Positions 1-64,000 of a stretch of 64,000 nucleotides of DNA are shown piece after piece. Origin of the DNA: a candidate division WOR-3 bacterium (GTDB lineage Bacteria > Hydrothermota > Tepidihabitantia > Tepidihabitantales > Tepidihabitantaceae); assembly GCA_965649295.1 (NCBI GenBank), contig CBFGKH010000002.1, positions 96,001 through 160,000 on the forward strand, read 5' to 3'. A program made the position numbers and the translations under genes. Within the stretch, counting starts at the first letter, position 1, and each line of letters starts with the position of its first letter. The notes below the pieces were generated by a model. It did no database searches and was not told where the DNA came from. It worked only from the letters and a program-made list of their open reading frames with translations.

Positions 1-730
1 GGGTGATGGTCCAGCCTACGGCCTTTGAGTCGACCAGCACCGTAAGCTCGCTCAGATAGCGGCTGGTCTCAAACAGGTCCTCGGCGCTGCGGCGGCTGCG
101 GCGGCGCGGAATCAGTCGCCAGCCGATTAGGGCAAGATAGAGAATGCCGGCCAGGGCCACGCCGCCACCGACCGGTAGGAAAGCGAACATGCCGAAACCG
201 GAGCCAATCCGTTCAGCCCGGAATGTCGAGATGATAATGTTGGCTGGTGTGCCAATCAGTGTCAGCAGGCCACCGAGTAGTGAGCCAAACGCCAGCGGCA
301 TCAAGAGCTGGGATGCAGGCTGGTTACGGTCGCGGGCCAGCTTCATCGCTGCTGGCATCAGCAGGGCGAGAGCGCCGACGTTATTCATGAAAGCGGAGAG
401 AATGGCAATTGCAGTAGTCAGGGCACCGACCTGCAGGGTTACGCTGCGGCCAATCCTGGCCAACTGTCGTGTCAGCAAGGAGACAACGCCGGCAAGTTGC
501 AGCCCACGGCTGAGGACAAGGACAGCAGCGACCGTTATCACTGCCGGGTGACCGAACCCGAGAAACGCCTTGTTAGCCGGAACTGCGCCGGCGAGTACGG
601 CGGCGAGCAGGGCCAGCAGGGCAACGACGTCGTAGCGCAGCCGGTTCCAGATGAAAGCGGCGAGGGTCAGCCCTAGTATCGCCAGGACGACAATCGCCCG
701 GCCGACACCAAGCAGAGAGTCAGCAGCCAA
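1..730 (-). CDS. SLC13/TrkA-C family permease, runs off the left window edge
   Basis: Manual minus-strand translation gives MAADSLLGVGRAIVVLAILGLTLAAFIWNRLRYDVVALL...LLMPLAFGSLLGGLLTLIGTPANII, a typical SLC13 motif. TTG start lies just after the upstream stop. Not in the ORF track because it is partial. Confidence 0.85.
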   Translation of the reverse strand, partial: MAADSLLGVGRAIVVLAILGLTLAAFIWNRLRYDVVALLALLAAVLAGAVPANKAFLGFGHPAVITVAAVLVLSRGLQLAGVVSLLTRQLARIGRSVTLQVGALTTAIAILSAFMNNVGALALLMPAAMKLARDRNQPASQLLMPLAFGSLLGGLLTLIGTPANIIISTFRAERIGSGFGMFAFLPVGGGVALAGILYLALIGWRLIPRRRSRRSAEDLFETSRYLSELTVLVDSKAVGWTIT

Positions 731-733
731 CCG

Positions 734-3442
734 TTAGCGCCGCACGATTTTGGTTACGCCTGATCCGTGCCGAACAAGGTACACACCAGCAGCAAGGCCG
801 GAGATGTCGTTGGGGCCAGGGCGAAGGTCGAGCACCTTGCGGCCGGTGGCGTCGAGCAGGGCGATTGGCGATTGCCAGTTGCAAGGTGCAAAGGGCAAGT
901 TGAGGATGTTGCCGACGATGGTTGGACCGGCAAGAGAGCTGGTGGTGAGTGCTGAACCCTCTTCGATGCCGATGGCTTCGCCAAGGTCGGTGAGGATGCG
1001 GATTGCTGCCTGCCGGGCAGCACCGTCGTTCATATAGTAGAGCGGGAACCCAAGCAGCACGACGCGGCCCGGCTGACCAAGCCAGCGGATTCCGACCGGC
1101 TTATCCTGGAATGTGTCGCCGGCCGCGGAGTTGAAGGTGTAGATCGGTTCGGCGTCGCGCGGATAGGTAATCTCGACACCGGGCAGCCGGCCATGCTGGC
1201 TTGGAAACATCTTGGCTGAATCAGTGGCGAGGTCAGGGTAACCACTAGCGCCAGTCGCGCCGATGAAGCTGGCGGCTGCACAGAGACCGGCCTGGCCGAG
1301 GTGCAACCAGTCGTAGCCAAAGCTGCCAGGAGCGAACGTGACCGGGAAAGTTGGGTTGGGCGGCAGTATGCCGGTCAGCGGCTTCCAGCCAGAATACCAG
1401 AGTCGCCCGCCCTGGCTTAGGTAGTTGGCAAGGCCGTTGAGCGCCGGTCGAATCTGCTGCTGGGTGTAGTCATCGGCTATCCAGACAACGGTTGAATAGG
1501 GGCCGATATCGCCGGCCAGCGGCACAGCGCCGCGCTCGAGGCAGTCCCAGTCGGTATAGGTTGTGCCACGAAGGCAGTGGTGATAGAAAGCGTCCTGCTG
1601 GGCATCAGACGGGCTGCCGGGGTTGCCGCTGCCGTCGCGGGTCTCGTCAACGAGCAGGATGCCGTGGTCAAGGGTGATTGGTTTGGCGCGACCGTGGGCT
1701 GAGCTGTCGCTTTCAAGCCCCTGAGTATCAACGGCAGTGGCGTAGTAGTAGTACATCGTGTCAGCGAACAGTCCAGAATCGGTGTAGGTAGTGTCGGCCA
1801 GCAGGCCGGAATTGATGCGGATGAAACCGGTGCTGGCCTGGGTTGAGCGGTAGAGGTTGTAGCCGTCAATGTCAAGTTCCTGATTGGCCTGCCAGGTCAG
1901 CCGGTTGCCCCAGCGAATCGGCAGGACCGCAAAACCGGCTGGCGCGAGCGGTGTGGTGCCGGGTACAGCGGAGCGTTCGGGTGTTGGGAATCCTTCGCGG
2001 CCTGAAGAGTCAATGGCAACGCCGATTGCGTAGTAGCGGGTGCCGTTCACCAGCCCGGTTATGTCGTAGCTCGTGGTGTTGGGCAGAATAATCGAGTCGG
2101 TGTAGGTCTGAGATGTGGTGCCCCAAAGGAGCTTGTAGCCAACAACGTCAGCGGACGGACTTGGCCGCCAGCGAGCCGCGAGGCTGCCGCCAGTGCCATT
2201 GTCGCGCAGTTCGAAGCCGACCGGCGCTGCCGGAGCACTGCCGAGCGAGGCAGCAGTGGCAACAGCCATCCGGCAGACTTCGGCGGCGAGGTTGAAGTCG
2301 AGGTTGCCGATGGTGTCGGCAGTGGTGTGGTACCAGGGATAGAAGCTGCCATATTCGGCTCCGGCAGTTGCCGGATAGCCGAAATACATGAAAGCAATCT
2401 GATCACTGCCATACGAGCGCTGGTCAACCGAGCAGTCGAGGCCGGTGTAGGTTGCGGCCATGCGGGCCTCAAACTCGGCCAGCGGTTGGGACAGGGTGTC
2501 GCAATGGATACTGACCCCGAACTGGCCGCCCGGCCAGGCAATCATGTCGAAGTTGAGCGCGCCGACAACCGGCCGGCGCTGCAGGGCGAGCTTGCGGACA
2601 AAGTTGAAGCTGCCCCAGAGTCCTTGTTCTTCGCCGGAGAAGCCGATGAACATCACTGATGTCTCGAATCTCTCGCCCGCCAGGACTCGGGCGGCTTCGA
2701 TTGCCATAGCTGCACCAGAGGCGTTGTCTTCGGCGCCCGGGGCATAGGTGGTTGGGGTCTCGGACGTGCAGTCGAGGTGGCCGCAGACGATGACAAGCTG
2801 GTCTGGGTTCGTGGTACCGCGAATCATTCCGACCGCGTTGTAGAGGGTTTCACCCTGGGCAACATAGGGGTCGAGCGCAACTGAGTCAAGGCCAAGTCGG
2901 GTGAAGTAGTCGCAGATGTAGCGTTCGGCACTGCGGCAGGAGTCGGTGAAGGTGTAGCGGGTGCGGAAGTCAACCAGCCGTTGGATGTGGCTTCGCACCG
3001 AGTCAGGGCTGACCCGGCTCACCAGCCGGCCGATTAGGGTGTCCGGCCGCAAGGCCCGCGGATAAACCGGGGGTTCGGCAGCGGGCAGCGGAATCGGTTC
3101 GTCGGGGAGCTGGAACAGCTCGGCACCGGCAAGGCTGACCGCCTGGCGCTGGGCCGCATCAAGCTGCATCAGCAGGACGCGGCCATCCTGAAGAAGTATT
3201 GGGCCGATTTGGGCAATCGTTGGTTCGATTCCGGGTCGGTGGAGATAGACAATGTAGGTCGGCCGGTCCGGATTGAGCGCTAGCAATCGGCCAGTTGGGG
3301 CGTCTTCGAGGAGCAGGTAGCGGCCAACGCGACCAAAGTAGCGAACCGGTGATTGCGGAGCCGCATCGGCAATGACCAACTTCGTTGGCCGGGCAGCCAC
3401 TAAGGCCACGGCCGCAAGCACCATAAGCAGAATACGTTTCAA
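734..3442 (-). CDS. Secreted M28 family zinc peptidase with FN3 domains and T9SS-like C-terminal domain
   Basis: M28 motifs GHLD, GAEDNASG, SGEEQGL, NFDMI and YHT; FN3-like LAARW..GYKLLWG and GYNLYRS; CTD LLDATGRKVLDLRPGPND. Start moved to TTG 3442 (GGAGG SD, signal peptide MKRILLMVLAA). Confidence 0.9.
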   Translation of the reverse strand: MKRILLMVLAAVALVAARPTKLVIADAAPQSPVRYFGRVGRYLLLEDAPTGRLLALNPDRPTYIVYLHRPGIEPTIAQIGPILLQDGRVLLMQLDAAQRQAVSLAGAELFQLPDEPIPLPAAEPPVYPRALRPDTLIGRLVSRVSPDSVRSHIQRLVDFRTRYTFTDSCRSAERYICDYFTRLGLDSVALDPYVAQGETLYNAVGMIRGTTNPDQLVIVCGHLDCTSETPTTYAPGAEDNASGAAMAIEAARVLAGERFETSVMFIGFSGEEQGLWGSFNFVRKLALQRRPVVGALNFDMIAWPGGQFGVSIHCDTLSQPLAEFEARMAATYTGLDCSVDQRSYGSDQIAFMYFGYPATAGAEYGSFYPWYHTTADTIGNLDFNLAAEVCRMAVATAASLGSAPAAPVGFELRDNGTGGSLAARWRPSPSADVVGYKLLWGTTSQTYTDSIILPNTTSYDITGLVNGTRYYAIGVAIDSSGREGFPTPERSAVPGTTPLAPAGFAVLPIRWGNRLTWQANQELDIDGYNLYRSTQASTGFIRINSGLLADTTYTDSGLFADTMYYYYATAVDTQGLESDSSAHGRAKPITLDHGILLVDETRDGSGNPGSPSDAQQDAFYHHCLRGTTYTDWDCLERGAVPLAGDIGPYSTVVWIADDYTQQQIRPALNGLANYLSQGGRLWYSGWKPLTGILPPNPTFPVTFAPGSFGYDWLHLGQAGLCAAASFIGATGASGYPDLATDSAKMFPSQHGRLPGVEITYPRDAEPIYTFNSAAGDTFQDKPVGIRWLGQPGRVVLLGFPLYYMNDGAARQAAIRILTDLGEAIGIEEGSALTTSSLAGPTIVGNILNLPFAPCNWQSPIALLDATGRKVLDLRPGPNDISGLAAGVYLVRHGSGVTKIVRR

Positions 3443-3457
3443 GTTCTCTTCCTCCAA

Positions 3458-4654
3458 TCAGCGGACAAGCAATAGCGAGCGGATGGCAGCAGTTTCGGGC
3501 AAGGCGAGGCGCAGAAAGTAGCTGCCACTGGGCAGGCTGGTCTCTGGCTGCCAGACGACTGTCCGGATGCCGCTCGGCTCGAACCGGCTGACCAGCCGCG
3601 AGACGAGCCGACCCTGGGCATCGTGGACAGTGAGACGAACCGGTCCTGGCTGACAGACCGAGTAGCGGATGAACACCCGGTCGCGCACCGGCGCGGGCGA
3701 GAGGGTGATTCTTGATTCGAGAAGGCCGCTGGCCGATTCATAGCAGCCGACTGGCGGCAGCAAGACCTCGACCGAATCGAAGACCGGGCTGCGGAGCACC
3801 GAGTCGCCATAGGTGAAGTTGTAGTTCCAGTCGCTTGAGTCGCCGTGCAGGTAGCGTTCGAGGAAGGCGGTCAGATGGCGACGGATAATCCGCTGCTGTT
3901 CGGCCCGGGTTATCGTGGCGGTGCCACCGTTCTCCCAGAAGTAAGAGTAGTCCATCACGTAGCCGTGATTGGCGCCGGTGATTACCGCAAAAGTGCCGGG
4001 CGGGTTGCCGCCCTGCCAGAACGCGGTTCGGACATCGTTCCATGGCGCGATATTGTCCACGCTGCCGGCCAAAACGAGCCGCGGCTGGAGAATGTGAGCC
4101 GGGTGGGTTGGCGGCGTTGTCTGAGGCGAGTGGATGGCCACGACAACGCGCAGGGTCTCGCGTAGGCCGAAGGTGTCGGCCGCGAGCATGGCCAGGCCGC
4201 CGCCCATCGAGTGGCCGGCAAATCCCCAGTTCCAGCGGTCGAGCCGGCGATAGAACCGGTCACCAGGAACTGTGTCAAGGCCGGCGGTGAAGCGGGCAGC
4301 GTCAATCATCAGCCGGGCTCGGGCATAGTGGTCAGGGACAATCAGCGGGTTGGAGATGGTCGGCAGCACGACAACATAGCCCCAGGACGCCAGGTGCCGG
4401 GCATAGCTGTAGTAGCGGTCAATGCCCATCTGCCAGCCGTGGCCGAACACGACAATCGGCGCGGGCACAGCTCGGCCCGGGAAGGTGCCGGCTGAGTCTG
4501 GAAAGTAGATGCGCGAGTTTTCCATCGTTTCGGTTGTGCCGGGAATGTCCTCGACCCGGAACGTGTCGGCATACGGGCCACGGGCAGCAAAATCAGGCTG
4601 CTGGGCAACAAGGACTGCTGCCAGCAGCAACAACGTCAATAGCAGGTGACGCAC
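3458..4654 (-). CDS. Secreted alpha/beta hydrolase (chlorophyllase/cutinase-like) with T9SS-like CTD
   Basis: Signal peptide, FGHG, HLASWGYVV, nucleophile elbow GHSMGG, GANH, and C-terminal HDAQGRLV...LPSGSYF. Confidence 0.85.
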   Translation of the reverse strand: MRHLLLTLLLLAAVLVAQQPDFAARGPYADTFRVEDIPGTTETMENSRIYFPDSAGTFPGRAVPAPIVVFGHGWQMGIDRYYSYARHLASWGYVVVLPTISNPLIVPDHYARARLMIDAARFTAGLDTVPGDRFYRRLDRWNWGFAGHSMGGGLAMLAADTFGLRETLRVVVAIHSPQTTPPTHPAHILQPRLVLAGSVDNIAPWNDVRTAFWQGGNPPGTFAVITGANHGYVMDYSYFWENGGTATITRAEQQRIIRRHLTAFLERYLHGDSSDWNYNFTYGDSVLRSPVFDSVEVLLPPVGCYESASGLLESRITLSPAPVRDRVFIRYSVCQPGPVRLTVHDAQGRLVSRLVSRFEPSGIRTVVWQPETSLPSGSYFLRLALPETAAIRSLLLVR

Positions 4655-4667
4655 AGCGCCTCCTTGG

Positions 4668-5405
4668 TTAGTAACGGTGCAGACCCCATTTGAGCAGGTT
4701 GATGCCGATGAATGTAAAGAGCATGGCCAAAAAGACGAGGACGTGCCAAGTAGCGGCCAGCTTGCGGCCCGGCCGAATGTGCACGAAGCCGAGCATCAAT
4801 GCCCAGGTGAAGAGGGCCCAGGACTCTTTTGGGTCCCAGGACCAGTAGCGGCCCCAGGATGAATCAGCCCAGGCCGCACCGGTGATGATGCCAGCGCCAA
4901 GCAGTAGCAGGCCGGCCAGGGCCAGCTTCAGTGGTACGGCAGGGTTGAAGTCGAGGCGGCGGTCAAAGAGATGGACGATGCTCCAGCCCAGGCCAGCAGC
5001 AAAGCAGCCATACCCGGCAAAGGCGGCAAGAATGTGCACCGAGAACCAGGGGCTGGCCAGAATCGGGTTCAGTTCAGTGCCCGGGTGAAACCCGACCGGC
5101 AGTAGGGCGGCGGCGAGGATGATGATGCCGAGGATGTCGGTGCCGAACTTCGGCCAGCGCTGACCGGTTATGAGATAGATAAGAAAACCGGTGCCGAAGA
5201 TGGCAAGCGAGAACAGGGCCATCGCCTCAAATCGTGAGGCAAAAGGCAGCACACCGGTCGCCAGGGTGCGCAGCACGGTGAAGAGCACCTGGAGAGCGAT
5301 GCCAAGGCCGGATAGCACAATTGTCGGGCCGCGGCGACTGGCCAGAATCGCGGCGGCGATGTGGGCAGCCAGCGCCAAATAGAGGAGAACGGGGCTACTG
5401 TTCAT
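4668..5405 (-). CDS. ccsA: Cytochrome c biogenesis protein CcsA/ResC (system II)
   Basis: WWD motif GAAWADSSWGRYWSWDPKE, conserved His in WFSVH and C-terminal GLHRY, multiple TM helices. Confidence 0.92.
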   Translation of the reverse strand: MNSSPVLLYLALAAHIAAAILASRRGPTIVLSGLGIALQVLFTVLRTLATGVLPFASRFEAMALFSLAIFGTGFLIYLITGQRWPKFGTDILGIIILAAALLPVGFHPGTELNPILASPWFSVHILAAFAGYGCFAAGLGWSIVHLFDRRLDFNPAVPLKLALAGLLLLGAGIITGAAWADSSWGRYWSWDPKESWALFTWALMLGFVHIRPGRKLAATWHVLVFLAMLFTFIGINLLKWGLHRY

Positions 5406-6259
5406 TGCTGGGGACGGCGAAACAACTGGAACAAAAGACCAAGCAGGACAAGCCCGGCACCGGCAAAGATTGGTGGCCGATAGCGAGTGTCGTTGACCAC
5501 GAGAATCGCGCCGGGGTTGGCTGCGAACCTTGCTGACCGGAGCACCAGTCGGGTGCTGCCAACTGTGGCGGTGTCACCGATACCAAGCCAGAATCGCTCT
5601 CGACCATGGGCAAGACCGATCTTTTGCTCCTCCTGGTCATAGCCGAAGCTGTAGAGCGGCGGCCCTTGCGGAATCTCGACCTGCTGATTGTGGAGCAGCA
5701 GATACTCGGTTGAGTCAACCACCAGCTCGTATTCGGCTAAGAAACCGGGTTCGGTCAACTGGCCGAGCAGGATGCGGCGGCCAGCCGTAACCAGCGGCTG
5801 GTTGTAGGTGACACGATGGGTTCGGTCGTCAACCGCCAGCCGCACGACCGGCGCTGGTCGGAAGCCGCGCTGTTGCTGCTGCTCGATGCCCTGCAACTGG
5901 ACCGGCACCGGCAGTTCGGCAATCTGCCGCAGGTCATCGCGCAAAAAGAAGCCGGGCGAAGCAGCCCCCAGCTCAAGAAAGAGATAGCCGCTCTTACTCT
6001 GCTGGCCAGAAATCAGGACACCGGCCAGCAGCACCACCGGCCCAAAGTGCAGCAGGACCAGGCCCGGGTTGCGACGCAGTAGTGCCCGGACTGCCATTAT
6101 CAGCGCTAGGACGCCTGTCAAGATTGCTCCGGCGAGAAAGGCCGGCGAACCGGTCACTGCCGAAACCGATTCCGGTCCGAATAGTGAGGCGACCGCTGCC
6201 ACTCCGGAAAGTAACGCGGGCAGCAGGCCAACTATCGCTATTGCCTTGGAACTGGTCAC
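5402..6259 (-). CDS. Cytochrome c biogenesis ResB/CcsB-like membrane protein (short)
   Basis: Overlaps the ccsA start; N-terminal TMs with GLVLLHFG, a periplasmic beta region and a C-terminal TM. GTG 6259 lies 8 nt after a TTGCAC-N16-TACAAT promoter. Confidence 0.7.
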   Translation of the reverse strand: MTSSKAIAIVGLLPALLSGVAAVASLFGPESVSAVTGSPAFLAGAILTGVLALIMAVRALLRRNPGLVLLHFGPVVLLAGVLISGQQSKSGYLFLELGAASPGFFLRDDLRQIAELPVPVQLQGIEQQQQRGFRPAPVVRLAVDDRTHRVTYNQPLVTAGRRILLGQLTEPGFLAEYELVVDSTEYLLLHNQQVEIPQGPPLYSFGYDQEEQKIGLAHGRERFWLGIGDTATVGSTRLVLRSARFAANPGAILVVNDTRYRPPIFAGAGLVLLGLLFQLFRRPQQ

Positions 6260-6325
6260 GTCAACTGATTGTAGGCCATCTCCGGGTAAGTGCAAATCGT
6301 GGGCCGGCAGCGAGACTGTTCGGGT

Positions 6326-6349
6326 GATGCCGACAAGGGCGTCGGCATC
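6326..6349 (-). terminator. 9-bp stem hairpin downstream of the 125-aa gene
   Basis: GATGCCGAC-aagggc-GTCGGCATC perfect inverted repeat; no U-tract. Confidence 0.5.
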
Positions 6350-6386
6350 GAGTATCAGGATTAGGCCGGAGCCGGGCTAGTAGGGG

Positions 6387-6764
6387 CTAGGGCGAGGGTG
6401 GAGCGCTGATGTCGAAGACACCGGTGCGGATCTGAGCGAGCACAGCCGGGTCCAGGCCGCGGGCAGCCCACTTGGCGATGAGTATCTCGGCAGCGCGGGC
6501 AAAGGCGTCACCGGAGATGCCCTGCTGCCGCGAGAGGCGAAAGAGCTCGCGGCCAAAGTCGAGATACGGAACATAGAGCACGGTCTGGACACCGTTCTGG
6601 TTGAGTACGGTCTTCACCGCGGTCTCCATCTCGCAGAGCGAGACCACGGCGGCAGCGTAGCGTTCGAGCATCTGTTGCCGCAGTTCGTCGAGTGTCTGCT
6701 TGGTGCGGCCAGTGTCGAACTTCCGGTTCCAGCGCCTGATTCTACTGTTGGCATCAGCGGCCAT
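6387..6764 (-). CDS. Small helical protein resembling the SIRV2-type (Adnaviria/rudivirus) major capsid protein; putative DNA-wrapping protein
   Basis: Strong SD (AAAGGAGG) and ATG. Motifs RxxxWxxKF, VxxVLxQxG-x8-YxxFG, G-SG.A and PxVL are collinear with the rudivirus coat protein sequence as recalled. Confidence 0.75.
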   Translation of the reverse strand: MAADANSRIRRWNRKFDTGRTKQTLDELRQQMLERYAAAVVSLCEMETAVKTVLNQNGVQTVLYVPYLDFGRELFRLSRQQGISGDAFARAAEILIAKWAARGLDPAVLAQIRTGVFDISAPPSP

Positions 6765-6806
6765 TGTTCTCCTCCTTTCTTTTGGGGCTTACTGTCTCTT
6801 CATCTG

Positions 6807-6844
6807 GTTATACGCGCAGGTGAGGAGTCTAGAGCAGAAGGAAT
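6807..6844 (-). promoter_or_regulatory. Conserved 38-bp terminal motif, copy A (AT-N5-CyGCTC-N12-CwGyGCsTATAAC)
   Basis: Ungapped alignment with 19483-19520(-) and 50237-50274(+): 17 of 38 positions identical in all three. TATAAC lies about 43 nt upstream of the capsid-like gene ATG. Confidence 0.7.
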
Positions 6845-7164
6845 GATAGCAAGTGATAACTCGTCGGTTCTCCATTGGTTATGCCGATACAGGGCTGGGC
6901 AGGAAGCAGAAGGGCTGGAAGGGGGAGTCACTCCCGGGATGAGATGGGGTACTGGTTGCGGGGCTATTTGACACAGCAGGGTGAGAAGCTGTCGCAAGGC
7001 GACGGCGAAGGCTTGGGCCGGAGGCAGGCGTGGCTTGAGTTGCCGGAACAAGGGCGACACGAGAACCGCAATTAGCGGCGAGGGCTGTGGGCTAGCGAGC
7101 AGCAGGGGCAGTCAGGAATCGAGCGATGGTGGCAGCGCTAGGGCTAGGGCCGGGTGCAGGCTTG
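6829..7164. repeat. Degenerate 12-bp-period intergenic array A with CCCGGG core (6933-6938)
   Basis: In 12-mers from 7021, AG occupies columns 6-7 in 10 of 12 units (12 of 19 from 6937). AGCAGAAG recurs exactly 72 bp apart (6833, 6905). Confidence 0.75.
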
Positions 7165-7166
7165 GC

Positions 7167-9239
7167 CTAATTGCTGGTGAAGCCGGCGCGGCGGCGACGG
7201 CGGGGCCGAATCGCGTCGCCATAGACTTGGCGGATGGTTTCGTCAACGACAGCGTCCATCTGGCGGGATGTTGGGGTCGGGCGGCCAAAGGGGGTGCCGA
7301 AGTTGATACGGGCGAGGAGTCGGTCAGCCAGCGAGGAGCGCTCGCGGCCCAGTTCTTCGAGGACAGCGACGAGCCGGTCAACATCGGCTTCGGTGTTCTC
7401 GATGCTGAAACTCACCCGGACTAGGCCGATGAGCAGCCGCTCCATCAGGCGGGGCCAGACCGCAAGGCCCAAGTGGGCAATCGTGTCCTTGGTGCGGCCG
7501 ATGCCGAGCAGCTTTTTGACATACATGTTGACGCAGAAGCAGCCGTTGCGGACGCCGATGCCGCCGCGCTCGGCGAGCAGCCGGGCAGCCCGGTTGTGAG
7601 GAATGTGCCTGATAGCAAAGCTGAGGATGCCGCCCTTGCAGCCGAACCGACCGCATTCTGGGTCCTGAACACCGTAAAGGCGCAGGGCCGGGTTCTGGCG
7701 CAGCTTTGCTAGGGCATAGGCGGTGAGCCGGGTCTCTTCGGCATTCACCAGGTCCATGCCGATTCTTTCGAGCAGGTCAATTGCTTTGCCCAGGGCAGCG
7801 ATGCCGGCGACATTCTCCTCGCCGGAAGGACAGGCAGCAGCCAGTTGCTCGTTGACAAGTTCGCGGCGAATGATGAGGCCACCGGAGCCGAACGGCGCGT
7901 GCATCTTGTGGGCGGAGAAGGCGAGCAAGTCAATGCCGGTTTCAGCCATTCGAACCGGACGGTGGGCGGCAAGCTGGGCCGCGTCAACAAAGAGGAGGGC
8001 ATGGTAGTGACGACAGACCGCACCAATCGCGGCGAGGTCGTTGAAGGTGCCCATCACGTTGGAGGCACCGCAGACCGCGACGAGCCGGACCCGGGGTGAG
8101 TCGGGGTTTGAGTTCGCGTTGTAGTGGCGCAGCCGGGCTTCGAGGGCGTCAATGTCAATGAAGCCCTCGTCGTCAACCGGCACCCGTTCGAGCTGGACAC
8201 CTTCGAGATGACGCCAGGGCAGCTCGTTGGAGTTGTGCTCGACCATCGTGTTGAGGACAACGGTCGCGCCGGCCGGAGCAGCAGCGGCAATTGCCGCAGT
8301 GGCGACGTTGACGGCTTCGGTGGTGTTGCAGGTGAAGAAGACCGCGTAGTCGGCAGCCGGTGCGCCGAAGAAGCGGTGGCAGCGGTCGCGTACCGCGGCG
8401 ATGACCTCGGGCCAGGCAGATTCGGGCAGGCGCCAGGCCCGACAGAAGGTCTGCCAGACCGGGATGAAAGTCGGTGTGCTCGCGCCATTGTCAAGGTTGG
8501 TGTAGGGCTGTTCGCCTTTGTCAGTGGGCACGGTCAGCTCGCGGCCAACCAGCAGCTCGCGCAGGCGATAAAGCAGCTCAGCCCCCACAAGACCATTGAG
8601 GCCGTCGGCGAAAACCTGGTCGGGCGTTAGGGCGGGGCCGCGGGCGTTGATGAACGTATCCGGGCCGCGCTGCCGGGCAATGAGCAGGGCCCGGGCTAGG
8701 GCAATGACACCGATGATGTTCGGCGTACCGGCTTCGAGCCGGTCAGGCAGGTCAGCCCAAGCGATTGTTTCGGGTGAGACCATCTTGATGGTGCCGCCGC
8801 CGGTCTCGTAGGGCACGCCAGCCGGAACGGCGCGGCGCGGCACTGCCGCGGCGTGGACTCCAAGCGGCAGGCCGAGGTCGGCACTGGTTACTGTCCTTAG
8901 TCGGGTGCCGGGCCGGAGGCTCGCTTCAAGCCGGCGCAGCCGGCGTTCGGTGCAGAAGACAACGATGTAGTCGCCGTCGGCGAGGCCGAGATGGTCGAGG
9001 ATGATGGAGCGGGCCGCTTCGTAGAGTTCGGTGGTGATGAGCGAGTGAAGACCGGTGCCGCGGTGGACATTCGAATAGCGGCCAAGTGCAAGCAGGATTG
9101 ACTGCTCGAGTTCGTCAAACGGCCCGGTCGTAGCGGTCGGATTGGAGTCTGGCACAGGCCATTGTAGCAGAACTGCCGGGCTCTGGCGAGTTCTGCCGGT
9201 TTGGGTTTTCGGCGCCGGGTGGGTAGGCCCGGAGGCCAT
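7167..9239 (-). CDS. Class V PLP aminotransferase / cysteine desulfurase-like protein with a partially duplicated N-terminal domain
   Basis: First module YSNVHRG...GGGT...LEAGTPN; second module NLDNGASTP, EHNSN, VDAAQ, FSAHKMHAPFG (PLP Lys) and GVRNGCFC. Confidence 0.85.
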   Translation of the reverse strand: MASGPTHPAPKTQTGRTRQSPAVLLQWPVPDSNPTATTGPFDELEQSILLALGRYSNVHRGTGLHSLITTELYEAARSIILDHLGLADGDYIVVFCTERRLRRLEASLRPGTRLRTVTSADLGLPLGVHAAAVPRRAVPAGVPYETGGGTIKMVSPETIAWADLPDRLEAGTPNIIGVIALARALLIARQRGPDTFINARGPALTPDQVFADGLNGLVGAELLYRLRELLVGRELTVPTDKGEQPYTNLDNGASTPTFIPVWQTFCRAWRLPESAWPEVIAAVRDRCHRFFGAPAADYAVFFTCNTTEAVNVATAAIAAAAPAGATVVLNTMVEHNSNELPWRHLEGVQLERVPVDDEGFIDIDALEARLRHYNANSNPDSPRVRLVAVCGASNVMGTFNDLAAIGAVCRHYHALLFVDAAQLAAHRPVRMAETGIDLLAFSAHKMHAPFGSGGLIIRRELVNEQLAAACPSGEENVAGIAALGKAIDLLERIGMDLVNAEETRLTAYALAKLRQNPALRLYGVQDPECGRFGCKGGILSFAIRHIPHNRAARLLAERGGIGVRNGCFCVNMYVKKLLGIGRTKDTIAHLGLAVWPRLMERLLIGLVRVSFSIENTEADVDRLVAVLEELGRERSSLADRLLARINFGTPFGRPTPTSRQMDAVVDETIRQVYGDAIRPRRRRRAGFTSN

Positions 9240-9408
9240 TGCTATTGACAGCGACCTGCCGCTGATTACAGAATATGATGTGCCGTGTGGGCTCTGAACA
9301 TCAGTCTTTAATGGTATGATTGCTGTGCAGTCTAGTGAAGACCCGAAAGGTGAGCGTCTAGGTCAATTGCTGTTATCGTCTTTTCAAACGATAGGAAAGG
9401 GGTTCGCA

Positions 9409-10734
9409 ATGCGTCAGGTCCTCTTGTCCCTTGTGCTGGCCGTAGCCGCAGCGTTGGGCGCGGAACTGCGCTGGCTCGGTTCGCTGAACACGCCCTATGC
9501 CGAGGCCCACGGTGTAGCGGCTGACGGCAGCACGGCAGTCGGCTGGGCCGGAGTGCTGAGTCCGCACCGTGCCTGGCTCTGGATTCGGGACTCGGGTATG
9601 ACGGTCATCCGGCCGCCGGCACCCGACCGGGATTGTGAAGCGTGGGGAATCTCGGCTGATGGCCGGGTGGTTGTCGGCTGTACCCATCCCGACAACACCA
9701 GCAACTACCGGGGGTTCTGCTGGAATCGCGACACGATGATTGTGCTGGGAACGCTGGGTGGCCTGACAAGCTGGGCGTATGCGGCGTCGGCCGACGGCTG
9801 GGTTGTTGTCGGCGGTGCCGAGCATTTCTCGGGCTACAATCACGCCTTCCGCTGGCGGCCGGATTCAGGGATGCAGGATTTGGGCGTGCTGCCCGGCGCC
9901 CTGCGCAGTGTTGCCCGGGCGGTGTCGCTTGATGGCGGAGTTGTGGTCGGCTGGTCCGGCTTTCCCGGCCAGATTCACAATGCCTTCCGTTGGGAAGACG
10001 GCCAAATGACAAACATCCACAACCCGAGCTTCGGCGGCAGCGAGGGGCTCGGCGTATCGGGCGACGGGCAGGTCGCAGTCGGTGCTTGGGGGCCGCAGTC
10101 ATTGACCCCCTGCCGGCCGTTCCGTTGGACCGCGGCTACTGGCATGTACGACTTGGGAACGCTGGGTGGCGATTGGGGTGAAGCTTGGGCCGCCAATCGC
10201 GATGGCTCGATTGTTGTCGGCTGGTCAGAAAGAAGCCAAGGCAACTGGGCCGCCTTTCGTTGGAGCGAAGCAACCGGAATGGAAGACCTCAACGCCGTCT
10301 ATCCCGATCTGCTGAGTCCAGGTTCAGTGCTCAGGGACGCAATGGCCATCTCGCCTGATGGCCGATTTATCGCCGGCCGCGGCTACAATGCTGCTACCGG
10401 TGTTGATGAGGCATACCTTCTTGACACTGGTAGTTCAGCGTTTAGCACCGAGAATCATCGGCCGGCCGCAAATAGCGGTGCACAACTGACCAGTTCGCCT
10501 AACCCATTCCGGCAGAGTACAACCTTGAGTGTGTCCGTTCCGTTCCGGACTGCGATTGAACTGGCGGTTTTTGATCTGAGCGGCAAACCGGTCGCCGAAC
10601 TGCTGAATGCGGTTGTTGAGGCCGGCAGTTATGCCCTACCGCTGACTTCTGTTGGACTGGCCAGCGGTACTTATGTCTGCGTCCTCAAAGCCGGTACTAG
10701 CGTCGTTAGCACCCGACTGGTGAGGACGAACTAG
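9409..10734 (+). CDS. Secreted HAF-repeat beta-propeller protein with T9SS-like CTD
   Basis: Repeats A.G.SADG.VVVG...HAFRW...GM.DLG.L; signal peptide MRQVLLSLVLA after a GGAAAGG SD; CTD PNPFRQ...FDLSGK...SGTYV. Confidence 0.9.
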   Translation: MRQVLLSLVLAVAAALGAELRWLGSLNTPYAEAHGVAADGSTAVGWAGVLSPHRAWLWIRDSGMTVIRPPAPDRDCEAWGISADGRVVVGCTHPDNTSNYRGFCWNRDTMIVLGTLGGLTSWAYAASADGWVVVGGAEHFSGYNHAFRWRPDSGMQDLGVLPGALRSVARAVSLDGGVVVGWSGFPGQIHNAFRWEDGQMTNIHNPSFGGSEGLGVSGDGQVAVGAWGPQSLTPCRPFRWTAATGMYDLGTLGGDWGEAWAANRDGSIVVGWSERSQGNWAAFRWSEATGMEDLNAVYPDLLSPGSVLRDAMAISPDGRFIAGRGYNAATGVDEAYLLDTGSSAFSTENHRPAANSGAQLTSSPNPFRQSTTLSVSVPFRTAIELAVFDLSGKPVAELLNAVVEAGSYALPLTSVGLASGTYVCVLKAGTSVVSTRLVRTN

Positions 10735-10765
10735 CCGCTGTTCCCAGTTAGCAGCGGTCAGTCTC

Positions 10766-10797
10766 GGCGGTGGCGGGATGCAAACACCGCCGCCGTC
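10766..10797. terminator. GC-rich hairpin between convergent genes
   Basis: GGCGGTGGCGG-gatgcaaaca-CCGCCGCCGTC (stem includes G-U pairs). Confidence 0.55.
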
Positions 10798-10804
10798 CTG
10801 TTCG

Positions 10805-12397
10805 TCAGCGAAGTATCGCTATCCTGCTTGTCAATGTCTGCTTGCCGTTCTCACTCGTTGCCGTGTGCAAGAAGTAAACTCCGGGTGCGAGACGGGAGAT
10901 GTCGTTCGGGCCGGGCAAGAGGTCGAGTACCTTGCGGCCAGTGGCGTCGAGCAGGGCGATTGGCAATTGCAAGTTGCAGGATGCAAAGGGTAAGTTGAGG
11001 GTGTTGCGGACGATGGTCGGGCCGGAGCGCGGCGCCGGGATCGCATCGTTCATCGCTTCGGTGACGCCGAAGGTCTGGACGTACTTGACGGTCAGGTAGT
11101 CAAAGCCCTGAGCGTTGCTCATGCTGAACCCGGTGACGTAGACGTTGCGTTCGGAGTCGAGCGCGATGGCCACAGGCTGGTCCCAGTCGTCGGCATAGCC
11201 GCTGTAGCGAATCTGCCAGCGCGGTCGGCCTTCGGGGGTGACACTGATGGTGTGGTAGTCGTACTGGGTTGCCGGGTCGAACCCGTAGCCGGTGACATAG
11301 CTGTTGCCGTCTTCGTCCACGGCGAAGGCAGTGGGCCAGTTGCCATAGCCGGAGTAGTCCCAGCGGAAGGCCCAGAGCGAATCGCCGAGCGGGCTGTAGC
11401 AGACCACGACGTAGTCGGCAAATGAGCCAGTGTAACAGGCGTGACCGGCAGCGTAGATGCGGCCGCGGCCGTCCACGCCGATGCCCACGACTTCGTCATC
11501 CTCGCTGGCCGAGCCGTCGAGGCGGCGGCTCCAGAGAGTGTCACCATGAGTGCTGAACTTGACCACCGCGACGTCCCGGCCGGTGCTCGGGCGCTCGCTG
11601 TAACCGCCGACGTAGATGTTCTGGGACTGGTCAACCAGCAGGCAGGTCGGCCTGTCCTCGGTGAAGCCGCCGGCTCCGGCCCAGCGGCCGGTCCAGAGCG
11701 TCTCGCCGGCCGAGTTGTACTTGATGAGGACGATGTCCTGGCTGGTGCTGCCGCCGTAGCTGGTTCCTGTCACATAGATGTTGCCGGCCGTATCGAGCGC
11801 GAGCGCGACGGCTTCATCGGCCTGGCTGGCCGGGCCGTCGTAGTGCGCGGTCCAGAACGTATCGCCCTGGGCCGAATAGCGGATTGTCGTGATGTCCCAG
11901 TTGCGGGCCGGGCCAAAGGCCGCGCCGGTGACAACCACGTCACCATTGGAGCAGACAGCAATCGCCCGTGGTTCGTCATCGTGGTGCAGGCTGCCGTCGT
12001 AGTAGGTGGTCCACCAGATGACACCATTGGTATCGTGCTGAGCGGTCATCCAGTCGTAGCGGCTGCCGCTCACCCAGACCCGGCCGGTCACATAGCAGTT
12101 GCCGGCCGCGTTCACAGCCAGGGCCTTGGCCTGAGCGCTCGTATCGCCGCGGCCGTCGTAGCGCCGGAACCAGCGGGAAGTGCCGTCGGCGTTGTAACAG
12201 AGCGTGGCGAAGTCCTCAATTGAGTCATCGTCGAAGCTGTGGCCGGTAACGTAGAGCCGACCGGCGCGGATCGCGAGCGCCGCGGGCCAGTCGGTTGAAT
12301 CGCCGGCACCGTTGAACCGGCGCGACCAGGTAGTGTCAACGCCATCGGCCAGTGCCACGGCGAACAGCAGCAGGGGCAGAAGCAGGCAGCGGTGCAA
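10805..12397 (-). CDS. Secreted SBBP-repeat beta-propeller protein with T9SS-like CTD
   Basis: Repeats A.A.D..GN.YVTG.S....D..T.KY...G.TLW; signal peptide; CTD LLDATGRKVLDLLPGPND. Confidence 0.88.
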   Translation of the reverse strand: MHRCLLLPLLLFAVALADGVDTTWSRRFNGAGDSTDWPAALAIRAGRLYVTGHSFDDDSIEDFATLCYNADGTSRWFRRYDGRGDTSAQAKALAVNAAGNCYVTGRVWVSGSRYDWMTAQHDTNGVIWWTTYYDGSLHHDDEPRAIAVCSNGDVVVTGAAFGPARNWDITTIRYSAQGDTFWTAHYDGPASQADEAVALALDTAGNIYVTGTSYGGSTSQDIVLIKYNSAGETLWTGRWAGAGGFTEDRPTCLLVDQSQNIYVGGYSERPSTGRDVAVVKFSTHGDTLWSRRLDGSASEDDEVVGIGVDGRGRIYAAGHACYTGSFADYVVVCYSPLGDSLWAFRWDYSGYGNWPTAFAVDEDGNSYVTGYGFDPATQYDYHTISVTPEGRPRWQIRYSGYADDWDQPVAIALDSERNVYVTGFSMSNAQGFDYLTVKYVQTFGVTEAMNDAIPAPRSGPTIVRNTLNLPFASCNLQLPIALLDATGRKVLDLLPGPNDISRLAPGVYFLHTATSENGKQTLTSRIAILR

Positions 12398-12406
12398 AGA
12401 GCCTCC

Positions 12407-13783
12407 TTAGCGGGTAACTACGACACGAATGACATCCGGTCCGAGACGGAAGAAGTACACACCGGGACTGAGGCCGGAAACGTCGTTCGGGCCGGGCAAG
12501 AGGTCGAGTACCTTGCGGCCAGTGGCGTCGAGCAGGGCGATTGGCAATTGCAAGTTGCAGGATGCAAAGGGTAGGTTGAGGGTGTGGCTGACGATGGTTG
12601 AGGACCAAGGCGGCGTTTGTATCTCGCCTGGCCGTTCTTCTTGTTTTCCTGTACCGGCTTCAGTGCGGAGAAGGCAGATGTCATACCTGCCCGCTGTCTG
12701 CCAGTCGGTTCGGCCGCAGAGGACGTAGCCGCCGCTAGATACTTCTTGCGCCGAGTAGCAGTAATCGTAGCCCGAGTCGGTGCCGTAGCTGGCGGTCCAG
12801 AGCGTGTCGCCAGCAGAGTTGAACCGCACCAGCCAGATGTTGATGTCGTTAGGATGGGGATAGTGCCAGCCGCCGCAGAGAAATCCGCCGTCAGTAGTTG
12901 GCGCGACCGAACCGAATTCCTCTCCCAGTTCGTAGGTGCCGATTCTTCTTGTCCAGAGCGTGTCGCCGTTGGCCCGAGTGCGGACGATGTAGCCATCGCT
13001 GTACAGGCCGCGGGCAACATAGCCGGCAAAGACGAGACCGCTGTCCGGTGTCTGCAGCAGCGAGACAGCCGACGAGACTCCGGAACCGAAACCGCGGGTC
13101 CAGAGGGTGTCGCCATTCTGATTCAGCCGGAGCAACCAGATGCCGCTGCCCTGGATGCCAACAACAGCGTAGCCACCGTCAGCGGTGTTGATGACTGCCT
13201 CACCCCGCTCGTAGTACTGCGGCCGGCCGTAGATCCTCTCCCACTCAACGTAGCCAGCCGCATCGGTCTTGAGCAGATAGAGGTTGTGGTCCGAGCCGTC
13301 ATAGCGGTGACCGGTGGCAATGAAGCCGTTATCAGGAGTCTCGGCCACCTCGAACAAGTAGTCGGCTTCAGTACCGCTGCCGCCGTAGTGGTTCCGCCAC
13401 AACTCGTTACCCAAGCTGTCGAACCGCCAGAGAACAGCATCGTAGGAGTAATAATTGGTGTAGCCAAGAACGACATAACCGTTGTCGTGAGTTTGGCGAA
13501 CGCAGTAGGTTTGACAGATGTCGCCGGTGCGGAAGTTCAGGATGCGATTCCAGAGCTCGCGACCGAGATTGTCGGTCCGGATTAGATAACCACACATGCT
13601 TCGCGGCGGATAGGAGTTTGACCAGCCGGTGAGAACAAACCCGCCGTCGTGGCATTCTTCAACCCACCAGCCCCATTCATCCTGTTCACCGCCGAACAGC
13701 CGCAGCCAGAGCGTGTCCGGCGGTTCGGCATGAAGGAGGCTGCAGAGCAGGACAGCAAGTAGTAGGACTGCCCTGCGTGACAT
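12407..13783 (-). CDS. Secreted beta-propeller repeat protein (T.DGGY...GDTLW repeats) with T9SS-like CTD
   Basis: About seven T.DGG[FY]..G....L.R.D..G..LW repeats; AGGAGG SD; CTD. Confidence 0.85.
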   Translation of the reverse strand: MSRRAVLLLAVLLCSLLHAEPPDTLWLRLFGGEQDEWGWWVEECHDGGFVLTGWSNSYPPRSMCGYLIRTDNLGRELWNRILNFRTGDICQTYCVRQTHDNGYVVLGYTNYYSYDAVLWRFDSLGNELWRNHYGGSGTEADYLFEVAETPDNGFIATGHRYDGSDHNLYLLKTDAAGYVEWERIYGRPQYYERGEAVINTADGGYAVVGIQGSGIWLLRLNQNGDTLWTRGFGSGVSSAVSLLQTPDSGLVFAGYVARGLYSDGYIVRTRANGDTLWTRRIGTYELGEEFGSVAPTTDGGFLCGGWHYPHPNDINIWLVRFNSAGDTLWTASYGTDSGYDYCYSAQEVSSGGYVLCGRTDWQTAGRYDICLLRTEAGTGKQEERPGEIQTPPWSSTIVSHTLNLPFASCNLQLPIALLDATGRKVLDLLPGPNDVSGLSPGVYFFRLGPDVIRVVVTR

Positions 13784-13798
13784 GATTTCCTCCTTGAC

Positions 13799-15202
13799 CT
13801 ATTTCAGCTTTATCACTTTGCTTGTTGCGGGTCGTCTGTCGGCTACCGGCGTGTCGAGAAAGTAGATGCCGGGACTGAGGCGGGAGAGGTCGTTCGGGCC
13901 GGGACGCAAGTCGAGCACCTTGCGGCCGGTGGCGTCGAGGAGGGCGATTGGAGATTGCAGGCTGCAAGACGCCGAAGGCAAATTGAGGGTGCGACGGACG
14001 ATGGTCGAATTGCGTCCTGGCAATTGCACCGTGGAGCTTGATAGTTCCGCGACTGCGCCGGCAGCAAGGTTGCGCTTGTGGTAGATTTCGAAGTTGCCCT
14101 CGCGGTTGTCGTAGAAGAGGACGTGCGCCCGGGCGCCGGTTGCGGCAATGTTCGCGGTGCCCATTCCCGGGACTGTAGTTAATGTGGTTTCGGCAGACCA
14201 GGTCTGACCGTTGTCGGTAGAGCTGCGGTAGGCGATACCGAACTGGCCTGCGGACCAAGCGCGATAGACGATGTGAACATTGCGGCCGGCCGTGGCGAGG
14301 GCAGGATAGTCAGAGCCGTAGAGCGTGTCGGCGAGATACTGTTCGGCCGACCAGGTTTGGCCGTTGTCGGTCGAGCCGCGGTACCAGATGCCGTAGCCGC
14401 CGTCACGGCCGTCCCACCAGCAGATATGCACGTTCGGGCCGGACACTGCCACCATCGGTTGGTTCTGGGCGGTCGGGTCGCTGGTGACGCGCGTTCGCGG
14501 CTCCCATGTCGTACCGTTGCTGGTCGAGCGCATGAACCAGACCGAGTTGACGCTCGTGTTCCAGCCAACTCGGGTCCAGACCAAGTAGCGATTGGTGCCA
14601 GCGAGGACAAGACACATCTCCTTGTCCAGTACTGAGTCGGTGTCAATAGTCAGACGGGTGTCAACCGTCCAGTGCTGGCCCGCATCGCTCGACTGCTTGT
14701 AGTAGAGTTCGCCGTTCCAGTTGCCGTCGCGGCTGTCGCACCAGGCCAGGCCAACGTTCTGGCCCGCGGCAGAAAGGAATGGGCTGCTGCAGCTCCGGGT
14801 TGATACGACCAGCGATTCCTCGGCCAGCCACGATGCGCCGCCATCGGTCGAGCGGCGGTACTTCATTATCCGGTAGCCGCTGATTTCCCAGACGACGTGA
14901 ACGAACTCGCCGGATGCAGTCAGAGTTGCACCAGAGACATTGCCGTCGGTCTGCGGACTCAGGCGGAAAGGAGCGGACCAGGACTCGCCAGCGTCGAGCG
15001 AGCGGGTGTAGTAGAGGCTGAAGGTGTCGGTTCGGTTGTCAACAAAGATGACGTGCAGGGTGTCGCCGCGGGCGACGATGCACTGCTGGCCGCAAAGATA
15101 GGAATCGGCGGGGTCATCGGTCAGGCGTTGGTCCGGCTCCCACTGGCCGAGCGCAATGCCGGCTACGGCACCCAGAATCATCCCAACTAGAGAAACTCGC
15201 AT
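13799..15202 (-). CDS. Secreted BNR/Asp-box (sialidase-like) beta-propeller with T9SS-like CTD
   Basis: Asp-boxes SLDAGESW, STDGGASW, SSDAGQHW, STSNGTTW and STDNGQTW (twice); CTD. Confidence 0.88.
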   Translation of the reverse strand: MRVSLVGMILGAVAGIALGQWEPDQRLTDDPADSYLCGQQCIVARGDTLHVIFVDNRTDTFSLYYTRSLDAGESWSAPFRLSPQTDGNVSGATLTASGEFVHVVWEISGYRIMKYRRSTDGGASWLAEESLVVSTRSCSSPFLSAAGQNVGLAWCDSRDGNWNGELYYKQSSDAGQHWTVDTRLTIDTDSVLDKEMCLVLAGTNRYLVWTRVGWNTSVNSVWFMRSTSNGTTWEPRTRVTSDPTAQNQPMVAVSGPNVHICWWDGRDGGYGIWYRGSTDNGQTWSAEQYLADTLYGSDYPALATAGRNVHIVYRAWSAGQFGIAYRSSTDNGQTWSAETTLTTVPGMGTANIAATGARAHVLFYDNREGNFEIYHKRNLAAGAVAELSSSTVQLPGRNSTIVRRTLNLPSASCSLQSPIALLDATGRKVLDLRPGPNDLSRLSPGIYFLDTPVADRRPATSKVIKLK

Positions 15203-15337
15203 TACTCCTCCTTGGAGTCACGACGTTATCGGCTTGCCGGACACGTCGCGCCCGCTGTCTGCCAACCCGCAAGTGTGACGGCGGTCCGCCGTAGCCGTTG
15301 CCAGATGGTAAGCCGAAAAGGATGGCTGTCAATAGCG

Positions 15338-15370
15338 CTGCTGGCAGCCGCCTATTGCAGCTGCCAGCAG
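15338..15370 (-). terminator. 11-bp stem hairpin after the 914-aa gene
   Basis: CTGCTGGCAGC-N11-GCTGCCAGCAG. Confidence 0.55.
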
Positions 15371-15392
15371 GCGTCTTGCTCAGGCGCGAAAG

Positions 15393-18137
15393 CTACTTCA
15401 AGATTATCTTGGCTCCTGATTTCAGGGGCGAGAGCGCAGATGCTCGGTGGATGAAATAGACTCCGGGCGCGAGGCCGGAGACATCATTGGGGCCGGGCGC
15501 AAGGTCGAGCACCTTGCGGCCGGTGGCGTCGAGCAGAGCGATTGGCGACTGCAAATTGCAAGATGCAAAAGGCAAGTTGAGGGTGTTGCGGACAAGGGTC
15601 GGGCTCGCAACTGGTGTTCGAGCATCGGTGCGCGGCGTTTCGGCAATGCCGGGCACTGGGTTCAGCTTGCCCCAGATGCGGTGGGTGCTGTAAGTTCTGC
15701 CCCCAACCGTTCCGGCCCAGCCCTGATACACCAGAAACAGTTGGCCACCAGAGCCGCGCACCAAGGCTGGAAACCACTGACAGCCTCTCTGCCTGACTAC
15801 CGGTCCGCTGTCAAGGATAGTGCCAGCCGGGCTCACCCGCGCTCCGTAGATGTCAGTCTCGTCCCCGTCGTAGCGATTGTGCTCCCAGACAACGAGAAAC
15901 TCAGTACCGGTGAAGGCAACCTCCGGTGAGTATTTGTGATACGCTGTGGTGCAAACGACAATGCCCTGAGTGTCGAGCACAGTTCCATTCCGACTTACTC
16001 GGGCAGCGTAGATGTCGGTAATAGCGTTACCAGGATGGTACTCCCAGACAATAAGGAAGTTGGTGCCGTCAAAGGCAAGGGCTGGTACTTCTTCGCTACC
16101 GGCGGCCGTGCTTATCGGAATGCCCTGAGGGTCAAGGACGGTGCCGCCGGGCGTGACGCGCGCTCCGTAGATGTCGTAGTAAGTGCCACCGGTCCGGTAG
16201 TGCTGCCAGACTACAAGGTAGTTTGTCCCGTCGAAGGCAACCGCGGGGTCGTGCTGGTAGTTCGGGGCGGTCATGATGGGAATGCCGCCGGGGTCAAGGA
16301 CCTCGCCGTTCGGGCTAACTCGTGCGCCGTAGATGTCGTCGTTCCCCCAGCGTCCGTCGCTCCAGACAACAAGGTAGTTTGTCCCGTCAAAGGCGACCGC
16401 GCTTCCGTACTGGGCGCGCGCCGCAGTTGAGATGGGAATGCCCTGCGGGTCGAGCACCGCGCCGGTTGGACTTACTCGCGCGCCGTAGATGTCGGCATAG
16501 CCGGTATTGCTGCGAAAGTCAGTCCAGGTGACGAGGTAGTTCGTTCCGTCGAAGGCGACCGCCGGACAGTCCTGCCAGTGCGGCGCGGTAGAAACAGGAA
16601 TGCCTTGCGGATCGAGCACCGTGCCGTCGGGACCGACTCTGGCGCCATAGATGTCATCATAGAAGTCAACACTGTCGTTGCGGGTGTCGGTCCAGACGAC
16701 AAAGTAGTTCGAGCCGTCATATGCGCTCGCCGGCCACCAGTGTTCGTAGGTTCCGTACGACAGGACAACACCCTGCGGGTCGAGGACAGTGCCGCCAGGA
16801 CTGACACGCGCACCATAGATGTCGATGTCATCTTCGCCACGGCGATAGTCTTCCCAGACCACAAGGAAGTTGTTACCGTCGAAAGCGAGTGCCGGCCAAT
16901 CCTCGTCGTAACTGCCGGCAGATATCACGATAGCCTGCGTGTCAAGAACTGTGCCGCTGGGAGTCACCCGTGCACCATGGATATCAGTGTAGTCACCAAG
17001 AGTACTGGTCCAGACCACCAGGTAGTTAGAGCCGTCAAAGCTGACACGTGGTAATTCCTGGTCGTCGGCGGCAGTTGAGATGGCGATGCCCTGAGGATCA
17101 AGGACTGTCCCTTCAGGACTCACCCGCGCACCGTAGATATCCCAATAGCCATGGCGATAGTCCTGCCAGACTACAAACCAGTTGTTACCGTCAGCAAGAA
17201 CGGCAGGACTCTTTTCGTTGTAGGTCGAATCGGCTGAGACTGGTATGCCTTCAGGGTCGCGCACCACCCCGGCCGGACTGACCCGGGCAGCGTAGATGTC
17301 AGTCGCCCAAAGCCCTGTCTGTTTAATCCAAGCAACAAGGAAATCTGTACCGTTGAAAGCGATAACAGGCCAATACTGCCTGCCGGGTGCGGTTGATATG
17401 GGAATCCCCTGAGGGTCAAGCACATTGCCGCCAGGCGTTACCCGGGCGCCGTAGATATCGTCATTGGCACTCCAGACGACGAAGTACACCCCTTGGGCAA
17501 AGGCAACTGACGGCCCCAATGCACCTGTGTTCAAGGAGATAGGGATGCCGTCAGTGTCAAGAACAGTGCCGTCCTGGCTGACTCGTGCACCGTAGATACT
17601 CGGATTTAGCCGATCATGGCGCCAGTCTTCCCAGACTACGAAGTAGTTGACTCCATCGAACGCGACCCCACCCGTCCACTGGTTATCAGGTGCGGCGCTG
17701 ATGACGACCGGGAGTGTGTCAAGCACGACGCCGCTGGGGCTGACTCGTGTGCAATGTATGTCGTAATTACCAGAACTGCCGTCCTGCCACACGACCAAGT
17801 AGTTGGTTCCGCCAAATTCCACCGCCGGATAGTCCTCACTACCTTGGGCGACTACGACAGTCCGGTTGGTGTCCAATAGAAACTCGCCGTCGTCGGCGAG
17901 CTGCTCTTTGCCTGTTGTCCGCTCTTCTATTCGGCCGCGGTGCTGGTGCGGCTTTCCTGTTCGGCCTGACTCCAGGGTAGTAGCTCCACCAAATCTTCGG
18001 TTGCGACGCACCGACCGTACGACTTCCTGCGGGTCAAAGCCGGTGGGAGCGCAATCCTGCTGGCAAAACAGGTCATAGGGCGCTGCCAGCGCGACCAGGG
18101 CCAGACTCAGAAGTAGGGTCATCACTACTCTTTTCAT
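15393..18137 (-). CDS. Secreted repeat protein (about 14 FDGTNYLVVW...DIYGARV...GTVLDPQG repeats, probable double beta-propeller) with T9SS-like CTD
   Basis: 13 clear and 1 degenerate repeats of about 55-58 aa counted in the translation; signal peptide; CTD. Confidence 0.85.
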   Translation of the reverse strand: MKRVVMTLLLSLALVALAAPYDLFCQQDCAPTGFDPQEVVRSVRRNRRFGGATTLESGRTGKPHQHRGRIEERTTGKEQLADDGEFLLDTNRTVVVAQGSEDYPAVEFGGTNYLVVWQDGSSGNYDIHCTRVSPSGVVLDTLPVVISAAPDNQWTGGVAFDGVNYFVVWEDWRHDRLNPSIYGARVSQDGTVLDTDGIPISLNTGALGPSVAFAQGVYFVVWSANDDIYGARVTPGGNVLDPQGIPISTAPGRQYWPVIAFNGTDFLVAWIKQTGLWATDIYAARVSPAGVVRDPEGIPVSADSTYNEKSPAVLADGNNWFVVWQDYRHGYWDIYGARVSPEGTVLDPQGIAISTAADDQELPRVSFDGSNYLVVWTSTLGDYTDIHGARVTPSGTVLDTQAIVISAGSYDEDWPALAFDGNNFLVVWEDYRRGEDDIDIYGARVSPGGTVLDPQGVVLSYGTYEHWWPASAYDGSNYFVVWTDTRNDSVDFYDDIYGARVGPDGTVLDPQGIPVSTAPHWQDCPAVAFDGTNYLVTWTDFRSNTGYADIYGARVSPTGAVLDPQGIPISTAARAQYGSAVAFDGTNYLVVWSDGRWGNDDIYGARVSPNGEVLDPGGIPIMTAPNYQHDPAVAFDGTNYLVVWQHYRTGGTYYDIYGARVTPGGTVLDPQGIPISTAAGSEEVPALAFDGTNFLIVWEYHPGNAITDIYAARVSRNGTVLDTQGIVVCTTAYHKYSPEVAFTGTEFLVVWEHNRYDGDETDIYGARVSPAGTILDSGPVVRQRGCQWFPALVRGSGGQLFLVYQGWAGTVGGRTYSTHRIWGKLNPVPGIAETPRTDARTPVASPTLVRNTLNLPFASCNLQSPIALLDATGRKVLDLAPGPNDVSGLAPGVYFIHRASALSPLKSGAKIILK

Positions 18138-18149
18138 CTTTCCTCCTTC

Positions 18150-19403
18150 TCATCGTTGAATGATGACCTTACGCATATCGGATTTCTGGCAGACGAAATA
18201 GACTCCGGGTGCGAGGCGGGAGAGGTCGTTTGGGCCGGGTAAGAGGTCAAGCACCTTGCGGCCCGAGGCGTCGAGGAGGGCGATGGGGAAATGCAAGCTG
18301 CAAGTTGTCGAAGGCAAGTTGAGGGTGTTGCGGACGATGGTCGGGCTGACGAGGTGCGGGGCAGAAGGTGAGGGGTGTGGTTCAGCGGTTCCGGTGGTAA
18401 TGCCGGTGCCGCGGTAGTGGACAGCAAGGGTTCGGTAGCCGCAGACGCAGTGCAGGCCGAGAGTGCCGGCGGAGTCGAGCACGCCATAGGCTGCGGCCTG
18501 AATGTTCTCAGGCAAGCTGGTCTCGTTGGACCACTGGTTGGTATGCTTGTCGTAGCAGGCGACGCCGTTCGTTGATGTCCAGCCGTTGCCGCCGCCCCAG
18601 GCCCAGATGTAGCCGCCGGCAGCGCCAAGGCAGCAGGAGTTGCCGGCAGTGTTTGGCGGGGCGTCGGGCAGTATCTTCCAGACGCCGGTGGCAGGATTGT
18701 AGCGCTGAAACCCGAGTGAGTTCTGCCAACCGCCAAGTTGCCAGACCTGGTCGTCGGCAACACAGATAGCACCGTAGTAGTTGCCGGGCAGGGCGGGTTG
18801 GGGACGCGCTTCCCAGGTGCCTTCGCGGATGCTATAACGATGAAACTCGCAGACCTCCTGGCTCAGGCGGTGGATGAGAAAGACCGAATCGCCGACCACG
18901 GCGGCCATATTGCCGGTCCAGGGATTGCCCGGATACTCAGGCACTTCGGTGCTGGACCAAGTGTTGGTTGCTTTTGTCCAGTGGTAACAGGTTTTGTAGG
19001 TGGCAGCCGGGGTGTAGCGGCCGAAGACGTAGATGCCAGATGAGTCGGTGCCAACGCCGTCATCGGTCCACCAGACCGCAGCCTGATTGCAATTGGGCTC
19101 GGGCAAGGGCGCAATTGTTGACCACTGGCCGGTGCGGATGTTGTACCGGTAGCAGTCGCTGTAGATTTCACCGTTGCGACCGCCGATAACATACAAGTAT
19201 TGTGTGTCGCCGGGTTCGACGCAGGACATTGGCCGGAACCGACCGCTGGCAGGATAAGTCGGTTGGCTATACCAAGTGATACTGAAAAGCTCGACCGCGG
19301 TTGGGGCTGGCAGTTGGATAAGCTCGGACGGACCGTCAGCCGGGTCGGGCATTGCGGTGACCAGTGACACGGCCACCAGCACGAGCAGTGTCAGCTTAAT
19401 CAT
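18150..19403 (-). CDS. Secreted Kelch-repeat protein with T9SS-like CTD
   Basis: LYVIGG..RYN...W, VWQLGG..YNP.T..W, IWAWGG; ATG 19403 after AGGAGG; CTD. Confidence 0.85.
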   Translation of the reverse strand: MIKLTLLVLVAVSLVTAMPDPADGPSELIQLPAPTAVELFSITWYSQPTYPASGRFRPMSCVEPGDTQYLYVIGGRNGEIYSDCYRYNIRTGQWSTIAPLPEPNCNQAAVWWTDDGVGTDSSGIYVFGRYTPAATYKTCYHWTKATNTWSSTEVPEYPGNPWTGNMAAVVGDSVFLIHRLSQEVCEFHRYSIREGTWEARPQPALPGNYYGAICVADDQVWQLGGWQNSLGFQRYNPATGVWKILPDAPPNTAGNSCCLGAAGGYIWAWGGGNGWTSTNGVACYDKHTNQWSNETSLPENIQAAAYGVLDSAGTLGLHCVCGYRTLAVHYRGTGITTGTAEPHPSPSAPHLVSPTIVRNTLNLPSTTCSLHFPIALLDASGRKVLDLLPGPNDLSRLAPGVYFVCQKSDMRKVIIQR

Positions 19404-19422
19404 CAAGCCTCCTTGCACGATG

Positions 19423-19450
19423 ATTGTAGGCTGACGATGTTTTGTGTCAA
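19423..19450 (-). promoter_or_regulatory. sigma70-type promoter of the propeller-gene cluster
   Basis: TTGACA-N16-TACAAT upstream of the AGGAGG SD. Confidence 0.7.
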
Positions 19451-19482
19451 TAATGGAGGGGCAGGGTTTGGCCCTAATCTAT

Positions 19483-19520
19483 GTTATAGGCGCTGGTGGA
19501 GGGAATTGAGCGGGGAAAAT
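19483..19520 (-). promoter_or_regulatory. Conserved 38-bp terminal motif, copy B
   Basis: ATTTTCCCCGCTCAATTCCCTCCACCAGCGCCTATAAC aligns ungapped with copies A and C. Confidence 0.7.
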
Positions 19521-19644
19521 GAATGTCTTGGGATGTGGCGTCGGGTTGCGGGGAACGGGTTGTATATCGGAAAGTACACAGGCCGCGGGCTAGGAAGCAT
19601 GGCCTAACTTCCGGTTTGTCAACTGATTAGCCGTAGGAATCGTT

Positions 19645-19944
19645 TCTTGGCCCCCCATCCCGGGGACTGTCCCGGGAGTGGTCTCGGATTGGCTCTACGA
19701 GCTGCTTGCTCGCGTGGTTTGTCCGGTTCTTGGTGGTGCTATTGCGCGAGGAGTTGCCCAAGCGGTCTGGGGCTGGGCCGGTTCGGCTGATTGGCTAACT
19801 GCTCCTAGGCCCGATTCGGCGATTGCTGGCCAAGACGTTCTTGCCAGCGCTGGGTAATGCTCTTTTCTAGCTCTCTCGGCTGCTGCTGGTCAGCATGTTG
19901 GGCAGCGGGCTGGTCAGCAGGTGCCGATAGGGGTCTGGTCGAGA
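19645..19944. repeat. Degenerate 12-bp-period intergenic array B with tandem CCCGGG cores (19659, 19671)
   Basis: In 12-mers from 19645, columns 2-3 are pyrimidine-pyrimidine in 22 of 25 units (GTC/GTT/GCT/CTT), and A clusters at columns 8-10. Confidence 0.85.
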
Positions 19945-19950
19945 CCGATG

Positions 19951-21681
19951 CTAGTGGGGTAGCTGCTTTTTGGCGGCGAGCCGGTTGAAGCCGTCGGCAA
20001 GAAGACCGGCGACAGCAGTAATGAGCAGCGTGCTGCCAGCGGTGAGTGGCTCGCTTGGGCCTTCGAGGTGGATGCGGCCGACTGGTTTCTTGCCGTCAAT
20101 GACCGGCCAGCTTTGAATCTGAGCGGTGTCAATGATGTCGAAGGGGCCGAGCCGTTGGGCCGGAACGGGGTCGAGCCCGCCGTGCTTTGCTACAACCTGG
20201 CCGTTCTGCAGGGCGATGCCGTTATTGAAACGAAGGGCGGTACAGAGCAGGGTGAGGGCTTCGGCCAGGAAGTCGGCGGGTTCGAGATTGATGCCGGCAA
20301 GGCCGGTCAGTCCCAGTAGCAGAGCCTGCTCGCGGTCGCGGGCCAGGGCAATTTTGAAGAGCAGTCGGTTGGTGCTCACTGCCTCGGCAACGACCCGGAG
20401 CTTGCGAAAGGTTCGGCCAGCAGCTTCGAGCAGCTCCAAGGCTGCGTCGGTCTGGTTCTGGGCGAGGCGGAAGCAGCCGTATTGGAATCGGGCAGTGGCG
20501 AGGGCATAGCTCTCCTCGGCATCAGCCAAGAGTTCGATGGCGGCGTCAAAGGCGGCCGCGGCCTGGCTTGGTTCCTCTTGGGCAGCAAAGATGCGGCCGA
20601 GCACGAGCAGGGCACCAGCCTCGACTGGTCGCGCACCAGTTGCTTGGGCTAGGGTCAATGATTCGTCGCCGTGGTGTCGGGCAGTGGCGAGGTCGTGCTG
20701 GTCGAGGGCAAGCTCGGCCAGGCGCGAGTGGACGAGTGCCTGCAGCCGACGATCGCCAGCAGCGATTGAGCGGTCAAGGGCCTGCTGATAGGTGGTTCGG
20801 GCGCTGGTAAGGTTGCCCTGGCGTTGGTAAGCGAGGCCGAGATTGGCGAGGATGTCGCCGTAGGCGGATGGGGTGTCGGGTGTTGGCGCCCTGGTGAGCT
20901 CGTCAGCGGCCCGGCGAAAGAAGTCAATGGCCTGGCCAAGCTGATTGCGGTGAAGATAAAGCTCGCCGAGGCAGTTGCAGGTGTCGCTAATGGTCTCATG
21001 CCGGCCTTGGACAGCGTCGTCTTGCAGCACGCGTTCAAGGCAGTCAACTGCGTCTTCCCAGCGGCCGAGCGCTTCGAGCGCCCAGCCGAGGTTGTAGGTG
21101 ATGACAATCTTGGTGCGGATATCGCCCTGCTCTTCGGCGAGATTGTAGGCCTGCTGGTAGTAGGTGAGGGCGGTCTCATGGTCGCCTTGCAGGCCGGCAA
21201 TGTTGGCGAGCATCATCAGAACCGAATATTCGGCATCAGGTGGACCTTGTATCTGCCAGTGCTGGCGGGCCTTCTCGAAGAGGGCGCGGGCCTCGTCATA
21301 GGCGCCACGGGTGTAGGCGATTTCGGCCGCAACGTAGTCATTCGAACCGAGAATGTGCTCGCGTTTGGCGGGTGAGAGGTCGGCGGCCGCGCGGATGAGC
21401 TGGCGGAACTCTTCGGCTTCAGCGAGCAGGCCGATGCCAATCATCGCCTCGGCAGCACGGATAGCATATTCGCCCATCCGGCGCTGATTCCCGAGGCGGT
21501 GGGCAGTCATAATCGCTTGGTGGAACAGCTCGCTGGCCTGGGTTGGGTCTTGAGGACAGATGCGGCGGGCGGTCTGGAATTGCTGCTCGGCCCGCTCAGC
21601 CGAGTCGGTCACCGGGCTGGTGCCCGCAGGCGCGGTATCGGGACTCTCCTTGCCGGAATCGTCATCCATCGCTACGGCCAT
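19951..21681 (-). CDS. Tetratricopeptide-repeat (MalT-like TPR) protein
   Basis: Many TPR motifs (YNLGWALEALGRWEDA, NLGLAYQRQGNLTSA); short GAF-like C-terminus. Confidence 0.85.
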   Translation of the reverse strand: MAVAMDDDSGKESPDTAPAGTSPVTDSAERAEQQFQTARRICPQDPTQASELFHQAIMTAHRLGNQRRMGEYAIRAAEAMIGIGLLAEAEEFRQLIRAAADLSPAKREHILGSNDYVAAEIAYTRGAYDEARALFEKARQHWQIQGPPDAEYSVLMMLANIAGLQGDHETALTYYQQAYNLAEEQGDIRTKIVITYNLGWALEALGRWEDAVDCLERVLQDDAVQGRHETISDTCNCLGELYLHRNQLGQAIDFFRRAADELTRAPTPDTPSAYGDILANLGLAYQRQGNLTSARTTYQQALDRSIAAGDRRLQALVHSRLAELALDQHDLATARHHGDESLTLAQATGARPVEAGALLVLGRIFAAQEEPSQAAAAFDAAIELLADAEESYALATARFQYGCFRLAQNQTDAALELLEAAGRTFRKLRVVAEAVSTNRLLFKIALARDREQALLLGLTGLAGINLEPADFLAEALTLLCTALRFNNGIALQNGQVVAKHGGLDPVPAQRLGPFDIIDTAQIQSWPVIDGKKPVGRIHLEGPSEPLTAGSTLLITAVAGLLADGFNRLAAKKQLPH

Positions 21682-21729
21682 AATAGGGCCGGTTGAGCGG
21701 TTGTCAAAGACTATTTACCGGTTGGCGAA

Positions 21730-23523
21730 CTAGCGGGTGACGACGAGCTTGGTTACGCCGGTGCGGGTGGGAAAGAAATAGATGCCGGGCCGGATGGTGG
21801 TGGTGCCGACGCGGCGGCCAGTGGCGTCGAACAAGGCGTTGCTAGATTGGAGATTGCAAAGTGCAAATGGCAAGTGGGCGTTGTGGCGGAGGATGGACGA
21901 AGGGGTCGCGGCCACAGGTTCGGTAACGGCAGTGCTGGTGCCAAAGCTTAGGTCGTCCCAGTAGGCGAAGCCGCCGAAGCCGAGCAGCTTCAGATTGAGC
22001 CGGGCAAATTCGGTGCCGGCCGGAGCTACTACCGGGCCGGTGGTCAGTTCGATCCAGGCGCTACTGTCCCGGACGATTTCGGCCGAGCTGGCACTGGCGA
22101 TGACCTCGTGGTTTGCGTTGTACCACTCGATGACCAGTTGCAGGCGGTTGCCCCGGCCGTCGTCCTTGTAGGCCCAGCCACGGAACTCACACAGGCTGCC
22201 AGGAGTGACGCGGACATCCTGAAAGACAGAGGAGCGGACTGGCCAGGGATAGCCGAGCGAGTCGGGTTGCTGACCGATGCTGGCCGAACCAGAGTGAACG
22301 ATCGCGGTCTCGCGGTGGTAGCGCGCCTTGCGGCCTTCATACCAGCCAGCCGGATTGGCGGTGGTGTCGCTGGGCACGGCTAGGGTGTCAAGATACCAGG
22401 TCTCACAGTCGCCATTGGTGAAGGCGGCCAGCGGCGGGTTGAATGATTCGCGCAATGCGGCCCAGAGTTCGGGCCGAGCGCCGTCGTAGCCGAGCGCCCA
22501 GATGCCGGTCCCGAGCAGGTTGTGGCGATGGACCTCCTGATACTTGAGCAGGAGGCTCGTGTCGTCGTCGAACCAGCCCTGGTTCCAGCCGCCGTTGTAG
22601 AAGGCGTACCAGGGAGTCTGGGATTCAGCGTCCCAGCGGTAGCCGTGGGCAGCGGCCCGGCTTGGTGCGTCACGGTAGTAGAGCGCTTCGCCGTAGCCGG
22701 CAGTGGCTGAGTGGGTTGTCTCGGCGCGGGTCGGCCACTGAAAGCCGTAGTAGGGCAGGCCGAGATAGAGCTTGCTGCCGTTACCAATCTCGTTCAGATA
22801 GAGATTGAGGGTCAGCTGGAGATTGCCGTAGAAAGGCCAGCCGGTGAGTGGTGCGACCGGCCCGGCTTCAGGACCGCCCTGCCAGTGATAGTTATAGCCC
22901 ATAATGAAGAGGCCGTCGGTCGTGTCGGCCAGAGCGGCAAAGTCGTAGGCGTTGGCAGGGTCGAGCGGCATTGTGGCCATGGTCAGTTCGAGGCCGGCGC
23001 TGCGACAGGCGCGAGACAACGCCTGCATAAAAAGCACCACTGTGTCCCGGTCTGCCGGGAGAATCTCCTCAAAGTCAATGTTGATGCCGTCCATCCCGGC
23101 AGTAGTGGCAAGGGCAATGAGATTCGGAATCGCGGCCGGAGCGCGAATCGCGTGATGGATGTTGTACCAGCCGAAGCAGGTTGCCACCAGCTCGCACTTG
23201 ACGCCGTTACGATGGGCGCGGTCAATGGCCGCAGCCCAGCGAGTCGGAAAGTTGTTATCGTTGGTGATACTGCCGTCCGGGTTGAGGGTGACATCGAAGA
23301 TGCCGATGTGGGTAAGCAGGTCGTAGTGAAGCCAACGTTCGTCAACCCAGTAGGGCAGGTAACCGTAGATGCGGCGGATGGGCGGTGAGTCAGGACCGGG
23401 CTGGAGCGGTGTCGGTCTTGGCCCGGAATGGGGCGCGGCTGGCGCTGGTGGGTGGGTGATGGCTTCCTGCCAGTGAATAGAGCTGGGGCCGGACGCCGAG
23501 ATGAGAAGCAGCAGTAGTAACAT
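21730..23523 (-). CDS. Secreted GH18 glycoside hydrolase with CBM4/9-like domain and short CTD
   Basis: DGINIDFE catalytic motif, IMGYNY, LGLPYYG, GIWALG; C-terminal FDATGRRV..PGIYF. Confidence 0.88.
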   Translation of the reverse strand: MLLLLLLISASGPSSIHWQEAITHPPAPAAPHSGPRPTPLQPGPDSPPIRRIYGYLPYWVDERWLHYDLLTHIGIFDVTLNPDGSITNDNNFPTRWAAAIDRAHRNGVKCELVATCFGWYNIHHAIRAPAAIPNLIALATTAGMDGINIDFEEILPADRDTVVLFMQALSRACRSAGLELTMATMPLDPANAYDFAALADTTDGLFIMGYNYHWQGGPEAGPVAPLTGWPFYGNLQLTLNLYLNEIGNGSKLYLGLPYYGFQWPTRAETTHSATAGYGEALYYRDAPSRAAAHGYRWDAESQTPWYAFYNGGWNQGWFDDDTSLLLKYQEVHRHNLLGTGIWALGYDGARPELWAALRESFNPPLAAFTNGDCETWYLDTLAVPSDTTANPAGWYEGRKARYHRETAIVHSGSASIGQQPDSLGYPWPVRSSVFQDVRVTPGSLCEFRGWAYKDDGRGNRLQLVIEWYNANHEVIASASSAEIVRDSSAWIELTTGPVVAPAGTEFARLNLKLLGFGGFAYWDDLSFGTSTAVTEPVAATPSSILRHNAHLPFALCNLQSSNALFDATGRRVGTTTIRPGIYFFPTRTGVTKLVVTR

Positions 23524-24170
23524 CAGCTGGCCGGTTTGTACAGCAGCACGACGTCAGCATCGGCAAAGTCGCTGGTCCAGCCAAACCGGGCCGCGATGTG
23601 CCGGAACGTGGTCGCAGTGTAGAAGACGACGTGGGTAGGGTCGCGGCGATAGTGCCAGGTGGCGAAGTCCTGTCGAGGAGTGAGCAGCCGGGTCATCACC
23701 CCGAGCCAGCCGTTTGGTCGGAGCAGGCGATCGAGGCGGCGGAGTTCGACTGCCGGCTGGTGGAAGTGCTCGAAGACTTCAGAGCAGGTGATGAAGTCGT
23801 AGTGACCTTCGAGCGCGGCCGGGTCAGGCGCAAAGAACGGGTCGTAGCGCCGGACCGAGTGACCGGCAGCGGCGAGGATTGAGCCAAGCAGCGGGGTCGG
23901 GCCGCAGCCGTAGTCGAGTCCCGACTGCGATGAACCAAGGCGCCGAAGGAGTGGTCGGGCCAAACGTTCTAGAAACCGACGGTAGCCAGGGTCGGCAGGG
24001 TCGTTCTGGTGCTTTTGGTAGCGGGCAAGCTCGGTAGCCGGGTCGGGAAGACAGGCCGGGTCGAGAAAGACCGCCTGGCAAACCGGGCAGCGCCAGTAGT
24101 ACTGATTGGCGCTGGTGAAATAGGGCGCAGGTTCGGGTGCGCAGCAGACCGGACAGGATGGAGTCGGCAC
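23523..24170 (-). CDS. Class I SAM-dependent methyltransferase with N-terminal CxxC motifs
   Basis: CPVC (twice), GLDYGCGP, YDFITCSEVFEHF, WHYRRDPTHV. Confidence 0.85.
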   Translation of the reverse strand: MPTPSCPVCCAPEPAPYFTSANQYYWRCPVCQAVFLDPACLPDPATELARYQKHQNDPADPGYRRFLERLARPLLRRLGSSQSGLDYGCGPTPLLGSILAAAGHSVRRYDPFFAPDPAALEGHYDFITCSEVFEHFHQPAVELRRLDRLLRPNGWLGVMTRLLTPRQDFATWHYRRDPTHVVFYTATTFRHIAARFGWTSDFADADVVLLYKPAS

Positions 24171-24171
24171 G

Positions 24172-24555
24172 CTAGTGGGGAGTGAGCGCTTTGTAAACCG
24201 CGGCCATCAGGCAGCGGCTCGAACCGGTCGCGCCGGCAACAACATCAACGTCCGGACTCTGGGCGGCAATAATCCGGTCGAGGGTGGCGCGGGCATCGTA
24301 GCCGGGGCCGCAGCGCTGGTCAATAACTTCGATGGCAGTGATGCGATGGTCGGCAACGCGGACCCGGACATGGGCTGCGACGAGAAAGTCACCGAACTTG
24401 CCCTCGTAGTCACCGTCAGCAATCCCGGACAGGTCAACCGTAGCCCGGGGCGCGTTGAGCATCACCGTGCGCATCTTGTTGAAGCGGAACGAGAACCAGC
24501 CGACTGCGCCGAGCAGCAGCACGACCGGCACGCCGATGAGGAGTGCGGGTTTCAC
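24172..24555 (-). CDS. Membrane-anchored FMN-binding (flavinylation target) protein
   Basis: N-terminal TM; DGDYEG...QSPDVDVVAGATGSS flavinylation motif. Confidence 0.85.
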   Translation of the reverse strand: MKPALLIGVPVVLLLGAVGWFSFRFNKMRTVMLNAPRATVDLSGIADGDYEGKFGDFLVAAHVRVRVADHRITAIEVIDQRCGPGYDARATLDRIIAAQSPDVDVVAGATGSSRCLMAAVYKALTPH

Positions 24556-24678
24556 AGGCCCAGTCTAGCCGGTGACTTGACTGGCGTCAATCGCAGAGGT
24601 GACACGGCGGGGCAAGGTTGTAAGGGCTTGATAATCAATGCCTAATAGGACTGGCACAACAGTTGCGCCAGTTTCGCC

Positions 24679-24706
24679 TTGACTTGCCTTGGGCGCCGGC
24701 TATGAT
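24679..24706 (+). promoter_or_regulatory. sigma70 promoter, leaderless configuration
   Basis: TTGACT-N16-TATGAT, 8 nt before ATG 24715, no SD. Confidence 0.7.
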
Positions 24707-24714
24707 TCGGCACC

Positions 24715-25746
24715 ATGGCGAAGAAATACACGGTGCTTGAAACCTGGATTGTCAACACGACCAAGCCGGTTGAGTCGAACTCGGCCGAGCAGACTTATGA
24801 GCGAATCGAACGCCAGGGCGGCGGCCGGCTGCCGGTGATTGACATACCGCAGGAGCTGCGGCGAGAGGAAGATTTTATTGACGAGGCGCAGGTGCGCGAC
24901 TTTGTGGCCCATCTTGGGTCGGCGCAGGAAGTGCTCGACATTGGGCCGGGTGACGGCTGGCCGCTACTGCGGCTGGCGCCGTTCTTTCGGGCGGTCACCG
25001 GGGTTGACGCCTCAGCCCGGCGGGTTGAGACGATCAAGGCCAATGCCGAGAAGCTCGGCTTGAAGAACGTGACGGTTCGCCTCGGCTCGGCGCTCGAACT
25101 GCCGTTTGCCGACAAGACCTTCGACGGCGCGGTTGCTAGTTGCAGCATCGAGGAGACACCAGACAGCTTTGCGGCCCTGCGCGAGGTCTATCGGGTGCTG
25201 AAGCCGGGCGGCAAGTTCCGGGTCAGCTTCCAGTCCTACGACACCAAAGACCGGGGTTTCAGTGAGGGGATGATGCTTTCCGAGACCGCTGATTCGCTCG
25301 GCTATCACTATTTCATCAAGCACCGGTTGCCGCCGTGGGAGCGAAACTACCTTGTCAAGTTTGCGGTCACGCCGGAGATGAAAGAGGCCTTTGCCAAGCT
25401 GGCCGACCTGGTCGAACGGCTGGGGACGAATCCGAGTGCTAATCCCGAAATCGGCTTGGAGTTTTTGGAGCGGCACCAGGCGCAGATTATCGGCGCGAGC
25501 TGGTATGAGCTAGAACACTTCACCAGCCAGACGATGAAGGAGAGCCTGGAAGAAGTCGGTTTTGTCAATGTCCGCTGCACCTATTCGGCAGGGACCTTGG
25601 CGCGGACGTGCTGGCCGCGGCTGCGCGATGTTGAGCTTGGCGACAGTCAGGCGCAGGCGGTCTGCGCCGGGCTGGCCGATGTCGCGCTCGGCCTTGAGGC
25701 ACCCGGCCACTCTGGCGAGCCGGTGACGGCAACCCGGCCGGCCTGA
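24715..25746 (+). CDS. Class I SAM-dependent methyltransferase
   Basis: VLDIGPGDG, VTGVD, LPFADKTFD, EVYRVLKPGG. Confidence 0.85.
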   Translation: MAKKYTVLETWIVNTTKPVESNSAEQTYERIERQGGGRLPVIDIPQELRREEDFIDEAQVRDFVAHLGSAQEVLDIGPGDGWPLLRLAPFFRAVTGVDASARRVETIKANAEKLGLKNVTVRLGSALELPFADKTFDGAVASCSIEETPDSFAALREVYRVLKPGGKFRVSFQSYDTKDRGFSEGMMLSETADSLGYHYFIKHRLPPWERNYLVKFAVTPEMKEAFAKLADLVERLGTNPSANPEIGLEFLERHQAQIIGASWYELEHFTSQTMKESLEEVGFVNVRCTYSAGTLARTCWPRLRDVELGDSQAQAVCAGLADVALGLEAPGHSGEPVTATRPA

Positions 25747-25821
25747 CAAGGGCTTGACGCACCGAGTCTGGCGCGTTACGCTTGATACCATCATGCGTGT
25801 CCTGCCCGAACGCAGACGGAG

Positions 25822-27108
25822 GTGCCAGTGACAAATCGGCTGTCGGCGGTTAGGTTTTGGCTGCTCGGGTTTTGCACCATTGCCCTGCTCTTCGCTGGGT
25901 GTCGGCGAGCGGAGCCGGGAACTCCTATCGGAACAACCTACGAACGAATCGCGCGGCCGGCGGTCTGGCGCGTACTGCCGCGGACGCAGGCCGAGTCGCT
26001 CGGTATCCTGCCTGGTGACCTAATCCTCGCCTATGCCGGCGTGCCGATAAAGTCGGTGAGCGAGCTTTGGCAGGCGCAGGCCCAGGCTGAGACCGCCACT
26101 AGCAAGGTCGAGATTACCTTGCTGCGCGACGGTCAGGAGGTGCGGATTGCGGCGCGGGGCGGCGGTTTGGGACTCTTGCTCGACGAGGACCGCTATCCTT
26201 CGAGCCTGGCAATTGCCCTCGAAGACGTCCTTGCCAACCACGGAGCGATCGCCGAATACGATTGGATTGCTGCGGCCCTGGGCGAGAGCTTCACCTTCAC
26301 GGCAATAGCCGGTGAGTGTCCACTACAGTGGCCAGGTGCCATCACCGATGAATACCTCGAATCGCTGCAGTCGGCATTCGGCCTATCGTTCAAGACCGTC
26401 TATCTGGCTCCGCCTGAGGATACACTGGCGGCAACCGAAACAGTCGCGGTGGCGGCAGTGCGCAAAGAGCTTGAGCACGGCGCGACCGTGCTCGTCCTCG
26501 GCGAATGGGCTGATGACCCAATCAGCCGGTGGGGAATCGTCACCCGTTTTGATGGGACCGACTCGCTGCTCTATGGCTTCACAACCGGCGCGGCCACCGA
26601 GGTTCCGGTTACCGGGCTTATTGATGAAGTGTTGACTGTCGGCTACGCGCCGACCGGTGAAGTTGACCCGGCAGCCCTGCTGGGACTGGTACTCGTCCAT
26701 GCCATCGAACTTGGTCAGGCCTACGAGCCGGGCGACTGGCAGTCAGGCATCGCGGCCTACGATGTCTGGCTCGCGGCCCTCGACAGTGTGCCGTTCTGTC
26801 CGGTTTGTGGCGACCAGAGTCAGGTCTGCTTTGATGCGCTGGTTTGGAACTTGATTGCCAATCGGGAGAGTGCCAATCGTTTCCTTGCCGACATGAAAGA
26901 GGCCCTGCCCGAACATGCCGACCTGATTGACGATATTCGCACCCAGCAGAGCGGAATCATTGCCCGGCTGGAGGGCATCACCCGCAGCGGCACCACTGTT
27001 GGTACCATCGCCAATCAGCAGAAGCTCGGACGGGTCGTCGGCGAGATTCAGCAGGCAGAGATTGATCTGCAGCTACTCTACCAAGAACTGCTCAGCGATT
27101 TGAAATAG
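25822..27108 (+). CDS. PDZ-domain lipoprotein
   Basis: Lipobox LFAGC; PDZ-like AESLGILPGDLILAYAGVPI...ITLLRDGQE. Confidence 0.75.
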   Translation: MPVTNRLSAVRFWLLGFCTIALLFAGCRRAEPGTPIGTTYERIARPAVWRVLPRTQAESLGILPGDLILAYAGVPIKSVSELWQAQAQAETATSKVEITLLRDGQEVRIAARGGGLGLLLDEDRYPSSLAIALEDVLANHGAIAEYDWIAAALGESFTFTAIAGECPLQWPGAITDEYLESLQSAFGLSFKTVYLAPPEDTLAATETVAVAAVRKELEHGATVLVLGEWADDPISRWGIVTRFDGTDSLLYGFTTGAATEVPVTGLIDEVLTVGYAPTGEVDPAALLGLVLVHAIELGQAYEPGDWQSGIAAYDVWLAALDSVPFCPVCGDQSQVCFDALVWNLIANRESANRFLADMKEALPEHADLIDDIRTQQSGIIARLEGITRSGTTVGTIANQQKLGRVVGEIQQAEIDLQLLYQELLSDLK

Positions 27109-27134
27109 GCCGACCCGGCACCAAAGACAATCGG

Positions 27135-29090
27135 CTAGCGGCCGGTATCGTAAATGTCGTCAAAGGCTGGATGCCAGTCGTGGAGGTTGTTCTGGAGGCG
27201 CAAGCTCTCCGGGTCGAGGGTGGTGTTGGTCAGATAGATGCACCAGTTGCTCGACCAACCAATCTCGTTATTGACAATTCGCGGTACGCAACTGTCAACA
27301 TAGACAATCCCGGTGCCGCCAGCCCCGCCGTAGAGGACGCGGCAGCGATCGAGGGTCGTTCCCGGCTGGGTCAAGGGATAGAAGGCCAGGCCGCGCCAGT
27401 GGCCGGGCACTGTGGCGGTGCCGCTGAAGGTGATGGTGCTGGTGGTACCGACTGCCCGCAACAGCGCCGAGCCGGTGCGGCCGACGACGAGCCCGGCGCC
27501 GGCAGCGAAGAGTAGTTCGGCACCGGGGTCAATTACCAGTTGCGGACTGTCACCACCGATCTCGACAACACCGCTGACAACATAGGGCGCACGCTGATTC
27601 CGCCACTGGTGGACACCGGCAGCAATCGTGTCGGCAAGGACCGCGATGCCGGGGCGGTTGTCCTTATAGGTATTGTCGGTACCAAGCGTGGTGATGGCCG
27701 AGGCCGAAAGTTCGAGGCCGTAGCCGGTGCAATACTCAATTGTGTTGCCGTTGAACTGGCGAAAGCCGCAGTTGCGCAAAGTGATGCCGTTGCCAGCGCA
27801 ATAAGCGATGCGCGAGCCGGAGAGAGCGATTGGCGCACGATAGCAGGTGACGCCGGCCCGACTTGACCGCTCGATAGTCGTGAAGCGAAAGAGCGAGCGG
27901 AGCGTGTCGGTGCGCTGGCGGAACTCGATACCGCGCCAGCGGCCGGTCGGGTTGAGGCTGGAAAAGACGATGGCGCTGACACTGCCGTCGCAGCGTAAGC
28001 CGCCAGGCCGAGCATCATCGGCCACAAACAGACCAGCCGAATCGGCAAAAAGGAGCGAGCAACCCTCGGCAACGGCCAGCAGCGGATTCGCACTGCCGGC
28101 AACAGCCAAATCAGCAGTAATGCACCAGGGCACGCCCGGATTGGGCCAGGTTGCCGACTGGCTGAGGGTACCACCCGGGACCTCGACGCCGTTGCGGCTG
28201 TTGTTGCGAAAGATATTGCCCGTACCGATGGTTGCTGCCCAAGGAGCGTCAACCCGCACCGGAATCTCGGCGCAATCCTCAAAATTGTTGCCCTCGCAGC
28301 GGCTGAACCCGCAGCCAATCAAAACAACCGCCCGACCGCTGCTGCCTAGCCGGCAGTCGGTAAGCGTGATGGCGCAAGACTCGGCGTTGATAAGCGCGGC
28401 GCTGCCACGTTCGAGGCGACAGCGCTGCAACCGGCAGCTATCCGCCACAGCGCGGCGGCGAAAGAAAATCCCGGCCCAGGAAGCAGAGTTACCAAGGCTC
28501 GTCAGCGTAATCAGCGAATCCTGCTTGCCAATGGCAATAAGGCCGGCTGGTGCGTTACTGCCGACCCTAATCGCCACACCCGGAGCGACCAATACCCTCA
28601 CTCCTGGTTCGAGACGAAGAAACGACTCAACAAAGAGGTCGCGGTCAATCACATGGGGATTATCAGCCGCTAGCCAGGTCTCGGGCGTGGCCACAATGCC
28701 GCCATGACGAAACCCGGCATCCGGGCCGACAACGACAACGACTGGTGCGGACCGGCCGACATTATCGGCCGCATCGCGGGCAGCACAGAGCAGGGTCTCG
28801 CTTCGGCCCGGCTCAAACCGAACCGTGTTCCAGACAAACTCAAAAGTGTCGCCCTGACCGGTCGAGTCGCGGCCAAGATAGCGGTTGCCGGCATAGAAAT
28901 CAGCCGCGACGACGCGGCTTTGGTCAGCGATAACCGCGCGAATCACCGTGCCGACTAGGACCGTGTCACCGGCCGCCGGCGCGATAATCGTCACCCGGGG
29001 AGGGTCAAAATCCCCAGGCGGGCAAGCGGTTATCAATAAACCGCCAACAGCAACAACCAAAGACCAAGGCCAGCCAGACCTAATCACCAT
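27135..29090 (-). CDS. Lipoprotein with bacterial Ig-like domain and right-handed beta-helix repeats
   Basis: Lipobox LITAC; PPRVTIIAP...ARDAADNVG; repeated L.I.PG..L.F...W.GI.F units. Confidence 0.75.
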   Translation of the reverse strand: MVIRSGWPWSLVVAVGGLLITACPPGDFDPPRVTIIAPAAGDTVLVGTVIRAVIADQSRVVAADFYAGNRYLGRDSTGQGDTFEFVWNTVRFEPGRSETLLCAARDAADNVGRSAPVVVVVGPDAGFRHGGIVATPETWLAADNPHVIDRDLFVESFLRLEPGVRVLVAPGVAIRVGSNAPAGLIAIGKQDSLITLTSLGNSASWAGIFFRRRAVADSCRLQRCRLERGSAALINAESCAITLTDCRLGSSGRAVVLIGCGFSRCEGNNFEDCAEIPVRVDAPWAATIGTGNIFRNNSRNGVEVPGGTLSQSATWPNPGVPWCITADLAVAGSANPLLAVAEGCSLLFADSAGLFVADDARPGGLRCDGSVSAIVFSSLNPTGRWRGIEFRQRTDTLRSLFRFTTIERSSRAGVTCYRAPIALSGSRIAYCAGNGITLRNCGFRQFNGNTIEYCTGYGLELSASAITTLGTDNTYKDNRPGIAVLADTIAAGVHQWRNQRAPYVVSGVVEIGGDSPQLVIDPGAELLFAAGAGLVVGRTGSALLRAVGTTSTITFSGTATVPGHWRGLAFYPLTQPGTTLDRCRVLYGGAGGTGIVYVDSCVPRIVNNEIGWSSNWCIYLTNTTLDPESLRLQNNLHDWHPAFDDIYDTGR

Positions 29091-29905
29091 GCCTTACCCA
29101 CTGACGCAAAGGCCCAGCCGTCTTTAGTACGCTTGAGATAGATTTGCTGGCCCCGGTTACGGCCAAATGAGCCGAAATCACGACGGCGGCTGGGCAACAG
29201 GTCAACCGCCACAACCGCCACCGTCTCCAACACCCGCACGCCCGAAATTGCCATCACGAACGGCGGTGGCTGCAACCGGCAGCGAGCGGTGAGTTCATCA
29301 GCGGTCAGCCAGATTAGCACGGTTTTGTCAACGCTGGGGATACGCACCGCAGTCGTTTCGCGCTGCAGCATTAGCAGTGTGTCCGGACGACGGAAGTTGC
29401 GTCCCAGCCGACTGAGCCCGGCTGGCGAGAGGGCGTGACGGAGTGCCGCCTCGATGACAAGGCGGACGTTGGCAGTGTCCTTGCGGCCGTAGTCGAATGA
29501 GCGGTCGAGCAGGCGCGACACCCAGACGAGCTGCCAGCCGGTGTTGGTGCGAATCCAGCTCTGAAACAGGTATTGATAGTCGCGGGCGCGTTCAAAAACA
29601 ACCCAGGTCGAGACGTGGCCGCCGAGGCCGGTGACTTCTTCGACCCGCCGCCGAGCGCGAGCGATGGTCCGGCCGGCAAACCAGCGCTGGAACGCCGAGT
29701 CAAAGCGGGCAAATGAGTGCTCTTGCCGAAACTCAGGGCAGAACAACTGGTAGATGTCTTGGCTCCGGCCGGCGACAAGCGCCTCGGTGAATTGTTGCGA
29801 GCGGACGCCCAGTTCGAGATTGTCCTGAAGCCGGCCAGCCCGCAGTAAGCCAAAGGCTGCCACCGTGACGATGAGCAGAACGATACGGAGGCAGCCTTTT
29901 TGCAT
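29084..29905 (-). CDS. Hypothetical exported protein (NTF2/DUF3887-like N-terminus)
   Basis: Long ORF with an N-terminal TM, overlapping the downstream gene start. Confidence 0.6.
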   Translation of the reverse strand: MQKGCLRIVLLIVTVAAFGLLRAGRLQDNLELGVRSQQFTEALVAGRSQDIYQLFCPEFRQEHSFARFDSAFQRWFAGRTIARARRRVEEVTGLGGHVSTWVVFERARDYQYLFQSWIRTNTGWQLVWVSRLLDRSFDYGRKDTANVRLVIEAALRHALSPAGLSRLGRNFRRPDTLLMLQRETTAVRIPSVDKTVLIWLTADELTARCRLQPPPFVMAISGVRVLETVAVVAVDLLPSRRRDFGSFGRNRGQQIYLKRTKDGWAFASVGKAW

Positions 29906-29919
29906 CAGTACGGACCCAG

Positions 29920-29995
29920 CGGGCTCGACCGGATTTGAACCGGCGGTCTCTGCCGTGACAGGGCAGCGTGTTAAACCAAGCTACACTACGAGCCC
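29920..29995 (-). tRNA. tRNA-Asp (GTC), CCA not encoded
   Basis: GGGCTCG acceptor, CTGCC-CT-GTC-AC-GGCAG anticodon arm, GGTTCAAATCC T-arm. Confidence 0.95.
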
Positions 29996-30003
29996 AGCAC
30001 AGG

Positions 30004-30032
30004 ATAATATTCGGCAGCAGCGACTGTGTCAA
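30004..30032 (-). promoter_or_regulatory. sigma70 promoter of tRNA-Asp
   Basis: TTGACA-N17-TATTAT just upstream of the tRNA. Confidence 0.75.
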
Positions 30033-30101
30033 ATCACCGCAGTCGAGGCGAGAGCGTGACGACAGCGCCACCGTGGGGCGGGGAGTCCTTGCCATCAGGC
30101 G

Positions 30102-30959
30102 TTGGCTTGCTATCATCAGCCAGTAGTGCCATTTTCTGGTTTGCCTTTCGCCCGAAGTATTGTCGGCCAGGCTAGCAGGCCGGCGGCTGGCGGTTTTGTC
30201 TGGCAGCCGACGCGGATTGGCCCAAGGTTTGAGTGGCTCGACCACGAGCGGATTCGGATTTGTGAAGGTCGGCTTGCCGGCCGAAGTTTCTGGCTGATTA
30301 CCGATGTCCGGCCAGACCGGGCCGCGGGTAAGCTCTTTTCGCGGGATGTCGAGGTTGGTTCGATCGCGATTGAGCGCAACCCACCGGGCCGCGGTGTCAT
30401 TCTTTGGGATGTGGGGATCAGACCAGAGCTGCGTGGCTACGGACTGGCCTCGATTTTGACGTGGTGTATGTTTCGCGAGCTACTTGGCGATCAGGAGGAG
30501 GCGACGTTTCGCATCCGGATGGTGCGCTCCTTGCGAGCCGGGGGTAGAGGAAGCGGGGTTCAGAATGTTGGGATGTGTGTGATTGCCAGCCGGCTCGGTT
30601 TTGTGCCGGATTTGGACCTGGATGCGGTGCTGCAGCCGGACAATGTGCTGAAGACAAACCTGTTGCCGGCTCGCGATGAGAATCCGCCGGGCTTGGAGCT
30701 TGTGCTGGCAACCGACCCGCTAGTGCTGGTCTGTCTAGTACTTGACCCGGACACCGGCAGGCCGGTGCGCAGTACTGGTGTCTATCTCCAGTTGCTGCGC
30801 GAGGGGGGGGTGACGCCGGAACTGGTGCGGCGGGGGGTGATAACGATCACCAACGGCAATTTCAAGTTGCCGGCCGACAGCATTGGTCGGTTCGTGAACC
30901 GGATTGCGGTTGATGCCGACGAGGCCCAGCAGTTTCTTTCTAAAATTCAGGGTCTCTAG
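30102..30959 (+). CDS. Hypothetical protein with GNAT-like motif
   Basis: VGIRPELRGYGLAS resembles GNAT motif A. Confidence 0.55.
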   Translation: MACYHQPVVPFSGLPFARSIVGQASRPAAGGFVWQPTRIGPRFEWLDHERIRICEGRLAGRSFWLITDVRPDRAAGKLFSRDVEVGSIAIERNPPGRGVILWDVGIRPELRGYGLASILTWCMFRELLGDQEEATFRIRMVRSLRAGGRGSGVQNVGMCVIASRLGFVPDLDLDAVLQPDNVLKTNLLPARDENPPGLELVLATDPLVLVCLVLDPDTGRPVRSTGVYLQLLREGGVTPELVRRGVITITNGNFKLPADSIGRFVNRIAVDADEAQQFLSKIQGL

Positions 30960-31014
30960 GTCAAGCCAACGTCAGCAAGACAAGCGATTGTAAATTGTAA
31001 CTTGAGGAGCTTTA

Positions 31015-33111
31015 GTGGCGAGAGAGTTTCCGCTGGAACGGGTGCGTAATATCGGCATCATGGCCCATATTGACGCGGGCAAGACGACGGTGTCAGAACG
31101 GATTCTTTTCTACACCGGTAAGTCGCACAAGCTGGGCGAGGTTCACGATGGCGAGGCGATAATGGACTGGATGCCGCAGGAGCAGGAGCGGGGCATTACG
31201 ATTACCAGTGCCGCGACGACGACGGTCTGGCGTGGTCACCAGATAAATCTGATTGACACGCCTGGTCATGTTGACTTCACGGTTGAGGTCGAGCGCAGTT
31301 TGCGGGTGCTCGATGGGGTGGTGGCGTTGTTTTGCGGGGTGGGTGGCGTGGAGCCGCAGTCGGAGACAGTGTGGCGTCAGGCCGAGAAGTATTCGGTGCC
31401 GCGGATTGCGTTTGTGAACAAGTTGGACCGGCCGGGCGCCGATTTCTATAGCGTGGTGGAGCAGATCCAGGCCGAACTGGGCGCGAATGCGGTGCCGGTG
31501 ACCATTCCGATTGGAGGCGAGGAGAAGTTTGCCGGCATTGTTGACTTGGTCAGTGATGTCGCAATCTACTATGACGACACCGATTACGGAATGACTTGGC
31601 GGGAAGAGGCGATTCCGAACGAGCTGATCGAGACGGCGCGACATTGGAAGCAGTATCTGCTGGAGAAAGTGAGCGAGGTGGACGATAGGCTGCTGGAGTT
31701 GTTCTTGCACGACAGGCCGATTGGTGCTGAGGAGCTGACAGCGGCAATCCGGGGGGCCACGCTCAAACACCAGATTGTTCCGGTCATCGGCGGGTCGGCG
31801 TTTCGGAACAAGGGGATTCAGCGGCTGCTCGATGCGATTGTCGCTTATCTACCCAGTCCGGCCGATTTGCTGCCGACGGTGGGGGTGCATCCGGGCGGGG
31901 AGGAGGTGTTGCGGTTTCCGTGGGATGAGGGTCGGTTGGCAGCGTTGGCGTTCAAGGTGGTGGCAGATAGGCATGTGGGGAAGCTGGTCTATGTGCGGGT
32001 CTATTCCGGGACGTTGCACGCCGGTTCTTATGTTTACAACTCGACCCAGCAGCGTGACCAGCGGGTTGGCCGGTTGTTGCGGATGCATGCGAATCGGCAG
32101 GAGGCGATTGCGGCGTTGTATTCGGGCGAGATTGGCGCAGTGGTCGGGCTTGCGGAGACGGTGACCGGGGATACGATTTGCATCCGCGAGGCGCCGATTG
32201 TTTTGCAGGCGATTGAGTTTCCGGCGCCGGTGCTTTCGGTTGCGGCCGGGTTGCGCGACCGCAAGGATCGGGAGAAGCTGGGCCAGGCACTGGTCCGGCT
32301 AGCTGAGGAGGACCCGACTTTTGTTGTGACGACCGATGCTGAGACCGAGCAGACGGTAATATCGGGGATGGGCGAGCTGCACCTGGAGATTATCATGGAC
32401 CGGCTGAAGCGGGAGTATGGGGTGGAGGTGATTCCGGGCCGGCCGCAGGTTGCCTATCGTGAGACGATTACGAGCCGGGCTGAGGTGAATGAGAAGTTTG
32501 CCAAGCAGACTGGCGGTCGCGGCCAGTTTGCGCACGTGGTCATGGAGCTTGTGCCGCTGCCGGCCGGGCAGGGGTTTGAGTTTGTGAACAAAGTGGTATC
32601 GGGCCGGATTCCGAAGGAGTACATTCCGGCGGTGGAGAAGGGAGTCATTGACGCGATGCAGCGAGGCGTTGTCGCTGGTTTTCCGGTGGTGGATGTGCGG
32701 GTGACGCTTTTGGATGGGAGTTATCACGAGGTGGATTCGTCGGATATCGCTTTTCGAACCTGTGCGGCACGGGCGTTTCGGCGCGGGTTTCGGGCGGCAA
32801 GCCCGGAGCTGCTTGAGCCGGTGATGAGTGTCAATGTGGTGACGCCGGAGGAGTGGGCCGGGGCGATTATGGGTTCGCTTTGTAATCGGCGGGGAGTGAT
32901 TACCGGCATGGACGTGCAGGGCGGAGCGAAGGTGATTCGGGCAACGGTCCCGCTTTCGACGATGTTTGGGTATGCGACCGAGGTGCGGAACCTGAGTCAG
33001 GGCCGGGCGACGTTTACGATGCATTTTGAGCATTATGAGGCGGTGCCGTATAGCATCGCCGAAGAGATTATTGCGGCGAGGAAGAAGGCGAAGGGAGAAG
33101 AGGAGGAGTAG
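31015..33111 (+). CDS. fusA: Elongation factor G (stand-alone copy)
   Basis: [51 protein letters not shown]. Confidence 0.97.
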
Positions 33112-33282
33112 GGCGAAGGGCGAAATGAGGCGACTCTGAGGGCTGTGCGCCTCGGGATAGCGGTAGGGTTACGTCATTCCGACACCGAGGAGGAAGTGCG
33201 GAGTCAGGAATGCAAAATGAGAAGTAAGTTGTGAGGGAAGAGGAATGTTGACAGTTGGTTTGGGAAGGGGAGAATCTGTTTT

Positions 33283-33870
33283 GTGTCATTGAGTCGCAAT
33301 GTCCGCGAGACCTTTTTCACCTTGGGCTATGTGCTGTTTGGTGTCGCCGGCGCGGTCGCAGCCGGGTTTCTGACCTACGGCGCCAAATTTGCCGGTTTTC
33401 CGCGACCGATGCTACCGTTCCTGATTGTCGGGTTGGTCTATGCCCTGATTCATGCGGCGGTACAGATGAGCGGGTTCGGGATGGTGCTGCTCGTCTTCGT
33501 ACTTTTCTTTCTCGGCCAGCTTGCTTTGGCCGGTTCGTTGCGCGGGCCGGCACTGGTTGAGAAGGTGGTTGGGGCCGCTATCTATGTGCTGCCAATCGGT
33601 TCGGCGCTGATCCTCAGCGCCTATCTCTTTCGAACGCTGGGCCGTATCCCTATCGGCAAGTTTATCATCAGTGCGGTGGTAGTTGCCTTTGGGTTTGTGG
33701 TAATGGTGGTGCTCTGGCTCGTGCGACAGGGTGCTGGGCTGGCGTTGCCGGTCTTGGGAGCGCAGGCCTGGATTGGGGCTAAGATCGGAGCCGGGATTGG
33801 TCTTGGGCTGGAGCTGGTTGAGGCCATTGGCGGCAAGCGGCCGAGTCCGCCGGGCATGCCCGAGTCTTGA
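33283..33870 (+). CDS. Hypothetical multi-pass membrane protein
   Basis: About six hydrophobic segments; TTGACA-N16-GAGAAT 7 nt upstream. Confidence 0.65.
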   Translation: MSLSRNVRETFFTLGYVLFGVAGAVAAGFLTYGAKFAGFPRPMLPFLIVGLVYALIHAAVQMSGFGMVLLVFVLFFLGQLALAGSLRGPALVEKVVGAAIYVLPIGSALILSAYLFRTLGRIPIGKFIISAVVVAFGFVVMVVLWLVRQGAGLALPVLGAQAWIGAKIGAGIGLGLELVEAIGGKRPSPPGMPES

Positions 33871-34376
33871 CACTGGCCGAGATTCTCGAGTGGCACTGGC
33901 GGCGCTATCCGCTGCTCGGCGCGGCCGACGTTTATAAGCTCGTTCATCAGGGCGCGTTCGGGCCCGGGCACATTGTCGCAAGTCCGGCCGCAGCGTTGGC
34001 GAATCTCTGGACCGAGATTGGCCGGCTCGAACCCGGGAACGCGCCGGAGACGGTTGATACCGAGCCGCTGGACCCGACAGGTCAGTTTATCCGCGTCAAT
34101 CTGCTGCCGTTGGTCGGTAACAACGAGAAGATTTCCCGGCTTGGTGAGGCACTGGTGCAGAGCAGTCGGGTGCAGGGAACAGTCTCGATAATGAAGGAGC
34201 GACTGGCGATTGCCGCTGACTGGTTTGCCGGTGTTATGCCCGAGATTGGCCAGCAGCTCGGGCAGATTGCTGGCGATGCCGAGTTGGCCGGCTTTCCGCC
34301 GCTCCATCACACTGCGGTCTATATCCGGGCCTTTCAGCCGGCCTATCGCGTCGTTCTCGCTGAACTCTGGTCCTGA
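33867..34376 (+). CDS. Conserved hypothetical protein
   Basis: HWRRYP..DVYKL.HQ..FGPGH and HH..Y...F.PAYRVV motifs; start overlaps the upstream stop. Confidence 0.75.
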   Translation: MTLAEILEWHWRRYPLLGAADVYKLVHQGAFGPGHIVASPAAALANLWTEIGRLEPGNAPETVDTEPLDPTGQFIRVNLLPLVGNNEKISRLGEALVQSSRVQGTVSIMKERLAIAADWFAGVMPEIGQQLGQIAGDAELAGFPPLHHTAVYIRAFQPAYRVVLAELWS

Positions 34377-35001
34377 CCCCGACGCGGCAGCACAACGCTG
34401 CTACCGGGCACTCATCGCACTTCGGGTTGACTGGCCGACAGATTGTCTGGCCGAGCGCGACCAAAAGATAGTTCCACTCGCGCCAGCGGCGGCGCGGCAG
34501 CACCTGCTGTAAGGCCTGCTCGGTGGCCTGCGGCGTGCTAGTGCTGACGAGGCCGAGACGGTTTGATATCCGGTGGACGTGCGTGTCAACAGCGATGGCG
34601 TCCTGACCGAAAGCATTGGCGAGGACGATATTGGCGACCTTGGGGCCGACACCGGGCAGTAGCAGCAGTTCGGCCTTGGTAGCCGGCACCCGGCCCAGCG
34701 CGACGAGCTGCTGTGCCAGTTTGGGCAGGAGTCGGGCCTTGGTGCGATAGAAGCCGACCGGGTAGATGAGTCGGGCGATGCTGTCAACCCGGAGCCGGGC
34801 AAGGGCCGCAGGAGTTGGCGCAACCTGAAAAAGCCGGGCAGCAGCCTGGGCAGTTACCGTATCCTGAGTTCGGGTCGAAAGGACCGCTGCTACCAGCACC
34901 GAATACGGCTCGCGCTGAGGCATCGCCTTGACCGGTGCGGCGAGACTGGGCAGGGCTGCTTGCAGTTGCGCAACGATGCGCCGGACATGGTCTTTGGGCA
35001 A
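34234..35001 (-). CDS. nth: Endonuclease III (HhH-GPD, 4Fe-4S)
   Basis: LSTRTQD, LPGVGPKVAN, AVDTHVHRISNRLG, CRPVNPKCDECPVAALC. Confidence 0.92.
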   Translation of the reverse strand: MPKDHVRRIVAQLQAALPSLAAPVKAMPQREPYSVLVAAVLSTRTQDTVTAQAAARLFQVAPTPAALARLRVDSIARLIYPVGFYRTKARLLPKLAQQLVALGRVPATKAELLLLPGVGPKVANIVLANAFGQDAIAVDTHVHRISNRLGLVSTSTPQATEQALQQVLPRRRWREWNYLLVALGQTICRPVNPKCDECPVAALCCRVGVRTRVQRERRDRPAERPGYRPQCDGAAESRPTRHRQQSARAAGQSRA

Positions 35002-35015
35002 AGGTGTGGTGGGGG

Positions 35016-35423
35016 CTAGAAGATAAGTGCCCAGAGCACGAGCATCCCGGCAGTGAAGATGGTGGTGAGGGCAGCAACCATCAGCAGAGGGTGGATACGC
35101 ATTGCTCCCGAAACCTCGCCGGAGCGGCTGCGAGTGAAGGTGACGAGCGCGGCAGCGAGGGCGAGGACCATCGTGATAATGGCGAGGGGTAGGTGGCCGG
35201 TCAACCGGGTATCAAATCCCCGGCCGCGCAGGTCGGCAGTCACGAGCAGCCCAATAACAAAGTTGGCAACGGTCAGGAGCAGAAATACGATTGAGCGGTG
35301 ACGCTGGGTGGTAAACGGGAAGTCCCATTGGGTGATGCGAGAGAGGCTCGTCTGAGCGGTAACAAGGCCGAGGGCCAAAGTGGCAATCGCCAGCAAGGGA
35401 TGAATGTAACCGTACCAGGGCAT
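35016..35423 (-). CDS. Four-TM membrane protein with His residues (DUF4079/cytochrome b561-like)
   Basis: YIHP, RH, TGH and IHP in four hydrophobic segments. Confidence 0.65.
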   Translation of the reverse strand: MPWYGYIHPLLAIATLALGLVTAQTSLSRITQWDFPFTTQRHRSIVFLLLTVANFVIGLLVTADLRGRGFDTRLTGHLPLAIITMVLALAAALVTFTRSRSGEVSGAMRIHPLLMVAALTTIFTAGMLVLWALIF

Positions 35424-35487
35424 ACTTCTCCTAGGCTAAGAGCCGGTCAATACTCTGGGACGCGCAACCGTATCGCACATAACGGCA

Positions 35488-35558
35488 AGCGGCCAACGGG
35501 AATCGAACCCGTGTAGCCGGCTTGGGAAGCCGGAGCTCTACCCCTGAGCTATGGCCGC
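35488..35558 (-). tRNA. tRNA-Gly (CCC), CCA not encoded
   Basis: GCGGCCA acceptor, CCGGC-TT-CCC-AA-GCCGG anticodon arm, GGTTCGATTCC T-arm. Confidence 0.95.
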
Positions 35559-35727
35559 AAACGACGGCACTGCTGGCGCTACTGGCGATAGCAGTTCGCT
35601 AGGGTGAATCGTAGTCACCGCTGTCCGAGTGTCAAGTGCGGTAGCGGCGAGTAGCCAAAGATATGGCAGTCGTGGTGGCCACTGGCAGTGGTCAGATTGA
35701 CTATTTCGGTATTGCCGATAAACTCAC

Positions 35728-37203
35728 ATGATGTCTCGGTCTTTGGCCTGGTTGCTCGTCGGGGCGGCTATGGCCAGTGCCATGCCGCCGGTGCGAGCTG
35801 CGGATGCCGAGACGATTTTGCTCCCTGAGCCGGTTTCGCATCAGTCAAGTTTTGCCCTGGTTTCGAACAGCCGCTATTCGGTGTATGCCGGTTTTTCCGA
35901 CTCCTTGCCCCGCACGGTGCTCGGCAATGTTGTCTGGGCAATGGCGCGGGCCTTGACGGTAATCAGTCCGGGGCCGGAATGGACGCTCTATGTGGCGATG
36001 CGCTCCGGTGTCTATCGCTATGAACTGGCTAGCCGCCGACTGGTGCTCTATCGGGCCGGTGACCGGCGCTACAGTTCGGCCTCGGCCTATGAGATTGGAG
36101 TGGCGACCCAGAGTTACGAAGTTGCCGGCGCGGCAGTACAGGCCGGCCTTTTGGCAGCGACAGCCTTTCGCCAGGAGCCGAACCCGCGGGTGGTGGCCTG
36201 TCCGCTCGGCTGGGCCGCCGATAACGCCAATCTCAACTGGGGGGCAGGTTTGCCGATAAGGATGGTCGTGGTGCTCGGTGCGGCCGAGGCACTGCCGCTG
36301 GACTCAGTGGTAATCGCCCGGTCAGCCGATGGCAGTTTGCCCCGGCCCCAAGTGATTGGCCAGGATTCGTTTGTGGCAGTGGTGCGCGATCTCGAACAGG
36401 ACGATCGGTTTCGGCCGTTCCCGCTTTCTGATGCGACGGTTGCTCAGTTGCTTTGGGCTGGACGGGGCGTGACTCCGCATCTGACCTTCAACAATCAGCA
36501 GGGGTTGACCGTGCCGACACTGGCAACCGACCAGCAGGCGATTCGCCTTTATCTGCTGAACGAGCAGGGTCTGGGCCGATATGTCAGCGCTGCGGGTCCT
36601 GTCCATCGGCTGGTCTGGATCGGACGCACCGACCTGCGGCCTGGACTCCGGCTGGCGACTGGTCGAATTCCGAGTTCGGCACCGTGCTATGTCGTGGTGA
36701 CGGTTGCCGACACCGGTTCAGCCAATCTGCTGCTTGAGGCCGGAGCCACTGCCTTTCAGTTGCTCGGTCAGGCGCGGGCGCTGGGGTTGTCAGGCCGACT
36801 GGTGCTGTCGCTGGCAGCGGCCGAGCGGCTGGCAGTCGGCGCGGTGCTCGGGTTAGAGAAAGAGGTCCCGGTTATTGTCTTTGCCGCAGGCGAGCCGGCG
36901 CAGGAAAGATTGGCAGCGAGTCCCGAAGATATTGTTAGTATCGTGCGGGCTGACCCGGCAATCCGGCGCGGGCGGATGGAGCTGCGTTATCTTCTCAAGC
37001 GGTCCGGGCCGGTGCGGGTCGAAGTGTTTGACATGCTCGGGCGGTCGGTGTTGGTGCTGCTTGACGAAGAACAGTCAGCTGGGCTGCACGATGTAAGCTG
37101 GGACGGTACCGGGCCAGACGGCCGTCGCCTCAAACGCGGCACTTATCTCGTTACCGTGTCGGCGCGCGGAGCCGTGGTGCGACACAAGGTCAATCTCGGC
37201 TGA
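35728..37203 (+). CDS. Secreted protein with nitroreductase-like (SagB-type) domains and FlgD-Ig C-terminal domain
   Basis: LSDATVAQLLWAGRG, LLEAG..FQ...QARALGL; C-terminal VFDMLGR...WDGTGPDGRRLKRGTY. Confidence 0.65.
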   Translation: MMSRSLAWLLVGAAMASAMPPVRAADAETILLPEPVSHQSSFALVSNSRYSVYAGFSDSLPRTVLGNVVWAMARALTVISPGPEWTLYVAMRSGVYRYELASRRLVLYRAGDRRYSSASAYEIGVATQSYEVAGAAVQAGLLAATAFRQEPNPRVVACPLGWAADNANLNWGAGLPIRMVVVLGAAEALPLDSVVIARSADGSLPRPQVIGQDSFVAVVRDLEQDDRFRPFPLSDATVAQLLWAGRGVTPHLTFNNQQGLTVPTLATDQQAIRLYLLNEQGLGRYVSAAGPVHRLVWIGRTDLRPGLRLATGRIPSSAPCYVVVTVADTGSANLLLEAGATAFQLLGQARALGLSGRLVLSLAAAERLAVGAVLGLEKEVPVIVFAAGEPAQERLAASPEDIVSIVRADPAIRRGRMELRYLLKRSGPVRVEVFDMLGRSVLVLLDEEQSAGLHDVSWDGTGPDGRRLKRGTYLVTVSARGAVVRHKVNLG

Positions 37204-37270
37204 TAGCGGCCGGTAACTGACAACGGTAAGGCCGGTCAATCGCGCGGCCGAATAAACTAGTGCTGAGAGA

Positions 37271-38845
37271 ATGACAGACAAGCTGAGCATTGGCGTCTGC
37301 GAAAAACTGTTGCCCCACGCGACGCGAGCGGCAGCTGCCGATGTCTTAGTCGTACCGTTTCCAGCCGACTGTAGTAGTATTGGCGCTGTCAGCGGTGCGC
37401 CCCAGCGGGTAATCGGCGGTCGCTGCCTTGCCGGCAGCGAAGTTCCGGGCGTCGTGCGCGTTGACTGGTGCGAACGATGCGACACATCAGCCGATGCCCA
37501 GGCTGCGCTAGCCCTGCTCATCGAGAAGCTGACACTCGAAGAACGACTGACTGCCCAGCGCACTCGGCTCAACACCATCCTCGCCGATGCCTATCGCCGA
37601 CTGACCAACTACGCGCTGGTGCGGGAACTGGTCCAGACCCTCTCTGAGACCCTGGCTGAGGAGAAAGTTGTCGACCGGGTCTTTGACGCCTTCAGCAGCC
37701 TGCTGGCTCCAGAACGGATGCTGTTTGTCGCCCTGAAAGAAGGTCAGGTTGAGCACGTCTGGGCAAGGCCGCCGACAGTGCTGGCAGGGGATAGTCCTGA
37801 GGTCCGCGAGCTGGCCGAGTTCCGGCGGGCCTATGCCTGGACCGAAGACGGCCGCGGATTTCGGCTAAGCATCCGGCACCGGAGCAAAGCAATTGGCACA
37901 ATCGAAGTGCGTGGCATCGCTGCCCCGGAACAGAAAGAGCACTACCTCGACCTCGCTCTCGTTATCACCCGCGTCGCCGGACTCGCTCTCTCCAATGCCC
38001 AGCTCTATCAGGATATGAAGGGGCCGAACCGGACCTCGCTCGAATTCGCCGAAGACCTGCGCGACGCCCTGCTCGCCCGCAAGCGGGCCGAAGAGAAACA
38101 GGCCCAGTTGTTGCGGCAGGTCGAAGCAGCCAACCAGGAGCTGAACGACTTTGCCCATGTCGTCTCTCACGACCTCAAAGCACCACTGCGGGCAATTGAT
38201 ACCTTGGCCCGCTGGGTCCTCGCCGACTACGGGCCAAAACTCGACGCCGACGGCCAAGAACAATTGCGGATGCTCGTGGCCCGGGCCGACCGGATGCGGC
38301 AGTTGATTGACGGCATTCTGCAGTATTCAAGGGCTGGCAGGCTCCGCACCGAACCGGTGCCGGTCAACTTGGCCGAACTGTTGCCTGGCGTCATTGATAA
38401 CCTCTCGCCACCCGCCAATATTCAGGTCACAATCGAAACAGACCTGCCGGTAGTCGGCGGCGACAAGGTGCGACTCGAACAGCTCTTTCAGAACTTGCTC
38501 AGCAACGCCATCAAGTATATGGACAAGCCCAACGGGCTCGTGCGCATCGGCTGCCTCAGCGGTGAGACCGGGCCTGACGGCGGCCCAGGCCAGGGTTTCT
38601 ACTCCTGCTACGTTGCCGACAACGGGCCGGGAATCGCCGAAAAGGACCGGGAGCGGGTCTTTGGACTCTTCCAAACCCTGCGGCCCCGGGACGAGGCCGA
38701 CTCGACCGGCGTCGGGCTGGCAGTCGTCAAGAAGATAGTCGAGACCGGCGGTGGCCGGGTCTGGCTCGAATCAGAACTGGGCGCAGGAACCACCTTCCGC
38801 TTCACCCTGCCCAAGCCGCCGGCCGGCCAAGACGGAGGAGCATAA
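37271..38845 (+). CDS. GAF-containing sensor histidine kinase
   Basis: FAHVVSHDLKAPL, FQNLLSNAIKY, DNGPGI, STGVGL. Confidence 0.9.
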   Translation: MTDKLSIGVCEKLLPHATRAAAADVLVVPFPADCSSIGAVSGAPQRVIGGRCLAGSEVPGVVRVDWCERCDTSADAQAALALLIEKLTLEERLTAQRTRLNTILADAYRRLTNYALVRELVQTLSETLAEEKVVDRVFDAFSSLLAPERMLFVALKEGQVEHVWARPPTVLAGDSPEVRELAEFRRAYAWTEDGRGFRLSIRHRSKAIGTIEVRGIAAPEQKEHYLDLALVITRVAGLALSNAQLYQDMKGPNRTSLEFAEDLRDALLARKRAEEKQAQLLRQVEAANQELNDFAHVVSHDLKAPLRAIDTLARWVLADYGPKLDADGQEQLRMLVARADRMRQLIDGILQYSRAGRLRTEPVPVNLAELLPGVIDNLSPPANIQVTIETDLPVVGGDKVRLEQLFQNLLSNAIKYMDKPNGLVRIGCLSGETGPDGGPGQGFYSCYVADNGPGIAEKDRERVFGLFQTLRPRDEADSTGVGLAVVKKIVETGGGRVWLESELGAGTTFRFTLPKPPAGQDGGA

Positions 38846-38846
38846 A

Positions 38847-40295
38847 ATGAACCATCCTGCTGAACGGCGCTGGCGGGTGCTGCTAATCGAAGATGACAAG
38901 ATTGACCAAATGGCCTTCAAGCGATTCGTCCAAGAAGCCGGCTTGGCCTATGACTGTCGGTACGCCGGCTCGGTTGCCGAGGCCCGCAAAGCACTCGCAG
39001 ATGAGAAGTTCGATGTCGTCATCACCGACTACTCGCTCGGTGATGGCACGGCGTTTGATGTGGTCGAACTCTGCCACGGTATGCCGATTATCTTTACGAC
39101 CGGTGCCGGCGATGAGAGTGTGGCGGTGCGGGCGCTGAAGACCGGCGCCGCTGACTATTTGATCAAGGACCATGAGCGCCACTATCTGCAGGTACTGCCG
39201 GTGACCGTCGGCAACGCCATTCGCCGGATGCAGGCGGAAGAGCAGGTTCGCAAGCTCGAGCGGGCAATCGCCCAGAGTCCGGTGACAGTGGTTATTACCG
39301 ACGTCACGGGCAAGATTGAATATGTCAACCCCAAGTTCACCAGTCTGACTGGTTACAGCGTTGCCGAGGCGCTGGGGCAGAATCCGCGAATCCTCAAGTC
39401 GGGCGAGCATCCGGCCGAGTTCTACGAAGAGCTCTGGCGGACGATATCATCCGGGCAGGAATGGCGCGGCGAGTTCCACAATCGTAAGAAGAACGGCGAG
39501 CTGTTCTGGGAGCAGGCCTCAATCTCGCCGGTACGGAATCGCGATGGGGTTGTCACCCACTATGTTGCGGTAAAGGAAGATATCACTGAACGGAAACGGA
39601 TTGAGGCCGAGCGCGAGCGGCTAATCAGCGAGCTTGACGCCTTTGCCCATACGGTTGCCCATGACCTGAAGAACCCGCTCGGAGCGGTGCTGGGTTTTGC
39701 CGAGTTGCTCAACCTGGGCAGTAGTCAGTTGAGCGAGGAGGACAAGCGGCAGAGCATCGCTGCCATCGCCCAGGGCGCGCGCAAGATGCAAAGCATCATT
39801 GACGAGCTGCTGCTTCTGGCTGGCGTGCGCAAGGCCGAGGTTCGGCTCGAGCCGGTGGATATGGCAGCAGTCGTGGCCGGTGCCTGGGGCCGGCTCAGTC
39901 ACATGGCCAGCGAATACGCGCCGGAACTGCACCTGCCCAAAGAATGGCCGGTCGCGCTGGGTTATGGGCCGTGGCTGGAGGAAGTGTGGGCCAACTACCT
40001 GAGTAATGCTCTGAAGTACGGTGGCCGTCCGCCGCTGATTGAGGTCGGGGCCGATGTTGTTGGTGACCGCGTGCGGTTTTGGGTCAAGGACAACGGGCCG
40101 GGCATCAGCATCGAGGAGCAGCAGCGGCTCTTTCTGCCGTTCACTCGGCTGCACCAGGCGCGGGCGACTGGGCAGGGACTGGGGCTTTCGATCGTCCGGC
40201 GGATAATGGAGAAGCTCGGCGGCGAGGCTTGGGTGGAAAGCGAGCCAGGCAAAGGCAGTCGATTCGGATTCACCCTGCCGCGGGCTGGCAAGTGA
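38847..40295 (+). CDS. REC-PAS-histidine kinase
   Basis: LLIEDD, ITDYSLGDG, GAADYLIK; PAS-PAC; AHDLKNPL; ATG after GGAGG. Confidence 0.92.
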   Translation: MNHPAERRWRVLLIEDDKIDQMAFKRFVQEAGLAYDCRYAGSVAEARKALADEKFDVVITDYSLGDGTAFDVVELCHGMPIIFTTGAGDESVAVRALKTGAADYLIKDHERHYLQVLPVTVGNAIRRMQAEEQVRKLERAIAQSPVTVVITDVTGKIEYVNPKFTSLTGYSVAEALGQNPRILKSGEHPAEFYEELWRTISSGQEWRGEFHNRKKNGELFWEQASISPVRNRDGVVTHYVAVKEDITERKRIEAERERLISELDAFAHTVAHDLKNPLGAVLGFAELLNLGSSQLSEEDKRQSIAAIAQGARKMQSIIDELLLLAGVRKAEVRLEPVDMAAVVAGAWGRLSHMASEYAPELHLPKEWPVALGYGPWLEEVWANYLSNALKYGGRPPLIEVGADVVGDRVRFWVKDNGPGISIEEQQRLFLPFTRLHQARATGQGLGLSIVRRIMEKLGGEAWVESEPGKGSRFGFTLPRAGK

Positions 40296-40548
40296 CGACC
40301 GAATAGAGTCAGCAGCCGCCACGCCGAAGGCAGCAATCAAACCAAAACGACAAGCAGTGGCTAGGGCTGTCCGTTAGCCGAGTCAGCGGTGCTGGCTTGA
40401 CGATTTCACTTGACACTGCCGCACTGCCGGACTAATCTACAACTGACCGAAGGAGACCAAGTGCCAGTCAGGCAGCAATGGTGTCATCATCAAACCCGGA
40501 TACTCAAGGCCGGGCTAGTTGCGCTGATGCCCAAATGCAGGGGGGGAT

Positions 40549-43164
40549 ATGTCCGACGAGAATCAGCTCAAACTCCTCTTTATTGAAGATGACCGAATTG
40601 ACCAGCTAGCGTTTCAGCGCTTTCTGCGCGAGGCGCAACTGGATTATCGCTGTCGGATAGTGGCTTCGGTGGCCGAGGCTAAGGCCGAGCTGGCCACGGC
40701 GGCCTTTGACGTGATTGTCGCTGACTACCGGCTGCGCGACGGGACTGCATTTGAGATTCTGGCTGAGGCCGGAGCAACACCGGTGATTTTCGTCACCGGC
40801 TCGGGCTCGGAGGAGATTGCCGTGCGGGCGTTGCGGGCCGGCGCTGCTGACTATTTAGTCAAGGACCCGGCCGGCCGGTACCTGCAGTTGCTGCCGGCAA
40901 CGGTCGAGACTGCGGTCCGGCGGGCGGCTGAGGCCGAGCAGTTCCAGAAGATGACCCATGCGGTCGAGCAGAGTCCGGTGGGAGTGATGATTCTTGATGC
41001 GCTGGGCCGGGTTGAGTATGTCAACAGTCGCTATACAATGTTGACCGGCTACACGGCCGGTGAGGTGCTGGGCAAAGAGCCGCCGTTTCTGCTCTGTGAC
41101 CTGGAGCCACCGGAGTTGTATGACAGCATTCGGCAGGCGTTGCGCGAGCGCCAGAGTTGGACCGGTGAGATGCGCAATCGGCGCAAAGACGGCACAGTCT
41201 ATTGGGAGCAGCTCACCTTGTCGCCGTTCCACGGGCCGGACGGCGTGACGACGCACTTCATTCTGATTCGTGAAGACATCACCGAGCGGCGCGAGATGGA
41301 GCAGGCTCTGCGGGATAGTCGGGAGCGACTGCACCAGTTGCAGGAGAACGTGCCGGTGGGAATCTTTCAGACCACGCCAGACGGCCGTTTCCTCAGCGTC
41401 AATCGGACTGTAGTCGAGATGTTTGGGTACCGGTCGAAGGAAGAGTTGTTGCAAGTGCCGGTACGGGCGGTGTATGCGAATCCGGATGAGCGGGGTGATG
41501 TAATCGGCCGATTGAATAGTGCGGGTGCGGTGGAAAATGTTGAGCTTCTGTTGCGGCGACGGGATGGCAGTACTTTCACGGGGCTGTTTAGTGCGCGGGT
41601 GGTGTTGGGTGACGATGGCGAGCCGGACCACTATGACGGGATGTTGCAGGATATCACCGCGCGGAAGCGAGCCGAGCAGCGAATCCGCGACCAAGAGCGG
41701 AATTTCCATGCCTTGGCTGAGAACTCGCATGACGGGATTGCGATTGTCGGCACCGATGGTCTGATTCTGTATGCCAATCGCCGGAGCCGGGAGCTGACCG
41801 GTTTTTCGGCAAGGGAGCTGGTGGGCCGGCATTTTTCTGAGCTGGTGCCGCCGGAGTCGCAGCCAGAGTTGCTTGAGCGGTTCCGCAATCGGCTGGCGGG
41901 TAAGCCCGAGCCGAATGAGTACGAGCTGGAGCTGGTTGGTCGGAATGGCGAGCGCCGGCCAGTGGAGCTGGCAGCAGCCTTGACTGTTTGGGAGGGCAGG
42001 CCGGCGGTCATCTTTTCGCTGCGGGATGTGAGTGAGCGTAAGCGGCATGAGGCGGAGCGGGCCGACCGCGAGGCGAGGCTGCGCTTGCTGGTTGAGCAGA
42101 TGCCGGCAGTGCTCTGGACTACCGATTGCGAGCTGCGGTTCACTTCTTCGACCGGCTCGGCGCTGAAGCAACTGGGGCTGCAGCCGGGCGAGGTAGTGGG
42201 TAAGCCGCTGGCTGAGTATTTCGGGACAACTGATGAGCAGCATCCGGCGATTGTTGCTCATCGGCGGGCTTTGGCCGGCGAGCAGGCCCGTTATGTGTTG
42301 GAGATGGACGGCGTCGCCTTTGATAGTGTAGTGGAGCCGTTGCGTGATGCGGCTGGTAAGATTATCGGTGTTATCGGTGTTGCGCAGGATATTACTGAGT
42401 TGCGCCAAGCTGAGAATGCCCGCATGCGGCTGATTGACGAGCTTGATGCATTTGCCCATACGGTTGCGCACGACTTGAAGAATCCGCTGACAGCCGTGAC
42501 CGGGTTTTGCGAGTTCTTGCGGTGGGAGGGATCGAAGAGTGTTGACGAGCAGACTGCTGATTGTCTGCGGCAGATTGCCCTGAATGCGGCTCGGATGCAG
42601 AACATTATTGATGAGTTGCTACTTTTGGCCGGGGTGCGCAAGGCCGAGGTAAAGCCGGGGATTGTCGAAATGGGGCCGATTGTCGAACGGGCTTGGGAGC
42701 GGTTGCAGTATCTGGCCGACGAGCACCAGCCCCAGTTGATTTTGCCGGCGGAGTGGCCGGCTGCTGTTGGCTACGGCCCGTGGTTGGAAGAGGTCTGGAC
42801 GAACTATCTGAGTAACGCGATGAAGTACGGTGGCCGGCCGCCCCGGATCGAGGTTGGCGCTGAGGTGCTGGCCGAGCAGGTGCGGTTCTGGGTGCAGGAT
42901 AACGGGCCGGGCATCAGTAAGGAGGACCAGGCCAAGCTCTTCTTGCCGTTTACTCGGCTCCATCAGGCGCGGGCAACCGGCCATGGTTTGGGACTGTCAA
43001 TCGTGCGCCGGATAATGGAGAAGCTCGGCGGTGAGGCTTGGGTTGAGAGCGAGCCGGGTAAGGGGAGCCGATTTGGTTTTTCTTTGCCGCGGCCGACCAC
43101 GGCGATCGCCGTGTCTTGTGGCAGTTTGCAGGCCGGGGCGCTCGCGACCGGGCTGACCAAGTAG
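40549..43164 (+). CDS. REC-(PAS)4-histidine kinase
   Basis: FIEDD, VADYRLRDG, four PAS/PAC units, AHDLKNPL, DNGPGI, GLGLSIV. Confidence 0.92.
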   Translation: MSDENQLKLLFIEDDRIDQLAFQRFLREAQLDYRCRIVASVAEAKAELATAAFDVIVADYRLRDGTAFEILAEAGATPVIFVTGSGSEEIAVRALRAGAADYLVKDPAGRYLQLLPATVETAVRRAAEAEQFQKMTHAVEQSPVGVMILDALGRVEYVNSRYTMLTGYTAGEVLGKEPPFLLCDLEPPELYDSIRQALRERQSWTGEMRNRRKDGTVYWEQLTLSPFHGPDGVTTHFILIREDITERREMEQALRDSRERLHQLQENVPVGIFQTTPDGRFLSVNRTVVEMFGYRSKEELLQVPVRAVYANPDERGDVIGRLNSAGAVENVELLLRRRDGSTFTGLFSARVVLGDDGEPDHYDGMLQDITARKRAEQRIRDQERNFHALAENSHDGIAIVGTDGLILYANRRSRELTGFSARELVGRHFSELVPPESQPELLERFRNRLAGKPEPNEYELELVGRNGERRPVELAAALTVWEGRPAVIFSLRDVSERKRHEAERADREARLRLLVEQMPAVLWTTDCELRFTSSTGSALKQLGLQPGEVVGKPLAEYFGTTDEQHPAIVAHRRALAGEQARYVLEMDGVAFDSVVEPLRDAAGKIIGVIGVAQDITELRQAENARMRLIDELDAFAHTVAHDLKNPLTAVTGFCEFLRWEGSKSVDEQTADCLRQIALNAARMQNIIDELLLLAGVRKAEVKPGIVEMGPIVERAWERLQYLADEHQPQLILPAEWPAAVGYGPWLEEVWTNYLSNAMKYGGRPPRIEVGAEVLAEQVRFWVQDNGPGISKEDQAKLFLPFTRLHQARATGHGLGLSIVRRIMEKLGGEAWVESEPGKGSRFGFSLPRPTTAIAVSCGSLQAGALATGLTK

Positions 43165-43204
43165 CAGCGCGTGACCAGGCCGCGGCCTGGTGCTAGACTC
43201 TGTT

Positions 43205-44029
43205 GTGCCGTTCCTTGTTGACATCCTCGCTTTGGCAGTTGTTTCCTTGACAGTTGCGCTGGAGGCAAGGCGGGGCTTGTTCTGGGCCTTAGCCGACGTT
43301 CTGCGGATATTGCTGGCACTGGTCCTGGGCTTGGCCGCTTACTCGCTTGGCCACCGGCTGACCAGTAGTTACGAAGTGGGGTTTGTGGCCTTGGCAGTTG
43401 TCACCTTGCTGGTGGTGGTGCTCATTCCGCTGGCGCTGCGGCTGCTCAAACTGGACCCGGCCTGGGGTAGGAGCGGAGCAGGACGGATTGGCGGTGGCCT
43501 GATTGGTGCTGGTATCGGGATAGTGATTGTGCTCAGTTTTGCGGTCGTCGGCCATCAGATGCGGGGGCTGGGGCCGGCAATTGGCGGCTCGTGGTCGGGT
43601 GCGGCAGCGCTGGACGCATCGCCGGTCTTTTACTACTTGGCCGATGCCTTTGATATTGACATGCCGATGCTCAATCGGCGGGCGCGGCGGTTTGAGGACG
43701 AGGGATCGCTGGAACGGGCCACGCTGGTTGACCGCATCAACTACTCGCGTTTCGACGGTGCGACCTGTATCGAGTGCCGGGGCCGGGTGCGCTTTGCCGG
43801 TTACCATCGGCGGTTTGCTGTTGCGGTCTCGCCCCGGTTTGTTTGCCGGCGGTGCGGCCGGACTTCGGACGGCTGCCAGACCTTTGAGGCGTTTCATCGG
43901 ATGTACGGCCGCTGTCCGGTTGAGGTGGCGGCGCGGCTGGGGCCGATTGATTGCGGGGTCTGGCCTAATGACCGGCCGGTCTATCCGAATGGAACCTGTC
44001 CGGTCTGCGGTCGGGCGCTAGTGCGCTGA
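43205..44029 (+). CDS. CvpA-like membrane protein with Cys-rich C-terminal domain
   Basis: N-terminal TMs with RRGL and RIGGGLIG; CIEC, CRRC..SDGC, CP, DCG and CPVC. Confidence 0.65.
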   Translation: MPFLVDILALAVVSLTVALEARRGLFWALADVLRILLALVLGLAAYSLGHRLTSSYEVGFVALAVVTLLVVVLIPLALRLLKLDPAWGRSGAGRIGGGLIGAGIGIVIVLSFAVVGHQMRGLGPAIGGSWSGAAALDASPVFYYLADAFDIDMPMLNRRARRFEDEGSLERATLVDRINYSRFDGATCIECRGRVRFAGYHRRFAVAVSPRFVCRRCGRTSDGCQTFEAFHRMYGRCPVEVAARLGPIDCGVWPNDRPVYPNGTCPVCGRALVR

Positions 44030-45004
44030 CCGTTGGTCTTTGGCGATGAGCCGGTCGAAATCGGGGGTGGTGAGGATGCTTTCGGTGGCGGTGACGAGCA
44101 TGGCGGGGATGCCTTGCTGCTGGAGCAGGGGCAGGGCTTTGGGTCCGAGAATGAAGAGGACCTTGGACCAGCACTGGGCGAGTGTCGGGTCGGCCATGAC
44201 CACGGTGCTGCTGGCGCTGCCTTGGGCTGGCCAGCCGGTGCGCGGGTCAATGATGTGGCAACAGCGGGTGCTGTCCGGGCCGAAGCAGTAGCGTTCGTAG
44301 TCACCCGAGGTCACGACTGCCTGATTGGTCACCGCGAGGGTGGCAATCAGCGTGTCGGCGCGGGGCGAGCGGATGCCAACCCGCCAGTGCCGGTCACCCT
44401 TGCGGCCGATGGCAAAGACATCGCCGCCGATGTCAATGATTGCCGAGTCAACGCCGGCAGCACGGAGCACTTGGGCCGCGGCAGCTAGGGCATAGCCTTT
44501 GGCCACGCCGCCAAGGTCAATGGTGACATCGGGCCGCAGCTTGACCAAGGTGTCGCCGCGAAACGCAAGTGCGCCGTAGCCGACAAGCTGGCGGCAGGAG
44601 TCAATTGCGGCCCGGTCAGGGACGGCCGGGTGCCCGCTGTAGAATCCCCAAAGTCGGACCAGTGGCTCGACGGTGATGTCAAAGACGCCGTCGGAGAGCT
44701 CGCTGACCCTGAGTGCGCCGCGGACAACGGAGACGATTTCGGAATCGTGCAGTGGCTCGCCATACTGGTTGAAGCGAAAGAGCGGACTCGTGCTGTCGAG
44801 ATGGTTGAATCGGTGGTTTGTGGAGTCGAGCCGGGCAAAGGCCAGTTCGATTGCCTGGTCAGCTTGGCGGCGGGGTGCAAAGGTAGTAATCGTCACATAG
44901 GTATCAAAGAGCAGGCGGGTGGAACGGCGCAGCGTCGGCTGTCGCTCGTTGCAGGCGCTGGTCAGGCAGAGTCCCAAGAGCAGTAGCCGACAATAAGATT
45001 TCAC
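44018..45004 (-). CDS. apbE: FAD:protein FMN transferase (lipoprotein)
   Basis: Lipobox TSAC, GVFDITV.PL, DLGGVAKGY, TSGDYER, HIIDPRTG. Confidence 0.93.
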   Translation of the reverse strand: MKSYCRLLLLGLCLTSACNERQPTLRRSTRLLFDTYVTITTFAPRRQADQAIELAFARLDSTNHRFNHLDSTSPLFRFNQYGEPLHDSEIVSVVRGALRVSELSDGVFDITVEPLVRLWGFYSGHPAVPDRAAIDSCRQLVGYGALAFRGDTLVKLRPDVTIDLGGVAKGYALAAAAQVLRAAGVDSAIIDIGGDVFAIGRKGDRHWRVGIRSPRADTLIATLAVTNQAVVTSGDYERYCFGPDSTRCCHIIDPRTGWPAQGSASSTVVMADPTLAQCWSKVLFILGPKALPLLQQQGIPAMLVTATESILTTPDFDRLIAKDQRSAH

Positions 45005-45085
45005 CGGCTGAAGTTAGTCGCGGCTACGGCTAGAGTCAAGCGGTCCAGACTTGCCAAGTCGAGGCCGGTGGTGATAATCTCGGCG

Positions 45086-46225
45086 GTGAGCAGCAGTAGC
45101 GTTGAGCAGTTGCGACGGCTCATGCCGGTGACCCAGCGACTGGTCTATCTGAACCACGCCTCGACCGGGCCGCTGCCGGCAACTGCGGTGGTGGCGATTA
45201 CCGCTTTTGCCGAGCGGGCCAGCCAGGAAGGCCAGGTGCCTTATGCGGATGCAGAGGCGATAGTAGAGGAGACGCGGGCCCGGCTGGCACGGCTGCTGCA
45301 CGTCGAACCGTCTGAGATTGCCTTCACCAAGAACACGTCGGCTGGGGTGTTGATTGCTATTGGCTCGCTCGAATGGCAGGCCGGCGACAATGTCGTATTG
45401 ATGCGCGACGACTTTCCGACTGTCACCTATCCGTTTGAACTTGTCCTGCCCGAGGTCGAGCGCCGTTATGTGACGAGCGCGGCACTCTGCGCCGACATTG
45501 GCGCGGCCCTGCGCTTGGTTGATAGCCGGACCCGGGCAGTGGCAGTGTCGTGGGTGCACTTTCTGACCGGCCGGCGCAATGACATTCGTACGCTCTGTCA
45601 GGAGTGCCGGGAGCGGGGGGTGACGACGATTATTGACGCGATTCAGGGCATCGGCGCGGTTGACCTCGACTGGAGCCAGGTGGCGGCAGACTTTGTGGTC
45701 AGTCATGGTGCCAAGTGGCTGCTTGGGCCGCAGGGCAGCGGGTTTCTCTTGGTGCGGCCAGCGACGCTGGGGCGGCTGCGGCGGTGCAACCTGGGCTGGC
45801 TTTCCTGCGAGTGGCAGGAGTTCAACGACATTTTCAGTCCGAAACCGCTCAAGGCGGGTGCGGCCCGTTACGAGGAAGGGACAAAGAACTATCTCGGTAT
45901 CGCTGGGCTGGGAGCCAGTCTCGCGCTCTTTCATGAGTTTGGCATCGCGGCAGTGGCTGAGCGGGTGCGCCGGCTGGCCGGAATGGTGCGCGAGCGGTTC
46001 GAACAGGCCGGCTACGAGGTGGTGACACCGGCTGAGCCGGAGCGCAGCGCTGGCATCATTACTGCCCGCAAGCCGGGAACCGATGCAAGCGCAGTCTTTG
46101 CCCGACTGGTGAGGGCAGGCTGTGCTTGCTCCTTGCGCGAGGGGATGCTGCGGGTCGCGCCCCATTTCTACAACACCGAGGCGGAGATTGACCGGTTCAT
46201 GACGGTCGTGGCCGATGAGCGGTAA
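45086..46225 (+). CDS. Class V PLP-dependent aminotransferase
   Basis: YLNHASTGP, IDAIQ, HGAKWLLGPQG, YEEGT, RVAPHFYNT. Confidence 0.9.
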   Translation: MSSSSVEQLRRLMPVTQRLVYLNHASTGPLPATAVVAITAFAERASQEGQVPYADAEAIVEETRARLARLLHVEPSEIAFTKNTSAGVLIAIGSLEWQAGDNVVLMRDDFPTVTYPFELVLPEVERRYVTSAALCADIGAALRLVDSRTRAVAVSWVHFLTGRRNDIRTLCQECRERGVTTIIDAIQGIGAVDLDWSQVAADFVVSHGAKWLLGPQGSGFLLVRPATLGRLRRCNLGWLSCEWQEFNDIFSPKPLKAGAARYEEGTKNYLGIAGLGASLALFHEFGIAAVAERVRRLAGMVRERFEQAGYEVVTPAEPERSAGIITARKPGTDASAVFARLVRAGCACSLREGMLRVAPHFYNTEAEIDRFMTVVADER

Positions 46226-46991
46226 AGGCGTCACTATCAGCCTCGATAGCAGGGTGGCACTGGTGACCGGTGGGTCGCGCGGCCTGGGGCGGGCTGCAGC
46301 GCTCCTTTTGGCCCGGGCCGGGGCCGATGTGGCGATCAGCTATCATCGCAATACCCGGGCGGCAAAGCTGGTGGTTGACGAGTGCTGTGGCCTGGGCAGC
46401 AGGGCGATTGCGGTGCGGGCTGATATGGCGCAAAGCGGACAGGTAAGAAGGCTTGTCCAGACGACAGTTCAGCAGCTTGGACGACTCGACATCCTTGTCG
46501 CCAATGCCGGTATCTGGAATGAGGCGGCGATTGAGCGAATGAGCGACCAGCGGCTCGAAGAAATGCTGGCGGTCAACCTCAAGGGTGTGTTCTGGTCTCT
46601 GCGGGCCGCTGTACCGGTGATGAAGCGGCAGGGCTATGGCCGGATAATTCTCGTCTCGTCAACCGCTGGGCAGCGGGGCGAGGCGTTCCACTCGCACTAT
46701 GCTGCCAGCAAGGGCGCAATCATCGCCTTGACCAAGTCACTCGCGCCGGAACTGGCCGCGCACAACATTCTCGTCAACTGTATCGCGCCGGGCTGGTTTG
46801 ATACTGACATGAGCAAGCCAACCCTGGCCGTGCCGCGGCTGCGGCGCTGGGTGCTTGACTCCATCCCTTTGGGCCGGGTCGGTCGGCCCGATGAGTTTGC
46901 CGGCGCGGTGCTCTTTCTGGCATCAGACCTGGCGACCTTCATCACTGGCGAGATTCTGAACGTCAACGGCGGAGCAGTGCTTGTCGGCTAG
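46215..46991 (+). CDS. SDR family oxidoreductase (FabG-like)
   Basis: TGGSRGLG, NAG, YAASK. Confidence 0.92.
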   Translation: MSGKGVTISLDSRVALVTGGSRGLGRAAALLLARAGADVAISYHRNTRAAKLVVDECCGLGSRAIAVRADMAQSGQVRRLVQTTVQQLGRLDILVANAGIWNEAAIERMSDQRLEEMLAVNLKGVFWSLRAAVPVMKRQGYGRIILVSSTAGQRGEAFHSHYAASKGAIIALTKSLAPELAAHNILVNCIAPGWFDTDMSKPTLAVPRLRRWVLDSIPLGRVGRPDEFAGAVLFLASDLATFITGEILNVNGGAVLVG

Positions 46992-47751
46992 GACCGGCTC
47001 AGGACGAGGCCCGACTGCCGGCGAGCGGCTGGGCATCGTCATCACCGCGACGATTATCGTCGGTTTCATCGTTGTCTTTCTGGTCGCGGGTCGGCCGATC
47101 GTTCACTATTTCCGGCATCCTGATGAGCTGCGGCTTTTAGTGCGAAGCTGGGGCGCTTGGGCGCCACTGGGCATCGTTGTGTTCCAGATGCTGCAGGTGA
47201 TTGTGGCACCACTGCCCGGTAACGCGATGTCGTTTGCGGCCGGCTATGCGTTTGGGGTCTGGCCGACGATTCTCTGGCTGATGTTTGGGGTGATACTGGG
47301 CGCGACAGTTGACTTTCTTTTGGTGCGGCTGGTCGGTCGGCAGGTGCTCCGGTTCTTTATCGCTGAGGAGCGGCTGGCGCGGCTTGATGCGGTGGTGCTG
47401 CGGCGCGGGACCTTCTATATCTTCCTGCTGCTGCTTGTGCCCAATCCGGTTGGCGATTGGGTCTATTATCTTGCCGGGCTGACTTCGATGCCGCTACTGC
47501 TCTTCTGGGGCTTGGTTCTGGTTGCCCGGCTGCCGTCGAATCTGCTCGAATGCTGGGTTGGCTCGACTGCTACCGGTTTTGGCTGGCGCGAGTGGGTGAT
47601 ACTGGCCGCAGTAGTTGGGGCACTGGCGCTCCTCTACTATCAGTTCCATGACCGAATCGAGTCCCTGCTTGACCGCATCACCGCGCAGCGGCTGAAGAAG
47701 AGCCGCCGGCAGCAAGCCGGCGGCCCGAATCAGAACGAGTCTCAGGCCTAG
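46981..47751 (+). CDS. TVP38/TMEM64 (DedA/VTT) membrane protein
   Basis: LQVIVAPLPG..AAGYAFG, D.VYYLAGLT. Confidence 0.88.
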   Translation: MSARTGSGRGPTAGERLGIVITATIIVGFIVVFLVAGRPIVHYFRHPDELRLLVRSWGAWAPLGIVVFQMLQVIVAPLPGNAMSFAAGYAFGVWPTILWLMFGVILGATVDFLLVRLVGRQVLRFFIAEERLARLDAVVLRRGTFYIFLLLLVPNPVGDWVYYLAGLTSMPLLLFWGLVLVARLPSNLLECWVGSTATGFGWREWVILAAVVGALALLYYQFHDRIESLLDRITAQRLKKSRRQQAGGPNQNESQA

Positions 47752-49709
47752 GGCTGAACAGTCAGCTTGACGGTCGCTGTGCGGGCGCGGGTCTGGACCC
47801 GGCAGTAGTAGATACCACTGGCGAGGCCGCTAATCACCAAGGAAGAGTTGTCGAAGGCAGCGGTGCGGAGGAGCCGACCAGCGGCGTCGTAAATTGCCAG
47901 CGTGGCCGACCCGTCGAGCGGGCCAGCGGTCAATTGGAGAATGGCAGTGCCGCGGCAGGGGTTGGGGCTGACAGCAAGGAGCGGGCCGATTGGTAGCGTA
48001 GTAATCTCGCTCGTACCGGTCCAGGGTTCGCCGGCAAAGCCGACAGCGTCGAGCGCGCAGTTACTGGTCTCGTTGATACGGACATAGCGGCAGGAGTCAA
48101 GACTGCCAAGGTCGAAGCTCTGAGTGCCGGTACCAGAACCGAGGCTAGTGTAGGTGCCCCAAGGGTCAACCGCGACCTGGACAGTGTAGGAGCCGGTAGC
48201 ATAGACAGTCAGGTCAGCGCCAGGACGATTGCGGCAGGCGATTTTTGGGTCGAGTTCAAAGATGATGCTGCTGGACGGGCCGACCCGGTAGGAGCGCAGG
48301 TCAGGGGGGCCGAGTGCGTCGGCACCGGTGCCAGACAGGACATGGCTATCGTCAACCCGCTTGAGGGCAAAGACACGATAGGCGTAGTTCAGCGGTTCAC
48401 TCGTTGGCCGGGCCAGCGGAATGTTGAGCGTGACACCGCCGGTGCTCGGCACAACCACGCCGGTCAGGGTCTTAGGCTCGTAGCCGTTGGCCCAGACGCG
48501 AATATCATAGCTGCCCGGCGCGACCATCTTGTGGAAATCACCGGTCAATGGGTGGGTGTAGCTGTGCCAGCGCCGGGGACTCGTGACCTCGACCCGGGCG
48601 CAGAGCGGCTCGCCGGTAACCGAGTCGGTGACGATGCCGTTGATGCCCCAACCGGCCGCGGTCACCTGGTAGAGTAGGGCGCGGATGTTGGCAGTGCAGA
48701 TTGAGTCAATCTTCGGTCGGGTTGAGGGCAGGGCGGTCTCAATTGTGTTTGCCAGGGTGCCGAAACAGCCGAAGACCATGTCCTGACACGAGCCGTGGAC
48801 CTCATACCAGTCAAAGCCGTTGATGGGCGTCAGTCGGGTTGTGCTCGAACCGTAGGTCGAGTCAGCATAGGCCTGGGCAAGAAAGATAATCCAGGCTGAA
48901 TCGGGCGGGTCAATCGGCGTGTTGTCCCAGAGATAGTTCACATAGGCCGCAGTCGTGTGGTATTCGTACTCGTTGGTCGGGACATTCCGCTCGGAGTGGC
49001 GGCGCAGGGCGCGCGTCTCGGGCTGGCTGTAGGGAACCGCGTAGTTCTCCCATTCCCAGCCGTAGTCACGGTTGAGGTCAACACCGGCGTCGTTGGTGCG
49101 CCGGTTGGCGACGTGGCCGTCGGGGTTGAAGACCGGGATAATCTGGAACTCGCGGGTGTTGACCAGTTCCTGAATCTGGGGATTGGTGGCGTAGTTGGCG
49201 GTCAGGTGCTGGAGCAGGGCAAGGCAGATTTCGGTGCTTGTCTTCTCGTTGCCGTGATGAACGCCAATGACGCGCAGCCGCGGCTTTGGGGCTGGTGTGT
49301 GGGCGTTACCGGTTACATAGATGACCGGAATCATCCGGTTGCCGGCCGAGAAACCGAGGGTTTCGAGCCGGGTGATTTCCGGATAGAGCGAGGCCTGGGA
49401 TACAAGAATGCTGCAGGCCTGGGCATAGGTGTAGTAGGTGACAAGGTCACGCTCGGCTTGGGCCACATAGTCGTTAACAAGAACCGTGACCGGATAGCCG
49501 CGGGCGCGGATTTGCCGAATCGTCATGTCATCGGCATAGACCTGCAGGAACCCAGGGCCGGCACCGTCAACATCGAGCCGAAGCTCGCGGGCGAGAGCAC
49601 GACCAGCCTCGCGGTTAGGAATGTCAACACGGATGATGCGCACCGGCTCGGCGCCAAAGGCAGAGGCAAGTGCGACTGTCAGACAGATGAGGACAACATA
49701 GGTTTTCAT
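47748..49709 (-). CDS. Secreted M14 zinc carboxypeptidase with regulatory-like domain and T9SS-like CTD
   Basis: HHGNE, NPDG, NRR.N..GVDLNRDY, SQPET, WY.VHGS.QD; C-terminal SPNP..YDAAGR..SGIYY. Confidence 0.9.
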   Translation of the reverse strand: MKTYVVLICLTVALASAFGAEPVRIIRVDIPNREAGRALARELRLDVDGAGPGFLQVYADDMTIRQIRARGYPVTVLVNDYVAQAERDLVTYYTYAQACSILVSQASLYPEITRLETLGFSAGNRMIPVIYVTGNAHTPAPKPRLRVIGVHHGNEKTSTEICLALLQHLTANYATNPQIQELVNTREFQIIPVFNPDGHVANRRTNDAGVDLNRDYGWEWENYAVPYSQPETRALRRHSERNVPTNEYEYHTTAAYVNYLWDNTPIDPPDSAWIIFLAQAYADSTYGSSTTRLTPINGFDWYEVHGSCQDMVFGCFGTLANTIETALPSTRPKIDSICTANIRALLYQVTAAGWGINGIVTDSVTGEPLCARVEVTSPRRWHSYTHPLTGDFHKMVAPGSYDIRVWANGYEPKTLTGVVVPSTGGVTLNIPLARPTSEPLNYAYRVFALKRVDDSHVLSGTGADALGPPDLRSYRVGPSSSIIFELDPKIACRNRPGADLTVYATGSYTVQVAVDPWGTYTSLGSGTGTQSFDLGSLDSCRYVRINETSNCALDAVGFAGEPWTGTSEITTLPIGPLLAVSPNPCRGTAILQLTAGPLDGSATLAIYDAAGRLLRTAAFDNSSLVISGLASGIYYCRVQTRARTATVKLTVQP

Positions 49710-49812
49710 AGGTACTGGACAATCATACACCACCCCAGCGCCGGTTTCCAGCCCTGGCTAGCGACTAACCACCAAGGTCACTAAGGCACTAAGGGGTGAG
49801 AACCGGAATCCG

Positions 49813-50136
49813 GTCTCGCTAGTTGGTTCTCTTTTGGTTTTGGCAGTTCTGTCCCAAGTTCGCGGGCGAAGGCCGCGGCCAAGGCCGGTAGGAACTAGGG
49901 CGAAAAGCGATTGAGCGAGACTGGGCAAGGCCTGACCGATAGCCTTCGGCCTAAGACCGGCAGAGAGAGGATTCGAGGCTTATCAGCAGGTACAGTCACA
50001 AACACAGCCCCAAGCATGTTCTAGAAGATAGTGGCGAGCATCGTGGTAGAGACAACCTGAGTCGCGCCCGGAAGGAGCACGGGTAACCATCCCCGGGACA
50101 GAGGAGGGGGAGGTAAGGAGAAATCAGCCATCAGCT
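49813..50136. repeat. Degenerate 12-bp-period intergenic array C with CCCGGG core (50092-50097)
   Basis: In 12-mers from 49813, columns 9-10 are purine-purine in 25 of 27 units. This is the reverse complement of the array B pattern, in the same phase relative to CCCGGG. Confidence 0.85.
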
Positions 50137-50236
50137 TGGATAGCCTCGACTTAGGCCCCAAGTCCGCGACCTGGCTCTGCACCCTAAGAATGGTGCAAGA
50201 GAATATCCTGGCTCTGGCACCGACAGTTCTTGCCGT

Positions 50237-50274
50237 ATCTGGGCCGCTCACTTTGGCTGGGCAGTGCGTATAAC
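50237..50274 (+). promoter_or_regulatory. Conserved 38-bp terminal motif, copy C
   Basis: ATCTGGGCCGCTCACTTTGGCTGGGCAGTGCGTATAAC aligns ungapped with copies A and B. Confidence 0.7.
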
Positions 50275-50330
50275 CATATATGAAGGCATGATGACGAGCG
50301 ACGGTTGCAAACGCCAAACTGCTGGCTTGG

Positions 50331-50777
50331 CTACTTTATCGGCCACCTGGGAATGGCCTTGTCCACTTCCTCCATCAGGCGGATGGTGTTGCGGATGGCG
50401 ACGACCACACGCTGGTAGTGGCGAATGTCATCGTGGGACAACTTGCGGCCCTTGCGGTCTTTGAGCCACTTCGCTAGCACCTGATAGCCGCCGATATGGA
50501 ACTCCCATTCCTCGGGCCGGATGCCGGCGAAATACTGCTCGTCATTGATGTACACCCGGCCGCCATCCTTGTCATCCTGAGCCGAACCAAGCATCTCGCT
50601 GCCGCGCTGAACGGGGTGCAGCATCCTACTATCACCTTGGCTGAGCGAAGCCCCTCCACTGTCACCCTGAGCGGAGCGAAGCGGAGTCGAAGGGTCTTCG
50701 CCGCCGCGGCTACGAAGATTCCTCGACTTCGCGCCGGACGCGTCGCTCGGAATGACAGACAATCCTGGTTGTAGCAC
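50331..50777 (-). pseudogene. C-terminal remnant of a type ISP restriction-modification enzyme, fused to palindromic repeats
   Basis: GRVYINDEQYFAGI..EEWEFHIGGYQVLAKWLKDRKGR is typical of the type ISP C-terminal domain. The N-terminal half of the ORF is translated repeat DNA. Confidence 0.75.
50570..50758. repeat. Cluster of REP-like TGTCA[TC]CCTGAGC palindromic elements
   Basis: Imperfect palindrome of about 100 bp at 50659-50758 (CTGTCACCCTGAGCG...CGCTCGGAATGACAG) plus half-copies at 50570 and about 50629. Confidence 0.75.
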
Positions 50778-50867
50778 AACTTCAATTGCCGCGAACCGAG
50801 TTCGCTGCTGGGCGGTGTTGGGAAAGTTGAGAAAGGAGCCGGCAAGAGGCCGGCCTACGGAGCGCGA

Positions 50868-51629
50868 CTAGTGCGGGGGTGGAGAAAGCTCGGCTAGTAA
50901 CAGTTTCGTCGGACGGTCAGCGGCAATCGGCATTTCGGTGTACTCTTGGCCATCGAGCTGGCGGCCGTGCTGATGCCGGCGAGTGCCGCCCCACTGCTTG
51001 AAGTAGAACGCTGCACCGGCAGCTCTACACTGGCGGCGGATGTCGAGCACCCATTCGCGCCTCATCGGCCTTGCACCCGGGCCAGATTCGCCACCGACGA
51101 TCACCCAATCAATGCCGCGCAGGTCAAGATTGTCCATCGGTCCTAATAGCGGTTCGCAGGAAAGGAATCGCACTGCTGCTGGTACTTGCCGGAGCTCGTC
51201 AATCCGCCGGGACACGCGGGCATCTTCAACAGTTACGCCCATCCAGACATTGTCGGGCCAGGGCAGCAGTCGAGCCATCGCCAGCAGGCGTTTGCTGCGT
51301 TTGGTTAGTACCTGAAACCGGTGTTGGGGCGTGGCCCGCATCACGGCAAACACGCGTTTGATGAACTCGACCGGCACCGCCGGATGGAAGAGGTCGCCCA
51401 TCGAGCAGAGAAAGACCATGCGTGGCCGGCGCCAGGATTGGGGTAGCAGCAGTTCGTTTTCGTGCACAGTGACTTGGAAGCCGTTGCGGTACTTCGGCAT
51501 CCCCATTGATTGTAGTCGCAGTGCCATCCGCTCGGCATAACAGTGGTCACAACCGGCGCTGATGTGGGTGCAACCGGTGACCGGGTTCCAGGTCGCCTCA
51601 GTCCATTCGATTGAGGAATTGATGGCCAT
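50868..51629 (-). CDS. Phage Gp37/Gp68 family (DUF5131) three-Cys radical-SAM-like protein
   Basis: SIEWTEATWNPVTGCTHISAGCDHCYA, SMGDLFH, FLSCEPLLG, WVIVGGESG, FKQWGG. Confidence 0.93.
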   Translation of the reverse strand: MAINSSIEWTEATWNPVTGCTHISAGCDHCYAERMALRLQSMGMPKYRNGFQVTVHENELLLPQSWRRPRMVFLCSMGDLFHPAVPVEFIKRVFAVMRATPQHRFQVLTKRSKRLLAMARLLPWPDNVWMGVTVEDARVSRRIDELRQVPAAVRFLSCEPLLGPMDNLDLRGIDWVIVGGESGPGARPMRREWVLDIRRQCRAAGAAFYFKQWGGTRRHQHGRQLDGQEYTEMPIAADRPTKLLLAELSPPPH

Positions 51630-51631
51630 TG

Positions 51632-52513
51632 TTACATATTGAGTATATGTTCGGCGATTCGTAGCGCAATGTCGCCGCCTTTGTGCGGGTTGGCGGCAGC
51701 AAAACAGAGAAGAAATAGCGGAACATTGCGTGAATTGAAGAGCACACGCGGGTGTGGGGCGACTTTGGCGAAAACTGTCTCAAGGCGACGGACAAAGAAC
51801 TGGCCGATGGTGTCAAAGTCCGCCTGTTTCAGTTGACGCTCTTCGGGTCCGAATAGCGTCTCACTGGCTGTGCAGTGATAGAAGGCGTTGCGCCAGTCTT
51901 CAGTGCCAAATACTCGGGTGAGGTGGTCTGCCCAAGAATCTGGCGGCGGCCCATGTCGGGTCAATAGGCGGTTTACAGCGGAGAGGGGGAACAGCAACCA
52001 CAAATCTACTGCCTTCGTTTGTCCTAACGATGTGATAGTTTTCCAGTTCACTTCCATCGCATACGGATCGAGAAAGACTACGGCGCGATGATTCCGCCAG
52101 TCGGTCTGTGAGCAAAGAGTTGGTATTTGCACATTGGCATCGCCGGTCTTGATGACGATGTTGCGGCCCGGATATTTGGTGCTTAGGTCTTTGAGCTCGT
52201 TGACCTTCTGAGGGTCGATCTCGATGAATACGTAACGATCGAAGCCATGCTTCAGCGACAAGGCCAGTGATACGCTGCCCTCGAGAAACCTGACTGCGTC
52301 TGCGTCTTCGTGTTCGGGGAATAGGGGGAGTCCGGAATCTGTTTCTTGGCGACGTGTCCGATAACCAGTTCCGGCGAAGGCGTCCACATACATGGTAAAG
52401 AAGCGCCGCGCTCCGCTAGCTTTGCTAAAGATCTTGGTGTATTCCACTAAATAGCGTCTAAGTTTGTCGAGCTTGTTATCAGTCCAAGAGCCGCCAAATC
52501 TTTGTTCGATCAC
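51632..52513 (-). CDS. tcmP: Three-Cys-motif partner protein TcmP (methyltransferase-like)
   Basis: FGGSWT..KL..L..YL..Y, YVDAFAGTG, GDAN, FLDPY; adjacent to the DUF5131 gene. Start moved to GTG 52513. Confidence 0.85.
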   Translation of the reverse strand: MIEQRFGGSWTDNKLDKLRRYLVEYTKIFSKASGARRFFTMYVDAFAGTGYRTRRQETDSGLPLFPEHEDADAVRFLEGSVSLALSLKHGFDRYVFIEIDPQKVNELKDLSTKYPGRNIVIKTGDANVQIPTLCSQTDWRNHRAVVFLDPYAMEVNWKTITSLGQTKAVDLWLLFPLSAVNRLLTRHGPPPDSWADHLTRVFGTEDWRNAFYHCTASETLFGPEERQLKQADFDTIGQFFVRRLETVFAKVAPHPRVLFNSRNVPLFLLCFAAANPHKGGDIALRIAEHILNM

Positions 52514-52693
52514 TCTGTTCCGACCGAACCAAAGTTGGCTATTTGGGCAACTAGTCTGATGATGGGGACGGCCGCTATTCTCGCCATGGCGACAATATGC
52601 CTGAAGTCGGCGGTGGGTCAAGAGGGGCGCGGATAATGGCCCTGTCTGGCGGCTTGAGCAGGCTTGGTCGCGGCACTGCTGTCTGACCTTTGG

Positions 52694-52721
52694 TTGACGG
52701 GCTTGCGCGGGCTTCTATAAT
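52694..52721 (+). promoter_or_regulatory. sigma70 promoter of valS, leaderless configuration
   Basis: TTGACG-N16-TATAAT, 8 nt before the ATG. Confidence 0.75.
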
Positions 52722-52729
52722 CACGCGTC

Positions 52730-55369
52730 ATGGCCCAAATGCACGATAGTGATTTTCCACCCCAGTATGACCCCAAACCGGTCGAATCGAAGTGGTACCG
52801 GTTCTGGGAGGAACGCGGCTTCTTTCGGGCGAATCCGGATTCGCCGAAGCCCAAGTTCTCAATTGTAATTCCGCCGCCGAACATCACCGGCTCGCTGCAT
52901 GTCGGTCACGCCCTGAATAATACGTTGCAGGATATTCAGATTCGGTTCAAGAAGTTGCAGGGTTATGAGACGCTCTGGCTGCCCGGGACCGATCACGCGA
53001 GTATCGGTACCCACACCCATCTTGACCGCCAGTTGGCGGCAGAGGGAACCGACCGATTCAAGCTCGGCCGCGAGGAGTTCCTGAAGCGGGCTTGGGCTTG
53101 GAAGGAGAAGTACGGCACGCGGATTATCGAGCAGCTCAAGCTCTTGGGCTGTGCCTGCGACTGGAGCCGGACCCGGTTTACGATGGATGAGATATGTTCG
53201 CGGGCAGTGCGCGAGGCGTTTGTCCGTTATTACGAGGACGGGCTGATTTATCGGGGCACGCGGATTGTGAACTGGTGTCCGCGTTGTCATACGGCGGTGT
53301 CAGACCTCGAAATCAAGCATCAGGAGGTGGCGAGCCACTGGTGGTACATTCGCTATCCGTTTGCCAATGACCCGAGCCGGTATGTGGTAGTGGCGACGAC
53401 CCGGCCGGAGACGATGCTTGGGGATACGGCCGTGGCGGTGAATCCGCAGGATGAGCGCTATCGCGGGCTGGTCGGGCAGAAGCTGGTGCTGCCGCTGGTG
53501 GGCCGCGAGATTCCGATTATTGCCGATGAGCTGGTGCTGGCTGAGTTTGGAACCGGAGCGGTGAAGGTGACGCCGGCGCATGATGCGGCCGACTTTGAGA
53601 TGGGCCGTAAGCACAACCTTGAGTTTATCACCGTGATTGACGACCGGGCCCGGATGACTGAAGCGGTGCCGGCCAAGTATCGGGGGCTTTCGCGTGAGGA
53701 GTGTCGCCGGCAGGTGGTTTCGGACCTTGAGGCGCAGGGACTATTGGAGAAGATTGAGCCGTATCGGTTGAGTGCGAGTAACTGCGAGCGGTGCGGGACG
53801 ACGGTTGAGCCGCTGCTCTCGGAGCAGTGGTTTGTCAGGATGCAGGAGCTGGCCCGGCCAGCGATTGAGGTTGTCGAGTCGGGCCGGGTGAAGTTCATTC
53901 CCGAACGTTGGACCAAGGTCTATCTCGATTGGATGTACAACGTCCGTGACTGGTGTATCTCGCGGCAGCTCTGGTGGGGGCATCGGATTCCGGTCTGGTA
54001 TTGTGACTGCGGCGAGGTGATTGTCAGCCGCACCGACCCGACTGCGTGTCCGAAGTGCGGTTCGCATAACCTGCGGCAGGATGAGGATATCCTCGATACC
54101 TGGTTCTCGTCAGCGCTCTGGCCGTTCTCGACGATGGGCTGGCCCGAGAAGACACCGGACCTGGCGCGGTTCTATCCGACCGACTTTCTGTCCACGGCAC
54201 CGGACATCATCTTCCTCTGGGTTGCCAGGATGATTTTCTCTGGCTTGCGGTTTGTGGGCGACATTCCTTTCTCGCGGGTCTATTTCCATTCGTTTATCCT
54301 CGTCGAGTCCGGCGAGCGGATGAGCCGGTCCAAGGGGGTGGGAATTGACCCGGTGGACATGTTCGAGAAGTATGGGACCGATGCGGTGCGGTTCACGCTG
54401 GCCTATCTGGAGAGCCAGTCGCAGAGCTACCGGCTGAGCGAGAAGCGGTTTGAGTTTGGCCGCAACTTCACGAACAAGGTCTGGAACGCAGCCCGGCTGG
54501 TGGCACCGCATCTGGCCGAGCCGGCTGCTGATCATCGTAAGGCAGAAGTCCCACTGCAGGCAACGGATAACTGGATAAGGGAGCGGTTCAATCTGACCCG
54601 GCGGAGTGTCACCGAGGGGCTGGAGCGGTGTAGTTATTCGCAGGTGGCAGCCGCGCTCTATGACTTCTTCTGGCATGACCTCTGTGACTGGTATCTGGAG
54701 TTCGCCAAGACCCGGCTGCGGAACGATGACCCGGCAGTGCGGCAGACACTCGCCGATGTGTTTCGCGGCACGCTGCAACTGCTCCATCCGTTCATGCCGT
54801 TCATCACTGAGGAGCTGTGGCAGCGGCTGGGATTCGGCCAGGCCGGTAGCGAGTCAATTATGCTCTCGCAGTGGCCGACAGAACTGCCGCTGGACCAGGT
54901 TGAGACTAGGCGGGTCGAGACCTTGCGCGAACTGATTGCGGCGGTGCGAAACATCCGGGCAGAGATGGCAGTGCCGGCCAAGGCGGTGGTTGAGTGCATT
55001 GTCAACACCCAGGATGAGGAGCTGGCGCGGTTTCTTGCGGCCCATGAGGAGCTGGCCCGAGACCTGGCAAAGGTGGCCGGACTTCGGTTTGGGCAAGAGC
55101 GGCCGGCCAAGTCGTCAGTGGCGGTGCTGGCCGGGCTGGAGGTCTATGTTCCACTGGCCGGCATCGTTGATGTCGAGAAGGAGATTGGCCGAATCAGGGC
55201 CGAGGTGGCGAATCTTGAACGACTGATTGCCAGCATTGATGCGAAGTTTGCCAATCCGGAGTTTGTGGCCCGGGCCAAGCCTGAGGTGGTCGAGAACGAA
55301 CGGCAGCGCCGGGCAGAGTTTGGGGCCAAGCTCGAACGACTGCAGCGGCAGCTTGCCGGGTGGAATTAG
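52730..55369 (+). CDS. valS: Valine--tRNA ligase
   Basis: PPPNITGSLHVGH, ATTRPET, WCISRQLWWGH, RMSRSKG (KMSKS equivalent), C-terminal coiled coil. Confidence 0.97.
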   Translation: MAQMHDSDFPPQYDPKPVESKWYRFWEERGFFRANPDSPKPKFSIVIPPPNITGSLHVGHALNNTLQDIQIRFKKLQGYETLWLPGTDHASIGTHTHLDRQLAAEGTDRFKLGREEFLKRAWAWKEKYGTRIIEQLKLLGCACDWSRTRFTMDEICSRAVREAFVRYYEDGLIYRGTRIVNWCPRCHTAVSDLEIKHQEVASHWWYIRYPFANDPSRYVVVATTRPETMLGDTAVAVNPQDERYRGLVGQKLVLPLVGREIPIIADELVLAEFGTGAVKVTPAHDAADFEMGRKHNLEFITVIDDRARMTEAVPAKYRGLSREECRRQVVSDLEAQGLLEKIEPYRLSASNCERCGTTVEPLLSEQWFVRMQELARPAIEVVESGRVKFIPERWTKVYLDWMYNVRDWCISRQLWWGHRIPVWYCDCGEVIVSRTDPTACPKCGSHNLRQDEDILDTWFSSALWPFSTMGWPEKTPDLARFYPTDFLSTAPDIIFLWVARMIFSGLRFVGDIPFSRVYFHSFILVESGERMSRSKGVGIDPVDMFEKYGTDAVRFTLAYLESQSQSYRLSEKRFEFGRNFTNKVWNAARLVAPHLAEPAADHRKAEVPLQATDNWIRERFNLTRRSVTEGLERCSYSQVAAALYDFFWHDLCDWYLEFAKTRLRNDDPAVRQTLADVFRGTLQLLHPFMPFITEELWQRLGFGQAGSESIMLSQWPTELPLDQVETRRVETLRELIAAVRNIRAEMAVPAKAVVECIVNTQDEELARFLAAHEELARDLAKVAGLRFGQERPAKSSVAVLAGLEVYVPLAGIVDVEKEIGRIRAEVANLERLIASIDAKFANPEFVARAKPEVVENERQRRAEFGAKLERLQRQLAGWN

Positions 55370-55435
55370 CGTGGGCAGGCGGGACTCAGGCAGAATCGAG
55401 AATTGCGAGTACCGAATGGGGAAGTGGGGAGCGGA

Positions 55436-55999
55436 GTGAAGGGGCTTATCAGCAGTGCTGGCTGGATTCTTCTGCTCTTGCTGGCCGCGGTCTTTCTGCT
55501 TTTCTATAACTTCGCCTATATTCCCCGGGCCGACCGCATCATCCGGCAGCAGAACGAGATTGCGATGTGGACCGACCAGGTGCGCGAGCTGACCGATAGC
55601 CTGGAGTTTGTGCGGCGGCTGAACGACACCCTGCTGCGGACGGCTTTCACTTTTGATGAGCTTTTCGGCGGTGCTGAGGAGCTGACAATCACGCCCCAGG
55701 GCGAGTCGGCCTTGCGGGCCTATATTCCTTCAATCCAGAGCCTGCCCGGCAGGATCGATGTCGTTGGTCACGCTGACAAGTCGGGTGTGCCGGTGCGACT
55801 GCGGCAGCAGTATCCGAGTAGCTGGGAGTATGCTGCGGCTCGGGCCGGTGCCGTGGCGCGGGCGCTGATTAGCTGGGGCGTGGCCCCGGAACGTATCTAT
55901 GTCGTGAGTGCTGGCGAGCTGCGGCCACCGGTTGATTCAAGCGGGCTGGTCGGAGCAGTGCCCAAGCGGCGCGTCGAGATAATCATTCGCAATCAGTAG
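55436..55999 (+). CDS. OmpA/MotB-family peptidoglycan-binding protein
   Basis: N-terminal TM; VVGHAD, YPSSWEYAAARA..V, G..RP, RRVEI. Confidence 0.8.
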   Translation: MKGLISSAGWILLLLLAAVFLLFYNFAYIPRADRIIRQQNEIAMWTDQVRELTDSLEFVRRLNDTLLRTAFTFDELFGGAEELTITPQGESALRAYIPSIQSLPGRIDVVGHADKSGVPVRLRQQYPSSWEYAAARAGAVARALISWGVAPERIYVVSAGELRPPVDSSGLVGAVPKRRVEIIIRNQ

Positions 56000-56009
56000 G
56001 AGGTCTGTT

Positions 56010-56552
56010 TTGTCCGCAAGGCACGGCGTCGGCAGCGGGTGGCAGTTGCTGCTGCTCGGGCTGGCGGTCGCGGTGGCGCAGCCGGCCGGAGAGTTCTCGC
56101 CGGGGCCGGACAGTAGCCCTGGGCAAGATACCGCGGTTAGGAGTGAGTCGGTGGCGACGGCAAGAGCAAGTCGGCGCCAGAAGTCGCCGGGACGGGCAGT
56201 ACTGCTTTCGCTGCTACTGCCCGGCGGCGGGCAGGTCTATACCGGTGAGTGGTGGCGGGCCTTGGTGATCGCGCCGGCTGAGGTGGCGCTGGGGTTCTTC
56301 ACTTACCGGACACACTTGGCAGCGTCGGCGGCGCTGGGTCGCGGTGATTCAACTGACTATGTCAGACTGCGCGACCGTCGTACTGCCTTGTTTTGGTGGA
56401 CCGGTGCGGTTATCGTTTTCTCGATGGCTGATGCCTATGTCTCGGCCCAGCTATACGGGTTTGACCAGGAGATGCAGTTTGCTGGGCCAGTCCGTCGCCG
56501 GCTGCGCGCCCGCATCAGCCCGACTGGGCTGGGTTTTGAACTGGGGCTGTAG
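56010..56552 (+). CDS. DUF5683/TM2-like membrane protein
   Basis: KSPGRAVLLSLLLPGGGQVYTG...DAYVSAQL. Confidence 0.75.
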   Translation: MSARHGVGSGWQLLLLGLAVAVAQPAGEFSPGPDSSPGQDTAVRSESVATARASRRQKSPGRAVLLSLLLPGGGQVYTGEWWRALVIAPAEVALGFFTYRTHLAASAALGRGDSTDYVRLRDRRTALFWWTGAVIVFSMADAYVSAQLYGFDQEMQFAGPVRRRLRARISPTGLGFELGL

Positions 56553-57233
56553 GTGATAAACCTCTGTGCGGCAGTCGGCCGGTTCGAGATGGCCGAGCTA
56601 CTTGAGGCAGTGCGATCAGGCCCAGGCGGGGACGCCGAGCCCGGCAACTGGGGCATTGCCTACTGCTATGGCACAAGACTGGAGGCCCTGCGCTCGCCCC
56701 ACCCGCCCCAGCGCGACCCTGATTTTGACAAGCTGACCGAACTGCGAACCGATGTTGCCTGCCTTTGGGCCGAATCGGGGGTTGTGCACGGGGTTCGAGA
56801 GCTGCAGCCGTTTCTGCGGCGCGACAGCGGTCGGGTTTGGGCGTTCTGTCATTTCGGGCAGGTGCTGCGGCCAGGGCAGCTTGATGTCGGCGGCAGGATT
56901 GTTGATTCCCAGAGTCCAAGCGAGCGGCTGTTTCTTTATGTGCTGAACCGGCTTGACCAGGAACAGCCGATGGAGTCGGTGGCAGCGGCCCTGGGCGAGT
57001 TGGTCGGCGAGACAGCCCTTTCGTTCTGGTTGATGAGCACCGACCTGGTCTTGGTCGCATCGTGGCATGGTGACGAGACGCGGGACGGTGAGGGTGTGCT
57101 CTGGATGGGCAAGGCCGAACTCGTTCGCTATGTCACCAGTCGGCCACTGCCGAACGTGGCTGAGGTGAGCTGGGAGCGGCTGCCAGCCAAGACAGTCTTG
57201 GCAATTACCCGCGAACGGCGCGAACTTCCCTAG
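56553..57233 (+). CDS. Class II glutamine amidotransferase-like (Ntn) protein, degenerate
   Basis: WGIAY, QPF, WAFCHFG and SERLF resemble the YafJ/EgtC family. Confidence 0.55.
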   Translation: MINLCAAVGRFEMAELLEAVRSGPGGDAEPGNWGIAYCYGTRLEALRSPHPPQRDPDFDKLTELRTDVACLWAESGVVHGVRELQPFLRRDSGRVWAFCHFGQVLRPGQLDVGGRIVDSQSPSERLFLYVLNRLDQEQPMESVAAALGELVGETALSFWLMSTDLVLVASWHGDETRDGEGVLWMGKAELVRYVTSRPLPNVAEVSWERLPAKTVLAITRERRELP

Positions 57234-57258
57234 AAACAAAAACGCCGGCGTAGCCGGC
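57234..57258 (-). terminator. Intrinsic terminator of pilT
   Basis: GCCGGC-tac-GCCGGC followed by GTTTTTGTTT on the minus strand. Confidence 0.65.
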
Positions 57259-57285
57259 AAAGGAGGAAGTCCGAATGCCGCCTGC

Positions 57286-58419
57286 CTAGCGGAAGGCCGG
57301 CTTGCCGCCTTTCTGCTGGGCAGCGGTACGGGCACCGTATTCGATCAGGTCGCGGAAGCCCTTGGGGTCAAAGGCCGAGGCGATGGCGGTTTCGTAGGTG
57401 ACCTTGCCAGCACGGTAGAGCTCGGCCAGATAGGCGTCGAAAGAGATGCTGCCTTCGGCAGTGCCGGTCTGAATGGCTGAGGGCAGGTGCTCGACCTTGC
57501 GCTCGCGGATGAGGTTACGAACCGCAGGGGTGGCAATCATTATCTCATAGCAGCCAACCCGGCCCTTGCCGCCAGCCTTGGGCAGTAGTCGCTGGGCAAA
57601 GACCGCGAGCAGTGATATCGAGAACTGGATGCGGATCTGGTCGCGGATTTCCGGCGGGAAGATGTCAATGAAGCGGGTGACGGTTTCGGGCGCGTTGGTG
57701 GTGTGCAGGGTGCCGATGACGAGGTGGCCGGATTCGGCGGCCCAGATCGTGGCTTCGGCAGTGGCCAGGTCGCGGATTTCGGCGACGAGGATGACATTCG
57801 GGTTCGACCGGAGGCCCTTCATGATTGCCTCGCGGAACGAGGAGACGTCGCTGCCGACCTCACGCTGGGTGACAATACCGTTCTTGTGGTCGTGGACGAA
57901 TTCGACCGGGTCTTCGATGGTGAGCACGTGGCGCGGGCTTTCGAGGATGTAGTCAACGAAGGTCGCCTGGGTGGTCGTCTTGCCCTGACCAGTCGGGCCG
58001 GTGACGAGAATCAGGCCGTGCGGCCGGTCGAGCAGGTTCTTGATGCGGGGAATCAGGTGCGACGAGACGAAGAGTTCCTCGAAGGAGAGAATCCGCCGCG
58101 GAATCAGTCGCAGAGCAAGACCGAAATAGCCTTTCTGCTTATAGACTGCGACCCGGAACCGGGCCATGTTGCGAAAGCTCATGGCAAAGTCACCACCACC
58201 GCCATTGTCAATCTGGGCGCGGAGGTGACGCAAGTCCTTGGTGCAGATGTTCTTGAAGCTTTCGGTCATTTCAGGGGTAAGGACAGGGCAGCCCGGAATT
58301 GGGCGCAAAAACCCATCGATCCGGAGCGTCGGCGGACGACCCACGGTCATGTGAAGGTCCGAGGCGTTAACCTTGATGCACTCGGCCATCAATGACTCGA
58401 AGAATTCTTCGTCAGTCAC
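57286..58419 (-). CDS. pilT: Type IV pilus retraction ATPase PilT/PilU family
   Basis: ASDLH, GPTGQGKTTT, TIEDPVE, QREVG, GHLVIGTLHT, AVRNLIRE. Confidence 0.9.
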   Translation of the reverse strand: MTDEEFFESLMAECIKVNASDLHMTVGRPPTLRIDGFLRPIPGCPVLTPEMTESFKNICTKDLRHLRAQIDNGGGGDFAMSFRNMARFRVAVYKQKGYFGLALRLIPRRILSFEELFVSSHLIPRIKNLLDRPHGLILVTGPTGQGKTTTQATFVDYILESPRHVLTIEDPVEFVHDHKNGIVTQREVGSDVSSFREAIMKGLRSNPNVILVAEIRDLATAEATIWAAESGHLVIGTLHTTNAPETVTRFIDIFPPEIRDQIRIQFSISLLAVFAQRLLPKAGGKGRVGCYEIMIATPAVRNLIRERKVEHLPSAIQTGTAEGSISFDAYLAELYRAGKVTYETAIASAFDPKGFRDLIEYGARTAAQQKGGKPAFR

Positions 58420-58427
58420 CTGTAGAA

Positions 58428-58455
58428 ATTATAGGGGCAGGGCTATGACTGTCAA
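58428..58455 (-). promoter_or_regulatory. sigma70 promoter of pilT, leaderless configuration
   Basis: TTGACA-N16-TATAAT, 8 nt before the GTG. Confidence 0.8.
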
Positions 58456-58482
58456 GGCAAGCAGTTCTAAGGGGATAGCGGT

Positions 58483-59466
58483 CTAGCTATTCGGGGGGCA
58501 GCCTTGGTAATAGACGATACCACGATGGACACGGCGGCAGAGTTCTTTTCTCCGTTCAAGCTGGGCCAGGGTCGAATCGAGTTCGGCAGGAGGGATGCTG
58601 GTAATTCCGCTGATTTCAGCAACAGTCACTGGTCGTGAATGACAGAGGGCGATTATCCGTTCGGTCAGCTCACTCGGGGCTGACTGCGCAGGCAGCGGCG
58701 GGCTGGCTTTTCTTGATTTGGGCAGGTCGGCGATAAGGGCATTGGGGCCGAAGAGGAGCCTAATCTGCTCTAGGTCGTCAGCGGACAGCGGTCGGGCCGA
58801 AGGTTCGGCCGGCGGCCGGACAACGGTGTTCAGGTGGACAAGGTCAGGGTTGATCTCGGCAACGGCGTGACGGAGCTGGACCAAGTGTTCGGGTGAGTCA
58901 TTAGTGTCCTTGCAGAGCATTATCTCGAGCCAGATGCGGCCTGAGTAGCGCTTTCGGAACTTCACCAGCCCAGTGATGATGTCAGCGACCCGCAGGGAAC
59001 GATGGCCGCGGTCAATGCGCCAAAAGACGCGTTGGTCAGCAGCGTCGAGCGAGGGGACAACGAGGTCGGCAGCAGCCAGCTCGCGCCGGACGCGGCCATC
59101 GGTGAGCAGGGTTGAGTTGGTGATAACTGCGACCGGAATCGAGAACTCCGCCTTCAGGCGGCGGATGAGGCGGCCGATGTCGGCATTGAGGGTCGGCTCG
59201 CCTTCGCCGGAGAAGGTGAGATAATCAATCCGCGGTGTCCGGGCAACTGCGGCCCGAACCGCGGCAATGATGTCGGCAATCGGGTAGAACGATTGGCGTT
59301 CAAGTGTTTTGCGGGTCGTGCGGCCGCACTGGCAGTAGATGCAGTCGAGGGTGCAGGTCTTGCGGGGGATGATGTTGATGCCGAGCGAATACCCCAACCG
59401 GCGCGAGCGCACCGGGCCATAGGTGAACGAGTGTTTCTGACCGAAGAGATGGGAGAGGAATGCCAT
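58483..59466 (-). CDS. Radical SAM protein
   Basis: YGPVRSRRLGYSLGIN, CTLDCIYC, TFSGEGEPTL. Confidence 0.9.
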   Translation of the reverse strand: MAFLSHLFGQKHSFTYGPVRSRRLGYSLGINIIPRKTCTLDCIYCQCGRTTRKTLERQSFYPIADIIAAVRAAVARTPRIDYLTFSGEGEPTLNADIGRLIRRLKAEFSIPVAVITNSTLLTDGRVRRELAAADLVVPSLDAADQRVFWRIDRGHRSLRVADIITGLVKFRKRYSGRIWLEIMLCKDTNDSPEHLVQLRHAVAEINPDLVHLNTVVRPPAEPSARPLSADDLEQIRLLFGPNALIADLPKSRKASPPLPAQSAPSELTERIIALCHSRPVTVAEISGITSIPPAELDSTLAQLERRKELCRRVHRGIVYYQGCPPNS

Positions 59467-60942
59467 TTAGCGGTCGGTTGCACCGGCTAGGCCGGCGAGA
59501 TGGGTCTTCAGATACTCGATGCCCTGCTCGGTCGAGGTGATGCGGCCCTCAATCTGCAGCTCTTCGAGCTCTTGGAGAATAACCTTGAACGCCGGGCCGG
59601 GCTTGAGACCAAGCCTAATCAGGTCGTCACCAGTGACCAACCGGCGAACGCGAACGACGGCATCCTCAGCCCGCTTCTGTTCAATCATTCGCGTTATGGT
59701 GTCTTCCAGGTGCGTGGTGCGACCGGCAGTTGCCCAGCCGTCGGCAACGCAGAGAATCATCAGGCCAAAACCCTCCGGGCCAAGGTCGCGCCAGTAGCGG
59801 CGAATCGCCCGTTCGGTCAGGTCGCTGCTCGTTGCCAGCAGATGGAGCCGCATGTGCTCGGCAGCCAGGGTGACGAGCATCTCAGTTTGGTGGCGCGATA
59901 GGCGCAGTCGTTCCCGGGCCAGCCGCTTGATTACCTTTGCACCGATGCTGTCGTGACCGTAGAAGTGAACTTCGCCAGCGCTGTTGGTGAAGCGGGTCTC
60001 GGGTTTGGCAATGTCGTGCAGCAGACCAGCGAGCTTGAGCAGACCCCGGCGGAACGGCAACGGCGCCGGCGGTTCGGCTGGCGCGGCTTCAGCAGTCGGT
60101 TCGGTGCTCGCTGGTGGTTCAGCGGTAGGGGCGGCTAGGCCCCAGCTGTCAAAGTAGGCACGCCACTCTGGTTCGAACCGGCCGAAGAAGCCAGGCCGGT
60201 CAATAATCTCTTCAATCTTCTGATAGGTACGGAATGAATGCTCCCGTAACTGCTCGTCGGCTAGGACCGGCTGAAGCTCGGGCAGAATCTCGGCCAGGCG
60301 GCCAATCGAGTCGAGCCGGCGGATGAACTCATATGATCCGGGCGATTCGAGAATCCGGAGCAGCTCAGCGCCGATGCGTTCGGGTGCGGTGGCAGCGAGC
60401 GAGACCTGGTGGCCGAGCGTGAAGACCTGGTCGTCAATCCGAAACCCAAGCTCAAGGCCGAGCCGTACCGCCCGAAGCAACCGGAGCGGGTCCTGGACAA
60501 GCGACTGGTCAGACACCGGGCGAATCAGCCGCTGATTGAGGTCGGTGAGACCGCCGGCAACATCGAGGACTGGGCCGACGCCAGCAGCGGTGATTTCTAC
60601 GGCCAGGGCATTGACCGTGAAGTCTCGCCGCGCCAGGTCCGACTCAATGGTCTTGTCCCCGAGACCGTTGAAGTCGAGCGTGCGGCCGCCTATCACAACC
60701 CGGACTTCATCATCAGCTTCGGACAGGATTACAAGCTTGCTGCGGGTGCGCTGACTAAACAGGCGGCCAAACTCGTAGCCTGAGCCGCTGACCGCAAAGT
60801 CGAGGTCGGTGGGCGTGCGCCCGAGCAGAGCATCACGTACCGCGCCGCCGACGAGGAAAAGACGGCGGTCGCGAGCGCAGGCGAGAAGCTGGCTGCGGCC
60901 GCGGCCCAACGCAAGCAGGGCGGCTTCGACTTGGGGTTGCAC
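59467..60942 (-). CDS. Class II tRNA nucleotidyltransferase with HD domain (probably CC-adding)
   Basis: VGGAVRDALL..DLDF, DLARRDFTVNA, DPLRLLRA, LLHDIAKP. GTG 60942 lies 8 nt after TTGCGA-N17-TATCCT. Confidence 0.88.
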   Translation of the reverse strand: MQPQVEAALLALGRGRSQLLACARDRRLFLVGGAVRDALLGRTPTDLDFAVSGSGYEFGRLFSQRTRSKLVILSEADDEVRVVIGGRTLDFNGLGDKTIESDLARRDFTVNALAVEITAAGVGPVLDVAGGLTDLNQRLIRPVSDQSLVQDPLRLLRAVRLGLELGFRIDDQVFTLGHQVSLAATAPERIGAELLRILESPGSYEFIRRLDSIGRLAEILPELQPVLADEQLREHSFRTYQKIEEIIDRPGFFGRFEPEWRAYFDSWGLAAPTAEPPASTEPTAEAAPAEPPAPLPFRRGLLKLAGLLHDIAKPETRFTNSAGEVHFYGHDSIGAKVIKRLARERLRLSRHQTEMLVTLAAEHMRLHLLATSSDLTERAIRRYWRDLGPEGFGLMILCVADGWATAGRTTHLEDTITRMIEQKRAEDAVVRVRRLVTGDDLIRLGLKPGPAFKVILQELEELQIEGRITSTEQGIEYLKTHLAGLAGATDR

Positions 60943-61236
60943 AGCGGCAGAGGATAACAATAGCTGCCGGCTGTCGCAACTGGCGCGGCGGTGGCGTTCG
61001 ACTCGCGTTCGTTCAGTCGCGACCACCCTGCCAGGGCTTGACCATAGTCGAAAACTAGTCAACAGTACGGGGTCAAGCTTGACAGCGGGAAACGGGGGCG
61101 GCGATTTGCCTGTAAGCGAGGCAGGAACCCAGTCCGAACTGGCCAATTTGGTCTTGACGTTACAGTTGAAAATGCACTATTGATTTCCGGTCAGGCGGGT
61201 GCTAATTTGTGCAGCTCATTACCAAGGAGATTTCTT

Positions 61237-61557
61237 CTGACATTTCAAGTTTTCGCCAAAGAAGGCTGCGAACTCTGTGAGAAGGCCCGGACTGTGCTGG
61301 CCCATGTCGGGGTGACACCGGTCGTTCGCTATGTGGACGGGCCGTCGGCAACACCGGAGAACGTTGCCGACTTTGCCTGGTTTGACTGGACCGACAAGCC
61401 GCCCCTAGTGGTGGTTACTGAGGGCGAGCGGGTGCTGGCGCGCTGGGACGGCCGGGACATCGGCGCAGCCTGGCTGCCGCAGGTAAAGAAGTGGCTGAGC
61501 GAGCACGGTTCGGCTGGGACGAATCCCGATGCCGATAATGCCGGTCGAACCGGTTAG
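61237..61557 (+). CDS. Glutaredoxin-like CxxC protein
   Basis: FQVFAKEGCELCEKA; AAGGAG SD 7 nt before CTG 61237. Confidence 0.7.
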   Translation: MTFQVFAKEGCELCEKARTVLAHVGVTPVVRYVDGPSATPENVADFAWFDWTDKPPLVVVTEGERVLARWDGRDIGAAWLPQVKKWLSEHGSAGTNPDADNAGRTG

Positions 61558-61566
61558 GAGCAGGCG

Positions 61567-61743
61567 ATGGAAAAGCACCAACACAAGCACGAGGGTAACT
61601 ATGACCCGGTCTGCGGAATGGAAGTGACCAAGGAGCAGGCAGCCTGCAGCTACGAGTACAAGGGCAAGACTTACTACTTCTGTGCTCCAAGCTGCCGGGA
61701 TGAGTTTGCTGCCAACCCGCAGCACTTCCTCGAAAAGTCCTAG
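61567..61743 (+). CDS. YHS-domain protein (58 aa, below the ORF-track cutoff)
   Basis: MEKHQHKHEGNYDPVCGMEV...YEYKGKTYYFCAPSCRDEFAANP; AGGAG SD. Confidence 0.9.
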   Translation: MEKHQHKHEGNYDPVCGMEVTKEQAACSYEYKGKTYYFCAPSCRDEFAANPQHFLEKS

Positions 61744-61760
61744 CGACTGGTGAAGGAATT

Positions 61761-61792
61761 GCGGCGGCACCGCTGGTGCCGCCGCCTGTTTT
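61761..61792 (+). terminator. Intrinsic terminator
   Basis: GCGGCGGCACC-gct-GGTGCCGCCGC followed by CTGTTTT. Confidence 0.8.
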
Positions 61793-61803
61793 GGGGTTGC
61801 GAA

Positions 61804-62202
61804 TTAGCGGTTGAAGAGCTCGCTCAGACTGGGCAGGGCGATCAGTCCTGCGATCATCAGTACCGCCCAGATAATTCCAGCAATCAGGCCGAGCCCGATC
61901 GAGACAATGGTCAGAATCCCGGATATTGTGAAGTAGTTCTTTAGCTTGTCGGTCATCGCTGCGAGCGCGGCCGCGTCACCCTTCTCAGCATACTCGCCGG
62001 TGCGCGAGCCGGCCTGAACGAGCACGATACCGAGCCAGATTGGTATCCACGCCCAGAGGATGCCGACAATCGAGAGGGCATTGAGTGCGCCGGCGATGAT
62101 ATTGATGATACCCAGGAACTTCATCCAGCCTTTCATGCCGGCAGCATTGCGCTGCGCTGCGGTGCTCGTGACGGCGGATAGACCACTGACACTGGCTTCC
62201 AT
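61804..62202 (-). CDS. DUF5362-like membrane protein
   Basis: GWMKFLGI...WIPIWLG..L.QA...LKNYF; AGGAGG SD. Confidence 0.8.
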   Translation of the reverse strand: MEASVSGLSAVTSTAAQRNAAGMKGWMKFLGIINIIAGALNALSIVGILWAWIPIWLGIVLVQAGSRTGEYAEKGDAAALAAMTDKLKNYFTISGILTIVSIGLGLIAGIIWAVLMIAGLIALPSLSELFNR

Positions 62203-62542
62203 AGATAAGTCCTCCTGATTCTGTTTGTTCGAACCGCCAGAGAGTAACCCAAACAGACCAGAGAATCAAGACCGACCGCCACTCCCGCAGCCCTGCTCAA
62301 GAACGTCGGCGTTGAGCCTAAAGGTCACCGCGGCGATTGTTGGCTGTAACATATTGCAAATGCGTAAGATAAACGACAGGTTGGTGCTGGCGGCCATTGA
62401 TGGGGTCGCGCTGGTCGGTCAGCATAAGCTACGTCTTGTCGGCTAGTTGCAGTATGGTAAGCCGCTGGCGGCTGACTTTTGGGGCGGGTTCGGCCGATTG
62501 GGGGCTTGACATTTCTGGACATAATGCTATATTGTGGCAGTT

Positions 62543-63490
62543 ATGGGGCTTAGCTCCAAGCCGGAAGTCTCGGTCATTGTTCCAGCCTACAATGAGGTTG
62601 ATAATATCGGCCCATTGCTGGCCGAGCTTTCTGCTCGGTTTCCATCCACTTATGAGGTGATAATCGTTGACGATGGTTCGCGGGATGGAACTTACGAGGC
62701 AGCCTTGGCAGAGCAGGCCAAGTATCCATTTGTCCGAGTCGCCAGGCATCCGACCAATCAGGGCAAGACCGCGGCAATTGTGACCGGTATGGAGCTGGCC
62801 CGGGCCGACATCATCTCGATTCTCGATGCTGACCTACAGTTTCTGCCTGAGGATGTGATGGCCCAAGTGCAGAAGCTCGAAGAGGGCTATGGGATGGTTA
62901 CCGGCCGCAAGCGTGGTCATTACGAGAAGAGGCTTGTCTCAGCCATCTACAACGGCCTGGCCCGGCTGCTGTTTGGGCTGAAGGTACATGATATCAACGC
63001 GCTCAAGACATTTCGGCGCGAGGCGCTTGATGGGGTAGTGCTGCGCAAGGACTGGCACCGCTACATCGTGCCGCTGGCTGCCAGTCGGGGTGTGCGGATT
63101 GCCGAGATTCCGGTGACTCTGCGGCCGCGCCATGCGGGTGAGGCCAAGTATTCGAATCCGCTGCGGGTCTTTATCGGGCTTTTTGACCTGGTGGCGGTTG
63201 CGTTTCAGCTCTCCTTCATGCGCAAGCCGATGCTCTACTTCGGGACTCTGGGAATGCTGTCGCTGGTGGGTGGGTTTATAGCCGGAGTGGTGGCCGTCAT
63301 TCTGCGGCTGTTTGGGCACGGGTTCCGACCCTTGCTCTATCTTGTCGTGCTACTGGTGCTGGCTGGGCTGCTACTGTTTGCAGCCGGGTTTCTGGGCGAG
63401 GCTCTGGCTGGCATCAATGAGCGGGTTGAGCGGCTGGAGCGACTACTGACGAAAGCGAAGGACAGGGGGCAGACTGAGGGTGGTAACTAG
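62543..63490 (+). CDS. GT2 polyprenol-phosphate glycosyltransferase
   Basis: SVIVPAYNE, VDDGSRDGT, LDADLQ, two C-terminal TMs. Confidence 0.92.
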   Translation: MGLSSKPEVSVIVPAYNEVDNIGPLLAELSARFPSTYEVIIVDDGSRDGTYEAALAEQAKYPFVRVARHPTNQGKTAAIVTGMELARADIISILDADLQFLPEDVMAQVQKLEEGYGMVTGRKRGHYEKRLVSAIYNGLARLLFGLKVHDINALKTFRREALDGVVLRKDWHRYIVPLAASRGVRIAEIPVTLRPRHAGEAKYSNPLRVFIGLFDLVAVAFQLSFMRKPMLYFGTLGMLSLVGGFIAGVVAVILRLFGHGFRPLLYLVVLLVLAGLLLFAAGFLGEALAGINERVERLERLLTKAKDRGQTEGGN

Positions 63491-64000
63491 TGGCCGTGCA
63501 GGGCAGCCGGATTCGGAGTATCGTCAGCACTGGGCTGCGGGTCCTGCTTTCGGCCGGGCTGCTTGGGCTGCTCGGCTGGCTCTTTCGCGACAAGCTGGGC
63601 GATGCGCTGCTGCTGGTGCGGCGGGCCGAGCCAGGCTGGCTGGTGATGGCGGCAGCCTGGTATGTCCTGTTTGTCATCGTCTCGGCCTGGCGCTGGCAGG
63701 TGCTGTTAGGAGCGCGTGGATTGCACTTCTCGACCGGCTATCTGGCGCGGGTCTTCACCATTGGGCTTTTCTTCTGCAAGCTGCTGCCGACTTCGATCGG
63801 CGGTGACGTGATGCGTATCGCCTACACTGCGCCAAAAGAGAAGGCAGCCGAGGCGTTCTCAGCCACGCTGCTCGACCGGCTGATTGGTTTCACCAGCCTG
63901 CTTTTCCTGGCAGTGCTCGTCTCAATCCTCATGTTTCTGACGAGTGTTCAGTCGCGGCAGCTCGAACTGGCAGTTGCCGGCATCACCTTCCGGGGCCCGG
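63490..64000 (+). CDS. Lysylphosphatidylglycerol synthase TM / flippase-like protein, runs off the right edge
   Basis: Manual translation VAVQGSRIRS...SAWRWQVLL...IGLFFCKLLPTSIGGDVMR. Confidence 0.85.
   Translation, partial: MAVQGSRIRSIVSTGLRVLLSAGLLGLLGWLFRDKLGDALLLVRRAEPGWLVMAAAWYVLFVIVSAWRWQVLLGARGLHFSTGYLARVFTIGLFFCKLLPTSIGGDVMRIAYTAPKEKAAEAFSATLLDRLIGFTSLLFLAVLVSILMFLTSVQSRQLELAVAGITFRGP

Follow-up and report, generated by a model that had tools for sequence, protein, structure and literature searches.

The DNA analyzed here is a stretch of 64,000 nucleotides (the window) from the genome G000. Two minus-strand genes in it are separated by a gap of 402 bases, 6765-7166, and the gap contains the periodic stretch 6829-7164, hereafter array A. 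The features of the locus are as follows.

6387-6764, minus strand: gene for a protein of 125 aa, its start 41 nt from the box at 6805-6815
6805-6815, plus strand: promoter-like box TGGTTATACGC, at the element's 5′ edge
6857-6882, plus strand: leader inverted repeat TAACT...CAT...GTTAT, the counterpart of cTAACt...CAA...GTTAG in the family described below
6916-6939, plus strand: head of two units, TGGAAGGGGGAG TCACTCCCGGGA, which holds the palindrome GGGAGTCACTCCC at 6923-6935
6940-7167, plus strand: 19 array units of twelve bases each, which continue the register of the head from 6916
6925-7166, minus strand: complement of the array, C-rich and G-poor with CT every 12 nt, which follows the desulfurase stop codon and runs into the head hairpin
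7167-9239, minus strand: cysteine desulfurase-like gene, 690 aa (Pfam Aminotran_5, E = 4.3e-72), its stop codon adjoining the array
9316-10734, plus strand: gene for a HAF-repeat protein with a T9SS type A sorting domain (NCBIfam), divergent from the desulfurase gene

The initial annotation had placed array A immediately upstream of a capsid-like gene, and this part of it has to be corrected. Because gene 7167-9239 is on the minus strand, the array lies at its 3′-end and not upstream of it, and the product is a cysteine desulfurase family protein; Pfam, NCBIfam, and PDB sequence searches of the flanking genes found no capsid-like gene beside the array. The desulfurase-like protein scores 211 bits against the NCBIfam SufS subfamily model, under the cut-off of 475. 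It has an N-terminal extension of ~278 aa ahead of the Aminotran_5 domain and a sub-threshold match (156 bits, cut-off 800) to the family 2A encapsulin cargo model NF041166, and no encapsulin shell gene was seen adjoining it. The product of 9316-10734 had no match in a PDB sequence search. The 125-aa ORF, which had no match in Pfam or NCBIfam, is a real gene, since the differences between related strains sit on every third base. A homologue with 44% identity occurs in a metagenome locus (L058), where it is convergent with the desulfurase gene, whereas in the window the two genes stand in tandem, so the segment was inverted in one lineage.

The periodicity itself was described accurately. AG falls at columns 6-7 in 10 of the 12 12-mers from 7021 (the exceptions are 7045, with AA, and 7081, with TG), and of the 20 units from 6925, 18 have a purine at column 1 (A in 6, G in 12). 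The position-specific composition test that had been asked for, a chi-square over 6925-7164 against 1000 dinucleotide-preserving shuffles, gave z = 10.6 at period 12, a value reached by none of the shuffles, and z = -0.17, 1.11, 0.71, and -1.30 at periods 10, 11, 13, and 14. Periods 3 (z = 8.65) and 6 (z = 10.6) were also strong, and a share of the period-12 chi-square therefore comes from these sub-periods. Fourier power was significant at 6 and 3 but not at exactly 12 (z = 1.41), where 95 of 1000 shuffles equaled or exceeded it. Given the share of the sub-periods and this null Fourier result, the 12-specific component was tested on its own, with 5000 shuffles and the maximum taken over all phases and dinucleotides. 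The best phase-locked dinucleotide over 6940-7167 was AG, in 12 of 19 units, and the shuffles had a mean of 6.35 and a maximum of 11, none reaching 12. The plus strand of 6829-7164 is rich in G (139 G, 76 A, 67 C, 54 T), with a GC skew of +0.30 to +0.43 in 100-base windows starting at 6850-7100. As the initial annotation held, the array is neither a tandem repeat nor a CRISPR: Tandem Repeats Finder placed no array in 6765-7166 at a score of at least 30, there are no alternating conserved repeats, and a repeat search returned one two-copy direct repeat only. This repeat of 30 nt (7005-7034 versus 7137-7166, 80% identical) has a spacing of 132, or 11 x 12, and is evidence of an in-register internal duplication within array A.

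The strength of periods 3 and 6 raises the question of whether the stretch codes, or until recently coded, for a low-complexity peptide, which would be Pro/Leu- or Ala/Pro/Ser/Thr-rich on the minus strand and Gly/Arg/Ser-rich on the plus strand. In favor of such a peptide, a single stop is all that interrupts each of two frames across the gap, and there are ORFs at 6981-7424 (plus strand, 147 aa) and 6800-7060 (minus strand, 86 aa). Against such a peptide, all six frames of array A contain stops, the 147-aa ORF is largely antisense to the desulfurase gene, and a codon-usage gene call leaves the gap 6765-7166 empty. The same holds beyond this locus, as none of the three sense frames stays open over 417 nt in 58 of the 63 standard copies of the family described below, and the dinucleotide that the family constrains would span the third codon position. 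We therefore regard a coding origin as extremely improbable, and the stretch is non-coding, as the initial annotation had it. Rfam at gathering scores returned two tRNAs and nothing else in the whole window, and at E <= 1 gave no relevant match for seven element loci including array A.

Array A belongs to a family of elements of which G000 has ~65 copies, spread over all large contigs. The family emerged from genome-wide scans for phase-locked AG/CT, which gave several loci, and then for period 12 in general, which gave dozens more. Seven seed copies share the box GTATA(A/G)AGTTAG and a leader, and iterated nhmmer from these seeds yielded 63 standard copies, to which a handful of G-rich copies is added. 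A standard copy has, in order, a 5′ palindrome or box, the inverted repeat cTAACt...CAA...GTTAG, CCCCA, and the head TCCCGGGGAyTG TCCCGGGAGTGG, and the T of TCCCGGGGA serves as the register anchor. In 57 of the 63 copies a pyrimidine pair recurs at a phase of exactly 0 mod 12 from this anchor. In the composite of these 57, the pair opens 72-100% of units 0-22, 58% of unit 23, and 19-39% of units 24-43 (the last counted) over a background of ~25%, and this drop past unit 23 indicates a fixed array length of 23-24 units. Within the unit, the 12-column profile has pyrimidine at columns 1 (0.92) and 2 (0.90), T at column 3 (0.45), and G at column 12 (0.60), with few other columns constrained. An all-versus-all blastn of 67 arrays found one similar pair, C5/C10 (84%, 263 nt, 0 gaps). 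All copies are intergenic, and among the neighbors of the 67 listed elements no associated protein gene accompanies the arrays. The elements form a non-coding, multi-copy, lineage-specific family. Array A had been grouped with two further arrays in the window, and the grouping was correct, both being standard copies of its family.

~19562-19950, plus strand: array B, a standard copy, which runs up to the stop codon of the convergent gene 19951-21681
~50179 down to 49800, minus strand: array C, a standard copy, upstream of the co-oriented gene 47748-49733

The placement of array A in the family rests on its parts. Its box, leader repeat, palindromic head, and phased units have the order and spacing of the family on the plus strand, as judged by eye. 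Seven standard copies have a box of the form (T/G/A)(G/A)GTTATACGC on the strand of the element, at a distance of 141-178 nt upstream from the anchor. A sigma-70 consensus scan of 6600-7400 found no promoter, and the promoter role of the box is for this reason only putative. Against the leader model, the leader of array A gave a weak nhmmer match (4.4 bits) placed on the minus strand; since the motif is an inverted repeat, it is compatible with both strands. Its TAAC and GTTAT are unchanged in related strains, among the differences listed. The palindrome GGGAGTCACTCCC at 6923-6935 matches in position the hairpin GGGGGTCACTCCCCC of the standard copy C2:223314. In the 19 units that follow the head, AG occupies columns 3-4 in 12 (A in 15, G in 16), and columns 1-2 hold at least one pyrimidine in all 19, two pyrimidines in 5, and two purines in none. 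The end of the final unit is the first base of the stop codon of 7167-9239.

With a pyrimidine pair at columns 1-2 on the leader strand in only 5 of 19 units, array A lacks the standard mark. It is absent from the 63 profile-search matches, and with the standard 12-column profile its best score, on whichever strand, is about -1 bit per unit, compared with a family mean of +2.35 and a minimum of +0.87. Because the standard profile fits neither strand, we place array A in a divergent class with C2:64658, C5:24728, and C10:72280, which share the AG dialect, locked in 12-15 of 19 units; two more copies show it weakly. An extreme copy at C1:373100-373392 (locus L091) has 105 G, 83 T, 27 A, and 13 C on the element strand, and in the C1:373379 copy at this locus 14 of 19 units have GT in fixed phase, a third mark dialect. 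On their G-rich strand, C5 and C10 bear a leader like that of the family, GCTAAGT...TGATKGC, and by this comparison the plus strand is likely array A's own. The core of array A had also been described as inverted relative to arrays B and C. The pyrimidine mark of B and C does lie on the leader strand and the CT of array A on the opposite one; the core itself gives no orientation, because GGGAGTCACTCCC is a palindrome. Judged by its sequence, array A is a divergent, G-rich copy of the family, marked by a pyrimidine-containing pair followed by AG. Two further possibilities were considered and rejected: segmental duplication together with a neighboring gene, as the 699-aa gene beside C2:64658 is unrelated to the desulfurase, and association with a common downstream gene family, as the genes after four G-rich copies are unrelated.

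The most concrete alternative, raised by the composition of array A, is that the minus strand is the working one, so that the tail of the desulfurase mRNA carries a rut site and a pause hairpin and acts as a Rho-dependent terminator insulating the 125-aa gene. RhoTermPredict takes as a rut site a 78-nt stretch in which C/G is > 1 and C recurs every 11-13 nt, with a pause site in the form of a hairpin after it (PMC6407284). The minus strand of array A has this composition and spacing, with the palindrome at 6935-6923 as the hairpin, when the criteria rather than the program are applied. Over the 242 nt of 6925-7166 it contains 105 C, 52 G, 49 T, and 36 A (C/G = 2.02), every 78-nt window of it has a C/G of 1.63-2.62, and CT is phase-locked every 12 nt. 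It folds weakly (-52 kcal/mol, compared with -84 kcal/mol for the plus strand) and ranks 8th among 386 gene 3′ regions for C over G (genome mean -0.009 +/- 0.156). Several others of the top-ranked tails are likewise complementary to G-rich arrays, so that G-rich copies endow neighboring genes with some of the most C-rich 3′ tails of G000. The genome also encodes Rho. The placement of the G-rich copies is also suggestive, since six of the eight head-bearing elements face a convergent gene and four of the eight adjoin its stop codon, although the latter is not clearly commoner than among standard copies (16 of 63). Rho does not, however, explain the family, because the standard arrays are not C-rich on the marked strand (GC skew -0.51 to +0.34, mean ~0.05), and the skew of the arrays is independent of the orientation of the neighboring gene (p = 0.34). 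Known rut sites have no strict period, a pyrimidine precedes the phased C in only 9 of 19 units, and 230 nt is about three times the requirement of one Rho hexamer. According to a recent review, Rho binds 5 nt per subunit with linkers of 4-5 nt (PMC12360218), and an H-SELEX study found no consensus (PMC9499579). A Rho-dependent terminator on the minus strand is thus possible for array A but, in our judgment, not likely.

Folding does not account for the arrays and does not distinguish their strands. The minimum free energies of 24 of the 63 arrays match those of shuffles (z = -0.41 +/- 1.03 sense, -0.31 +/- 1.29 antisense), as do those of array A (z = -0.76 plus, +0.70 minus), and self-structure of the array was rejected as an explanation on these grounds. 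For the 63 leaders, folding in the sense and antisense directions is of equal stability (Wilcoxon p = 0.48), and neither G-U pairs nor fold energies of the leaders gave a strand signal; because both leader strands fold equally well, the hairpins do not call the strand. RNAalifold found no consensus pairs in the leader alignments. The hairpin P1 has an invariant 7-bp core with modest covariation outside it, at values that 13-18 of 500 shuffles reach, and its pairs 19-24 contain 22 cells altered on both sides, compared with 15.3 in shuffles.

These results bear on whether the element is read as RNA or as duplex DNA. A track with a 12-bp phase, starting from the palindromic sites of the box hairpin and the head, might position a DNA-binding or nucleoid protein specific to the lineage, or an ATPase filament keeping DNA at ~12 bp per turn. 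The leader motifs and head are palindromic and would suit dimeric DNA binders as well as they suit hairpins, so that the palindromes fit a duplex reading and a hairpin reading equally well. The equal stability of sense and antisense folds, the lack of excess structure in the arrays, and the presence of ~65 copies over all large contigs would also be expected of such a track. However, the relaxed repeat of B-DNA is not 12 bp, and the duplex reading needs a special partner for that reason. The stems also reach past the palindrome cores with two-sided changes, as in P1 pairs 19-24. Moreover, the neighbor upstream of the 67 listed elements is divergent in 43, co-oriented in 22, and a contig end in 2, and this mostly divergent arrangement suggests a transcription unit. 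On this evidence we consider a track read in duplex DNA to be distinctly unlikely.

The length of array A is retained in related strains. Three metagenome runs contain relatives of the array A locus at 6-9% divergence. A strain contig covering 6403-7357 differs at 83 positions with 0 gaps, and one covering 6403-7600 differs at 74 positions, with gaps of -1 at 7018 and +1 after 7024 that cancel within 6 nt. Comparison of orthologous loci had been suggested as a check for indels in multiples of 12; the related strains have no net indel, and a search of 40 relatives with the gap DNA found no match. The letters of the array, at 8-11% in short contigs of run X1, change at least as fast as those of the flanking genes (~7%), and the leader is also fast-changing, with at least ~20 differences in 6788-6894 in run X1, among those listed. 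Orthologues of the desulfurase are patchy, occurring in 5 of 44 genomes of the same taxonomic family at 52-59% identity, and no array lies beside the gene at these 5 other loci, so the element is not tied to its neighbors. At one of four metagenome desulfurase loci (L056), a pyrimidine-pair array follows the gene on the same strand, which we take for a coincidence.

The distribution of the family was searched with leader model R1, a sequence-only covariance model of the leader and head. R1 matches 38 of 44 genomes of the same taxonomic family, in 14 of 15 genera with 1-34 copies each, and, in a sample of the phylum, 9 of 13 genomes of this family and none of 127 genomes of 33 other families; because these counts rest on the leader model, they miss copies with other leaders. 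In 11 of 19 loci inspected from other genera, the pyrimidine pair opens 16-18 of the 18 units after the head, and the phased stretches of other genera are 18-30 units long when extended in register. Some loci there contain near-perfect tandem 12-mers with a unit of their own, such as TCCCCGGAGCGG repeated 18 times in L061 and CTGTGAGCCGCG repeated 24 times in L077. Such near-perfect 12-nt arrays with array-specific units occur in L061, L062, and L075-L077, and in some of these the complementarity of adjacent units could give rise to a series of small hairpins. From the near-perfect forms in other genera, the arrays seem to arise by in-register amplification and then to drift under a constraint on spacing.

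Amplification without any constraint is the basis of another explanation, in which a 12-base tandem repeat grew by slippage from the head and is now decaying without function, the family being a selfish or neutral repeat. The near-perfect tandem 12-mers of L061 and L077 and the 30-nt in-register duplication within array A are what such a history would leave, and an element untied to its neighbors, absent from the five other desulfurase loci, would also fit. On the other hand, substitutions have saturated the units in G000, and still 57 of 63 arrays stay in phase over ~23 units and stop at the same unit. This retention of register speaks against neutral decay, which would bring register-breaking indels, and the related strains have no net indel. 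The complete genome, moreover, lacks a Y1/RAYT transposase, and mobilization of the REP/RAYT kind was rejected because G000 has no Y1 transposase. Decay of a functionless repeat is accordingly, in our view, very unlikely.

The reading that we favor, tentatively and at somewhat less than even confidence, is that the element serves as a docking track, coded by spacing and carried on a transcript, to which a repeating protein assembly would bind. Exact spacing over ~280 nt, free sequence, a defined start, and a fixed end together call for a rigid periodic partner. Selection appears to keep the number of bases between marks and not the letters, and we propose that the track would be a single-stranded transcript with its marks spaced by a 12-nt step, and that each successive subunit of a repeating assembly, such as a ring stack or a helical polymer, would touch one mark, with the leader and head acting as the start point. 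Transcription, the relevant strand, and the protein partner are what we infer for such a track; the mostly divergent upstream neighbors suggest the first of these. Among the sequencing runs listed for this DNA none was of RNA, and raw-read run X4 yielded no matching read. A more specific form of this proposal, which we think unlikely as it stands, makes the family a nucleic-acid "ruler": a transcript or R-loop in which only the 12-nt distance is encoded, ~23 times, and which would template a helical or stacked-ring polymer of fixed length from the hairpin head. The dialects of the mark (pyrimidine pair, AG, and GT) would then be either tolerated or read by different partners.

The family partly resembles several known systems. 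Like REP elements and BIMEs, the copies are multiple, intergenic, hairpin-bearing, and lineage-specific; REP elements, however, are short palindromes, often linked to RAYT, without a phase-locked array of 280 nt. Sponge RNAs of the CsrB/RsmZ type are non-coding and function through many copies of a very short motif, as the elements of the family would, but their GGA motifs sit in hairpin loops at irregular spacing and are encoded by one or few genes per genome; the family, by contrast, has exact spacing, no special folding of its arrays, and ~65 copies. CRISPR and TIGR arrays share with the family a leader followed by a long array of short periodic units with variable parts. Their repeats are conserved, in contrast to the approximately two bases per 12 that the family keeps, and TIGR (Tas) arrays have two alternating conserved repeats of 8-12 nt, spacers of 9 nt, and processed RNAs of 36 nt (PMC12045711), which led us to rule them out. 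A further likeness is to rut sites, single-stranded RNA tracks with pyrimidine contacts ~11-13 nt apart (PMC6407284), and the minus strand of array A, C-rich and G-poor after a stop codon and leading to a hairpin, has this appearance. Unlike the family, rut sites are ~70-80 nt long and loosely defined, without a strict register or a conserved leader and head; the arrays extend over ~280 nt, keep their phase to the single base, are in most cases not C-rich, and are apparently preceded by a 5′ box of their own. We found no description of an element with a 12-nt period or spacing in the open full-text literature.

The ~65 elements make up ~1% of a small, streamlined genome of 2.3 Mb. They apparently hold a 12-base register and a count of units while nearly all letters are free, so that the information lies in spacing, and array A illustrates that the register can persist when the mark has switched from the pyrimidine pair to AG. 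A constraint of this kind implies a rigid periodic partner. If that partner is Rho, the elements would be the first phase-locked, modular Rho loading tracks, with a spacing rule that is directly testable. If it is not Rho, they would point to RNA- or DNA-templated protein assembly of a new kind in a hot-spring lineage that is uncultured, and, should the ruler reading be true, to templated protein assembly throughout the lineage, without a described bacterial counterpart.

Follow-up and report, generated by a model that had tools for sequence, protein, structure and literature searches.

Positions 19479-19944 of the window (the whole 64-kb stretch of DNA that was analysed) carry an intergenic element with a leader of ~190 nt, a head and an array of 23 units of 12 nt that stay in register. 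The element belongs to a family with at least 55 and probably ~80 copies in the 2.28-Mb genome. These copies are spaced quasi-regularly, with ~25-30 kb from one to the next and hardly ever less than 10 kb, and subfamilies with different heads avoid each other. To our knowledge, no described bacterial element combines these features. As main reading we propose, with a probability of about 0.4, that the array would serve as a register-locked docking track for a putative polymerising protein and would act in cis on the chromosome.

Period-12 signal and anatomy of the element

In the preliminary description, positions 19645-19944 were read as phased 12-nt units with pyrimidine pairs at columns 2-3 and a concentration of A at columns 8-10. 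Both features were reproduced: at phase 19645, YY stands at columns 2-3 in 22 of 25 units, and 21 of the 33 A's fall in columns 8-10. The T's are also unevenly placed, with 41 of 80 in columns 2-4. For the column-by-base distribution at period 12 a G statistic of 123.1 was obtained (z = 9.32), a value as high being given by 0 of 1000 dinucleotide-preserving shuffles. Thus, the signal was kept under proper statistics. Periods 4, 6 and 24 (z 4.7, 5.2 and 6.7) are harmonics, and period 3 was weak (z = 3.0). Ranked by the excess of period 12 over period 3, 19645-19944 is the strongest of all 300-nt windows in the 64 kb (105.5, with a background mean of 29.4 and an sd of 9.5), followed at rank 2 by 49801-50100 (100.2). 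The first two units as first read, 19645-19668, are part of a conserved head; the array proper comprises 23 units at 19669-19944.

A step of 12 nt equals four codons, and G-Y-Y would give Val, Ala or Leu at every fourth residue. Nevertheless, a protein-coding tetrapeptide repeat, encoded by the small ORF 19678-19857 or by a longer frame, can practically be discounted and was rejected on the stop counts in all six frames of 33 arrays. In this copy the six frames contain 1, 3, 2, 2, 3 and 2 stops. For the 33 arrays of 88 codons, totals of 99, 66, 93, 59, 82 and 96 were counted; none of the frames stays open throughout the family, and the number of stop-free arrays per frame does not exceed 8 of 33. 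The non-coding nature had been argued before from the in-frame TAA at 19855-19857, and 7 further units indeed follow it in phase; across the family the pattern passes TAA, TGA and TAG alike. Furthermore, period 3 stays far behind period 12 (z 3.0 versus 9.3), and the flanking genes use the standard code.

The element sits between the gene boundaries 19403 and 19951. To its left, the Kelch/T9SS-tail gene (18150-19403, minus strand) has a promoter of the sigma-70 type (19423-19450, minus strand; TTGACA, 16 nt, TACAAT; 11/12), which is outside the element and marks its left limit. To its right lies the TPR-repeat gene (19951-21681, minus strand), whose stop is 7 nt past the array. The gene calls behind the term intergenic, and behind the null models for spacing used below, are greedy longest-ORF calls.

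The leader is oriented on the plus strand and contains conserved blocks at fixed distances. The most upstream conserved block in a MAFFT alignment of 33 copies, a 'GTTATA' box at 19479-19490, could be a candidate promoter element; no match to the sigma-70 consensus was found on the plus strand at the leader and element. Block 2 (TGAGCGG / TGTGCAGG-like, 19504-19515, plus strand) follows ~20 nt past block 1. Block 3 (CTAACT box, 19601-19612) and block 4 (CAAnnGATTAG box, 19618-19632), both on the plus strand, are likewise conserved across copies. Upstream of these two lies the inverted repeat H1 (19559-19582, plus strand), which is of an imperfect TGTRTAC..GTACACA type in this copy. At equal distance from the head, other copies have a different palindrome (TTGCACC..GGTGCAA). 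One palindrome is found in ~10 copies and the other in ~6, the remainder having other hairpins or none. A local stability peak near -108 coincides with H1.

The head (19651-19685, plus strand) consists of a C-run, an inverted repeat around CCCGGG and then AGTGGTCTC (AGTGGT), and agrees with a 16-nt core at every position (0 mismatches). Its sequence is conserved, and as the anchor of the array it fixes the register. Within the element, local folding is most stable here (mean -13 kcal/mol), the hairpin pairing being without covariation support. The first unit of the array, from 19669, shares bases with the head. In the array (19669-19944, plus strand) the units have G-Y-Y(-T) at columns 1-4 and are variable in the rest; in this copy 19 of 23 units read [G/C/A]-Y-Y and 14 of 23 G-Y-Y. 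A model of the family built from sequence only (R1, see below) matched the copy at 19646-19938 with 100.2 bits.

Family in the genome and spacing of its copies

The genome is a draft of 2.28 Mb in 19 contigs and is 100% complete. The 16-nt head core occurs at 321 sites with up to 4 mismatches, and at 35 of them a downstream period-12 excess of at least 70 was measured. Two of the 35, the opposite strand of another copy and a site on contig 16 without in-phase pattern, were removed, leaving 33 copies. In every copy the pattern begins at the head, continues for ~22-24 units and then ends. The phasing described for the single array extends to the family: phase 0 relative to the head was found in both array halves in 33 of 33 copies, the register being kept over ~264 nt, and gaps in the MAFFT alignment of the 33 arrays are mostly multiples of 12. 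In a logo of 693 units, information is present in columns 1-4 only (0.41, 0.54, 0.53 and 0.17 bits). Column 1 is G (0.59), column 2 is C (0.44) or T (0.47), column 3 is T (0.57) or C (0.34), and column 4 is more weakly T (0.49); columns 8-9 are mildly enriched in purines.

R1, which was built from the 33 arrays, gave 68 matches in the genome at E<=0.01. The 22 strongest matches outside the training set all had a period-12 excess (61-136), and 21 of them do not fall within any ORF of 140 aa or more. Because R1 was trained on the family that it counts, a model-free, strand-blind scan for period 12 was added for the whole genome (378,859 windows, mean 29.7, sd 9.7). It yielded 86 clusters with an excess of at least 75; with the exception of 4 deep within long ORFs these make 82 loci, 22 of them new relative to R1. 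In most of 14 inspected new loci a second head type was identified, which is another G-run/C-run inverted repeat and goes with other column preferences. With ~80 copies of ~0.5 kb, the family is estimated to take ~1-2% of this very compact genome.

Three elements are located in the window, near 7.0 kb, at 19.7 kb and, inverted, at 50.0 kb. The copy at 49824-50125 (minus strand) is in opposite orientation and was matched by R1 with 106.3 bits. Its head is at ~50099-50125, its array of 23 units runs from 50099 down to 49824, and its leader reaches to ~50290. The third period-12 locus, at 6877-7176 (minus strand; C2 of the genome, ~103.0 kb), has the second head type and an excess of 68.6, and was found by the model-free scan only.

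The orientation of the elements is independent of their neighbours. Of the 33 elements, 17 share their strand with the gene downstream and 16 do not; with the gene upstream, 16 share it and 16 do not, the remaining element lying at a contig end. Among the 63 neighbours of the 33 copies, searched against Pfam, housekeeping and secreted proteins are mixed (GyrA, MutS, Rho, EF-P, ProRS and SelA are included), and no common theme was found among these proteins.

The quasi-regular spacing is a new observation for this element family. The 55 best-supported loci define 40 gaps with a mean of 30.5 kb, a median of 30.2 kb, a coefficient of variation (CV) of 0.41 and a minimum of 11.4 kb. For the 65 merged R1 loci the CV was 0.415. 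Null models gave CVs of 0.875 (318 long intergenic gaps), 0.91 (all intergenic gaps) and 0.92 (uniform placement), and in each case 0 of 3000 simulations were as low. The minimum gap of 11.4 kb was reached by no simulation under the uniform and all-gap nulls. With the 82 model-free loci the CV was 0.50 at a mean gap of 25.6 kb; again, 0 of 3000 simulations were as low. The loci detected by the model-free scan only occupy the larger gaps between R1 loci: 1 of 21 was within 10 kb of an R1 locus, with 10 expected (0 of 5000). These spacing results refer to one draft genome in 19 contigs. In a relative assembled as a single contig, 71 matches merged into 33 loci; the gaps between them range from 5 to 616 kb (CV 1.29). 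Even spacing was thus not reproduced there, under incomplete detection: 150 of 2235 candidates were scored, the model had been trained on another genus, and arrays adjoin masked N runs.

Occurrence in relatives and strains

Arrays matching R1 were found in 24 of 41 genomes, including the source genome. They are present in 20 of 24 genomes of the own family and in 2 of 2 of the sister family. For three other families of the order, 0 of 4, 0 of 5 and 1 of 5 genomes were positive, the last one being marginal. All array-bearing relatives have period 12, and each genus or subfamily has a unit sequence of its own. The units of relatives are often near-perfect tandem 12-mers, e.g. GCTTGCCAAGCT, GYCCCGGGAGCC and GCTTCGGGAGTT; in the direction from head to array they start with G-Y-Y and have mostly purines at columns 8-10. 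Their arrays, of 17-32 units, follow a G-run/C-run head. In fragmented assemblies, judged by eye, about one in four of the listed hits was less than 1 kb from a contig start, which suggests that arrays break assemblies.

The exact 17-mer of the head was searched in one genome per species and gave 88 single matches, 79 of which were scorable and without period 12 (maximum excess 49). Since period 12 was absent from these 79, they are regarded as chance matches, and the exact head is specific to this lineage. Comparison of the locus with 40 relatives revealed no DNA similarity outside the own genome. Among metagenome contigs no relatives of the TPR-repeat gene were found, and the 20-nt head gave three chance matches without arrays. 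The search for synteny by means of the TPR-repeat neighbour led only to matches of 25-37% identity that resemble paralogues; hence, no orthologous locus was available for comparison.

Strain contigs were obtained from four hot-spring DNA runs, and the strains are ~92% identical; no RNA run was found to cover the locus, a result that is neutral as to expression. One contig aligns without gaps to 19201-20198 and differs by 79 substitutions. Four shorter ones, covering the array, are likewise free of gaps, with 15-20 differences each. Indels among the strains are limited to one contig, whose leader has lost 1 nt and gained 1 nt at a distance of two bases.

Proposed docking track and rival explanations

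The preliminary description had interpreted the units as pseudo-two-fold sites for a symmetric dimer. The uneven placement of T and A stands, but the dyad symmetry is weak and not significant by column permutation. When the 12-column logo was tested for reverse-complement symmetry, column 6 was the best axis, as proposed, but column permutations were not beaten: the share of permutations at least as high was 0.10 for the array 19645-19944 and 0.35 for the family. In the 693 units, columns i and 12-i were no more complementary than in column-shuffled controls (z = -0.5, -1.6, -3.6, -1.7 and +1.5 for the pairs 1-11, 2-10, 3-9, 4-8 and 5-7). Only one half of the unit is conserved, namely G-Y-Y-T at columns 1-4. 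A pseudo-two-fold unit is thus unsupported in this genome. Many consensus units in related genera are clearly palindromic, and on account of these a two-fold site may have existed ancestrally or may be used facultatively.

The broader idea of a site that is bound repeatedly agrees best with the register lock, the start at the head and the fixed step, and we adopt it for the array. What stays constant is the 12-nt step, the start at the head, the ~23 steps and the G-Y-Y mark, while the rest drifts; for this reason a track for a protein polymer is proposed. A putative nucleic-acid-binding protein would nucleate at the head. From there it would extend unidirectionally by ~23 protomers, each taking up 12 positions and reading little beyond G-pyrimidine-pyrimidine. 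The resulting nucleoprotein landmarks of ~280 bp might function as topological-domain barriers, loop anchors or insulators. The even spacing and the mutual avoidance of the head types point to an effect in cis over at least 10 kb, and with such an effect a chromosomal role, at the level of DNA or co-transcriptional, fits better than an RNA acting in trans. The docking track has weak points. A step of 12 bp differs from the helical repeat of B-DNA, which counts against a track on DNA. Moreover, the units are non-palindromic here and their conserved part, G-Y-Y-T, is strand-asymmetric.

If the docking track holds, the array would be a periodic DNA 'ruler' with a fixed step of 12 nt, a fixed length and a fixed start, in which only three letters per step are under selection, and such rulers would stand at even distances on the chromosome. 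They would offer a sequence-defined handle on the division of a bacterial chromosome into domains and on the counting of a protein polymer along a nucleic acid. Going further, and only tentatively since we rate it as rather unlikely, the ~80 tracks every 25-30 kb could be the cis sites of an undescribed bacterial system of chromosome partitioning. A filament-forming protein would start at the GC-rich head and measure ~23 protomers, and the nucleoid, in this hot-spring lineage, would be split by the rods into regular loops or topological domains. The tracks would then correspond to insulators or loop anchors that are encoded in the sequence.

The oriented leader of 190 nt with its conserved blocks would also suit a promoter and a transcribed RNA. 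A stand-alone non-coding RNA is a serious rival, though less probable than the docking track. Its leader would comprise the promoter and a 5' domain, and the ~276-nt array would form a single-stranded G-Y-Y platform, coated from the head by a pyrimidine-reading RNA-binding protein and functioning as scaffold, sponge or nucleoid-acting RNA. The direction from leader to head to array, the fixed distances of the leader blocks and the independence from neighbouring genes are in line with this, as is the conservation by base class (C and U interchangeable), which is typical of single-strand readers. The non-palindromic units in this genome and the strand asymmetry of their conserved half agree with it, too, and so does one relative in which the subfamilies differ in their units and have only G-Y-Y-Y and the purines at columns 8-10 in common. 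The array itself is neither more nor less structured than shuffles: for 17 of the 33 arrays, with 12 shuffles each, the mean z of the folding energy was -0.44 for the sense and -0.65 for the antisense strand. In the arrays of this genome, no complementarity between adjacent units beyond composition and no long-range fold-back (own minus cross complementarity averages -0.004) was detected. On the other hand, the sense strand is without a sigma-70-like promoter, though the organism clearly uses such promoters, and 3' of the array no conserved terminator or motif was found, apart from a slight bump in stability at +264 to +288. RNAalifold gave no consensus structure for the head, and two explicit head helices show no covariation beyond shuffles (62.7% paired versus 61.8% in shuffles, 46/500; 70.3% versus 69.2%, 144/500). 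The mismatches in the leader hairpins, 17 G:T (G:U) and 11 A:C, have no asymmetry that would tell the transcribed strand. In the Rfam search of the window two tRNAs alone passed the gathering score, and the best matches at 19350-20050 had 8-17 bits against gathering scores of 50-80; a match to RsmY with 11.4 bits against 57 is noise. Furthermore, action in trans gives no reason for 55-80 dispersed copies at even distances. Should the function differ from a docking track, an RNA platform being one example, a new partner protein would still be expected.

It is improbable that the family is a selfish or relic repeat, i.e. a dispersed minisatellite or a MITE/REP-like element in which the period is the fossil of tandem duplication and which has no host function. 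The elements are multi-copy and intergenic and have genus-specific units; the copies of one relative share long identical orders of units, which indicates recent duplication of whole elements, and arrays of relatives are homogenised as by slippage or unequal exchange. However, 33 degenerate arrays keep their register over ~264 nt with information in columns 1-4 only, whereas neutral decay would wear all columns equally and add indels, and no gaps occur between strains at ~92% identity. Array length is kept at ~17-32 units across genera. Neutral junk predicts neither even spacing nor avoidance between subfamilies, and because the family is conserved across at least two bacterial families, neutrality is unlikely. 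In the 100%-complete genome, moreover, neither the Y1 transposase of RAYT/IS200 type (PF01797) nor a reverse transcriptase of the RVT_1 type (PF00078) was found, the latter result speaking against repeats made by retroelements (DGR, retron, telomerase-like). Less probable still is a tract for Rho utilisation, in which phased pyrimidine pairs would feed the primary sites of the Rho hexamer, ~12 nt per subunit, and transcription between operons would be ended or insulated. Rut sites are described as having a (YC)N9-13 spacing, and adjacent binding clefts of Rho as being 12-13 nt apart (PMC6144790); YY plus 10 nt falls within this spacing. Rho is encoded in the genome, and the arrays often adjoin 3' ends of convergent genes, as the TPR-repeat gene does here. 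The base composition is at odds with the C>G bubble of rut sites on the head-sense strand, where G exceeds C both in this copy (0.366 versus 0.25) and in the family (0.31 versus 0.27). The minus strand of this copy has C 0.37 versus G 0.25, but this skew is inconsistent across the family. YC stands at the phased position in just 7 of 23 units, the motif of the opposite strand is R-R-C, and orientation to the flanking genes is random. For loading, Rho needs 6 sites, not 23, and no register set by a head.

Centromere iterons, rut sites, REP/BIME repeats and sponge RNAs are the nearest known systems, and each of them fails at least one defining feature that was tested. Likeness to rut sites lies in pyrimidine dinucleotides ~11-15 nt apart on a poorly structured strand (PMC6144790). 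The arrays have more G than C on the head strand, measure 276 nt, keep an exact phase and are randomly oriented to genes; rut sites, in contrast, are loosely defined, C>G, ~60-80 nt long, without an anchor phase and located within the terminated transcript. With the plasmid and prophage centromere iterons tubC/TubR and parC/ParR the arrays share tandem short direct repeats and, if the docking track holds, cooperative spreading of a protein. On such centromeres a small DNA-binding protein spreads over the repeats, and a higher-order nucleoprotein structure is formed. The tubC repeats of pBtoxis are 12 bp long. The tubC centromere consists of several direct repeats in blocks, on which TubR binds and spreads (PMC6009700). 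Centromeres differ from the arrays in having few to ~10 well-conserved repeats, once per replicon and beside a partition operon. The arrays have ~23 units with 3-4 conserved positions, occur in 55-80 chromosomal copies among housekeeping genes, and possess a separate head and leader; Pfam searches of the 63 neighbours of the 33 copies revealed no partition genes.

REPs are hairpin-forming palindromes of 20-40 bp associated with a Y1 transposase (RAYT). REP/BIME and REPIN elements resemble the present family as high-copy intergenic sequences dispersed among core genes, and roles in supercoiling, termination and nucleoid organisation have been proposed for REP-type repeats, according to an excerpt (PMC4550694). 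The arrays differ from them by the missing Y1 transposase, by having no hairpin potential, and by a degenerate 12-nt phase code as defining feature. Sponge RNAs of the CsrB/RsmZ type are a few hundred nt long and reiterate a short protein-binding motif ~20 times. Their motifs (GGA) lie in hairpin loops at irregular spacing, and one to few genes are present per genome. In the arrays, by comparison, the spacing is exact, the motif is G-Y-Y instead of GGA, no hairpins were detected and copies number in the dozens. A full-text search of the literature returned nothing prokaryotic that matches 12-nt-periodic, dodecamer or such tandem, intergenic or palindromic repeats.

For the protein that would occupy the docking track, the search in the genome gave no histone fold and no Alba, and the 63 neighbours contain no candidate. 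The four-helix-bundle family PF05635 (Avd-like) is encoded in all 14 array-rich genomes (at least 10 matches) and in 25 of 41 genomes overall. As partner it was rejected, since it occurs in array-free genomes too and the two genes of this genome are not beside arrays. These two PF05635 genes are flanked by a different repeat of ~15-17 nt.

Distribution of period-12 elements in the source genome

Across the whole source genome of the window (2.28 Mb, 19 contigs), period-12 elements were found at quasi-regular spacing. The mean gaps are 25-30 kb with a CV of 0.41-0.50, and gaps below 10 kb are almost absent. The two head subfamilies of these elements are interleaved and do not form clusters. For consecutive elements matched by R1, the sequence-only model built from 33 arrays of this genome, orientation alternates in 26 of 40 neighbouring pairs (contig C1 and others), a marginal result counted by eye.

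The window contributes elements at about 7.0, 19.7 and 50.0 kb. The first of these, the third period-12 locus of the window (6877-7176; contig C2, ~103.0 kb), has a different type of head, a G-run/C-run inverted repeat, and was missed in the search with model R1. The third-ranked period-12 signal of the window is due to a 156-nt (13 x 12) tandem repeat at 16206-16494. This repeat was rejected as an array element; it is coding and lies within the gene at 15393-18137 (minus strand), whose product is a 914-aa secreted protein of reiterated ~52-aa units.

Element subfamilies in a relative

In the genome of one relative (G004, loci L173-L192) several element subfamilies were detected, each with its own leader and its own 12-mer. 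The order of unit variants is identical between some of the copies, suggesting that entire elements were duplicated recently. Furthermore, masked N runs often directly adjoin the arrays at these loci.

Neighbouring genes and flanking repeats

A near-consensus sigma-70 promoter (TTGACA, 16 nt, TACAAT) of the Kelch/T9SS gene is located at 19423-19450 on the minus strand, and an AGGAGG Shine-Dalgarno sequence precedes the start of this gene. Thus, the promoter and ribosome-binding signals used by this lineage are of the canonical type. A 148-aa ORF (50331-50777, minus strand) lies immediately upstream of the window's second element (50.0 kb). Its match to a Type ISP restriction enzyme is confined to the C-terminal specificity domain, and the ORF is probably a gene fragment. 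Elsewhere in the source genome, one element (locus L241, contig C3, ~34.0-35.9 kb) divergently adjoins the rho gene.

A gene of the PF05635 family (four-helix-bundle, Avd-like) is located at 96740-97147 of contig C8. On both flanks it carries inverted short repeats of ~15-17 nt around CACTAG, a repeat family distinct from the 12-nt arrays.
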